This document shows positions 1 through 64,000 of a stretch of 64,000 nucleotides of DNA, piece after piece. This DNA comes from Octopus vulgaris (Eukaryota). The notes below the pieces were generated by a model, which ran no database searches, was not told the origin of the DNA, and saw only the letters and a list, made by a program, of their open reading frames with translations. Location of the stretch: contig OX597816.1 in NCBI GenBank assembly GCA_951406725.2, positions 133,052,001 through 133,116,000 on the forward strand, in the 5' to 3' direction. Numbering within the stretch: the first letter of the stretch is position 1; every line of letters begins with the position of its first letter. Made by a program: the position numbers and the translations under genes.

Positions 1-23
1 AGTTGCGTTTTTATTAACTCATT

Positions 24-488
<465 letters not shown>

Positions 489-1249
489 AATAGCTGTCCA
501 CTCTTCACTGAGGAAGACCATTTTGGACCATTAAGAACATTGTGCTCTCAGGCAAATTCATACTTTACACTTGTGGCTCTGCTAGTAACTAATGATTTCA
601 GCTCTTGATAAACATAAATGACTGGAGATATCATTGTCTAAGCTTCTCCCATTCACTACACTGGCAGTGAATTTTCAAGTAACTCACTTAAATTCCACAT
701 AGAAAATGCATGTTTATTTAAAAATACCCACACTTTGCTTTACTTGTGTCATCTATTGGTGGCAATGACAAGCATTGCTTTCCAAGTTGACCTCACATTT
801 GAGACATGCTTCCAAAAGGAATTTACACAATCCTCAATTCATAGTCTTGGGTTTTTGCAGGCTGATCTTTTCATAAACAACTCACCATCAATTGCGAGAA
901 GACATAAGTCATCTTCCAACCATCACCAGTTGAGACAATTATTTAAGTGGAATATTTTTAACACTTATATGTGTAAACAGAAGCACACACACACATGCAA
1001 ACACACACACACACTCACACACATATATACTTACATATACAGTAAGAGTGACAACAAGAGTGATACATAAATATGTAAAGAAATATGACAAATTTTGATA
1101 GATTTAGCTGGATACTTATATAGTAACAGCTAAAGAGAAAAATTAAAAAGTGTGTGCGCGCACATGTGTGTACATGTATGAATAATATACTTAAAACTAA
1201 TATTTTGTAGAGTATAGGTTTTCTGTGTGTGTTCTCTTGTCTTCAACCC

Positions 1250-1700
1250 TTAACTCCTGATGGAGTCATATGGTTACTGTAGTGACATAATATACACGAG
1301 GTTTCTTCATCTGTTGAAGCTATGTATGAGAACTTGAGCATTCACTAACAATTTTTGTGTCCATTCTTTCACATTGTTCATTTTTTCCTCCTTGTGTTTC
1401 CTTCATTTCACATCCCCAGTTCCTTGAGGAATTTCTTTTCTTTTTGTATGACCACTGGATCTTGTTATATAACCATACTATCTCGTCTTTGTTTTCTTCC
1501 CTATTGTGAAAGCTTCAGTGATAGTAGTGAGTCCAGCATGATGCTGGATAATTTCATAAGCCCATTCATTTGAGATGTCTTCTAAGTACAAGATGCCTAA
1601 GCCAGAGCAGCACCAACTCCGTTCCATTGCCAGTAACTTTCTCTAAATCTTTGCCATGTGAGTCCATGTCTCACATGTGTACTCTTCCTCTTTCTGCCCT
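1250..1700 (-). mobile_element. Highly decayed 3' end of an RTE-clade LINE
   Basis: Minus-strand translation across frameshifts gives CETWT, LGI.YLEDISNE, YGYITR and NVKEWT in the order typical of the RTE ORF C-terminus. Confidence 0.55.
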
Positions 1701-1769
1701 CGTTTTGAAATTGATTATCTGTTTTATAGTTGAGTGATAGATAAAATAAATACCAGTCACATATTGGTT

Positions 1770-1933
1770 TCAAACTTTGGTATAAGGCCAGCAATTTAGA
1801 AGGAGGGGACCTCAGTGTTCAACTGGTACTTATTTTATCGACTCAGCAGAATTTGAACTCAGAACACAAAGATAGAAGAAAAGCCACTAGACATTTTGTC
1901 CAGTGTGCTAATGATTCTGCCTGCTCACCGCCT
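1770..1933 (-). mobile_element. tRNA-derived SINE family B (Nin-domain-like)
   Basis: Reverse complement matches the intact copy at 48041 (AGGCGG head, GAGTTCAAAT B-box, AATAAGTACCAG). Further minus-strand copies at ~14144-14358, 19480-19670, 35110-35330 and 42375-42545. Confidence 0.75.
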
Positions 1934-2154
1934 TAATTACCAGTTATATATTAAGGTTGATGCAATTCCCTTTGCTCTTCTGTGCTAACATTGTTACAGC
2001 CTTCTGCTAATACAAGAAATTGATATTTTTTTACCCTCTGCCAAAGTCCACCTTGTGTTTAATCCTTCTCAGGTGAATGTAAGGTACAGACTTTGTTAGT
2101 AAAGTACCAGAAATAGCTTATGCCTCCCTACTTTGTGAATCTTTATACACTATT

Positions 2155-2443
2155 CACCTGTGTCGGTGGCACATAAGAAAACACCATCCGAGTGTGGCCG
2201 TCTGCCAGCCTCGTCTGGCACCTGTGTCGGTGGCACATAAAAACACCATCCGAGCGTGGCCGTCTGCCAGCCTCGTCTGGCACCTGTGTCGGTGGCACAT
2301 AAAATCACCCACTACACTCTTGGAAACACTGCCAGATCTGACTGGCCTGGTGCAGCCTTCGAGCTTGCCAGACCCCAGTTGAACCGTCCAACCCATGCTA
2401 GCATGGAAAGCGGACGTTAAGCGATGATGATGATGATGATGAT
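2155..2443 (+). mobile_element. 5'-truncated RTE 3'-UTR fragment (family C) with ~63-bp tandem repeats and (GAT)n tail
   Basis: Matches 44340-44600; ends CCAACCCATGCTAGCATGGAAAGCGGACGTTAA(GAT)n. Confidence 0.85.
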
Positions 2444-3234
2444 TAGTAATATTTTTATTAGCAAAAACTGGACCTTTAGATTGGTTCTGATACATTGCCA
2501 CTGACAATATGAGTTCATTTTTAAAGACATTCAGTAAGTTAGGTAAATAAACAAGAGTCTGTTCAGTTAAAATATAAAGAATGCTTCTCAAGCATGCCTA
2601 GAAACATGTTTACAAGAGAGATCCTCTGTTTGCTGTTTGTTCATTCAACTAAAAAGCAAATATCAGCTAACTTCTCACAAATAACCCGTTTTTTTTAAAA
2701 AAGAAACACATCATACAATATTGTCCTTTATATGCAATATAAAGGATAGCTATGATTGCAATTTTTAACATTGTAGGTTTTCTAAGGCAGGGTTATCTTG
2801 GGGCTAAACCATGGCAACAACAAAAACTCCTCAAAATGTATTTTGTAAATGGTGTCTTTTTTCATTCCATTATTAATCATTATGAAATACAAAACATTCT
2901 ATGAAGAAGCTGAAGAATGAGTTTTGTGACATACAAAAGCAACAAAAATTTGTACAACTAATGTTAACCAAAACTATTAAAATGGTAATTGCTTGAATTT
3001 AAAAAAGGGATACATACACATCCATGAAAGGTCATACAGGATTGGTGAAAATGTCTCTTATTTAAATTTTATACATATATTCGTATATACTATTATTTAG
3101 AAAATTTTTACGTATATATCTATAAATGTATTTATAAGTATATGTGTATGTAGGTATAGTTGTATGTAGCTATTATTTATATGTCACTGTTTGCTTCTCT
3201 GTCTATCTCTATCGCTCTCTCTCTCTCTCTCTCT

Positions 3235-3277
<43 letters not shown>

Positions 3278-3315
3278 CACACACACATATCACTATTTGT
3301 CTATCTGCCTGTTTG

Positions 3316-3362
<47 letters not shown>

Positions 3363-3789
3363 GTCTAGAGGCCTTGAGACTTGAATAATATTATAAAAAG
3401 AACTATGGAGCATTACACAACAATTTACATTCTCAGATAGCTATTTACTTGGAGATATAATTATAGATATTTGGTATTAACCACAACCAAGATCAAATGA
3501 ATAGAAAAATTGTTTGCAACATGAAACAAGTGTGAAATAAGAAAATACACTCAAGGTGAAAAGAAGCTTAAATAAATAGTAATGGTCATCTAGTTAGAAA
3601 TTTCAATTCACAATCATGTGATTCTGGATAAAATTTGTGAATGCAACTCAAGAGTTTTGGCTAATTTTAATACCAGCTGACTGAATGAAGTCATGTGTGT
3701 GTGTGTGTGTACATATGAATGTATGCATATATATGCATGTATGTATATGCGCATATATGTAGTATACATGTATATATAATATACTTCTA

Positions 3790-4985
3790 ATATAAGGATA
3801 AAATTTTATTAAAAAATGTTATCAGTGGCCAGCATATGAAAAAAATACATTTTAAGGGGAAAATTGGGAAAATTATAAATAAGAGCAAAAGTAAAAATTT
3901 TCTTTTGCCAATATGCTGAAAAATAGATGTTAAATTGTCTAACCACATAAAATATTTTCACTATATTACTACACCAAGTGTTGAAACAAGGAAAGCAAAC
4001 TAACAGAAATTCATAAAAATTCTAGTCATCCCCAAATTGGTTCTGATATTTGGATTAATCCAAAAGAATTTTTCCTTCATCAGTGAGAAACGTAAAATTC
4101 ATCATCATCATCATCGTTTAATGTCCGCTTTCCATGCTAGCATGGGTTGGACGATTTGACTGTGTCTGGTGAACCAGATGGTTGCACCAGACTCCAATCT
4201 GATCTGGCAGAGTTTCTACAGCTGGATGCCCTTCCTATCGCCAACCACTCCGAGAGTGTAGTGGGTGCTTTTATGTGCCACCGGCACAAGGGCCAGTCAG
4301 GTGGTACTGGCAACAGCCACGCTCAAATGGTGCTTTTTATGTGCCATCTGCACAGGAGCCAGTCCAGCAGCACTGGCAACGACCTTGCTCGAATGATTTT
4401 TCACGTGCCACCAGCACAAGTGCCAGTAAGGCGATGCAGATAACGATCATGCTCAAATGGTGTTTTTTACGTGCCACTAACATGGAGGCCAGCTTGTTGC
4501 TCTGGCAATGATCACACTTGGATGGTACACTTAGCACTCCACTAGCATGGATGCCAGTTATCAAATTTGATTAAGCATTTATAATTTTCACTTTAAAAGG
4601 TATTTTTCATATGCTGGCGACTGATAAATTAATTCTCATTCACTTCAAGACTGGTTAACCACTTGCGTGCATTTCTTGACTAGCTAAACATATATCAAGG
4701 CTTACTATGGAATTTCTTCTTGGCTATATTTAGGGTACTTAAATGTATTATGACTTTGCATCTGCTTTTCTGTGGGTATGAAGCAAAAATCCTTTTGGAT
4801 TAATCCAAAAATTGGAACCAATTCGGAGATAACAAAAATTTTATGAATTTCGGCTAGCTTGCTTTCTTCATTTCAACACATGGTAAGAATATAGTAAGAA
4901 TATTTTATGTGGTTAGACAATTTAGTGTCTATTTTTCAGCATATTGTCTAAGAAATTTTTTTCTTTTGCTCTTATTCATAATTGT
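3790..4985. mobile_element. Old Penelope-like inverted-repeat element (arms ~3870-4080 and ~4778-4983) interrupted by a family C insertion
   Basis: Arms are diverged reverse complements (TTGTCTAACCACATAAAATATT / AATATTTTATGTGGTTAGACAA). Decayed CTGATGA hammerhead start on the minus strand at ~4083. Confidence 0.6.
4101..4570 (-). mobile_element. Family C RTE 3'-UTR fragment with degenerate ~60-bp repeats
   Basis: Reverse complement of the 44100-44600 sequence; (ATC)n at the left end. Confidence 0.85.
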
Positions 4986-5002
4986 TTGTAATATATAATA
5001 TA

Positions 5003-5035
<33 letters not shown>

Positions 5036-5133
5036 TATATATGTACATGTGTGTGTGCATGTATATATTTATATGTGTGAATGTGTATATATGTGTTTGT
5101 GTTCATACATACATGCATGTGTATATGCATACA

Positions 5134-5172
<39 letters not shown>

Positions 5173-5213
5173 GCATACATACATATATATATATGTGTAT
5201 ATGTATGTATATG

Positions 5214-5376
5214 GAGGCGCAGGAGTGGCTGTGTGGTAAGTAGCTTGATTACCAACCACATGGTTCCGGGTTCAGTCCCACTGCTTGACATCTTGGGCAA
5301 GTGTCTTCTGCTGTAGCCTCGGGCCAACCAAAGCCGTGTGAGTGGATTTGGTAGACGGAAACTGAAAGAAGCCTGT

Positions 5377-5413
<37 letters not shown>

Positions 5414-5598
5414 ATATGTTTGTGTGTCTCTGTTTGTCCCCCCCAGCATTGCTTGACAACTGATGCTGGTGTGTTTATGTCCCCGTCATTTAGCGGTTCG
5501 GCAAAAGAGAACGATAGAATAAGTACTGGGCTTACAAAGAATATGTCCCGGGGTCGATTTGCTCGACTAAAGGCAGTGCTCCAGCATGGCCACAGTCA
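5214..5598 (+). mobile_element. tRNA-derived CORE-type SINE family A with internal (TA)n/(TG)n
   Basis: GTGGCTGTGTGGTAAG A-box-like, GGTTCAGTCCC B-box-like, CTTGGGCAAGT core-like and AATAAGTAC motifs. Other copies at ~10475, 23605-24450, 24845-25218, 29815-30170 and 40015. Confidence 0.85.
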
Positions 5599-5606
5599 TG
5601 TATATA

Positions 5607-5637
<31 letters not shown>

Positions 5638-5641
5638 AAAG

Positions 5642-5690
<49 letters not shown>

Positions 5691-6645
5691 TGTATGTATG
5701 TATGTATGTATGTATTTATGTGTGCATGTATGTATGTATGTATGTATGTATGTATGTATGTATGTATGTATTCATGCAAGCAGAAAGAAAGCAAAGACTG
5801 AAAATTTTCAGAAAATGAATATCCAAGTATAAATATGCAGATAATTATATACCAAAAGATCAACCTTACACAGGGTACAAACGGCAGAGAAAATTAAAGG
5901 GGAGGAAGTAAGGTGTTATAAGTTCAACAGGTGTTTCTGGTGGCCCAGAGATCCATCATTGACTACATATCTGCTTTGCTGAGGAGGTCAGTAAGATCAA
6001 ACCATGACTGATGCTTTCACTAGTTTGCTTTAAATTCAAGATCCACCCTCATTGACATCATCTTTTATTAAAAATAACATTGGAATGGCTGATCTTAATG
6101 GAGATTACTTTTTACTCAGGGAGATTTTGTCTTATAATTGCATTAATAATATCAGTTAAATTAAGTTTTTCATTTTATTCTATTATATATATATATATAT
6201 ATATAACTTTAGGGTGTGTACTAATACATCTTATTCATCACCTTTCTCCTTCTCTCTAACTCTCTTTATCCTTCACTATCTCCCTCTCTCCCCTTCTCTC
6301 TTTCTCTTTCCTTTTCCTCTCCTTTTCCAACTGGAGTAGTCACATAGCTTCTCCACTACAAGACATGTGTTTCTATCCTCTCTCATATTTTAATCTTTCA
6401 TCACATGACACAAAGCCACCTCCCTCAATATTACTCTCCACCTCTGTTTGGAAGTCTTATCTTACAAGCTACTTGGTAACCTCACTGCTGCTAGTGTCAT
6501 CTAAAATGCACCCAGTACACTCTGTAAAGTGGTTAGTGTTAGGAAGATGGATCCAGTCACAGAAACGATGCCAAAGCAGACATTGAAGCTTGATGATTTT
6601 TTGGCTCACTAGCTCCTGATAAATCGTCTAACTCATGCCAGTAAG

Positions 6646-6850
6646 TATGAGGAGGTGCTGAAAAGTTCCTGGCTTTGCGTAAAAGAAGATACAGGAGGAT
6701 CAGTTAATTATGACTTTATTCAATGTATTCTCCTCTCAGATTCGCACACATATTGCAGCAGTCCTTTGGCTTTCCTAAGACCTGTAAAAGAATTCAGAAG
6801 GTTTAGCCTCCAGCCAGGTCTTTTGCAATATCCTTAAAGCACCTCTTGTA
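6646..6850. mobile_element. Mariner-derived MITE
   Basis: TIR TATGAGGAGGTGCTGAAAAGTTCCTGGCTT; reverse-orientation relative of 63781-64000; contains a mariner C-terminal remnant. Confidence 0.7.
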
Positions 6851-6924
6851 AGGCAGGCATTAAATGGCAATAACGACAACGATGAGGATGATGAACACTC
6901 CTTTGAAATATTTTCCCTCAGATA

Positions 6925-8215
6925 TTCTTTTATTCTTTTACTTGTTTCAGTCATTTGACTGTGACCATGCTGGGGCACCACCTTTAAGGGTTTTAGTTGA
7001 ACAAATCATCCCTAGGACTGATTTCTTAAGCCTAATACTTATTTTATCGGTACCTTTTGCTGAACCACTAAGTTACAGAGTTGTAAACACACCAACACCA
7101 GTTGTCAAACGTTGTTGGGGCACAAACACTGACACAAAGACACACACATAAATATATACATATACAGGGTGTGGCAAAATGATTTGACACATTTGTGGGT
7201 TTAATAAAAGCAAAAGAGAATAAAAATCAAAACATGTGTTTTTATTTTCAAAATGTACATATAATGCCATTTTGTGTAATTTGGTTTTAAAATTAAATCA
7301 TTCAAGTGGGTGCTGTTACTGTCCATACACTGTCGAAGGCGTTCATGAAAGTTGTCCATAACTTGATGGGTCACTTCATATGGAATGGCAGCAATTTCTT
7401 GGTAAATGGCATCTTTTAATTGTTCAATAGATGGAGGACAATGAGTGTATACTTCTGATTTCATGTATCCCCACATAAAAAACCACATGGGTTCAAATCA
7501 GGTGATGGAGGGGGAGCTAACCACTGTCACTATGCAATGAGATCAAATGATCAGGAAACATCTCTCTCAAAATCCCTTTCGCACATCGAGAAGTGTGGGC
7601 TGTTGCCCCATCCTGTTGAAGCCAAACATTGTCCCTATCATCATATTCATTCAATTTGGGCTTCAGAAAAGTCTCTAGCATCACACTATATTGATCAGAG
7701 TTCAAAGTCACTATAACATTGTCTTCTCTGAAGAAGTATGGACCCCAAATGGAGAATTCTGCTATCATAGAATTTCATGTGGATACAGGATCATGTCTAC
7801 CTAGCACATGGAACACTCTTCATATTGCAGTTATGGATTCGTTGTTCTTGATAAACATTTCCACAATGAAAGTGTGATACTTGCCCGTCCAATACATGTT
7901 GGCAACTAAAAGCAAAATGAAACAAAATGTCACAAATTGCACTTATTGAAACAAAATGGCATTTTATGTACATTTCAAATATAAAAACACATTTTTCGTT
8001 CTTTACTCTGTTTCACTTTTATTAAACCTACAAATGTGTTGCATCATTTTGTTGCACCCTACAACAGGATTCTTTCACTTTCCATCTAGCAAATCCACTC
8101 ACAAGGCTTTGGTCGGTCCAAGTTTATAGTAGAAGATACTTTCGCAAGTAGTCACAAAGTGGGATTGAACCCAGAGCCATGCAGTTGGGAAACAAGCTTC
8201 TTACCACACAGCCAT
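6925..8215 (-). mobile_element. SINE family A copy split by the DD41D transposon
   Basis: 3' half at 6925-7160 and 5' half at 8062-8215 are collinear with the family A sequence. Confidence 0.75.
7165..8061 (-). mobile_element. Internally deleted Tc1/mariner-superfamily element, DD41D (rosa/Visitor type), ~110-bp TIRs
   Basis: TA|CAGGGTG...CACCCT ends; remnants WLQQDGATAHTS, SPDLNP and FFMWGYMKSEVY; 41 residues between second and third catalytic positions after repairing one frameshift. Confidence 0.8.
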
Positions 8216-9019
8216 ACATGTAGGTTATTGATTTATAAGTCTTATATGCAGTAACTTATAAACTTTATTTAGTTTAATCTAACTTCTGAAAACCAGAAGG
8301 TACTAACTGTAGGATGATTAAATGCTCAGCATTGATCAAACTAAAATTTAATGAAGGAAGCAGTTAAATGGTTCATTGTTGAGATTTTATCTTTTAATCA
8401 ATACAAAGACAATTTCAGTTCTCTCTAGTTGTAAAAGCAATGTCCTCAATAAGAAAACCACATTGGTTAAAGAAACATTGTGAGAGGTAGAACAAAAGTA
8501 AATGCATTTATTCCCTGAAGGAGATATTTGTTACTCATCAATATAGACCTATTTTTTATCATCTGTTTTACATGAAGTCTTCTTTCTGGTTTACCCTGCA
8601 AACAAAAGGTAATAAAGAAACAATAAAAAAACATAAAAATATAAAAAAATAAAAGAATATTTCCTCTCTTTGCTTGTCCCATTAACTACAGAACATTGAC
8701 CAGCTAGTGAAAGCAGCTAGCAACAAAGAAATTATGACAATTATTAGACCATAACCATTAACATATACTTGCCGACACTTGCATGCAATGTCATACAACA
8801 CAAACAATACTTTAGTACTTGAATTACACTTGTAAACAGATTGTGTAATTTTCAAGTGATATTGGTAATGTTTGTGCTATTTATTTATGTCTTTATTTAT
8901 TTAATTTACTTGTGAATGTGCTGGTGATTTCATTAAATCAGGTAAATCAGGAGAGTTGAATTTAGAGTAGAGGAAAAATATTTCAGGACTAATTACTTTA
9001 TCAGTCTCATCACATTGAC

Positions 9020-10063
9020 AATTATAATGATGAAGATCACTAACAGCATCATCATCATGATCACTAACATCATCATGTTGTTTGTAGTCATCATTGTCAT
9101 AGTGGTTGATGTTGGCATTATTGGAATTGACATTGTCATCCTCATCATCATCATCATCATCCCCGCTAACATTATCATCAGTGGTACTTCTCTCATGTGC
9201 TGGATCATCATCACCATCATTGTCTTTGCCTTTGTCTTTATCATCATTATTGTCATCACTGTCATCATTCTCATCATCATTGTCATTTTCATCAACATGA
9301 TCATCATCATCATCGTCATAATCATCATTATCCTCCTCGTTCTCCTCCTCCTCCCCATCATCATCATCGTAGTCATCAACATTATAATTATCATCATCAT
9401 CAGTGTTGTTGTCATTGTTGTCTTTGTTGTGGTCATCAGCGTCTTTGTTATTGTCATCGTCATCTTTGTTGTTGTCATCATCAATGTGGTTATTGTCATC
9501 ATTGTTGTCACCGTCATCATAGTTGATGTCATTGTTGTTATTGTTGTTGTCATTGTCATTATCATTGTCATCTTTGTTGCTGCCATTGATGTCATTGTAG
9601 TTGTCATCGTTGTTGTTGTCATCGTCATCTTTGTTGTCATCATCATCTTTGTTGTTGTCATTGTTGTCTTTGTTGATGTCATCGTCATCCTTGTTATTGT
9701 CATCGTTGTTGTTGTTATTGTCGGTGTTGTTATTGCCATCATCGTCATTGTTGTCATCATCATTGTCGTTGTCATCATCATCATTGTTGTTGTTATCTTT
9801 GTCATTGTTGTCATCATCATCTTTGTTGTTGTCATCGTCATCTTTGTTATTGTTGTTGTCATTGTTATTGCCATCCTCATCATTGTTGTTGTCACTATTG
9901 TCAATGTTGTCATCATTGCAATTGTTGTCATCATCATAAGTGTTATTGTCATCATCATTGATGTTGCCATTATCATTGTTGTTGTTGTCATCATCATTGC
10001 TTTTGTTTTCATTGTCATCATTGTAGTTGTCATTGCCTTTGACATTGTTCTAATCATCATTGC

Positions 10064-10112
<49 letters not shown>

Positions 10113-10120
10113 TTCATCAT
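9020..10120. repeat. 1.1-kb cryptic trinucleotide array (ATC/GTT/GTC)n
   Basis: Phase-conserved triplet array; generates ORFs 8993..10120 and 9015..10136. Confidence 0.9.
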
Positions 10121-11964
10121 AAGTATTTTAGTGTAATGATTTTTTTTTTCTCTCAGCCTAGATAAGCTTTTCTATTTGTGGCTTGTTTCTCTGACATCTC
10201 TTTGTACATTCAAAATTCTCAGATTTCATCTCAGTACACATGGATAGCTTTCACAATCTATTCTCAGAACTTCTACTCTTGCCCAATAATGTACAGTTCC
10301 AATTTGTTTCACTACAGCACTCTCCATTCAATATCATACATGGTCCTTATGTCTCATATAGTTTTTTATGGACAGGCAGAAACCTCTCACTCCTTGCAGA
10401 AGCAACTGTTCTCTATTCTTCCATTCTGTTCTTGACATAACCATTTAGTTTTCAACAGATTTCCTGCCAACTGGCACGGCTGGGTGGTTAAGAAGCTCAC
10501 TTTTCAACCAAGTAGTTTCAGGTTCAGTCCCACTGCATGGCACTTTGAATAAGTGTCTTCTACTTTAGCCCCAATTTGACCAATGCTTTGAAAGTGAGTT
10601 TGGTTGAAGGAAACTGTGAGGAAGCCCCATCATTATGTGTGTGTGTGTTGCATGTGTATGTGTCTGTGTCTCTGTATATGTGTGTGTATGTAAGTGAGTG
10701 TATGTGTATATGCATGTATCCTGGATAGTCTGTTGAACTACTTGATGTGTGAGAAAAGGTTTAATACATGTATATCTTTTCATAAGCAGAGCCATATAAT
10801 CTCTCTCCTTGCCCTCACCTGGATTATCTTCAGCAACAAAGAAATACTGTTTGACTTTACAAAATTCTCCCATTTAAATTTTTCATGTAACTGTGATAGA
10901 TATAAAACTTCCACCTTTTCATTTAGTATTCAAGGAGGTTAACTTTCACACAACTTCCATATGAATAGGTCACAGTATTTCATTGTGTAAAAATTGCTAT
11001 GATTATTGTTGTTGCTGTTGTTGTTATTAATACTGCTGTCTTGAAGTTTAACTTGTGTATTTAGGTCATGTTCTATTAATTGTTCACTGAAGTGTTTGTT
11101 TTCTTCTTCCTTTTGTACATTTAGTTTTCTGTTTTGATTTTGCATTGTGTTGTTTTTTTCTGCCTCAGTTGTATGTAGTTTTGTTGCATAATTATACGTG
11201 GTAGCCATTTTTGATGACAAAATGTAATGCGTACAAAAAATCTTTTAAATTTGTGAAACAAATCTTGCTTTTTACTGTCGTCTACTTCTCCCAGGCACTG
11301 AAGGCAGCTCTTCCTTAAGCAGGTACACCAATGAAACATTTAGTTAGTGAAGCTTGACTGGATCATGTTTTGAAGAGAGAATCAGATACACCTTTGCACG
11401 TGACAATGATGATGATGAGAAAGATGATTAAGAGGAGCACAACAGTGATGGAGGTGGTAGCAAGAGTGGTAGTGGCTTGTTTAGTTTCTTTCACCTCCCA
11501 CTACTGATTGCATGTAATAAAATCATCAAACAGTTACTTTGTATAAATTTACTGCTTTTACATTTGTCTGTACTTTTTGCCTATAGCATTACCAACATTG
11601 TAAGACTAGTTGTATATAGAATTTAAATAAATCAGTCCGTGGACCATTTTACAATTTAATGGCATTGAATTTACAAAATAATTTAAAGCAAAAACAATGG
11701 CAAAATAGAAATATTGTGAAGAAAGTTTGAATTGAAAAAAAATATGAAGAGAAAAATCATATTCCATCCATTCCTTTTTTTAGATTTTACAGAATGATTG
11801 AGAAGAATCAATGTGCCATTTGTCTGCTTTACAGACTTCTGGAACAAAAAGTAAACCACTCATATTATTGTTGCTGCTACTTCGCTCCAAAACAGGATAA
11901 ATTGCTTTAGTTCCATCCTGAAATTGTGTACTATGGAGTAAATATAACTCATTCATCTAAACTC

Positions 11965-12190
11965 AAGGTGGTATATGGTTTAGTGATTAGAGTGTTGGAC
12001 TCATGGTTGTAAGGTTGTAGTTTCAATTGCTGGAGTGGGCAACTCATTGTGTTCTTGAGCAAAACACTTCATTTCACATAGTTCCAGTCCACCCAGCAAG
12101 TAAAAATGAGTAATCTCGCAATGGACCAGTGTCCCATCTAGGGAGGAATATATGCCAGAAAAATCTGGGAAACTGGCCCTATTCTCCTTA
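11965..12190 (+). mobile_element. tRNA-derived SINE family D (TGTG(T/C)TCTTGAGCAA(A/G)ACACTT core)
   Basis: tRNA-like head plus core; related minus-strand copies at ~22690-23000, 39385-39680, 54190-55490 (split), 59838-60087 and 60807-61105. Confidence 0.65.
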
Positions 12191-12249
12191 CAGAGTAATG
12201 TGAACTAATGTGGACTATAATTAAGATTGTGATCATTAAGTTCATATAC

Positions 12250-12480
12250 AAGGGAAGCTCTTTGTGGTTATTTGACCTGCTGGAAATAGCTGTCTAAATT
12301 CCTCTCAAATTACGTACAATCATTTTTAAAAGGGAGGATATGTTAGATAATATAGTCATGCGTACACTATGTCTGGTGGGAAAAGAATAAAGATGGGATG
12401 ATCACAGCTTGAATGCCTTTGATCATAGTTCTGCTTGCTCAAAGCTGACCTGGGACCAAAAAATAACAATAACAATAAAA
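12250..12480 (+). mobile_element. Old ~230-bp interspersed repeat (family E) with (AAC/AAT)n tail
   Basis: GACCTGCT(A/G)GAAATAGC...CCTCAAAT...TTTGATCA...CTAAACAACAAC recurs at ~2640-2822, 14020, 18975-19160 (-), 36745-37070, 40360, 42110-42290 and 62075. Confidence 0.55.
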
Positions 12481-14929
12481 TATGTCCATCTTTTAATTTT
12501 ATTTAACAGTCATTAATTTTATGTTAGTATTGGTTGGGAAGGAAAAAACAACAACAACAACAACAATGAAAGCACTTCTGTTCTTTGGTCATTTTCTAAT
12601 TATTGTTTTATCAGTTTTTTAATTCTTTGATTGTATTTGACAATTCTTCTCATGTCAAGTGTTACTTGATTACTTTTGATCATAAATCTTTGATGTTGTC
12701 TATCAGTCAATGTCTTCCATAGATATACAAAGATGTTTTTGAAGAATGTGATTTATTTAACATGAAACAATGTCAAAAATTCATAGCATTATTCATAGGA
12801 TGCAGTTATCATCTATAAAACTTCTGACCATCTTTCATGTAACTACATCCATCCTGTAGTTACACCGCAAGCATTGATTTAAAAGTGTCTGTCTTACATA
12901 CTGAATATTGTCACTGACATTACTGAGGTTATAATAAAGATCTCTATATAATGAATATTATATTTTGTTGTAGTAATATATGTCAGTACTTTAATGAATC
13001 AGTCTGGTACACAACTGTAAAGAAAGTGGTTACAAAATTAGCATCACTCTTTACATTTACTTTCTAATAAAGATATTGATTTGACTTGTCTGCAAGACAA
13101 ATTCTCACAATTTCTTTTTCCTGATGCTGGCACCTTTATTATTTGCTAGATATGTTAGGCCAGTGCTAAATATTTTGTTTCACTCAATTGTCTATGTCAA
13201 TATTTTTATCTGAAAAAAATAATTTCATTAAAAAAATTTTTCCGTTTTGAAAAGAAGCCATGAAATAGTAGTTAAAATTTGTGTGGGAGTGTATGAGAAA
13301 AATAGCTTTGTTAATGTCTTATTTTATAATGTTGCATCCAAGTTATTGATTTAAGTGATGTATCATTTATGACCCACTCAAATCTAATAATGTATTATTA
13401 TAGACTTAGTGGATTAAACAATTTAATGGCTGACTCCTTAATGGTAGATGATTTACAGTTTGGAAAAAAAAAGAAGATTCAATCAATATATTGATATCAA
13501 ACATTTCAATTTTAAATGATTCCATCCTCTCGCCAGTTATATATGCACCATGCCTTTACGTCAGATTGTGCTGTTGTGGACACTAGTACGTCACAAAGGC
13601 TCTTGTCTGTTTATTGAAATGTGGGTGAGTGAATAAACTTATTATAGGCTGTTGAATATCATAAAAGCACTGATGCTTCAGACTCCAGACTATTGTATAC
13701 TATGGAGGAATTCATGTCAGACACTACATGACTAAAACACGTTATGGATATTTGTACATTAATAACAGCCATTTTCACTTCTTCTGCCTAAAAGCAGTTT
13801 AATTTGCTGAAAATAGCATCCATTTCCATTTCAAGATTAAATGGTTGCTTCAATAATTCATTGACAAGTATCAAAAACAGGAATGATTCACTCATTTTGT
13901 TTTAGCTCAGACTGGAAGTGGTATGATTATTAAAAATAAAAGTCAAATAGCAAATTAGCCATATATACATGTATGTGACTCTATATGGTATTGAGTAAAT
14001 GGTGAAGCCTATCTGGAGTCACCCAACCAGCTAAAAATAATAGCAAACACTCCCTCAAGTTATATCATACTCTCTTAAAAAAGGAGCATTATAGAAAGTG
14101 TTATTTATAACATGATAATATTATACATCTTATTGTATTATATTGGTTTCAAATTTTGGCACAAGGTCAGTCATTTCAAGAAAGGGGCTAAGTTAATTAC
14201 ATCAATCCCAGTGCTCAACTGGTACTTGTTTTATTGACTCCAAAAGGATAAAAGGCAAAGATGACCTTGGCAGAATTTGATCTGAGAATATAAAGATGAA
14301 CAAAATGCCCCTCAGCATTTTGCCTGGCATGCTAATGATTCTGCCAGCTCGCTGCCTGGCCTTATTGTATAATATCAAAATATAATAAGGTAATATCATA
14401 ATCTTATAATATGATATAATAAGATGTGATATGAAAGGGATAAGTGCAATATGCATCTTTCAAATATAAGCACTTGAGAAGGGTATGCCTACACCTACTC
14501 TTCTCTGACCATATTTTATATTATTGTATTATTATCATTATTTTAATGTTTTTTCTATGATTGCTTGTTTATGCCTGTGTATATAAGTGTATAAACATAT
14601 ATGTATGTGTAGATGTGTATGTATATATGTGTATATATATACATGCACATATATACATGTAAACTTCCTAGACATCATGTTAGACTTCGGCTTCAGTTCA
14701 TTCAGCCCTACTGCAAACCAAACAAGAGGCTGTCCTATATCAGCACAGCCTCCTGCCACCCACGTATTATGTTCAGGATCCTAGTGATGGATGTCAGCAA
14801 AAGGATCTCGAACTTGTCCTCAAATCAGGAAATTTTTGATGACCCCTCTATTAAAACAAGGCCTACAAGGTCAACCACACAGTATAGTAGGGTCAGATGG
14901 GCACCATCTGTGAGTAAAACAGTACCATG

Positions 14930-15579
14930 ACACAAATCTGCCAGAAATTTGGAAACAACATGCTGTACTGCTTGGCATTCATGCCAGAGGCTTCTATACG
15001 GACATTTCAGAGTGTTTGAGTATCAATCTGAGAACAGTGCGATCTGAGGACATGTACTGAGAGTGATAAAAATCAAACATCCAGTTAACATCATTATGTT
15101 CGGAGTGATCACCAGTGATAGCGACATTATGCCTCCATTCATCTTCCCACATGGTCTCAGACTCAACACAGAGGCCTACATCAAGTGCCTGGAGGTGGTA
15201 GTGCTGCCTTCAGTGAAGAGGATGGCTGCTGGAAGACCTTATGTCTAGCAACAAGACTCTGCACCATGCCACACAAGCAGGAGAACCTAGTCATGGCTGT
15301 CAGATCATTTCTGCGACCACATCACCCCTAACATCTGGCCACCTAACTCCCCAGACTGCAACCCCTTGATTATTATGTGTGAAGCCCAGTTGAGTGAGAG
15401 ACCAACAAAATTCTTTGTAACAACAAAGATGAACTGAAGGCAAGGATTATGACAGCATTCACCAACTTAAACAAGGAGACCATCCAGAAGAGTCGTAGGA
15501 AATTCCAAAGTAGTCTGGAGGCCGTGGTTGAAGCCAATGGCAGTTTTATTCAATAAATTTCCTCTTTAGTATTTCAAGA
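14930..15579 (+). mobile_element. maT/DD37D transposase pseudogene fragment
   Basis: MFGVITSD...PPFIFPHGLRLN...GRPYV*QQDSAPCHT...IWPPNSPDCNPLDYY with 37 residues between the D residues (one frameshift near the end). The 3' end of the same family is at 53487-53673. Confidence 0.85.
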
Positions 15580-15602
15580 TGGGTTGGATGGTTTGACTGG
15601 GC

Positions 15603-17128
15603 TGATGTCAACAAGGGTCACAGCCCTGATGGCATACACCCACGGGTTATCAAAGCGTTGGCTCCGGTCATCTGTGAGCCCTTAACACGTCTATTCAATA
15701 TGTCATTGGCGACGGGTGTTATACCTGCGGACTGGAGAACAGTGATAATCTGCCCAATTTTCAAGAAAGGGAGCCGCGAAGACCCGCTTAACTACTGACC
15801 GGTTTCCCTTACATCAATAATCAGCAAGATATTCGAAACCATCCTTGAGAAAAGTATGATGCTCCACCTCCAAAACACAGCCTCTATCTCTGATTCCCAA
15901 CTCGGCTTCGTGCCGAAGAGATAATGGAAGAATTGGTGACGCGCATCCTCGATGATAGTGATGCTTTTGACATCGTTTTATTGGACTTTGCCAAAGCTTT
16001 TGATTCAGTAAACCACCGCCTATTACTTGTCAAGCTTCAAGCATATAGTTTTCATCCGGATATTGTACGATGGGTTGGTGCCTTCCTCTCAGACCGCTCC
16101 TTCCAAGTCCAAGTTAATGGTTCGCGGTCCGACGTCTCCAGTGCGAGCAGTGGCATGCCTCAAGGTTCAGTGCTTGGGGCCTTATTGTTCTTAGTCTTCA
16201 TAAATGACTTGCCTGACGACTTCATGCAACACACCCTTCTATTTGCCGACGATGTCAAACTGGTCGCTCCTCGCGTTGATATAGTGGATCTTCGTCGATG
16301 CCTCCACCAAATTTGGAGATGGTCTAACGAATGGGACCTGTGTCTCAATGTGTCAAAGTGCTGTCATCTGCCTGTTGGCTCTCCTCCTGCAACTCAACTT
16401 GATTTCAAGCCGGGTCGTCTGCTGCTGGAGAGGACCAATCAGGTAAAGGACCTGGGTATCTTGGTGGATTCCTCCTTTTCGCCTTCGGCCCAGTGCGTCC
16501 ATGCTGCCAACAAAGCACGCAGAATTCTGTTCTTGATTTGATGGTCATTCGGAATGCTTATAGCAGCCATATTCCTACCACTCTATGTCACGCTGGTGAG
16601 ACCCATATTAGAGTACGGGATTCAAGCCTCTTCTCCTTATCTCCTCAAAGACATACAGCATCTCGAAAGAGTCCAGAAGCTGGCTACCCGCATGGTCCTT
16701 GGTCTCAAGAATTTGTCTTATGAAGAAAGGCTGAAGACGCTCGACCTTTATTCTCTAGAAAAACGACGACGCCTTGGAGATCTCATTCTTGCTCACAACA
16801 TCATAAGTGGAAAGTGTAACCTCTCGAAAGAGCTGTTCTTCACTCCTGCTCCAGAGCGTCGGCTGCAGGGTCATTCCGAAAAGCTCTGTCTACGATGATT
16901 TCATCTTAATCGAAGGAGAGGGGCTTTCTCTGTCCGGGTTGCGGATCCGTGGAATAAGCTGCCAGACGAGATGGTGAAGATGCCGACGACCGCTCAGTTC
17001 AAAGTCTCCCTTGACTTCAAGTGGCCTGAACTCTTTACATGAACACCACCCTGTACATAACTCCATGTCCCCCTACATGGCCTTGCTTTTTGCTTTTTGA
17101 GCCAAAATTAACTAACTAACTAACTAAC
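15603..17128 (+). mobile_element. 5'-truncated CR1-group LINE (RT pseudogene) with (ACTA)n tail
   Basis: PDGIHPRV, LDFAKAFDSVNH, GMPQGSVLG, LFADDVK, VKDLGI and SYEERLKTLDLYSLEKRR; stops and frameshifts; inserted into a family C copy that resumes at 17129. Confidence 0.92.
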
Positions 17129-18598
17129 AAGCTGGAAGGCTGCACCAGACCCTAGTCTGTTTTGGCATGGTTTCTATGGCTAGATACCCTTCCTAACGCC
17201 AACCACTCCAAGATTGTAATGGGTGCCTTTATGAGCCACCGGCATGGGTAGCATTTGTATGACACCGGTATCTGTCACGACTGCAGTTTTACTTGGCTTG
17301 ATGCATCTTCTCAAGCACAGCATAATGTCAAATGGACTTGGTCATTGCCTCCATGAGGCCCAACATAAGTGCATGTATATATGTGTGTGTGTGCATGTGA
17401 GAGAGAGAGAGAGAGTGAGAAAGAGAGAGAGAGGGGGAAAGGGAGAGTGAGAGAGAGAAAAAGGAGAGGGGAAAGAGAGAGATAACATTGATTCCTTATA
17501 TTCTGTTTTGATCATAATTTAAGATTTATAAGAGAAAGTTGTTTCCACTCTTTAATCAGTTTTCTAATGTTTATTGCATATTAAAGTTAGTATTTCTGTT
17601 TTGTAATTTTTTTTCCAATTTCTACTATTTGAGTGTAGAATACTGAAAGTAGTGACTTGAATGTACAATATATTTTTTAATGATAGATTGTCTTATTCTG
17701 GGTATTCGTTGTTTCCTTATAATTAAATTGTGATTTTTAAAATGAAATATATTTTGCTAAGCATTATAAATGAGTGTCTGACACTGAAAACCTTTTATGG
17801 CAAGTCTTTTAAAGTATGTTTAATAATAATTTATATGATTCATAAAAATTTCCAAGAAGTTACAGAACTCATAACAACAGTATATCAATTATTGTCATAG
17901 AATTTTGCAGAAATTCTTACTCTTCATATCTGAGAAATATGAAAAAGTACGATAAGTGAATCTAATCACATTTTCTTGCCTAAGAGATTTGTTTGAAGTA
18001 GCCAAGTATTCAGAAACTAGGGCAAAAGAAGTGATTGATAATGTACGGAGCAAATATTATCAAGTAAAGAATCAGTGTTTCTCTTTCAAATATAAGTTTG
18101 AGAAATTCTGTTTAAAGAAAGAAAGAAAATAATTCTTTTTCAAACCTATATTTTAAATACCATTCTATTTAACATCATGAATGTGAAGAAATACGCTTCT
18201 AATACAAAAATTCTTAATATACTTTTATTCCTATTACAGAAAATGTCTTTCCTGGTCTAATTAAACTACAGAACTATACATTAATTCCTACTCAAACTAT
18301 TCTCTTTCATCAAATCTATAAATATTAAATCAAGTATAAATGGGAAAATATTCTAAATGATAGAAAAAAAATCAACCAATTTCTAATAAATTTAGCATTT
18401 CAACATTCACTCATAAGCATTTTGATTAATTCTTTTGGCTTTTCTTGTAAGTATAACAAGAGAGCATCAGTACATTATCCAAATCACAGATTGTAAACTA
18501 TTACAGGACTACAAATGGGATATTCATCAACTAGTAGCCTAACATCATTCCTACAGATCCACTGAAAAAAAAGCATTCAATAAAGATAAACAGATAAT

Positions 18599-18832
<234 letters not shown>

Positions 18833-19749
18833 CAAACAAACATAGTTATTTTTATTAAAAAGTTTAGGTCTAGAAATTTTTTTAGATCTCAATTTTACTT
18901 TAACTATCTGTCTTTTCCATGTCACCAGCTTTAGTTCTCTTCTGTGAAATGACAAATGTTAAGCTTTGAAGATGGTTATCATTGCTCAGTCTCATAACAA
19001 GCATGATTGAGCAGACCAATAATAATTAAATGCATGACCATTCTATCTTATTTTCAGGTATAATGCATCTAGGAATATATTATTCGGTATGTTGACCTGT
19101 TTTTAAGATGGTAAAATGTAATCTGATGGAGCTTTAGCCACCATTTTTAGCAGCTCAAATGTCTATGTAGAGCAGACATGGGGAACTTTTTAAGCACTAA
19201 GAGTGAACTGCAATAGTATAAAGCATAAAAAAATAGTGAGTAGGGGTTCTTCTGTGTTGAGTAAAACATTGAATCATTAATTTTATGCTTTCATAGATAT
19301 ACAATTTGATTGTAATCCATTCGGTCTGAATGGAATGGAATACACATGAATAAATATGTGTAGTATGTTTGTAGTGGTGTACAGATTCTATATATTAATA
19401 AATATATTCAATAATCCACAATTTTTGAAAAATTCCAAAAGGAATGAAAGTGCTAGAAGAACATATAACAATTCTTTCTACTATAGGCATATAGGCACAA
19501 GGCCAGAAATTTTGTGGGGAAGGTCTAGTCAATTACATTGACCCCAGTACTTCACTGGTATTTTTTTCAAGGCCAATATGCACTTGACTGGTATTTATCA
19601 ACCCTGAAAGGATGAAAGGCAAAATCAACCTTGGTGGAATTTGAACTCAGAACATAAAGACAGAAGAAATGCTAGGTAATTGTTTCCCCATCCTCAAGTA
19701 GCAGTTTCCTTATTACTCAGGTAGTTCCCTTAATAGAAAGAGTTAGCAT

Positions 19750-20320
19750 AATATTGTGTTGAGTAAAAAATCTTGCAATATTGTAGGAATTTAGTTGATT
19801 TATTCATAAAGTTGCAGCAAAAGCAGCCTAGAATTTAAAGTAGAGACCATCATCTGAAGCCACCTTTCTGTCAGTTTTTTTGATCCAGTTCTTGATACCA
19901 GTTCTTATCCTTCAAGGTGAAGAACTCCTTCACTGGAGCTTCCACCACTTCAGTATAGGAAGTGAGTCATGAAACAGAACAAGTAATAATCTGAGGGAGA
20001 TATATTTCCACAGTTCTAACATGCACGAGCAGTACTTAAACAAGAGCCAGCCTCCGGAATCTATCACCAAACATTGGCATTTTGAACACAAAGTGATGTA
20101 CTGTGTCTGATGGAATTATAAAGACATAATTCACTATAAGTTCGTTCCAGGCAGTTGAACCATCGTTGTCAGCCTGTACTCTGAACAGCTGGAGCAGATG
20201 TATGCCATTTTGTGGCAAACATACTCAAAATTGGTTAACAGAAAGTGAGCTCTTCTGCAACACGACAATGCAAGATCTCATCCTACTCAAACAATCCAGA
20301 ATAAACTCCAGGAAACTGCA
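19750..20320 (+). mobile_element. Decayed mariner transposase fragment with an inverted copy of its 3' end
   Basis: Plus strand LYSEQLEQM...LVNRK*ALLQHDNARSH; minus strand at ~19890-19960 reads EVVEAPVKEFFTLKDKNWYQ. Confidence 0.6.
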
Positions 20321-21200
20321 ACGATGATCTGAAACTCAACTGACGATAGAAAGCTCTGAATGACTCGTCCTTGTTTTTTCCTGTCCTTTTTTCTATCATC
20401 TAACTGTCCGAATGTTTTGTTGTCGTCTGTTACATTCTTGTTCCATTTTTTTGTCTTCTTTATATATCATCATCATCATCATCGTTTAGCATCCGCTTTC
20501 CATGCTAGCATGGGTTGGACGGTTCATCTGGGGTCTGGGAAGCCAGAAGGCTGCACCAGGCCCAGTCTGATCTGGCAATGTTTCTACGGCTGGATGCCCT
20601 TCCTAACGCCAACCACTCATATATATATATGAAAACACAGACACACACACGCATACATGCACATATATATATATATACACACATATATCTACATCTGTAG
20701 CTATCTATCCATATGTGTATGTATCGTTACTGTTTCCAATTTTATCTTCGTCTCTTGTTTTCCTATTCGTCTCTGTTGTCACATTCTTTCCTTCTACCAA
20801 AGAAATCTAATGCCCATAGCTTAGCTTTTCCTTGGGGCTGGCCGTTTTGGAGCAAATCTCAGAATTAAACAGCCGAAATTTGCCATGATGAATCGGTTTC
20901 TGACTGAAGAATGAAGGCTCTGAATGACTGTCTGTTTTCCGTGTTCGTCAATTCGTGTATTTCACGTTCTCTATATATAAAGTTTTATTCTATATATATA
21001 TATATATATATTATATAAAAGGGCTTAGTAAAATAAATTACTTTGCCGCATACTGAACTCATTAGAAATAGCAGCTAAAAAACTTTTTTAAAGCTATTTC
21101 TAATACTTAAAGAAAATCTCTCTCATATATAGTGTTTGCTTAATTCAACTCACAAAAGTTTGGGGGTAAGGACATCAATAAATCAAATGCTAAGGTTATT

Positions 21201-21252
21201 TGAGAACGTACGTTTCAAGATTAGTCAAAACAACACTTCTATCATCAGCTCA
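21201..21252 (-). ncRNA. Minimal type-I hammerhead ribozyme motif (copy 1)
   Basis: Reverse complement reads TGAG-CTGATGA-stem II-GAAAC-GTAC-GTT-CTCA. Confidence 0.72.
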
Positions 21253-21746
21253 GAAACTCCTTGGTTTGGATTTGGAAACACTGAAAGTAAGAACATACCC
21301 TTTCGAAGATCCGCTCGTAACTAACAGTGCCAACAAACCCAAATAAGCAAGCGAAGAATTTCTGTTCTCCCCTTTCCACCAGCGTGGGTTAAAATCATCA
21401 AACACTATGCTTATTTCGGTAAAATCCGAAGCAATTAATTAGAGGGAGATTAATTATAATTTCAACAATTGAGGGTAAAATTAATTAATTATTAATCAAT
21501 TTCACCAAGTGTTCAGTATGCAAAGGGACCATTTAAGGCGAATTCAAATTATTACATTATATAAAAGGGCTTAGTAAAATAAATTACTTTGCCGCATACT
21601 GAACTCATTAGAAATAGCAGCTAAAAAACTTTTTTAAAGCTATTTCTAATACTTAAAGAAAATCTCTCTCATATATAGTGTTTGCTTAATTCAACTCACA
21701 AAAGTTTGGGGGTAAGGACATCAATAAATCAAATGTTAAGGTTATT

Positions 21747-21798
21747 TGAGAACGTACGTTTCAAGATTAGTCAAAACAACACTTCTATCATCAGCTCA
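21747..21798 (-). ncRNA. Minimal type-I hammerhead ribozyme motif (copy 2)
   Basis: Same motif 546 bp from copy 1. Confidence 0.72.
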
Positions 21799-22296
21799 GA
21801 AACTCCTTGGTTTGGATTTGGAAACACTGAAAGTAAGAACATACCCTTTCGAAGATCCGCTCGTAACTAACAGTGCCAACAAACCCAAATAAGCAAGCGA
21901 AGAATTTCTGTTCTCCCCTTTCCACCAGCGTGGGTTAAAATCATCAAACACTATGCTTATTTCGGTAAAATCCGAAGCAATTAATTATATAATGTAATAA
22001 TTTGAATTCGCCTTAAATGGTCCCTTTGCATACTGAACACTTGGTGAAATTGATTAATAATTAATTAATTTTACCCTCAATTGTTGAAATTATAATTAAT
22101 CTCCCTCTAATTAATTGCTTCGGATTTTACCGAAATAAGCATAGTGTTTGATGATTTTAACCCACGCTGGTGGAAAGGGGAGAACAGAAATTCTTCGCTT
22201 GCTTATTTAGGTTTGTTGGCACTGTTAGTTACGAGCGGATCTTCGAAAGGGTATGTTCTTACTTTCAGTGTTTCCAAATCCAAACCAAGGAGTTTC

Positions 22297-22348
22297 TGAG
22301 CTGATGATAGAAGTGTTGTTTTGACTAATCTTGAAACGTACGTTCTCA
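22297..22348 (+). ncRNA. Minimal type-I hammerhead ribozyme motif (copy 3)
   Basis: TGAG CTGATGA tAGAAGTgttgttttgACTaaTCTt GAAAC GTAC GTT CTCA: stem I TGAG/CTCA, palindromic ACGTACGT stem III region, GUU site. Confidence 0.75.
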
Positions 22349-22630
22349 AATAACCTTAGCATTTGATTTATTGATGTCCTTACCCCCAAACTTTTGTGAG
22401 TTGAATTAAGCAAACACTATATATGAGAGAGATTTTCTTTAAGTATTAGAAATAGCTTTAAAAAGTTTTTAGCTGCTATTTCTAATGAGTTCAGTATGCG
22501 GCAAAGTAATTTATTTTACTAAGCCCTTTTATATAATGTAATAATTTGAATTCGCCTTAAATGGTCCCTTTGCATACTGAACACTTGGTGAAATTGATTA
22601 ATAATTAATTAATTTTACCCTCAATTGTTG

Positions 22631-22689
<59 letters not shown>

Positions 22690-23006
22690 ATTGTCTTGTT
22701 GATTGTTCCTTCTTGAGCCATGCCTGGCTCATAAGGGCTGGTTTCCCAGTTTCATTGGTGTATAGGTTTCCCACCTGGACAGGATGCCAGTCCATTACAG
22801 GTGAGCTGCTAAATGCAGGATGAAAGAGTGAGAGAAAGTTGTGGCAAAAGAGTCAGCAGAAGTTCGCCATTACCTTCTGCCGGAGCTGCATGGAGCATAA
22901 GTTGCTTCGCTCATAAATACACACTTCACCCAGTCTGAGATCCAAACCCACGATCCCTTGGCCGCGAGTTTGCTGCTCTAACCACTAAGCCATGTACCCC
23001 CACACG

Positions 23007-23038
<32 letters not shown>

Positions 23039-24081
23039 CGTACACACGTTCATATACATACACACATCATCAGCATCATTGTCATTTAATGTCTATGCTT
23101 CATGCTGATGTAGGTTGGATGGTATAACAGGCCCAGTTGGGCTGAAGGGCTGCAATGCGCTCTAGTATCTGTTAGGCATAGTTTGTATGACTGGATGCCC
23201 TTCCTAATGCCAGTTGCCTTACAGTGTGTGCTGGGTGCTTTTTCTATGCTGCCAGTACTAGTGAGGTTGCCATGCAGCTTGCAAGACTATAAACATAGAG
23301 TGGAACATAGAGAGGGAAGTGGGAACTTTTTGTTAGGAGATTAAGGAGCAGAGAGGGGTAAAGTATGAGAGAAAATGGCCAAAATAGAAAAAGTTTTTTG
23401 CAGAAGTGGAACTGCAAGAATATTAACCTTTTAGAAGAGAGGGTAGGAGTGCAGTATAGAGCTGGAAATTGAAGATGAGATGCTGGGTTGGGCCTCCAAG
23501 ATACAAGATGGGTTAGGAATAAGTGGGGCAGGGGTGCCAAGAAGGAGTGGGAGGAGTGGAGGATGTCTGATGGTGGGGTAGCAGAATAGAAATGATGATG
23601 CATATTCTTTTTATTTTCACTTGTTTCAGTCATTAGACTGTGGCCTTGCTGGAGCACAGCCTTGAAGAATTTTAGTTAAACCCCAGTACTTATTTTCTTT
23701 TTAAGCCTGTTACTTATTCTGTCATTCTCCTTCACCAAACTGCTAAGTTATGGGGATGTAAACACACCAACACCAGTTATCACAAACACACATACATACA
23801 TACATACATACATACATACATACATACAATACATACATACATACACGCATGCATATATATATGTATATATATAGTTGAAATTTACAGAAAAACAAAAGAC
23901 AAAGACATGTGTATAAACAACAGGCTGGTGTATTAGTTTGATGCCTGGAAAGGTAAGAAAGACTTTTACATTTTGAGCCGATGCTCTTCAACAGAAAGGA
24001 ACACAGCGAAATAAGCAGAGAGAGAAGAAAAAGTTTTTGGAGTTAGTGGTCAGTTATGGTGACTGGCTGGATGAAGGTAGT

Positions 24082-24113
<32 letters not shown>

Positions 24114-24663
24114 ACAGCTTTGTTTCAGTTTCTGCTTACCGAATTCGTTCAAGACTTTGATTGGCCTGAGACTATTGTTGACGACACTTACCAAAGGAAA
24201 GCAAACTTCTTACCGCACAACCATGTCTGAGCGAATCTATGCTTGCATAATGAAGCTGACCCTTCCACTGATCAGCAAGATTGATCCCCTCCACCCCATA
24301 TATATATATATTTATATGTCTATCAAATCCACTCACAAGGCTTTGGTTGGCTCAAGGCTATAGTAGAAAACACTTGCCCATGGTGCCACACAGTGGGTTT
24401 GAACTTGGAACCATGTAGATAGGAAGCAAACTTCTTAACATCCAGCTATGTTTGTACCTGTTAATTTAAGATTTATGTTTTAAAGAAATTTATGAACAAC
24501 AACAGAATATTTATGGATGCAAAGTCTCATTTCTAACTGTAGACACAAATTTCTTGAATGGGGTTATTCGGACAAATCATTTGGACTAGCTGAATAATCT
24601 GTCAGGCAGTCCCTTGTCCCAGTCATAATACATCTTATGATACATGCATGCATACATACATGT

Positions 24664-24745
<82 letters not shown>

Positions 24746-24773
24746 GTATACATATATACATATATGTATATAC

Positions 24774-24835
<62 letters not shown>

Positions 24836-25747
24836 TATATATATACTCTTTACTCTTTTACTTGTTTCAGTCATTTGACTGCAGCCATGCTGGACCACCG
24901 CCTTTAATCGAACAACTCGACCCCGGGACTTATTCTTTTGTAAGCCCAGTACTTATTCTATCAGTCTCTTTTACCGAACCACTAAGTAACGGGGACATAA
25001 ACAAGCAATGCTAGGGGGACAAACACAGGCACACAAATACATACACACATATATATATACACATATATACGACGGGCTTCTTTCAGTTTCCGTCTACCAA
25101 ATCCACTCACAAGGCTTTGGTCAGCCCGAGGCTATAGTAGAAGACACTTGCCCAAGGTGCCATGCAGTGGGACTGAACCCAGAACCAAGTGGTTGGTAAA
25201 CAAGCTACTTACCACACAGATGAAAAATAATGATGAGAGACAAACGATAGCTTACTAAAATATATTCTGTTGTAAAATTAATATGTGCACAAAATCATGT
25301 GCTAAAAATATATACATATATATAAATACACTTAAAAGTATATTAAAAATACATTAAGAATATATAGATAAAAAATATATAAATATGCTAAGAATGTATT
25401 GAGAACATATAATATATATAGTCCTACTTATAATAAAAACGGTGTTAAAATTATATATGCACAGGATGAGTGAAGTATAGAGAATATTGTAAATCCATAA
25501 AGATGTTTATAGCTCGTTAAAACCTGACAGCCGTTTCTGGGGGCATTGTGGTACAAAGATGTAATAGAATTTAAGTTCCATTAACTTAATATCACTGCCT
25601 CCTTCTTCAGGGAATTTTCCAAATTCCCTGAAGGCTACATTTGTCATGCACTATAGTGAAATTCAATGTTCACAGCCTTTATAAAGAAATATACTTATTA
25701 TTATGGTGGGTGGATGTTAGGTATGTAATTTTTATTTATTTATTTAT

Positions 25748-26326
25748 GAGTGGCTGTGTGGTAAGTAGCTTGCTTACGAACCACATGGTTCCGGGTTCAG
25801 TCCCATTGCATGGCACCGTGGACAAATGTCTTCTACTATAGCCTCAGGCCAACCAAAGCCTTGTGAGTGGATTTGGTAGACGGAAACTGAAAGAAGCCCG
25901 TCATATATATGTATATACATAATTATAATAATAAGGGTTTTTTGCAACAAGTTGCTTAAACCACATACCGAAAATATTAGAAATAGCAGTCAAAGGACTA
26001 CTATTTCGTTTACTACAAAAATAGGTCTCCACAGACAACAATATTTTATCCGAAGACTGTATGATTTCGTTGTTTTTCTTCTTTTTTTGCCATAAATGAG
26101 TCACAAATATTGTTGTCTGTGGAGACCTATTTTTGTAGTAAACGATATAGTTGTCCTTTGACTTACTATTTCTAATATTTTCGGTATTTGGTTTAAGCAA
26201 CTTGTTGCAAAAAACCCCTATTATTATAATTATATAATTTTTTACCGAATATGGTCCTTTTCCATACCAAAATACTACTAGGTGAAATTTGTTGATTTTA
26301 TTAAATTAATTATATTTCACCCTTTA

Positions 26327-26375
<49 letters not shown>

Positions 26376-26598
26376 GTGTGTATACGTTTGTGTGTCTGTG
26401 TTTGTCCCCCCAACATCACTTGACAACCGATGCTGGTGTGTTTACGTCCCCGTAACTTAGCGGTTCAGCAAAAGTGACCGATAGAATAAGTACTGGGCTT
26501 ACAAAGAATAAGTCCTGGGGTTGATTTGCTCGACTAAAGGTGGTGCTCCAGCATGGCCAAAGTCAATTGACTGAAACAAGTAAAAGAGTAAAAGAGTA
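25748..26598 (+). mobile_element. SINE family A split at its internal (TA)n by an inverted-repeat element
   Basis: Head 25748-25902, tail ~26370-26598. Confidence 0.85.
25919..26325. mobile_element. Foldback element: ~128-bp inverted arms plus ~90-bp tail, related to the 546-bp unit
   Basis: Arms 25919-26046 and 26105-26233; tail ATGGTCC...CATAC...GGTGAAATT...AATTAATT...ACCC resembles 22000-22080. Confidence 0.75.
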
Positions 26599-27694
26599 GC
26601 AAGACAGGAAAATATACTACTATTGAAATAAAGCAATTAATAATGTACTGTTCTGTATATTTCTTTTTAAATATTTTTATAATTTGTATATATTTATTTT
26701 ATCATAACTGCAAAACAACACCATGAAGGAACTGATGTAAGCTTAAATAATAAACCACAGATTTTTACCTATTGCAGGTTGGGGGTTTTGGAATGTAGCA
26801 CCTGTGATAGTCGAGGGAATACTGTATATTGTATGTTCTTAATATATTCTTAGCATATTTATATATTTATGTCTATATATTTTTAATATATTTTTAAGTA
26901 TTATATATCTATATATTTTTAGTACATGATTTTGTGTACATAATCATTTTACAATAGAATATATTTTAGAAACCTATCTTTTGTTTCTCATCATTATTTT
27001 TCCTATTTTCCAATGGTTCAAATATACTGAGCACTTTGCTGTGTCCTATATAGAGAGAAAATTTTATCTCTTCAAAATAAATTATAAATGTATGTGTGTG
27101 TATATATATATATATATATATACATATACACACATACACCCACATATACATAAATATGTGTGTATATTTATGTATATATATATATATATATATATACATA
27201 TACATACATACACCCACATATACATAAATATGTGTGTATATTTATGTATATATGTATATTTATATATATATATATATGTATGTATGTATGTATGTATGCA
27301 TGTATGTATGTATGTATGTATGTATGTATGTATGTATGTATGTATGTATGTATGTATGTATGTATGTATTAAGGTATGCAAACAAGAGAAAGTGATTATT
27401 CAGTGAATAATGTTCGTTCCTTTGTTTACCATTACATTTCTCTGTATCAATACTATGAATTTCTTGTGCTTCCAAGTTGATGGAGAATTTTTTTATTTAT
27501 CTACTTTTTTTCTAGTTCATACTCATCATACCACTAACTATTCAATCATGAAGTTTGAATGTAAACTGATGTTTGTCAGTCAAACTTACTGGTGCAAGTA
27601 GCTTTATGCACTTTATACAGCATAACATAATGTCAGCAGTGTCTTTATCTCTCTCTCTCTCTCTCTCTCTCTACATGTGTATGTATGTGTGTCT

Positions 27695-27748
<54 letters not shown>

Positions 27749-27752
27749 ATAC

Positions 27753-27791
<39 letters not shown>

Positions 27792-28000
27792 AAATAGAAA
27801 GATGAATAATCTTGTAGCAGATTAATCAAAAGTTTAACCGATACCTTGGTAGCAAAAATCACAGCAGAAGACAGCACGGTTGGAGGTACAACCATATGGT
27901 GTTGCAACCGTGCGTTGGTGCGGATAATTGAATTTTAATATTATTAGCGAATTGAAGAAATGGAGCTGAACGAAGATTGAACAGAAATCGTTTTATTTCA

Positions 28001-28080
28001 TTCTACACGTGTTTCGAAAGGCACAATTTACCAAAATCCGATTGAATAATGAGACCATATTGTGTCTTTCTCTTCAGGAA
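28001..28080 (-). ncRNA. Minimal type-I hammerhead ribozyme motif
   Basis: Reverse complement: TTC CTGAAGA GAAAGACACAAT-loop-ATTGTGCCTTTC GAAAC ACGT GTA GAA; 12-bp stem II with one mismatch, palindromic ACACGTGT, GUA site. Confidence 0.85.
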
Positions 28081-28178
28081 GAAATAGGAAATCCGTTGGA
28101 AAAAACAAAAACAGAACAGAGGCGGAGCAAAACAAATCGAACTAGGCTCCTAAGAGCCCATGGTCAAACCATGTGTCT

Positions 28179-28258
28179 TTCCTGAAGAGAAAGACACAAT
28201 ATGGTCTCATTATTCAATCGGATTTTGGTAAATTGTGCCTTTTGAAACACGTGTAGAA
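28179..28258 (+). ncRNA. Minimal type-I hammerhead ribozyme motif (second arm)
   Basis: TTC CTGAAGA GAAAGACACAAT...ATTGTGCCTTTT GAAAC ACGT GTA GAA. Confidence 0.82.
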
Positions 28259-28694
28259 TGAAATAAAACGATTTCTGTTCAATCTTCGTTCAGCTCCATT
28301 TCTTCAATTCACTTATAAATATATATATTATCATCATCATCATCATCGTTTAGCGTCCGTTTTCCATGCTAGCATGGGTTGGACGGTTCTACTGGGGTCT
28401 GTGAAGCCAGAAGGCTTCATCAGGCCCAGTCAAATCTGGCAGTGTTTTTACGGCTGGATGCCCTTCCTAACGCCAACCACTCCGTGAGTGTAGTGGGTGC
28501 TTTATGTATGTATATATCGTCATCATCATCATCATCGTTTAATGTCTGTTGTCCATGCTGGCATGAGTTGGACAGTTTGACCAGAGCTGGCAAGCTGGGG
28601 AGCTGTACCAGGCTCCAGTCTGATCTGGCATAGTTTCTATGGCTAGATACCCTTCCTAATGCCAACCAATTTACAGAGTATGCTGGATGCTTTC

Positions 28695-29560
28695 ATGAGG
28701 TGGTATCAAAAAGTCTCTGGACTAATTCTGTAGGACACCAACAGATGGCAGCACACAGTTGCATGTGCACAGTGAGAGCTAGCAGTGACTGTCATGAGGC
28801 AGTATGCCAAGTTACATCACTGTGTTTATTTGGCAAGTTGTGAAATTTGTGTTTTTGTGATCATGTGTATGCTGTATTCTGTGATTTTGTCATGGACAGG
28901 AACAAAGAGCCGACGTGAAATTTTGCATTAAACTTGGGAAGTCTGCTACAGAGACTTTGAAAATACTTCAATAAGCTTACAGCAATGAAGCAATGGGTCA
29001 TACGTAGTGTTTGGAGTAGCATGGGTGCTTTAAAAGTGAAAGAATATCCCTGGAAGATGATGAGCAATCTGGAAGACCTACCACATGCGTCATCCCCAGA
29101 AGTGTGGCATTGTGCATCGAGAATTCAACCCCCAGGGCTAGACCATCAATTGAGAGTTCTGCTGTGATGTTTTGAAGCATTTGAGGGAGAACATTTGGCA
29201 AAAACGATTGAATCTATGGAACATGATGATTTGGATTCTTCACAACAACAATGCCCCCTGTCTCTGAGCTCTCCATACCCACCCTGTTAGCCAGATTTAG
29301 CACCTGTGAACTTCCATTTCTTCCCCAAGATGAAAATGCAGCTCAAAAGTTGCCATTTTATCAGGGTTGTCAAGATCCAAAGGGAATCACTGAAGGTCCT
29401 CCACTCGCTTATGGAAAATGACTTCCACACTAGATTCCAAAAGTGACAGGAATGCTGGGACAAGGTGATTAATTCAAAGGAGAGGATGTTAAAACTTAGG
29501 TAAATAAGTTATTTTTTATTAAGCATAACTAGTCCGGGAACGTTTTGATATTACCTCATA
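28695..29560 (+). mobile_element. Internally deleted mariner element
   Basis: ~30-bp TIRs ATGAGGTGGTATCAAAAAGT...ACGTTTTGATATTACCTCATA; remnants WILHNNNAP and PDLAPVNFHFFPKMK. Confidence 0.8.
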
Positions 29561-29649
29561 TGTGGTACTACATGGGCAAGGTATCATATGCACATTTATA
29601 TATATTTATATATATTTCTATATGTATGTATAAACATACATACATATTT

Positions 29650-29722
<73 letters not shown>

Positions 29723-30452
29723 TTTTGTACACCACCTGTCTTCGTCTTTTGTTTTTTTTTGTAAACTCTCCCTATATATATATATATGTATGCACATACG
29801 TGCAATATATTTTTTATCTCTATTTGTTTCAGCTATTAGATTGTGATCATGTTGGGGATTCACCTTGAAGAATTTTTAGTTGAATGAATTGATTCGAATA
29901 CTCATTTTTTATTCCTTTTTAAGCCTAGTATTCATTCTGTCTTTCTCTATCTCTGAACCACTAAGTTAAATGGATGTAAACAAACCAACACTAGTTGTCA
30001 AGCAGTAGTGGAAAACAGACAGACAGACAGACACACACACATATATATATATGACAGGCTTCTTTCAGTTTCCACCAACCAGATCTACTCACAAGGCTTT
30101 GGTTGGCCCAAGGTGCCACACAGAGGGACTGAACCCAGAAGCATGTGGTTGGGAAGCAAGCTTCTTATCATAGATACATACATATCATCATCATCATCCT
30201 TTAATGTCTGTTTTCTCTGCTAAAAATGGGTTGGACAGTTTTGCATGAGCTGACAAGTAGAAGAGCTGCACTAGGTTCCAGTCTGATTTGGTTTGGTTTC
30301 TGTAGCTGGATGCCCTTCCTAACACCAACCATTTTACAGAGTGTGCTGGGTGTTTTTAACATGGTACCAACACAGGTCCCTTGCAGGCCAATCCACTTCA
30401 TCAGGTGGAGTAGCCTAGCTGTAGGAAACATCTATCTAGCTATCCATATATA

Positions 30453-31830
30453 CAGTGTTATTCAAAAAGAATGAACCAATTTCACTACGCAATATTTTAA
30501 TAAGGAAAAGCAATAGAAAACTCCAGCTAAGTCACAAGTATTTACTCACACTCAACTTATATTTCCTGTCTTACAAGTGTTCAATGTGGCCACCACCTGC
30601 AGCTCAGGCAACAGCAATGCGATAAGAGAATTCCTCCCAGACGCATATCAACTTATCACGATCCACTAAATTGATCGCTGTTGTTATTCGATGTTTAAGG
30701 TCATCAAGGTTAGTGGGTAGCGGTGGAGTTTTCTCGTTTTGAATGGCTGTCACAGGGGCAATGTAATCGTGTCGTTCTTTCAGCAACTTTCAATTGTTTG
30801 TTTACACCCGGAATGGCAAGTCTTCAGCCAAAGGTGTTTTGCATTCTCAAGTTCACGAAAACAAATTTGGTTGTCGTGGTGCAGCATGCTTTTCGAAGGC
30901 AACTCAACATTAATTCACCTTCTCCTAAGAACATTCGATGGTGGTTTCAACAGTTTCAAGAGAGGAGGTGTCTTTGTAAAGGAAAAAGCCCAGGATGACC
31001 ACAAGTTTTGGAGAAGCAGGTGGTGTGGATCCATGCTGCATTTGAGGGGAGCCCGCAGAAGTCCACAAATCAAGCTAACTGTGAGCTTGTGATCCCACAA
31101 TCCACTATCTGGTATGTGCTAAGAAGATGTCTACATTTGAAATCATACAGACTATGCCTCGTTCAGGCATTTACCAACAATGACAAGAGGAAGCGGATGG
31201 AATTTTGCGAATCGATGCTGGAGATGATGGAAGACAAAACCTTCATTTCACGTTTAATTTTTAGTGATGAAGTGACTTTTCACTTGAGTGGCACTGTCAA
31301 TCGTCACAATGTGTGTATTTTGGGAACAGAGTACCCACATGAAACAGTTGAGCATGAAAGAGATTCCCCTAAGGTGAACGTCTTCTGTGCTGTTTTGGGA
31401 CAAACCTATCTCGTTATGCTCCAAACTGGCTCTTCACTTCATTGGAAACAGATTTACATGACTTCATTTTTCAACAAGATGGAGCACTGTCCCATTGGCA
31501 CTTGATGGTTTGAGCTTTTTTAAACGAAAATGTGCTGCAGCAATGGATTAGTCAGAAAGGGCCCCAAGACCTTGCTCTTTGTGCTTGGCCTGTGAGATCC
31601 ACAAACTTTACCATCTGTGACTTTTTTCTTGTGGGGATATGTAAAATATCCCGCTTTCATGTTCCTCTGCTACCCACTAACCTCAATGACCTTAAGCATT
31701 GAATAACAACAGTGACCAACTCAGTGGATCATGATATGCTGATATGCGTCTGGGAGGAATTCTCTTATCGCATTGCTGTTGCCTGTGCTGCAGGTGGTGG
31801 TCACATTGAACACTTGTAAGACAGGAAATA
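30453..31830 (+). mobile_element. Long-TIR rosa-like Tc1/mariner relic with DD46D spacing
   Basis: LIFSDEVTFHLSGTVNRHN, SPKVNVFCA, FQQDGA...WPVRS...CDFF; 30560-30728 is the reverse complement of 31664-31830. Confidence 0.85.
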
Positions 31831-31840
31831 TATATATATA

Positions 31841-32330
31841 CAGAGTGTGAGGTGTATTTGAGGACATTTAATTATCAGTATATTAATCTCTTCAAACCAA
31901 CTGAAAGGTTTTTATTTCTTTCAAATTCTCAATGGCAGATACAATGCAAACAAATGAAAGGCAAAAATATGAGGTTACTCTTGCCATGTGCGTGGAACGC
32001 AGCAATTTAGAAATTCCCAAATCTCTAAATGTTGCAATTTTTTTTTCTTTTTTTGTACAGAAAGTTCAGATGGAAATGGAAACCTCTGGTGGGAATGCTT
32101 CAACTGTATCAAAGGGAAAAAACATTCTAAACATTCTGACACTATAAGGACACTTTAATTCATCCAACAGGTTTTAAAATTTTTTGATGATGAATCTGGA
32201 AAATCAATGAGAGCCCTCACCAAAGATGTAGCAATGAGAGCTTTGATAGTCTTCCATGTGTAATTAAAATAATAATTAAATAAACATTCAAAGTTGATTT
32301 TCTTTTGCACCTTCAGAGCCATATTGCTAG
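31841..32330 (+). mobile_element. 5' fragment of a decayed Tc1/mariner (maT-like) element
   Basis: TA|CAGAGTG start followed by a degenerate HTH-like ORF (31932-32147) and ESGKSMRALTKD. Confidence 0.5.
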
Positions 32331-32705
32331 AAAAATTTAAAGACTATGATTCTTTGTTTTTCTGGTTATGACAAGGTGCCATGTTGAATACTCTGGAAAA
32401 CACAATATAAAAATGAAAAATTCTTTATTGATTTTAAGTGCAATTTGACAAAATGGGAAAATAGTAATGATTAATGAATTAATACCAATGGATTGCAAAT
32501 TTTCATCAAAATCAGGTGATGCTTTCAGGAGAACTTGTGCGAATTTAATTATCTGTCTGTCTATCTATCTATCTATCTATCAATTTATTTATTTAAAAGA
32601 TAAAAATTTAGTTAGGTGTTAAATTTATTTATTTGTTTGTGAACATACAATTGTATTTTATAATATGTAGCATGCATATTAATGAGACATGTAAACATAA
32701 TGTAA

Positions 32706-33270
32706 TATGAGGGGGTACCCAAAAGAAACTGGAGTTTTGCATTATTATTTTATTTTCTTAGTTTTACCTGTTTACACTTTTATTGCCTTCAAAGTATTCT
32801 CCGTTTGGAGCAATGCATCGGTCCTGACATGTTTTCTTCTGTTCGAAGCAGTCCTGGAACTCTTGTGAAGTGATGCCTTTTAACACCTCCATCGTTTTTT
32901 TCTTCTCCTCTTCAAAATCTGTAAAACATTTTCCTCTAAGGACTTTTTTCATTCAGGGGAACACAAAAAAGCCATAGGGAGCAAGATCAAGCAAATAGGG
33001 AGAGTGGATAAGCAAGATCATGCCATTTTTGGCAAAAACTGTCTCAAACTCAAGGCAGTGTGCACTAGTGCATTGTTGTGATGAAACCACCACTCTGCAC
33101 TTTACCACAGGTCGGGATGTTTTTGTCTCACCATGTCTCACAAATGTTTCAGAACTACCAAGTAAAATGTCTGGTTAGCAGTTTGGCCAGGAGGAACAAA
33201 TTCTGTGTGGACAATTCCTTTCACATTCATGAAATAAATCATTTTCTTGACATTGGACCTCATTTGATGT
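32706..33270 (-). mobile_element. Mariner transposase 3' fragment with TIR
   Basis: GIVHTEFVPPGQT, HSPYLLDLAP, MKKVLRGKCF and RCIAPNGEYFEG. Confidence 0.85.
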
Positions 33271-34330
33271 GCTGGCAACAAAGGGTCTCTCTCTCTCTCA
33301 GAGGGAGAGGCAGATTGTTTGATGCCTGTGCATGAACAACTATGCTGCATGGCAGTGAAACATGGGTTGTGACAGCCACGGACATGCATAGGCTTGAAAG
33401 AAATGAAGCCAGTATGCTTCACTGGATGTACGTCAGTGTGCATGTTCGACAGAATGTAAGCATCTTGAGAGAAAAGTTAGGCATAAAAGGCATCAGATGT
33501 GGTGTGCAAGAGAGACAACTGTGCTGGTATGGTCATGTGATACATATGGACGAGGACAGCTGTGTAAAAAAGTGCTGATCTCTAACCGTGGAGGGAATCT
33601 GTGGTAGAGGTAGACCTGGAAGATATGGAACAAGGTGGTGAAGAAGGATCTTCGAACTTTGAGCCTCACAGGGGCAATGACTGTAACTGAGACCTTTGGT
33701 GATATTCAAACTGAGAAGAACTGCTAAGCCAAGTGCACCCATGCTGGAGGCATGTAAAGAACACCTTTCAAGTGTTGGGCTTCATGGAGGCAAAGAGGCT
33801 GAGTTCCTTTCAAGTGCTGGACCTCATACAGGTAAAGTGGCTGAGTTCTTTTCGAGTATTGGGCCTCACAAAGGCAAAGTGGCTGAGTTCCTTTTGAGTA
33901 TTGGGAAGCAATGACTGAGACCTTTGGCATTATGGCATGCTTGAGGACAAAACCTATTAAGCCGAGAAAAATTGCAGTCATGGCAGATACTGGTGTCACG
34001 CAAATTTGCACCCATGCCAGTGGCACATAAAAGCACCCCGGTGTCATGCAAATGGCACCTGTACTGCTGGCATGTAAAAGTACCCATTATACTCTTGGAG
34101 TGGTTGGCATTAGGAAGGGTATCCAGCTGTAGAAAACCAGACCAAATCAGACTAGAGTGTAGTGCATCCTTCCAGCATGCCAGCCCAGTCAAACCATCCA
34201 ACCCATGCCAGCATGGACAACGAACGTTAAATGATGGTTATGATGATGATGATGACATATTATATTATATTAAATCCAACCCATGCCAGCATGGAAAGCG
34301 GGCATTAAAAGATGATGATGAGGATGAGGA
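33271..34330 (+). mobile_element. RTE LINE 3' fragment plus family C 3' UTR
   Basis: MLHGSETW...RLERNEASML...WYGHVIHMDEDSCVKKC, followed by ~33-bp repeats and the family C tail. Confidence 0.88.
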
Positions 34331-35491
34331 GAAGGAGGGGGGAGGAGGAGGGGGATTATGATGATGATGATATAACTGAAAAATCACACGAATAACACGA
34401 GTAAAATTTGAGGAACAAACAAAGAAGTGAACAATGAAGCTCAATGTATCTCAAATGAAGAAACTAAAGTATCTGACATTTGGGGGGATACCATTTATCA
34501 ATTAGAAAAAGAAATTGAAATAAGAACTGAGTGGCATGAGAAAGAGAGCAAATAAATCCATAAGTGCAGAATCCCATAACCAGATTTTTTTGCAACATAA
34601 ACACACTAGAATGCACACATGCATGCACCTCCCCCCACTCTCTCTCTCTCTCTCTCTTTCTCTCTCTTCTCCCCAATGGTTTTCTACATCTTTCTGAAAA
34701 ACAGCCTTCAAAAGTCACTACATGATTTTCATACCTCCACTACCAATGAACAACAGCTCCTCTGCAAACTGAGAATATCAACATAATGAAAAGCAGCAAA
34801 GTAGAACTCACCACTAAACTGAAAAGGCATATCAGGAGCCAACAGAATGGGGCTCAGTTCAGAAAAAAGAGTAAGATTCTGATCAGCAGCCACATCCAGA
34901 AAACAGCAACTAATATTGTCCTGAGCGGACAAAAATTTTAAGAAGGTGCAAGGATAGCTCTGTGGTTAAGAAGCTCATTTTGCACTGCATGGTGAATCTC
35001 ATATACAAAACTCAAATAAACAGCTTTGTTAGGCAGCAAATCATCACATATGCTGGCAGACATGGTAGGCATGGTAGGCATGGCAGGCAGGATTGTCTAT
35101 AGTGAAATATTGGTTTCATATTTTGGCATAAGACCAGCAATTTCAGGGATGGAGTTGGGGGTAAGTCGATTGAATCAACCCCAGTGCTCAACTGGTACAT
35201 ATTTCATTGACCCTGAAAGGATGATACACAAAGTTGACCTCAGTGAAATTTGAACTCAGAATATAAAGACAGGCGAAATGCTGCTAAGCATTTTACTTGG
35301 TGTGTTAACGATTCTGCCAGCTCACTGCCTTTCTACAGTGAAATATTGAAAGCTCATCTGGTACAGTCGTATATCACTCTCCAACTCCCAGTTCAAAGCT
35401 ATTCTTCAGTGTACAATGAAGTAGAGCAAAGAAGAGACAAATAAAGAAAATCCCAGTCTGACAGCATCAAACACCATGGCCTTTAAGCATA

Positions 35492-35527
<36 letters not shown>

Positions 35528-37334
35528 CAGTAGGTATATGATGAAATTATTCTGAGAATTATTGGACAAGAATCAATGGCAATTATTCACTACCAGAGTA
35601 TCTAAAGTAGCACCTAAAAGGCTGGCCCAGCAATCATAGGATGATGATGATGATGACAATGACGATGACGATGATGATGATAAAATAAGGCAAGGCTAAG
35701 AGTAAGTGTGAGGGGAGCAAGAGAAAAAGAAAGAAAAGAAAGAAACAATGGAAGAAATAGAAAGCAAAAAAGACTGAAAAAAAAGAAAAAAGAAAGAATG
35801 GAGTGAGAGAGAGAGAAAACATTTTGGTGAGATACAATATTTGGAAAAGATAAATATATCCTTTCTAAAACAGATTTTGTTTCCCCAGTCTAGATAGATA
35901 ATTTTTATTTTAAGCTGATATATGACATCGAATTTTTAAAATCATGATTCTAATCTAATAATGCATATTCTGTAAGGAAATATTTGCATTTACTGCTGCT
36001 GTTGCTACGGCTGCTACAGCTGGATAATCTTAACTTGTAGTTTAAGATCTTTAAAACATCAAAACCATATTGACAACTGACCTCCATTTTCTACAGAATA
36101 TTTCCCCTGTCAACAGCTTTGAAAAAGATTTTCTTTAAATCCCATGGCTTTCTTTTCTTTTTGTGTGTATGTGTGTGTGTGTGTGTATGTGAAAGTAGGT
36201 ACATGTTAAAATTATTCTTAGAATATTATTGACTTTTAACTTGGTCTGGTTTGATTTTCTGAGAAATCCTTTGAAATGGGTGCATGAAATGGAAAAGAAA
36301 ATGTAAAATCTTTAAAAGACAGAGAGAGGGAAAGAGTGTGAAAGAGAGAGAAAGGGGAGAGAGAGAAAGAGAGAAAATATTGATTTAGTTTCACTGTTTA
36401 TTTGAAAAATCTAATTAACAAATGTTAAGGTTTCAGCTACCCGTCTCTCATTTTATGAGGTTTTATCCGTTTCGTGATTTTCAAGAAGACACTAATTTTT
36501 TGTTGCATCAAAATTCCAATTCTAGATCTCATTCACAACTGAAAGGGGTTCTACTTTAGTGTTTCCCAACTTACCGGAGGTACTAAAATTAATTTCAGGA
36601 ATTGCTGGATTTCAAATTTATCTTGCATCTACATTCAAATTTCATAAGACAGGCATAAGGAAGGGTATTTGCTAATTTGACTTGTCATCAAAGGGTGTAC
36701 TGGACTAACATAAGATCAGAAAATGCTACTCTACATTATCATTCTTCCTGCTAGAAATAACAGTCAAATCTTCAGCAAATCAAAGCAACAACAATGACAA
36801 TTCCAGGATTAAAATGCTAGAATATTCAGAGAGAGGGGAGGGAGGCGGGGAGAGAGAGGGAGATGGGTGAACAGATGGACAGTTGAACAGACAGACAGAC
36901 AGACAGACAGAAAGAGAACCAGTATGTTATGCCTTATAAAAGGAACAACACACTGGATATCAAAGTCCCAGATATTGTAAATCTGAAAATATAACAGGCA
37001 GATCAAGGATGGCCAAGATCTGTTAAGCTGAGATTGACTTGGTACTAAACAATAACAACAACAACAATACTTCTGCCCATTCTCTGATATTTGTATGTTA
37101 TCCCATAAGTTGTAAATTTACCAACAAATTAAACTATGCAACCTCCAAGTATCTGATCTAAAGAATGTCTCCAAATATATTTTACTAAGCATCAAAAGAT
37201 AATTCATTTCCAAGTCACAGCATTTAGTCACTAGATACTACTTCAAAAATTGTAATTTCATCTGAGTATATTCTAAAGGTAGTCAATTATAGTGGTTAAT
37301 CGTTTAAAAAGAAAAAAAATAGCTACAAAAATTT

Positions 37335-37949
37335 AGGCATGGCTATGTGGTAAGAAGCTTGCTTCTGAAGCACATGGTTCTGGGTTCAGTCCCACTGTGT
37401 GGCACCTTCTACTATAGCCCCAGGCCATCCAGAGCCTTATGAGTGGATTTGGTAGAAGGAAGCTGAAAGAAGCCAGTTGTTTATATATATATATATCCAT
37501 TTGTAATAACAAAATATGAACTCTTATCAGGATTTACATACCATGGAGAAAAAGCATTTCTACCCATTCTACACAGCAATTTCCTTGGATAATGGAACTG
37601 CAACTGTAACATCCTACATATATCTTTATTTTTACTTTTATTCTCTTATTTCCCTTTATACTTCCTATATCCATCCTTTTCCAAAATAACTCCTTATATT
37701 TTCCTCTATTTAATTCTCTCATATCATCTCTGATGAAGGGATATCCCTAATATCCAAGAAACAATTGTAAGACTAACTTTCTCTTTATAAATGTCCTAAA
37801 AATTGTTGTCTCATTTTATTTAACATGTACATGCTCACACAAGACCCGCATTAGGCTCCTCATTCTTATTACTATCGAACTGAGAGTCTAACTACGCTCC
37901 TTCCATAGCACTTACATAGCCTATCCAGCCATCCTGGGTCTTCTGGACA

Positions 37950-37985
<36 letters not shown>

Positions 37986-38220
37986 GGTATTTATGTGTGT
38001 GTTTGTGCATCTGTGTTTGTTCCCCTGCCATTACTTGAAAACTGATACTGGTGTGTTTATGCCCCCATAACTTAGCAGTTTGGCAAAAGAGACCGATAGA
38101 ATAAGTACTAAGCTTACAAAGAATAAGTTCTGAGGCTGATTTCTTCAACTTAAACCCTTTAAGGTGGAGCTCTGGTAAGGCCACAGTCAAATGACCAAAA
38201 CGAGTAAAAGAACAAAAGAA
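37335..38220 (+). mobile_element. SINE family A split by a hammerhead-bearing insert (~37500-37950)
   Basis: Head 37335-37480, tail ~37990-38220. Confidence 0.75.
37727..37772 (+). ncRNA. Minimal type-I hammerhead ribozyme motif
   Basis: TCT CTGATGA agGGATAtccctaaTATCCaa GAAAC AATT GTA AGA: stem I TCT/AGA, palindromic ACAATTGT, GUA site. Confidence 0.8.
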
Positions 38221-38273
38221 TATAATCTGAACTTATATAGTTCAAATATTTTCAAAGCAATTTACCTATAGGT

Positions 38274-38593
38274 CAGTGGTTCTCAACTGGGGTTCTTTTG
38301 GGGTCCACAGAACAAAATAGTAAATTGGGGATCCATAACAGTATTTTAAGTGCCCCTTCAAAAATTTTGCTTCAGATGTACATATTGGTGTGTATTGCAA
38401 GAACCAGCTAGGTTTCTTTCTCTAATATTTTACATAGTTCAATCTACACAAGTTAACGAGGGAAAAATAAAATAGGAATTTTGAAAGAAGTTTCTATATA
38501 ACTAGATTTTAAACATTGAATGGCTATAGGGGTCCACCAAAATAAAATAGTAATCAAAGAGATCCATAGATAAAAAATGGTTGAGAACCCCTG
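38274..38593. mobile_element. hAT (Charlie-like) MITE with 8-bp TSD
   Basis: TIRs CAGTGGTTCTCAAC / GTTGAGAACCCCTG; flanks CTATAGGT and CTATACGT. Confidence 0.85.
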
Positions 38594-41500
38594 CTATACG
38601 TGAACCAGTTTATGTTATCAGAAAAGCTTTAAAATAACATTCATATTTCAAAATTATAAGTTGAACTGAGATCTTATTCATATGCAAGCTGAAAGATAGA
38701 AACAGAAATTAGTTATTGACATTATAATTGCAATTTAGAAACTTCATCAAGTGCAATAATTGCCTAATGATGGGCTTTTCTTAATTGGTTTGTAGTAAGT
38801 GTAATATAATTAATGTGCAATGTTATGCTGACCTAATGTGTCAGATATTTAATAGGGAATAATAATTTGTGTCACAATATATCTCAACTAGATACAGGCT
38901 TTTCAACAAGAAGACATTTTATGAGTTACTGGAGAATGTTATCCACAAATTTATGGGAGTCCCCTGAAAAAAACAAACAAAGCCTATTTGGAGTAGACAA
39001 GGTCACAAAGTCACAACTTTTTATTGCTACCCCTCATAGCATATCGTAGGTAAATATAAACTGTCTTTTACTTTGTTATTACTTGCCATTTGAAAATGAA
39101 GGAAGAGTGTCATAAAATATATAAGAAAGCAATCTGTACATTATATTTAATACAGACATCATGTAGAAAGCCTGAAAACTGCAGTATTTGCTTTGAGAAA
39201 GTACCCTTTGTAGATGTAAAATGTTAAAAAAAACACAGAAATATACCAGTAGCAGAAGAAAGCAGTCCAGCAATGGTAGTGGGATTACTAAATACATATT
39301 CCTTTGAGCATCATCAGTAGCAAGTCTCCACTAACAACTGCATGCTAAGTCAAATTTAACCTCTTCTGATATAGGAAAACAGTAACTGAAAAGTCACTGA
39401 TGTTGCAACTAGCCAGCAGGCTGCATGAAAATTCATTATTAGTGATGGAAACAGTATTTGTTCAAATTAGCAATCTGTCTCTACTACTGGAACTCTGTTA
39501 TGATGATGAGCACTCTACAGACATATGTACCCTTAAAGTAGTTCTCAAGGAGATTCACCTTGATTCATTTTTGCTTAAGTGAACTGGAACAACAGGAAAT
39601 AAAATGTCTTGCTCAAGGGCACAACACACAGCCAGGAATCAAATTCATAATGTTATGACCATGAGCTGGATACTATAACTACTGCATCTTTAGTAATTTG
39701 TATATTATACTAAATGCAGATAAGAAAGAACCTGTTGAAGTATCAAGTATTTTTTTATATACACAAGGATATAATAGCTATATTTGCAAAATTATTTTCT
39801 GATGGATCACGACCAATTTATTACCTCACAGAAATATATTATGCTGTATTTCTAAACGGATTCTCTGAAAATTATAATTTGGTTTGAAATTACATTTTGA
39901 ATTGTATATAAAATCTTTTTCCATTCATTTTGAAATATGGGATAATAAGCAAAGTGAAATGAGAGCCTATATTTTGTCATGATAGGTAATGTGGATTAAT
40001 AAGGTAAAAGCACCAATGCTTGTGGTTTCAGGTTCAGTCCTACCATGTGGTACTTTAGGCAAGTGCCTTCTCCCATAGTCTCAAGTTGACTGCACACAAC
40101 CATAGTAGTGTCTATGTTCCCTGAGAAATTGGGCATAAGTGATGGATCATCTAAGAGATATTTGGGATTCAGAAAATAATTAGTATTTATGGAAGTAAAC
40201 ACAGATTGGTATAAGTTAGTTTAAGATTCTTAACACTTGTATTATTAATAAAAAACTGTAAAGGTTTGTTTCCTGGGATATACTTTGAAAAAGCAAATTA
40301 TTGAAAATGTGAAGCTGATGACTTGGTACAACAGAGAAAGCTGATAAATCAGCTAGGAAACCTCTGCAAGGTCTTTCAGCCTGTTAGAAATAGTTATCAA
40401 ATTTCTTTCAAAAATCACACCCTGCTGTCTTAAGAAAGAGAATACTATGTGAAGGATAACAGTTGACTGAAGAATGCTCAAGTGATCCAAATGGAAAGAT
40501 CATGCAGAAGACTAAGGAAGAGACAGAAAGAAGCAGTAAAAACTGATCTCAGGATATTGAACATCACAAAAGATATGACAATGGGCCATAGCTAGTGAAG
40601 AGATACCAAACCCTAACTTGATTTTCAAGTGAAGTATTTTATCATTTCACCAGTTCCTACATATTTCTATATGGAAAAATACTTTACTTGAAAATCAAGT
40701 TAGGGTTTGGTGACTGTAAAAATTTTATTCTATAATTGTCGTCTAACCTCATCCTAGCATGAGAAAAGTATATGTCAGAATGTTGACATCGACAACAATG
40801 AAGAAGATAATGATGATAGTGACAACAACGACAATGACGACGACAACGACGAAGAGGGCAACAACATTGATGATTATGATGATGACAACAGCAACAGTGT
40901 CAATAATGATGATGGTGATAATGATGATGCTGACAACAGCAGCAACATCGATGACGATGATGGTGATTATATTCATGATGATGAAGAAGAAACATCTACT
41001 GCAAGACTGAATTAAGCTGTGTCTTAATTAAATTATGGAAAATTTATTTTGTAACAACTTTAGTCAATGCAAATTTAACAATAATTACTATCAACATTTT
41101 GTAGTCACTAATTAATACGTTTATGAGAAATATTGTCTCTTATCTCAAATATTGAATTATTCAATTTGAACAATGTAGGTAAGAAGAAAGACAAACTGCA
41201 GTCATAAAACACTTTCGAAGTAGTTCCCAACAAATATATAAGGAGAGAATAACAAAAGTTAAAATCTGTAATCTCCACAAAATTAACAACTAATGCTGGA
41301 AACATACACACACACACACATACATAAACACACATAAACACACATAAACACACATGTGAGGAGATGTAGAAACTGAGAGAATATTATATCACGATCTTAG
41401 TAACAGAGTTATCAGTTGATCCCTTCAGTAACACTCCTAAACAGAAATCCAGTTAAGACAATGCACTAAGAATCCTTCTGTTCACTTATCATGCAACAGG

Positions 41501-41800
41501 AGAGAAAGAGAAAGAGACAGACAGAAAGAAGGAAAGAAAGAAAGAGATAAAGAAGGAGAAAGTAAGGAAGGATGACTCAGTGTTGGAAGATGAAGTGTAG
41601 TTAGTTTGATTATATATACGGACCAAAATTACTTAGCTCCTTGTACAAGAATCTATAAAATAGAGCACTTGGGACTTCTGTCTCTAAGTTCAATTCTGTA
41701 CTATGTCAATGTCTCGACATTTTACAAATCAATAAAATAAGTACTTTCAATGTACCACCATCACCTAGCTGTCCAGATGTTTTGCGTTCTTATCCCATTT

Positions 41801-41851
<51 letters not shown>

Positions 41852-43052
41852 ATTTAATACACATTATGAAAAAGGTATGGTACTTTGACTAAAATTCTTC
41901 AAGGCAGTATGCTGGCATGGTCATAGACTGAGACAAATAAAAGATAAAAGATATACATATATATATCTCACATTTACCAAATTTTCTCATGATGTTTTGG
42001 GTTGTCCCAGAGATATAGTTGATGACCACTCTCCAAGGGGCTGAATCTAAAACTATGTAGTTGGGAAATGAAGTTCTTGATGATATAGCCATGCCTGGGC
42101 CAACATAGCAATTTTAAAAAAGCAGGACATATTTTATTATGTACTCTTAGATTCTCTGTTAGAAAAAAAAAACCTAAGAATCTAAGACTTCATTATCCAT
42201 TGTTTGAGTGCTTTTGATCAAAGAGGACTTTGAGTGAAACAACAGCAACAACAACAACAATAACAACAACTACAACAGCACCAGCAACAAAATCCTCTCT
42301 GACCAATGGAGAGAGAATCTCTTACATATGGTTTATCTGAAATACAAAATTTTCTTTCATCAATGTAGAAATGTTGGTTTCAAATTTTGGTGCAAGGCCA
42401 ACAAGTTCAGGAGAGGGGATAAGTTAATTGCATCAACCCCAGTGCTCAACTGGTACTTATTTTATCAACCCTAAAAGGATAAAAGATAAGGTCAGCCTTG
42501 GCAGAATTTGAACTCAGAATGTACAGATGAATGAAATACCACTACAAAATCTGCATCTAACAAGTCACCTATACTGCTAAGTGCTTTATAGGTGTAAAAC
42601 CAATGGTCACTCTATGACTGGCCATAACTCTTAACCGCCTAATTAATACATTGCTGCTCTAATGCTCTAGAGTGTGCTTCTTTTACAGATATATGAACTA
42701 CTGACAATATACACATATATAAATATATATTATACATATATATAAACTTACTTAGAAATGGATGTGTGGCATTCAATCAAATAATAATATAAATAATATA
42801 TATATATATTCATACATATATATTCATGTGCATATATGGGTCCAGGATGTCACCAACAGTAAACAACATGAAATACAGAAACAAATGCTTGACATGAGGA
42901 GTAGACAGACAGCCGGCAACTGATGAAGGGTTGTTGTTTATGTTACTTGTCCTGTTTTCCATTTGTGTCTCTTGTTGTTGTGTATTGAACTCATTTGTTT
43001 TTGTATTTCATGTTGTTTACTGTTGGTGATTTCCTGTTCCCATATATGCATA

Positions 43053-43095
<43 letters not shown>

Positions 43096-43114
43096 TATTT
43101 ATATTATATATATA

Positions 43115-44600
43115 GAATCGAAGGGCCTTAGAGTCAACCTAGCTAAAAGTCCTAATAAGTAGGAAGGTAGACAAGTCACAAATGCCTTCAGGTAGATGGC
43201 CTTGCTCGATCTGTTGGAAAGGCATAGGTAGAAACTCTATAAGATGCACCAAGTGTAAGCTATGGACACACAAGAGGTGCAGCAACGTCAAGGGAAGGCT
43301 AACTAGGAAGATAGTTTTTGTATGTGGCAGATGCTCAGGAGCAATAAACACTGAAAATGTGCAGAGAGCAACTTCCGCCACATTCCAGGGAGAAAAACTA
43401 GAAATAGTTGATAGCTTCCGTTACCTAGGTGACCAAGTCAGTAGCGGGGGCAGGTGTGTTGAAAGTGTAACTGCTAGAGTAAGAATAGCTTGGGCAAAGT
43501 TCAGAGAGCTCCTACCTCTGCTAGGGACAAAAGGCCTCTCGCTCAGAGTAAAAGGCAGACTGTATGATGCATGTGTACGAACAGCCATGCTACATGGCAG
43601 TGAAACATGGGCCGTGACTGCTGAGGATATGCATAAGCTTGCAAGAAATGAAGCCAGTACGCTCCGATGGATGTGTAATGTCAGTGTTCATACTCGACAG
43701 AGTGTAAGTACCTTGAGAGAGAAGTTGGACCTAAGAAGCATCAGTTGCAGTGTGCAAGAGAGACATTTGCGCTGGTATGGCCATGTGGCGAGAATGGATG
43801 AAGATAGTTGTGTGAAAAAGTGCCACACCCTAGCTGTTGAGGGAGTCTGTGGAAGAGGCAGACCCAGGAAAACCTGGTACAAGGTAGTGAAGCACGACCT
43901 TCGAACTTTAGGTCTCACTGAGGAAATGACTAGAGACCGAGACCTTTAGAAGTATGCTGTGCGTGAGAAGACCCAGCAGGACAAGTGAGACCATAACCCA
44001 TGGACTCAGTCCACTTATGCATACCTTTCATTCTTGGGACACAAAACTCTACTTGTGAAGACCTGTTGAGGCAAGTGAAAATCAAAAAATCAAAATCAAA
44101 AATCAAAATCGATCAACATGAATGGAAATTGTAGCTGTGATACCAGTGCCGGTGGCACATAAGAGAACCATCCGAACGTGGTCGTTGCCAGCGCTGCCCC
44201 GACTGGCTTCCGTGCCGGTGGCACGTTAAAAGCACCATCCAATCGTGGCCGTCTGCCAGCCTCGCCTGGCCTCCTTGCCGGTGGCACATAAAAAGCACCA
44301 TCCAATCGTGGCCGTCTGCCAGCCTCGCCTGGCCTCCTTGCCAGTGGCACGCAAAAAGCACCATCCGACCGTGGCCGTTTGCCAGCCTCGTCTGGCACCT
44401 GTGCCGGTGGCACGTAAAAAGCACCCACTACACTCATGGAGTGGTTGGCGTTAGGAAGGGCATCCAGCCATAGAAACATTGCCAGATCAGACTGGGCCTG
44501 GTGCAGCCTTCTGGCTTCCCAGGCCCCAGTCGCACCGTCCAACCCATGCCAGCATGGAAAGCGGACACTAAACGATGATGATGATGATGATGATGATGAT
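43115..44600 (+). mobile_element. RTE LINE 3' portion (RT C-terminus with PHD-like insert) and full 3' UTR
   Basis: ORF 43182-43949: CSIC..CTKC..WTHKRC..CGRC, VDSFRYLG, RVRIAWAKF, LHGSETW, LRWYGHVARM, GRGRPRKTW; then 63-bp repeats and a (GAT)n tail. Confidence 0.92.
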
Positions 44601-44689
44601 ATGTATATATTATTATTATTATCATTATTATTATTATTACTATTATTATTGTTATTATTATCAGTATTATTATAAAATAAAAGAAATTC

Positions 44690-45957
44690 CATGTGTAGTA
44701 AGAAAGCCTGGAATTAGAGGGTCTTAAAGTTAACATAACAAAGATCAAGTTCCTGGTAAGCAAGAAATAAGACAAGACCCTTCTTCCTTCAGGTAAATGG
44801 CCCTGCTCAATTGGTAGAAATGGTGTGGGCAGAAATTCCATCCGGTGTACCCAGTGCAAGCTATGGACACACAAGAGGTGCAGTGGAATAATAGGAACGT
44901 TAACAGAGGAAGTAGTGTTTGCATTTGGTAGATGTGCAGGAGCCATATAGATCACAGATACACAAGAAACTGATTTCTTTAAATGTTTTGAAGGCTCTTC
45001 AGAAATTATAGATGAATTTCTGTTCGCTACAGAGATAATCTAATAAGCAGTGGAGAAAGTTGTACTGAAAGTATAATTGCTAGAATAAGAATAAGATGGA
45101 GAAAGTTCAGGGAGCTTCTATCTCCCGCTTTGTGTGAAAGGAAGGTTGTATGAACTGCAATGCTACATGGTAGTGAGATGTGGGTCCTAAATGCAAAGGG
45201 CATGTGAAGCCTAGAGAGGAATGAAGCTGGCATGCTCAACTGAATGTGCAGTGTCAGTGTATATGTGTGACAGAGCATTAGTGTACTCGTATTGAGGGAA
45301 AACTTAGGTGTAAGAGGGATTATATGCAGTGTGCAAGAGAGGAGACATCACTGGTCTAGACATATAATGTGGATGGATGAGGGCAGTTGCATAAATAAAT
45401 GCCAACCACTTAAAGTAGAGAGAAATTGTGGAAGTGGGAGACCCAGGAAGATAAGGGATGAAGTATTGAAGGTCAGTCTCAAAACTCTGAGCCTTAAGAA
45501 GGAGATGACGGAGGACTGAGATATGTGGCATGTTGTTGTACTCAAGAAAACCTGCCCACCACAACAGAATTGAGATCTTAAAACCAAGGTGCCACATAAA
45601 AAGCATTGACGTTGGCAATGGTTCCATGTAAAAAGAACTGGTGATGGTGCTATGTTGATATATGATCAAAAGCACTCAAACAATGGATAATGAAATCTTA
45701 GATTCTCAGTTTTTCTAACATAGAAAATCTAAGAGTACATAATCAAAAATGTCCTTCTGCTTTTTTTAAATTGCTATGTTGGCCCAGGCAATGCTATGTC
45801 ATCAAGAACTTCATTTCAACAACTACATAGTTTTAGGAAAGGCATCCACCTGTAGAAACAGACTGTGGAACCTGGTGTAGCCCCTGGCCTTACCAGCTCC
45901 TCTCAAGCTGTCCAACCCATGCTAACATGGAAAATGGACATTAAATGTTGACGATGA
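44690..45957 (+). mobile_element. Older, more decayed copy of the PHD-RTE family
   Basis: KIKFLVS...SGKWPCSI...CTQCKLWTHKRC...; GSGRPRK; family C tail at 45835-45957. Confidence 0.8.
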
Positions 45958-46046
45958 TAATTATGTGTGTGTGCATTTGTGTGTGTATATGTATGTATAT
46001 ATATATTTATATATATATATATACACACACACATACACACACACAT

Positions 46047-46077
<31 letters not shown>

Positions 46078-47931
46078 CACACACACACATTCTGTTTGTA
46101 TTTCCAGAGATTATTAGGGTAACATTTGAATCATCCATGAAATTTTCAGAAACACATATCCTGTTCTGATACATTAAGAAGTCGTTCCATTATCAAGGAC
46201 TCCATCACCTTGAAATGTCTTTTACTTAACGCTCAAGAATGTTGTTGACAGAATAAATAATGAGATAGCAGGAAGTTTGAAATCAACTTTGGGGTAATGA
46301 TATAATAAAATTCTCCTTAATTCAGAGCATTATGTAAAGAGATAAGATGACATAAGATCTGAAGATTTCCATTAAAGAAGAATATGTTGATAGGAATGGG
46401 AAATTTGAATGTAAGTCATCTATAGTGAAGAAGACCATGTGATTAATTAAAAAACTAATTATCTAGTTGTCAGAGAGTTGACAATAAGATTAGCAATAAT
46501 TCAACATTTAGTATAGTTTCTTTTAGTCCTTGTATTTATTATATACTGCATACAGTTAATACAGTTTGTTGTAGCCAATTATAATCAGGATAGGCAATAT
46601 AAACAAAAAACAAAAAAAAAAACAAAGGAAAAATCAGAATCCATTTTGAGAGGTGAAAGTTACAGGGATTAAAAAATCTGTAAAAACTGAGTTAGCCTGG
46701 AAGGACTCTAAGTATTTATCTACACTAATTGCATATTCTATTAAAAATAATTTCCTTTTAGAGTGATTATATTCTATTAGTGTTCAGTGTCAATCTAATT
46801 TTTAGTGGAAATGCTTCATGTTAATTACCTGAATAATGAAATAAAAGCTAGAGTGTTTCTAATCTTTTAACTAAAATAATCCTGTTTAGTTGTTAAAACT
46901 AAGACAATGGAAGGTCTAAATATGATTTGGTGTAACAGTTTTCATTCATTTTACCTAGTAACTCCTACTCAATAATCAAATCATATTGTTTAGCAGACAC
47001 TCACCTCTTCACTCTATAACAATGTGGGGTAATAGGAGCGGAACTGGAATCTGTGAGAAAAATCAATATATGCTGTTTTGACTAACAGTCTTCTCTTCTT
47101 ATCGAAACTACGGAATTTGTACAGCTATTTATAGTAATTCCACCATTCCCCAAATCATATACAACACACTGATTGAAATCATAAATCCAATAGTGTCAAT
47201 GTTTAGATAAAAGAGAAAAATGATAAGATAAAAATAAAAAAAGGATGACAGGAGAATATTGAGAAGATGAATGGAAGACACTTATAGAAAGTGAAAGAGT
47301 AGCAACTAGGCAGATGAGAAAATAATTGCTGGGAAATTAAATATATGCTCTCATTGAAATGGCTTCAGCTATAAGAAAAATCCATTTGTTTGGATTTTTC
47401 TCTATGTCTGTTTAATTTACATTTCTAGCTTTTTAGTTAGTTAAAGGTTAATGCTGACTTAGTCTAGGAGAAATGTCTTTTCTTCTTTCTTTTCAATGTC
47501 TACATTAGTTTCTTTAAATAATTCCAGTTGATATTCCAGAAGTATCTTGACCTCAATTAGAGAGCTGCACCACCTTGTAAACTCCTATGTTAACATCATA
47601 TTTAACATATAGCTATGATTGGACTAGCAGTGTATTTAGCAACATTCGCTTCGGTTTCAGCTGCATAAACAAAGCTCCCTACATGCCGAGAACAAACAAA
47701 CACACACAGAGACAGGCACACATGCACACACACATGGTCACATGCAAGCACAACCAGACACACATGCATACAATGCTCACACAAATACACACATGCACAC
47801 GGAAATAAGAAATTGTATGTCATGTTCATGCGGGTGAGTATGTATGTGTGTGTATGTGCTAGTGTGCAAAGTGGACATTAAAACATTGATTATGCACACA
47901 CATATATTTATTTATTTATACAAACATGCAT

Positions 47932-48344
<413 letters not shown>

Positions 48345-48383
48345 CTATAAATCTCTCTTTCTCTCCCTGTATATATGTATGCT

Positions 48384-48414
<31 letters not shown>

Positions 48415-48795
48415 TGATACACACAAACACACATACACAATTACATACACATGCATGCACATGCATGCACACACACTGTTTGTTTTTATGTGAAGTTATA
48501 TACAAAAACACCTAAAACAGTAGACTGAAAGATTGGCAGGGACTTCGAAGTTTTGGCTTACTAGCTGTATCAGAACATCCGAGGAAAGCTTGCAAGGTAA
48601 AACTTTGAAGTCACTGCCCAGTGGGTTTTTTCTCCACCATGCTAACCAAGACAGTATTCTTAATTCCATTAGTGAGGGGTTATGTGCCTCTGGCCAATAG
48701 GTCTGGTGAGTTGCCTATATTGCTAAGAGCAATAATAGACAAGAAAACGGTGGTAACTTTCTGACCAGCCATAACCTGCAACTATATGACTGTGT

Positions 48796-48836
<41 letters not shown>

Positions 48837-49240
48837 CATCATCATTATTGAATGTTCATGTTCCATGGTGGCATGTGTTAGACAGGATCTGACAGATTTG
48901 AAAATTCCAAAGTACTCCAGTGTCTGCTGCTTTGACATGTTTTCTACTGTGGATTCCCTTCCTAATACAAACTGCTTTGTTGTATGTGCTGGATACCTTT
49001 TTTCTGTGGCATCAGCATTAGTAAGTTCACTGAATATATGAATATCATCATCATCGTCATTGCCATCATCATTTAACATCTGTTGTCCATGCTGGCATGG
49101 GTTGGACAGCTTGGCCAAAGCTGGCAAGCTGGGGAGCTACACCAGACACCAGTCTAATTTGGCATGGTTTCCTTATAGCTGGATGCTCTTCCTAATGCCA
49201 ACCACTCCGAGAGAGTAATGGGTACTTTTATATGTCACAA

Positions 49241-51093
49241 TTCAAGACAGGAGGACCCTGGGAGCTCCTCTATGCTGATGACCTTGCTCTAATTGCTGAC
49301 TATCAGAACTAGAGAAAAAGTTTCAGGTGTGGAAGCAAATATTAGAATTGAAGGATCTTAGAGTCAACCTAGCTAAAACCAAAGTCTTAGTAAGTAGGAA
49401 GGCAGACAAATCACAAATCCCTTCAGGTAGATGACCTTGTTCGATCTGTAGAAAAGGTGTAGGTAGGAACTCTATAAGACGTACCCAGTGTAAGCTATGG
49501 ACACATAAGAGGTGCGACAATATCAAAGGGAGGCTAACTGGGAAGATAGTTTTTGTATGTGGCAAATGCTCAGGTGCTATAAACACTGAAAATGTGCAGA
49601 GAACAGCTTCTGTCACATTCCAGGGAGAAAAACTACAAGTAGTTAACAGCTTCCGTTACCTAGGGGACCAAATCAGTAGCGGGGGTGGATGCTCTGAAAG
49701 TGTAGCTGCTGGAATAAGAATAGCCTGAGCAAAGTTCAGAGAGCTCCTACCTCTGCTGGTGACAAAGGGCCTCTCACTCAGAGTAAAAGGTAGACTGTAT
49801 GACGCATTTGTATGAACAGCCATGCTATGTGGCAGTGAAACATAGGCTGTGAATGCTGAGGACATGCGTAAGCTTGCAAGGAATGAAGCTAGTATGCTCC
49901 ACTGGATGTGTAATGTCAGTGTGCATACACAACAGAGTGTAAGCACCCTGAGAGAAAAGTTGGATTTAAGAAGCATCAGATGCAGTGTGCAAGAGAGATG
50001 ACGGCACTGGTATGGTCATGTGTTGCATATGAATGAGGACAACTGTGTGAAAAAGTGTCACACCCTAGAAGTTGAGGGAACCTTTGGAAGAGGTAAACCC
50101 AGGAAAACCTGGGATGAGGTGGTGAAGCACAACCTTTGAACATTGGGTCTTACCGAGGCAATGACTAGTGACTGACCCTTTGGAGAGATGCTGTACTTGA
50201 GAAGACCCAAAAAGCCGAGTGAGACCATGGCCCATGGCCTATGCCAGTGGGTGAAACCAGCCCACTTATGAACACCCCTCATTCATTGGACAATAAACTT
50301 TGCTTGCAAAGACCTATTGAGGCAAGTGAAATCAAAATCAAAATTGCTGAGGTGGCTGATGACTACCTATTTCTTTATTACCCACAAGGGGCTAAACACA
50401 GAGGGGACAAACAAGGACAGACATAGGTATTAAGTCGATTACATCGACCCCAGTGCGTAACTGGTACTTAATTTATCGACCCCGAAAGGATGAAAGGCAA
50501 AGTCCACCTCGGCAGGATTTGAACTCACAACGTAACGACAGACGAAATACGGCTACGCATTTCGCCCGGCGTGCTAACGATTCTGCCAGCTCGCCGCACC
50601 TGATTGGTACTCATGCTAGTGGAATGTTAAAAGCATATCCGAGCATGATTGTTTCCAGGGCCACAGATTGGCTCCCATGCCAGTGGCACGTGAAAAGCAA
50701 CATTCGAGCATGATCATTGCCAGTGTCGCCTTACCGGCACACGTACCAGTGGCATGTGAAAAGCAACATTCAAGCGTGGTCATTGCCAGTGCTGCCGCAC
50801 TGGTTCCCATGCAGGTAGCACGTAAAAAACACCTTTTGATATGGTCATTGCCAGAACTGCCTGACTGGCCTTCGTGCCAGTGTCACGTAAAAGCAGTCAC
50901 TACCCTCTCAGAGTGGTTGGCATTAGGAAGGACATCCAGCTGTAGAAACTTTGCCAGATCAGATTGAGCTTTGGTGCAGCCTCTGGCTCACCAGTCCTCA
51001 GTCAAACTGTCCAACCCATGCCAGCATGGAAAGCGGACGTTAAATAATGATAATGATGATGGTGGTGATGATGATGATGATGATGATGATGAT
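49241..51093 (+). mobile_element. PHD-RTE copy including YADD, with a family B SINE inserted at 50368-50598
   Basis: WELLYADDLALIA (YADD at 49271-49282), RVNLAKTKVL, PHD-like block, FRYLG; multiple stops; family C tail. Confidence 0.92.
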
Positions 51094-51146
51094 GGGCTCT
51101 TTTATGTGGCACTGCAAAGACACTTTTTCATGACACTGCATGAGTG

Positions 51147-51204
<58 letters not shown>

Positions 51205-51389
51205 CAATATAAACACACATACAGACATACGTATATATGTTACTGATAACATGTAGAAGGTGTTTCTTTGCCACTCATCAAAGTGAATGGAGCTCGAGCA
51301 GGGGGAATTAATGTCATCAGACAATATCCTACAATCGAGTTTTTAAACCTTGTACTATAACCCACTTCCCCACCCACTCCATTGGTGGG

Positions 51390-52480
51390 TCATCAGAAGT
51401 GGCCAATCCACTGCTCATCATCTTCTGACTTTCAGCTTAAATTCTCTCTCTCCTGCTCCATAACCAGTAAGAGGTTCTTTCTGCTGCCTCTACCATCCCG
51501 CACACAGCCACCCATTGCTCTTTTCTTCTCATTCCAATAGCTGTAAGCATCCTCCATGCTGACTGGGTAGGGAATCTCCTACAGACAGGGAAAAACCATG
51601 ATACCTATATCTTCTCCCTGGAAACTTGCAAAAGGCTCTTATACTTGTCACGCTTCTATTCATAAGTCGGCTCACACCCTTGTTCCCACAGACTGTAAGC
51701 TCAAGCAGATTATCTTCCTTGCCTCTTCAGGCCACAAAACTACATCTGGCATTAGGCTTGCATGGACGACCTAGAGAAATTGCAGGCTTTCTCTTAGGTC
51801 CACTTACATATCCCATGATTGGGCCCTGTGTAGTAGGCTATTTTTTTTTTTTACTGTTCTCAATAACATTTTCCTGTTTTCACAAACTTGATTGCTGCTA
51901 TGGTCTTCTCCTGTCAATGGTGCTTCTTGAACCTTTCCTGCTACAGGCTGTGAGAAAGTGTTGCAAGCACCTTGTCATGGTGCTACTTGTATCTCCCTTG
52001 AGTAAGTGCTATTTTGCATCCCAACAAGATTTGTGCAAGGGTACACTTTTCTCCACAAAGTCTACAGAGCGGGTCCCCCTTCAAACCCTATTGGTGCAGG
52101 TTTGTTGGCATTGGTAGTGAATGTGTCATACACTGCCTGCAGCAGGAAGGAGATGTTGGAAGTTTCCAGTCTCCATAGGTCTGTCCATGTGACCTTATTT
52201 TTGGGGAGGTCCCATTTAGTCTAGACTTCCTGAGACATCAGCTCCACAGCTTTTGACCTTCTTTCTTCCTCCTGGTTTCGTACTTTTGCCTGGATCATGG
52301 CCCACCTATTCTTGATAGTCTTCCATTGCTGGTAATGGGAAGGATTGAGGCCCTGCCATCCACTGCATGCTATTCCAACGATGTCACATAGCTTCAGCAT
52401 GCTTTCAGACTGAGCAATTGTGATGCTGGCCACCCACTTTGTCTGGACCTTGTTGTGATACCATGATATCTGACGTGCTC
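51390..52480 (-). mobile_element. Decayed HERO-like (restriction-like endonuclease) non-LTR retrotransposon, 3' part
   Basis: Minus strand: TWTDLWRLE..ISFLLQAVYD, CRLC...ILLGCKIALTQGRYK*HHDKVL (CCHC-region remnant), LLELTV, RFPTQSAWRMLTAIG, EAAERTSYWLWSRRE. Confidence 0.75.
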
Positions 52481-53098
52481 ATCCTAGTAGTAGCTATTCA
52501 TCCTTACAACTCTACATCTTGCAACCTTAAATTCCTCCACCACAGATGACAGAGGAAGTTGTGGTTGTCCAGTAATTCAATTGCCTATGTATGTATACTA
52601 ATTTCTCATTACTATGCAATACAAAATAAAATTGGATAGAAAAACACTAGGTGAGGGCTCTACAATTTTATACACAATTTTACAAAAACTTTAAGACTGA
52701 CTGTGGAAGCTTTAGAATAGCAAAATCCAAATCTGAATTAAACACAGAAATAAATGGCATGTAAAAAATATCATATATCATTAAATATACTTGCATTTAT
52801 CATTATATAATTTCAAATCTAGCAATGGAGACTTTATCAGTTATAAAATTACTTCCCTAACACTGTGCAACATACTGCAGAACACCCACTCTACATGCTA
52901 TAAGATATTATTTTGGAAATGAGATTGTGAAAGCTTTGAAACATAAGAATAATGGATTTAGAAATGTTATGGTTTAAGCCAAATATAAAGGACTAAAAAA
53001 GAAATAGGGAAAATCCTAAATAAAAATGATCAAACTTAAACATAATCATGTTTTTAGCATGTCTGGGAGAATAAAACTGTTCTCATTATATGTGAGTG

Positions 53099-53145
<47 letters not shown>

Positions 53146-53486
53146 ATGTGTGTGTGTGCATGCGTACATGCATGTGTGTTTGTGTAAATAGGGAACAGCT
53201 TACCTTTTAAATACATTACATTAAAAACATTGTTATCAGGGCAAAGGGTCTATGTATGCAATGTATGCAATGTATACACTGTGTGCCTTTCCCACGATAA
53301 AAATTTTTTGTGTAAGTATAATTGATTATTGATAATTTTCATTAGATTCATTGTAGTCATATTTAATTTTATTTCACATTCCTTCATTTCTTAGTATAAA
53401 GTTGTCAACAGAAACATAAGGAAGAGAAAGCAAATTTTTTACTGATTGCTTTCAGTCATAGTAAGAGTGGTGATGCTATTTTCTTT

Positions 53487-53673
53487 GTAGGAGATTCCAA
53501 AGTCGTCTGGAGGCCGTGGATGAGGCTAATGGCGATTTTATTGAATAAATTTACTCTTCAGTATTTCAAGATATTTTTATGTAATTTTGATAAATATATC
53601 TGCTAAAATGAGATGTAAGTGCTATTTTCATTTTTGCATAATTTAGACGACGGTTTATTTACTGCACCCTGTA
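53487..53673 (+). mobile_element. 3' end and TIR of the DD37D family
   Basis: Matches 15495-15579 and ends ...GCACCCTG|TA. Confidence 0.75.
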
Positions 53674-54308
53674 TATGCAACTTTGGTACCGTGTAGTGTT
53701 TTCAAGAAATGGTCAATACATTTCTTTGATAAAAGAAGAAAAATTTTCCTTTTTGTCTCTTTGTCAAGAATATTTTTGTTCTAATAACATATCTTCCAGC
53801 ACATCTCATTTGCTATTTTTCTGATGTATCCTAAAATTTTACCATTTCCTTGATCTTTGAGAGAAATCTCCATATTGGATATGTATCTTGTCTATTGATT
53901 AATTATTGATGGCAATCACTCCTGATATTACTATTAAGAGACACTACAAAAAAGAAAAATGCTCGCTCAAAACCAAACAGATATTCAAATATTATCAAAG
54001 GACAAATATCTATGTATTGATTCTTTTCTTTCTTTTCTCTGTAGCAATAATGACTGAGTGAAATGTATTATAATGATGGTTACAGGTAGTTCCTGCACTC
54101 ACTCTTCCAATATCTGAGCAGAAGGACAAAAGTCTGGGTTTTCGGGTCTCTGATTCTTCCTGTCTCATCCTACAGTTGTGAGACTTGGACATTGTCCAGG
54201 GCCTCTAGGCAAAGGTTAAGTTACCTTCTCAAGTCATACTAACTCATAAAGGCTGGTTTCCCAGTTTCATGGTGTATATATTCTCCGCCTGGATGGGAAG
54301 CCAGCCCG

Positions 54309-55407
54309 TCAAGCTTCAAGCACATAGTTTCCATCCGGATATTGTACGATGGGTTGGTGCCTTCCTCTCAGATCACTTGTTTTAAGTCCAAGTTAATGGT
54401 TCGCTGTCCGACGTCTCCAGTGCGAGCAGTGGCATGCCTCAAGGTTCAGTGCTTGGGCCCTTATTGTTCTTAGTCTTCATAAATGACTTACCCGACGACC
54501 TCACACAACACACCCTTCTATTTGACGATGATGTTAAACTGGTCACTCCTCGTGGTGATATAGATGATCTTCGTCGATACCTCCACCAAGTTTGGAGATG
54601 GTCTAACGAATGGGATCTGTGCTTGAACGTGTCAAAGTGCTGTCATCTGCCTGTTGGCTCTTCTCCTGCAACTCAACTTGATTTCAAGCTGGGTTATCTG
54701 CTGTTGGAGAGGACCGACCAGGTAAAGGACCTGGGTATCTTGGTGGATTCTTCCTTTTCGCCTTTGGCCCAGTGCGTCCATGCTGCCAACAAAGCACGCG
54801 GAGTTCTGTTTTTGATTCGACAGTCATTCGGAATGCTCACAGCAGCCATATTCCTACCGCGCTATGTCACGCTGGTGAGACCCATATTGGAGTATGGGAT
54901 TCAAGCCTCTTCTCCTTATCTCCTCAAAGACATATATCATCTTGAAAGAGTCCAGAAGCTGGCTACCCGCATGGTTTTTTGGTCTCAAGCATTTGTCTTA
55001 TGAAGAAAGACTGAAGACGCTCGACCTTTATTCTCTAGAAAAATGACAACGCCATGGTGATCTCATTCTTGCTCACAACATCATAAGCGGAAAGTGTAAC
55101 CTCTCGAAAGAGCTGTTCTTCACTCCTGCTCCAGAGCATTGGCTGCGGGGTCACTCCAAAAAGCTCTATCTGCGACGATTTCATCTCAATCGAAGGAGAG
55201 GGGCTTTCTCTGTCCGGGTTGCGGATCCATGGAATAAGCTGCCGGACGAGATAGTGAAGATGCCGACGACCGCTCGGTTCAAGGTCTCTCTTGACCAGGA
55301 ATGGCCTGAACTCTTTGCATGAACACCACCCTGTACATAACTCCATGTTCCCCTACATGACCTTACTTTTTGCTTTTTGAGCCAAAAAATTAACTTAACT
55401 TAACTTA
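54309..55407 (+). mobile_element. Second 5'-truncated CR1-group LINE copy
   Basis: Collinear and highly similar to 16029-17128; MPQGSVLGPLLF, LFDDDVK; (ACTTA)n tail; splits a family D SINE. Confidence 0.92.
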
Positions 55408-55499
55408 CTCATTTTTACCAGCTGAGTGAACTGGAGCAATGTAAAATGAAGTGTTTTGCTCAAGAACACAATATGTCAAAACCACACTCAAACCACTTA

Positions 55500-55890
55500 T
55501 CCACGTTTCTCCACTGGGCCCTTGAGGGCCACCTGAACTCCATTGATAAAAAGACACTTCACAGGTTTATGGGCTACCATTGGCCAAATTTTGTATCCAA
55601 CCAATGACCTTATGCAAAAACTGGAATGCATCCTGTTCACTTGTATGATTCATGAGCATTGGCTTAGACTGTTTGATCATACTTAGACTGTTTGATCCCC
55701 TTTTTAGAGGATCTGGTTGGGGTGATGACTCATGTCGATCAGCCACATGTCTCATGGTCACAGCAGATGAGGAAGTATCTTACGGAGATGGGAACTGACT
55801 ATGACACTGTTCAGAAGGTTGCTCAAGATGTCCTGAGCAAATACTGACAAATGATGGATGCAGCAATGTGCTTCAACCCTGCATACCTGA
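55500..55890 (+). mobile_element. Decayed RTE-type LINE 3' end (different family)
   Basis: LHRFMGYHWPNFVSNQ...TCMIHEHWLRLFDH...PHVSWSQQM. Confidence 0.55.
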
Positions 55891-56945
55891 CCTCTCGGGT
55901 TCTCAGGTAGTTAATGTCACTTAGTAGTTTAAAAGCATGAAGCCGTCTGTCTTTTTATAAATCAGTAAGATCCAGGATGTTAATTTCATTCTCTGTTGTA
56001 TAAGGTATGTCAGATAAAATCTGTCACTAGATATGATGTTATTCTACCACAAGTTGCCTAAAATTTATTAATTTGTTTTCCACACAGAAAGATGAACTGA
56101 AATGTTTACAATTAACTGTATTTCCCAGAGCTTCAATGAAATAACTAGTTAATTTAAACTTAAAATTCAAAAGTTTGTAGTCCAGTACCTTATCCATTAT
56201 ATTATTTTATGTCTATTTAAAAAACTTTTTTTGCCAGAGTTTTTTCCCAAACCTCTGATTATAGACAGGATTATATAATTAGAGGCCTGAGGAGGTCAGT
56301 TATTTTGCAGCCAACAAGCATGATGCTAACTGTCCTTTGATTCTGGTATTATGCAATATTTTTAAATATTTCAGGTTAAGATTACTTCACATTGAGACTA
56401 GAGAAATGTGTATGTAAGACATTTTTGCCTCATTAACCATGCTATGCTTTATGTAATTTTTTGTCTGGGTGTATATACTTGATTGTATATATGCATGTAT
56501 GTCTGTAGTCTATCTGTCTGTATGCATGTATGCCTATAGCTATGTATTTATATGTGTATTTATGTACATGTGTATTTATAAATGAATGTATATATGCTGA
56601 CACACATGTATGTATATGTATGTATGCATATATGTAGGCATATATGTAGACATGTATGTGTATTTATATGTGTGCCTGTGTTTTTTTTACACATGCCAAT
56701 ACATTATGTTTATCATATATGAAGTAAACATGATTACATGTTCAGACCTAAAGGGTTTTGTTGAGTGGCACATGTGGTTAACTTTACCAATCAGCAGATT
56801 GAGAATGAGCTTATCAATCATACTGCTGTCTAATTAAGTGTAAGACCACTTTAGCTTACATGTGACATATATACTATTATACCACATTCAACACACATCT
56901 AAAACAAGGATTATGCGTTTTTACCAGAAACTAAATATAAACAAT

Positions 56946-58190
56946 ATTAGGTTGGAAAGAAATTCCTGCTGCATCTCAAGATGGGAAAAAGACTAATGCT
57001 TCTTTGATCTTAATTCATATATTTAACCAAGATAATATTTCTCCACACTATTGATAATATAATCCCATCTATTTGGCAAATTATTGATCCCCCCCCCCAG
57101 TTGTAAAATTATTCAGGTTTCAAAGTGCAGAAATACTCAATATCATTTTTAACCTCTTCACAATTAATAAACTGTTTTCTCTCAAAATAATTTTGCAATG
57201 ATCTGTAAAGATGATAGGGAGATGGAATAAGGTCAGGAGAGTAAGGAGGGTGAATCAAAATCTTCTATATTTAGTACTATAATCTTTTCCTGAGTAACTT
57301 GGATAATATATGGTCTTGCATTATCATGTGAGAGCAACATTCCTTTACAAATGACTAATGATGGACACTCTTTCTACAAATCATTGGGCAATACTTTCAG
57401 CTGACAACTGTAGTTCTCAACATTAACCATTATTAGAAAATTGCTATTTTTAAATTTCACAACAAGAGATATTCAGCAACAGTACTTTGTAGTAAAGATC
57501 GTTTACCAACATAACATGGCAGTCCTGGTTTAGGATGAATGTTGCTGTAATTTAGCCCCAGGAGGGTGAAGGTGCTAGATTCCCTTGTTCAAAAATATAA
57601 GGACACAGATCGTGTCGTATAATCAGCTGGAGACAATGTCTCCTAGGGCTAAATTACAGCAACATTCATCCTAAACCAGGACTGCCATGTTCATCATCAT
57701 CATCATTTAGCGTCCGCTTTCCATGCTAGCATGAGTTGGACAGTTCATGTTATGTTGGCAAATAATCTTTACTATTAACCATTATGTTTTGGTTTAACAC
57801 GTCACAATAGATGACATCCTTTATATTCCACCAAACACAAAGCATAACTTTTTTCATGTGTTTCCTGGTTTGGGGATGGATTCTCTTTTGTCATTCGATG
57901 CTAACCATTGTTGTTTTTGTTGGATATGACTACAGAGGATCTATTTTTCCTAGTTTGTGATGTTTCTACCCAGGAAAGATTCGGTAACAAGTCTGCTCTT
58001 CAATGACAAGCAAAGTGCAACTCATTGATTAAGCTCAGAATCAATCAGATGATGAGAGACCTGCTGATTAAGTTTATACATTTTCTCTTTGATATATAAG
58101 TTCTCTTTGATACAACAATTGAAATTCTTATTAATTGAAAAACAAGTGTTGTGTATGAAATTCTGAGACATTATTATACATTGATATGCT
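56946..58190 (-). mobile_element. Decayed mariner with nested insertions
   Basis: Minus strand LLSHDNARP and LIHPPYSPDLIPSPYHLYRSLQNYF; left end TATTAGGTTGG. Confidence 0.75.
57490..57774. mobile_element. MITE with ~75-bp TIRs; right TIR interrupted by a family C stub
   Basis: TAGTAAAGAT...AACATGGCAGTCCTGGTTTAGGATGAATGTTGCTGTAATTTAGCCC and its reverse complement. Confidence 0.85.
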
Positions 58191-59447
58191 TATATTAGTG
58201 TCATCATCATTTTATGTCTGTTTTTCCATGCTGGCATGGGTTAGACGTTTTGACAGGAGCTGGCAAGCTAGAGAGCTGCACCAGCATCCATTTGTCTGTT
58301 CTAGCATGGTTTCTATGGCTTGATGCCCTTCCTAATGCAAAACCATTTTTACAGAGTGTACTGAGTGCTTTTATGTGGCACCAGTACAGGTACTTTCTGT
58401 GTGGCATGAGTAGCTTGCAAGACAAAAACCTCTCAGCTGGGAGAGAGAATGGAACTGAGAAAAGTGACTGTGAGCCAGATGAGTGGTTGGAGTATAACAG
58501 AGGGACAGAGGTGTCATCGCACATGAAGAAGGTCAGAGAGTATAATGGTTAAAAAGTTGTAACTATAACAACAAAAATAAGAACACTAATCTGAATTCAT
58601 CAGTTTGCAAAAGAAAATGCTATATTTTTGCTGTCATGTGCAGTTAAGACAAGTGCAGTTGATATTAAATAGAAGTGCAGTTAATATCTTTGATGCAACA
58701 TATATTACATATACCATTACATGGAAAAGATGACATTTAACTCTAGTGCCTTGTCGTAGTTGCAGAAAATGTTTTACAATGTTTAATACAATTCTTAGGT
58801 GTACTTGATGATCTTCCCTTTATCTTTTCTTACTTTCTTTTTGTTTTTTCTTTTGATACTTTTTCTTTTTCATTAACAACCACATCAAGAATATTCTGTT
58901 GACCTAATGCATCCTCCAGCAAAACTTACTTGCTTTTTTTCAGATATAGTTCCAATATTTCTCTGTTTTCAGTTTTCCAAAGAAATGTCTATATTGGATG
59001 TGTGTGTCCTGTCTATTGATTAAATATTGATGGTAATGGATAAATGGACTCCAGATATTGCTATTAGAAAACACTAAAAGAAAAAAAAAATGCTCAAAAC
59101 CAAACAGATAATTCAAATATTATCTTTTTCTTTTTCTATATTGATAAAGACTGAGTGAAAAATGCAGAATAATAGTCTATTATAGAAATCTATATCAGAA
59201 CTTGTACCTCAGTCCATGGTGAGTAAATCAGTACAATAGAACAATTAGTTTATCTCTGTCCAGTTGATAATAAATTAACTGATCCTTCTCTTTATTGTAT
59301 TCTCTCAGGCAATTAAAATAAAACGTTTTGTTCTTCAGCAGATTGATATCCTGTTGGTCTTCAAAACTATCCTATTTCATTTGTTGCTGGTCAAATAAAT
59401 CTCTGTGGTTGATTTATAGTAGTCACATGATTTATTTTTTTGCATAG

Positions 59448-59489
<42 letters not shown>

Positions 59490-59570
59490 GATGTATTTGT
59501 ATGTTTGTGCATGTAAGCATGTAAATGAAGGTGTTTATGCATCCCTTGTATGTGTATTTTTAAATTTATA

Positions 59571-59629
<59 letters not shown>

Positions 59630-59792
59630 GTCTGTTAATGAGTAGAAAAGGCAGAGCCCATAATTTTTTATAGGGCTTCCAAGCCTGATGGGAGGGAGGA
59701 AAGATGCTATATCAAAATGCACACCTAGCCTAAATGTTTGTAACAGAGTCGACTCTGCTAATGGCTCCAAGGCTGCCTGGTGATGATGTTAA

Positions 59793-60274
59793 CCCTTTAG
59801 CATTCAGATCACTTTGTCAAATGTAATATATAATGATAGTTACTCAGGCTCAAGAAAGACAGTCTTGCAATTTCTTGCTGAAAACCTGTGCAAATGATTT
59901 GTTTATAATGATTGAGTGTTTATGCTACACATTAGCTCACTTCTTCCATCAGATGTCTAATTCATTGCAGAGCAACATGAGACAAAGTGTTTTGATCAAG
60001 AACACAATGAACCACCCAGTCAAGGAACTGAAACCATGATCTTATGATCATGAGTGCAACACCTTAACCACTAGGGCACATACCCTCATTCTGTCTAATG
60101 TCAAATTTATCTATTCACATTGTTTTGAATTAATGAAGGCTTATCGCATAGCTTTGAGATTTTAATGATGTGGTTGTTTATTTTAGAATGACATTGTCGG
60201 CCACATCTGACTGGTTTGAATACAAAACAGAAGGAATGTTTAGGCCAGATATGGTTGGTTTAAATGCTAAAGGG
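59793..60274. mobile_element. piggyBac-type MITE (TTAA target) containing a SINE D insertion
   Basis: TTAA|CCCTTTAGCATT...AATGCTAAAGGG|TTTAA. Confidence 0.75.
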
Positions 60275-60772
60275 TTTAACCAGCACAGGTACTTTTATGT
60301 GGTATCAGCATGGGTGCTTCTTATGTGGCACCAGCACAGGTGCTTTTTGCATGGCACCAGCAGCTTGCAAGACAAAAACCTCTCAGCTGAGAGAGGGGTA
60401 GATCTGAGGAAAGTGGTTGTGTGCCAGATGAGTGATTGGAGTATAACAGAATGTTTAGACCAGATATGGCTGGTTTAAATTCTAAAGGGTTTAACTAGCC
60501 TCTGGATTAAGTCTTATGCTACAAGTATTGCACTAGCTATTTTATTGTCGGTGACATTAACTCATATCCGAGTAGTTAATCTGCAACAAGTAATTGATCC
60601 TCTTCAAGCTGGTAGGTGTGAAGGGTGCTGGTACCTGAGGTGTCTGTTTGAGCCAAGGGCAGTATAGAAGAGCCAGGGACATTTATTACAGGAGAGAGTT
60701 GGCAAGGAACAAGGAAGTGTGAACCACTCTTTGAGCCATTCTATAACTAAACTTTAAATCGATATCCTTTAA

Positions 60773-61310
60773 CCCTTTAGCATTCAGATTACTCTGACAA
60801 ATGTAACTGGCACTCCATTGGTTAAAAGCACCGAAGGTTCCAGTCGATCGGATCAACAGGACAGCCTGCTCATGAGATTAATGTGCAAGTGGTTGAGTAC
60901 TCCACAGACATGTGTACCCTTAATGTAGCTCTCAGAGAGATTCAGCATGACACAGAATGTGACAAGGCTGGTCCTTTGGAATACATGTACTACTCATTTT
61001 TGCCAGCTGAGTGGAATGTGAGATAAGTGTCTTGCTCAAGGACACAACACATTGCCAGGAATCGAACTCATGACCTTACAATTGTGTGCCAAATACTAAG
61101 CAACACTCCTTCACTTCTGACAAATATAGTGATTATCTATTCACATTCACATTGTTTTGTATCAATCATGTATCATTTCATAGATTTCAATGATGTTCTA
61201 TTCTTAGAATGACATTGTAGGTAGGTGCAAAAGGCTGGATCTGGTCAGTTTGAACATAAAACAAGTAGAATATGTTTTGAATGGATATGGCCAGTTTAAA
61301 TGCTAAAGGG
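60773..61310. mobile_element. Second piggyBac-type MITE containing a SINE D insertion
   Basis: TTAA|CCCTTTAGCATT...AATGCTAAAGGG|TTAA. Confidence 0.82.
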
Positions 61311-61489
61311 TTAAGTACTTCCAATTGTTGGATGCAGTTAGCCCTTCAGTGACATGAAGATACCAGATACACCATGAGTGGTTATAAAATTAAAACAGAT
61401 ATATTTCCCTTGAGCTATGGTCCAATCCTTCTCCATATGCTATAAATTATATTGCAAATATTGAACCATGGCAGCATCTTTTTATTGCC

Positions 61490-61532
<43 letters not shown>

Positions 61533-62186
61533 GTTTCCTCACTAATCTTATTTATAGCTAGCCAGTTAAGCAATGACTTTCAGACAACTGTTCCTCTAAA
61601 ACAACACAAATAAACAAAACAAAAAAATTCCAGATTCTTTATTGTGTTTCTCCTCTGTATTGATTTACTCCACTCACATACACTTACTGTCACCACCACC
61701 AACCCTTCCCCACATACATTACCATCACCTCCACTGCACCACCATGGCTGCCACCAACATGACAACAACGACGATGACGATGACGATGACGACGACGACC
61801 ACCACCACCACCACCAACACTATGCTAAGTAACACTTTAATTTTCCTAACAGACAAACCAGAAACTATTTTTATTGGTGGTTTTGTAATCTCTGATCTTA
61901 TTTTATTAAACAAAACAACAATTTTGTTGCCGTCATTGTTGTCGTCATCACTATTGCTATCGTCATCACCACCACCAATACCACTACTGCCATTGCACCA
62001 TCATCTTCTTTATCATCTTTTCTCACATCAACATCATCACCAGTATCACCAATGAGTCAATGAGAGAACCTTATTGCAGTTGCTTGACCTGCAAGAAATA
62101 GCAGTGAATTCTTCCTCAAATTGTACTTTACAGTCTTGAAAAAGAAAGGGGTGAGCACATTGAATAACTTAATCTCAAATACACCT

Positions 62187-63142
62187 CTTCTTTTACCTGT
62201 TTCAGTTATTTCACTATAGCCATGCTAGAAAACTGCCATACGGGGTTTTAGATGAAGAATTTGACCCAGGACTTATTCGTTGTAAGCCTAGTACTTATTC
62301 TATCAGTTCTTTTTGCCAAACCACTAAGTTATGGGGTCATAAACACACCAACATCAATTGTCAAACGATGATTGGAAGGGGGTTCAAACACAAACACAAA
62401 GACACACATAAATACACACACACACACACACACACAATCAAAATAAGTAACAGGATGCCAAGTATTAGTGCAATACGACTATTTCAAGCAGCTCCATTTA
62501 ATTGAACAATGCAAGCATTACATCAATTCAAATATAGTGCCATCTTCAGTTGCAAGAAATATGGATGTTCAACAGACAAGATATATTAATATAATTTTTC
62601 TCAGATATTTTATCAGAGCTAGAGGATGAAAGAATTTCATGTTGCTACTATTGCAGCAAGAATAAGCTAAGAGAAGAACAACTACAATTTTTGGAGTGGC
62701 ATGGAATGAAACCCAGTGGGGGGGGGTCATAGGATTGTAATTCATTTCTAATTTTTTTATCTACTTTCTTATCATCAACAAAAGATCTAAGGCTAGTGGA
62801 CTACGTTTATTGAAAATCAAGAGCATTGTGAGTTGACAGTTCAGAACTAGTTGGTGGACATAAATAAATATTACTAAATGTTCCCCCTATTCCTTAATTT
62901 CTTACAGTCATAAGTACCCCTCATATGACAGGCTTCTCTCTCTCTCTCTCTCTCTCTTTCTATATATATATATATATCTATGACAGGCTTCTTTCAGTTT
63001 CCATCTACCAAATCCATTCACAAGGTTTTGGTCAGCCCAAGGCTATAGTAGACGACATTTGACCAAGGTGTCACACAGTGGAACTGAACTCAGAACCATG
63101 AGGTTGGGAAGCAAGTTTCTTGCCACACAGCCATACCTGCAC
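62187..63142 (-). mobile_element. SINE family A split by a hammerhead-bearing insert
   Basis: Tail 62187-62400, head 62980-63142. Confidence 0.75.
62469..62554 (-). ncRNA. Type-I hammerhead ribozyme motif (slightly decayed)
   Basis: Reverse complement: TGCAA CTGAAGA tggcac...gctgctt GAAAT AGTC GTA TTGCA; perfect 5-bp stem I, long imperfect stem II. Confidence 0.7.
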
Positions 63143-63300
63143 CTGAGTTCATAGCTGGAAAGTTCTAGGACTAAATAGTATCACAGCCACAACTTCTCCC
63201 ATAAACATCATCATCATTCACATTGTCGTCAACAAGACTTTCTTCTGTTTCATTCCCACAGTGTCCAGACAATTACATATTGCAAATTTTCTCTGTGTAT

Positions 63301-63365
<65 letters not shown>

Positions 63366-63780
63366 TGTGTGCATGCATGTGTGTGCATGCATGTGTGTGC
63401 ATGCATGTGTTTGCAGAATCAGTTGAGTGTTGAATAAAATGCGTTGCAATATTTGTTATGATCCTCTGTGTATTGACTTTGAATCTTACAGAGGTCAGTT
63501 TTACTTCTCATCCTTTCAGAATAGATAAAAAGAATAAAAACCACCAATCCAAGCAGAAAATTGGTAAAATTGTTAGAAGGTAAGTAAGATGTCTTGAGGA
63601 ATTTTTTCTAGTTCTTAGCATTCTGATAGCTACCAAGCTGCATAAACCCTAACTGGCAGCTTTTCGTTTGGTTAAACAGCAGTGTTGTGAAAAGGGGAGA
63701 CATGCATACATCAGCAACTGCCAGGCTTCTACAAAAGAACAAAATGAAATGAAAATAAAAATATTAGCCAGACCTGCACA

Positions 63781-63995
63781 TATGAGGGGATGCTGTAAAG
63801 TTCCTGGCTTCAAGGGTACCATGAAAGGCCTGGTTGGAGGCCCAAACTTCCGAGTTCTTTTACAGGACTTAGAAAAACTGAAGGGCCACTGCAATAAGTG
63901 TGTGAATCTGAGAGGGGAATATATTGAATAAAATCATAATTAACTGATCTTCCTGTATTTTTGTTTTCCTCAAAGCCAGGAATTTTTCAGCACAT
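63781..63995. mobile_element. Mariner-derived MITE
   Basis: TIRs TGCTGTAAAGTTCCTGGCTT / AAGCCAGGAATTTTTCAGCA; KCVNLRGEYIE* mariner C-terminus; same family as 6646. Confidence 0.8.
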
Positions 63996-64000
63996 GTTCG

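Follow-up and report, generated by a model that had tools for sequence, protein, structure and literature searches.

A young non-coding 546-nt hammerhead repeat of Octopus vulgaris, probably inserted in two-armed form by a Penelope-like enzyme

Analysis of a 64,000-nt stretch of Octopus vulgaris DNA (hereafter the window) indicates that its segment 21011-22638, bounded on both sides by (TA)n runs, is very probably a single recent insertion, in two arms, of a non-coding 546-nt repeat; the repeat bears a hammerhead motif and was likely copied in trans into (TA)n by a Penelope-like RT-endonuclease. Unit coordinates q1-546 denote the reverse complement of 21011-21556, i.e. the hammerhead sense. 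The features of the locus are the following:

20991-21010, no strand: left (TA)n target remnant
21011-21556, minus strand: full 546-nt unit (q1-546), whose 3' end is the fixed end E1
21201-21252, minus strand: hammerhead motif 1, type I with 2-bp stem III and palindromic loop; predicted cut after 21205
21455-21660, minus strand: conserved structured 3' domain with E1 and E2, comprising a hairpin, an E1-enclosing helix and an AU hairpin
21557-21987, minus strand: 5'-truncated upstream unit (q116-546, 431 nt), head-to-tail with the full unit
21747-21798, minus strand: hammerhead motif 2, situated upstream of motif 1 at a distance of 546 nt
21985-22536, plus strand: inverted arm, q539-546 (8 nt) and a 544-nt full unit
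22297-22348, plus strand: hammerhead motif 3, inside the inverted arm
22537-22638, plus strand: tail (q1-102, ~100 nt), stopping at the fixed end E2 and present on one arm only
22635-22683, no strand: right (TA)n target remnant

The minus arm thus reads q116-546 followed by q1-546 (1.8 head-to-tail units), the plus arm (21985-22638) reads q539-546, the 544-nt unit and q1-102 (1.2 inverted units), and the truncated 5' ends of the two arms meet with a 3-nt overlap at 21985-21987. Self-comparison at a shift of 546 gave 431 matches among 433 positions, as against 114-147 at other shifts. The first copy differs from the second by one substitution, and from the third by one substitution and two single-base gaps; the three hammerhead motifs are identical, with CTGATGA starting at 21248 and 21794 on the minus strand and at 22301 on the plus strand. 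No ORF of at least 120 aa overlapping the element was found. The preliminary description of this DNA had proposed a young, multi-copy, non-coding 546-nt unit present about three times at near identity, with the same hammerhead motif in every copy and same-sense motifs exactly 546 nt apart on the minus strand, and all of this is borne out here.

The genome searched comprises 2.8 Gb in 227 contigs. A similarity search with the unit yielded 1,190 candidates, and in the 40 that were scored the full-length units are 97-100% identical. The 44-nt hammerhead core in its youngest form has 126 exact genomic matches against none for a control, so its recurrence is not due to chance; the 16-nt 3' half of the hammerhead has 2,170 exact matches genome-wide (control: 3), while exact E2 and E1 ends with TA number 801 and 455, respectively. 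The family is dispersed over many contigs as monomers to multimers with two common ends and differing junctions, and its subfamilies are ~80-100% identical with unit lengths of ~545-570 nt. For detailed analysis we used 129 distinct insertions, 69 of them obtained via unit similarity or the core pattern and 60 from E2 matches on contig C1, taken in order; 20 further hammerhead loci and the insertion L311 were added to these. Excluded before counting were L097 and L105 (a duplicated segment of L098), the repeats L108 and L109, overlapping loci among L002-L030, and the second insertion in L117, and in the analysis of variants L066 and L197 fell under the 95% filter.

Several members of the family deserve a separate mention. 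A 562-nt variant of the young unit occurs in L063 (on both arms), L066 and L073, and the array of L184 shows a recurrent internal deletion (q83-236) alternating with full units. L097, L098, L101 and L105 represent a single insertion within a segmental duplication, found three times with 2, 4 and 6 units; an empty paralogue of this site exists, and the 5' junction lies outside (TA)n. In the C24 arrays, the 5' flank that is not TA turned out to be a duplicated, unrelated segment for which an empty paralogue exists. At least half of the words of the unit are found in each of 20 public sequencing runs from 10 studies, none of which is recorded as RNA. The unit is covered by assembled contigs from four putative RNA runs, and one contig in each of two studies, from such putative RNA runs, spans the predicted cut; these contigs carry no strand, end, level or circle information and the family is multi-copy, therefore we do not count them as evidence.

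The most diagnostic feature of the element is the footprint of an inverted arm with a tail. Two arms are present in 86 of the 129 insertions, in all cases with the 3' ends pointing outward. E1 corresponds to q546 and E2 to about q98-102, i.e. the two are ~100 nt apart, and the two-armed insertions comprise 80 E1/E2 pairs, one E2/E2 pair and five cases with a broken end, so that E1 is paired with E2 in 80 of the 81 insertions with both ends intact. The E2-anchored part of the sample cannot reveal E1/E1 pairs; among loci not selected by their ends, E1/E2 pairing was found in 36 of 41 two-armed insertions and like-with-like pairing in none. (TA)n flanks are present on both sides in 119/129 insertions, and the longest arms reach 6 units (3,306 nt). 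Penelope-like features on record (PMC8557442) are partial tandems, an inverted copy truncated at its 5' end, and a tail of 30-40 bp on one side, and (TA)n targeting has been reported for Hydra and Naiad (PMC8557442). The octopus element has the partial tandem with an inverted 5'-truncated copy, the tail with two 3' ends, and the microsatellite target, and because 80 of the 86 two-armed insertions pair two fixed 3' ends ~100 nt apart, we regard its footprint as the Penelope-like "tail". Purified protein of Poseidon cuts and extends both DNA strands (PMC11167929), and its reverse transcription starts at two internal RNA sites, the gap between which is the tail (PMC11167929).

Both fixed ends lie in the domain at 21455-21660, which is well folded (z -7.2; z -5.0 for its counterpart in a sister family, termed here family B), contains the stretch of the unit with the highest conservation and is ~75% alike in family B. 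One of its helices (q36-46/q499-509) exhibits a G-C to A-U change. This structured 3' domain may be the docking site of the RT. The consensus fold of the whole unit contains six two-sided changes among 158 pairs, compared with 2-4 in 12 column shuffles, a weak signal, and the monomer circle folds far better than its shuffles (z -5.9, 0/40).

The hammerhead motif has type I topology, with a 4-bp stem I, a bulged stem II, a 2-bp stem III with a palindromic loop, and GUU at the cut. In the numbering of PMC4209133, positions 10.1/11.1 are U.U, A.A or U-A, i.e. there is no G10.1-C11.1 pair; at position 7, U, A and C all occur, and two loci have A at position 17, variation which the fold allows. Across 33 full units (82-100% identical) the core and stem are invariant at 24 of 27 positions compared with 253 of 448 elsewhere, and only 4% of 27-nt windows are equally conserved; since the core is conserved, the motif is likely under selection as a ribozyme, as judged from sequence comparison. 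The 12 named pairs are standard in 276/276 cells with one two-sided change. Covariation among the genomic copies is not significant within the family (164 of 500 shuffles reach the observed level). The hammerhead search that the preliminary description had suggested came out negative as well, with no hammerhead family among 49 Rfam matches in the window at E up to 5; the top match, MIR7533, only mirrors the palindrome and was discarded. In a 53-nt piece the monomer hammerhead is predicted to be unstable (+1.2 kcal/mol compared with -6.6 for a competing hairpin), and the duplex formed by the palindrome is stable (-9.8 to -11.6 kcal/mol), a combination that fits a dimer model. Li et al. ask for a hammerhead fold below -5 kcal/mol (10.64898/2026.07.22.740005); the same piece folds at -6.6, but as a hairpin, not as a hammerhead. 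Activity of the ribozyme is predicted only for a dimer or in the presence of an assisting protein. Minimal hammerheads of Penelope-like elements (PLEs) cleave weakly, low activity having been measured for the dimer model (PMC4209133), of 9 retrozyme dimers from frogs 8 failed to cleave (10.64898/2026.07.22.740005), and cleavage is unnecessary for Poseidon insertion in vitro (PMC11167929). We find it somewhat more probable than not that the octopus hammerhead does cleave.

Hammerhead-like motifs were also found elsewhere in the window. A short two-armed inverted element at 27941-28318, with arms 98% identical, has one such motif per strand; the cores, at 28077 (minus) and 28182 (plus), possess GUA and a palindromic loop III, and the element is probably a retrozyme or the end of a PLE. 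A single minimal hammerhead-like motif with a palindromic loop III and GUA lies on the plus strand at 37720-37775, ~190 nt from (TA)n. An ORF with a weak match to the PHD finger is located at 43143-43949, within a repeated element.

In order to characterize the template of the insertions, we compared the variants and the 5' ends of their arms. Among variants that are shared between loci, 95 are fixed within the insertion, 3 are partial and 25 are confined to a single unit (72 young insertions); 17 further fixed variants are private to one insertion, and 11 of these span both arms. As variants are mostly fixed within an insertion, one haplotype usually feeds both arms, which fits a circle and also a uniform multimer. 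RNA editing fixed into the copies was rejected as a source of the private variants, since the 17 comprise 5 A>G and 3 T>C changes and hence show no excess. Four insertions (L077, L100, L115, L116) contain partial variants common to both arms, which one monomer circle cannot give and which call for a mixed multimer or later conversion. The preliminary description had envisaged a hammerhead-released 546-nt monomer or circRNA as the form that is mobilised. The arm 5' ends are not enriched near the predicted cut (q345-360; 7/215, with ~6 expected), hence a hammerhead-cut monomer is not the usual template, and the 3' ends fall on two internal sites and not on the cut. At q293-299 the 5' ends form a cluster (6/63, 0.8 expected). 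No promoter element of the U1/U2 type was found on the unit, and an snRNA-type promoter was rejected: a profile of four U1/U2 upstream types reaches at best 2.1 on the unit, whereas the training sites score 20-26, and shuffles do no worse than the unit in 239 of 300 cases. The U1 and U2 genes themselves (L281-L310) share a short motif ~58 nt upstream, likely the proximal sequence element of the host.

In short insertions the two arms often mirror each other exactly. The two starting points are no more than 15 nt apart in 23 of the 38 sub-unit insertions (3.4 expected; 0/20,000 permutations) and in 3 of 53 multi-unit insertions (3.9 expected), the latter set being partly selected for long arms; for this contrast Fisher's test gives p 9e-9 (91 E1/E2 insertions). 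Later symmetrisation is not favoured as the origin of the mirrors, because the multi-unit insertions are without symmetric junctions. L311, which is outside the counted sample, is a multi-unit exact mirror and fits a linear multimer or fold-back. The simplest reading is that two RTs copy one RNA, stopping together at a real 5' end and otherwise running on independently. Whether the RNA in question is circular we regard as close to an even call, leaning slightly towards the negative.

Taken together, these features suggest the following course of events. Tandem arrays would be transcribed, with predicted release of monomers through the hammerhead and possibly their circularisation. A borrowed Penelope-type protein would bind the structured 3' domain and cut both strands of a TA repeat, after which reverse transcription would begin at E1 for one of the two DNA ends and at E2 for the second, with one RNA, uncut or re-ligated at the hammerhead, serving as the template. 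If the 5' end of the RNA is close, the two copies would both terminate at it and a mirror insertion would result. Where the template is a long multimer or a circle, each arm would extend on its own, in many cases over several units. As a more specific conjecture, which we offer as doubtful, a single Penelope RNP would meet two template states: an asymmetric RT dimer on a single RNA would always assign E1 and E2 to opposite DNA ends, 5'-ended RNA would yield exact mirrors, a 546-nt circle made by the hammerhead would yield independent arms of up to 6 units, and the invariant, atypical GUU hammerhead, which resembles that of the co-resident Hydra element, would be a protein-assisted switch. If true, this two-state reading would be genomic evidence, of a direct kind, that an enzyme of the Hydra clade retrotransposes animal retrozymes by the rolling-circle route.

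Two other views of the template have to be weighed against this course. According to the classical retrozyme cycle, cleavage is efficient, the product is a 546-nt monomer circle and every insertion is a rolling-circle copy. Arms of up to 6 units, the haplotype uniformity of insertions, the rarity with which multi-unit arms share a 5' end, as expected for an endless template, and two insertions that fit a once-nicked monomer (L070 and L267) all agree with it, and circles have been shown for retrozymes of coral, mussel and axolotl (PMC7229834); it is hard to reconcile with the cross-arm partial variants in four insertions, the multi-unit mirror L311, a mirror arm longer than one unit (L208), and the predicted weakness of the hammerhead. 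We consider this cycle a genuine possibility, though short of probable. Alternatively, linear read-through multimers would be the sole templates and the hammerhead a slow or dispensable passenger, with the inverted arm arising by fold-back of the first cDNA and central deletions later making long palindromes asymmetric. Such a scheme would explain the almost loop-free junctions of the 23 short mirror insertions and the variants of L116, which fit one multimer read in register, and it agrees with the dispensability of cleavage for Poseidon in vitro (PMC11167929). The conservation of the core, which implies selection on the ribozyme, argues against it, as do three of the four cross-arm cases, which misfit the fold-back register, and the E1 arm, which in 38 of 80 insertions is too long to copy the E2 arm without large one-sided deletions. 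We judge fold-back on linear multimers rather unlikely.

The identity of the repeat as a unit in its own right can also be questioned. Most Penelope copies are truncated (PMC8557442), and the 150 insertions analysed compare with 801 exact E2 ends, hence the copies could be 5'-truncated pLTR ends of an unsampled autonomous PLE. What speaks against such a parent is that upstream of E1 the 546-nt unit recurs, up to 6 times, that an ORF joined to the element is absent from all 149 insertions, that no tandem of 2.5-4 kb appears among the hammerhead spacings listed for contig C1, and that the subfamilies of 545-570 nt have diverged as whole units; this origin is very unlikely. Misassembly, or growth of a satellite through unequal crossover, is hardly credible: palindromes beside (TA)n are hard to assemble and the copies differ mainly by homopolymer gaps, but the family occurs on many contigs with two constant ends and different junctions, the unit is contained in 20 public runs of 10 studies, and one insertion has an empty paralogous site. 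A two-armed insertion of a non-coding repeat, copied in trans, remains our preferred interpretation of the locus.

The enzyme would have to be supplied by another element, and two candidate families were considered. The first, Hydra-717, encodes a 717-aa protein with the RWK, DKT and CxCX5C motifs, which Craig et al. give for Hydra (PMC8557442). A Pfam search of this protein produced no match, and in its nearest atlas clusters PF26215 is found in 25-38% of members. Copies are without stops in 55 of the 63 scored and are 97-100% identical. Hydra-717 insertions have the same build as those of the 546-nt unit, with ends 71 nt apart that are paired in 7 of the 8 cases with both in view, and their hammerhead-like motif exhibits GUU, U at 11.1 and a CCGAAGA core. 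This autonomous, very young and intact family, with a 2,589-nt unit and with tandem and inverted copies, was observed in L062 (5265-7600) and L121-L150. The second family (Neptune-781) encodes a 781-aa protein comprising an RT and, at its C-terminus, a GIY-YIG domain, which we take to be Neptune-like on account of its linker cysteines, and is located in (TA)n; in L093-L096 the 781-aa frame is preceded by a frame of 333-479 aa. Within the window, a fragment at 14659-14924 is 41-47% identical to the Hydra-type protein, and two RT fragments (PF00078) are present at 15894-16541 and 54386-55003.

No sequence similarity was found between the unit and the Hydra-717 ends or the Neptune-781 loci, and in a blastx comparison neither PLE protein gave a significant match to the unit. 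Linkage of the copies to RT and GIY-YIG ORFs, another check named in the preliminary description, turned out to be absent: 0 of 149 insertions, including the 20 further hammerhead loci, are joined to a Penelope ORF, and the nearest fragments are at least 351 nt away. We accordingly reject the element as an autonomous PLE, there being no ORF in it and no joined RT and GIY-YIG ORF. Of the proposal of Penelope-type mobilisation in trans, the part concerning the mode of insertion is upheld by the Penelope-like marks, while no joined ORF points to the protein responsible. As the unit shares no sequence with either family and no insertion is joined to a PLE ORF, the partner can only be inferred, and Hydra-717 is our first guess, by age, target, build and type of hammerhead. 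A search for a parent among 30 GIY-YIG loci was likewise fruitless, the one match (73-75%) being the non-coding sister family B. The ~594-nt unit of this family has only the 3' 200 nt in common with the 546-nt unit (77-78%), and its hammerhead is characterized by a 6-bp stem I, different stems, G10.1-C11.1, GUA, a different palindrome, and an extra nucleotide that is kept. In L180 (650-1680) and L173 we observed family B copies ~95% identical, with 1,800 candidates and a canonical PLE-type hammerhead with a long stem II.

Comparison with known systems reveals that the element works like an ORF-less PLE and also falls under the sequence definition of an animal non-LTR retrozyme, a kind that has already been described (PMC7229834; 10.64898/2026.07.22.740005). 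In the openly accessible literature on octopus hammerheads and Penelope elements and on twin priming and pLTRs, we did not find this family. Like the animal non-LTR retrozymes (PMC7229834; 10.64898/2026.07.22.740005), it consists of non-coding tandem units of low GC with a type I hammerhead in each, dispersed as monomers to multimers, and Penelope-like mobilisation has been proposed for both; its 546 nt fall within the unit range of 51-972 bp of Li et al. (10.64898/2026.07.22.740005), whose sample of 35 species comprises insects and a coral as the invertebrates (10.64898/2026.07.22.740005). The retrozymes tested so far have canonical hammerheads, units of ~300 nt and demonstrated circles, whereas the 546-nt element has a Penelope-type short-stem GUU motif and is known from sequence. 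Homology to pLTRs was described for 24 of 57 frog families (10.64898/2026.07.22.740005) and none was found for the octopus element in the comparisons with Hydra-717, Neptune-781 and 30 GIY-YIG loci. Its insertions are mostly two-armed; the word "inverted" occurs 0 times in PMC7229834. A plant LTR retrozyme, with type III hammerheads in LTRs and a 4-bp target duplication, was rejected as a match, given the type I topology, tandem units and (TA)n flanks.

On the Penelope side, the element resembles those of the Hydra clade and non-autonomous Chlamys elements, e.g. MRC1 (PMC8557442), in its partial tandems, inverted 5'-truncated arm, tail at one end, (TA)n target and hammerhead near the 3' end. 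It differs from Hydra-clade elements in that the 546-nt unit is without an ORF and shows no homology to the ends of Hydra-717 or Neptune-781, and its tail is longer, ~100 nt as compared to 30-40 nt (PMC8557442) and to 71 nt in Hydra-717. With Poseidon of Anolis (PMC11167929) it has in common that the tail is delimited by two internal start sites of the RT and that the target is AT-rich; in vitro Poseidon extends both DNA strands and does not need the hammerhead (PMC11167929), and, as described there, it shows no strand difference in the use of start sites (PMC11167929), whereas the arms of the octopus element use different sites in 80 of 81 cases. The hammerhead resembles the minimal, small-helix-III hammerheads of metazoan PLEs (PMC4209133) in having a stem I of 4 bp, a longer stem II with a bulge, a stem III of 2 bp with a palindromic loop, and a predicted dimer, but lacks their conserved G10.1-C11.1 and has GUU, not GUA or GUC, in most copies.

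Since the kind of element is known, the gain lies in mechanistic detail and not in a new system. Penelope-type RT acting on RNA circles has been proposed as the copying route of retrozymes, and the origin of the tandem, inverted and tail structures of Penelope has been stated to be an open task (PMC8557442). The octopus genome offers a non-coding 546-nt substrate with hundreds of young insertions and two sharp start points alongside an intact candidate enzyme family, and this combination of substrate and co-resident enzyme makes retrozyme copying and the Penelope build testable together in vitro.
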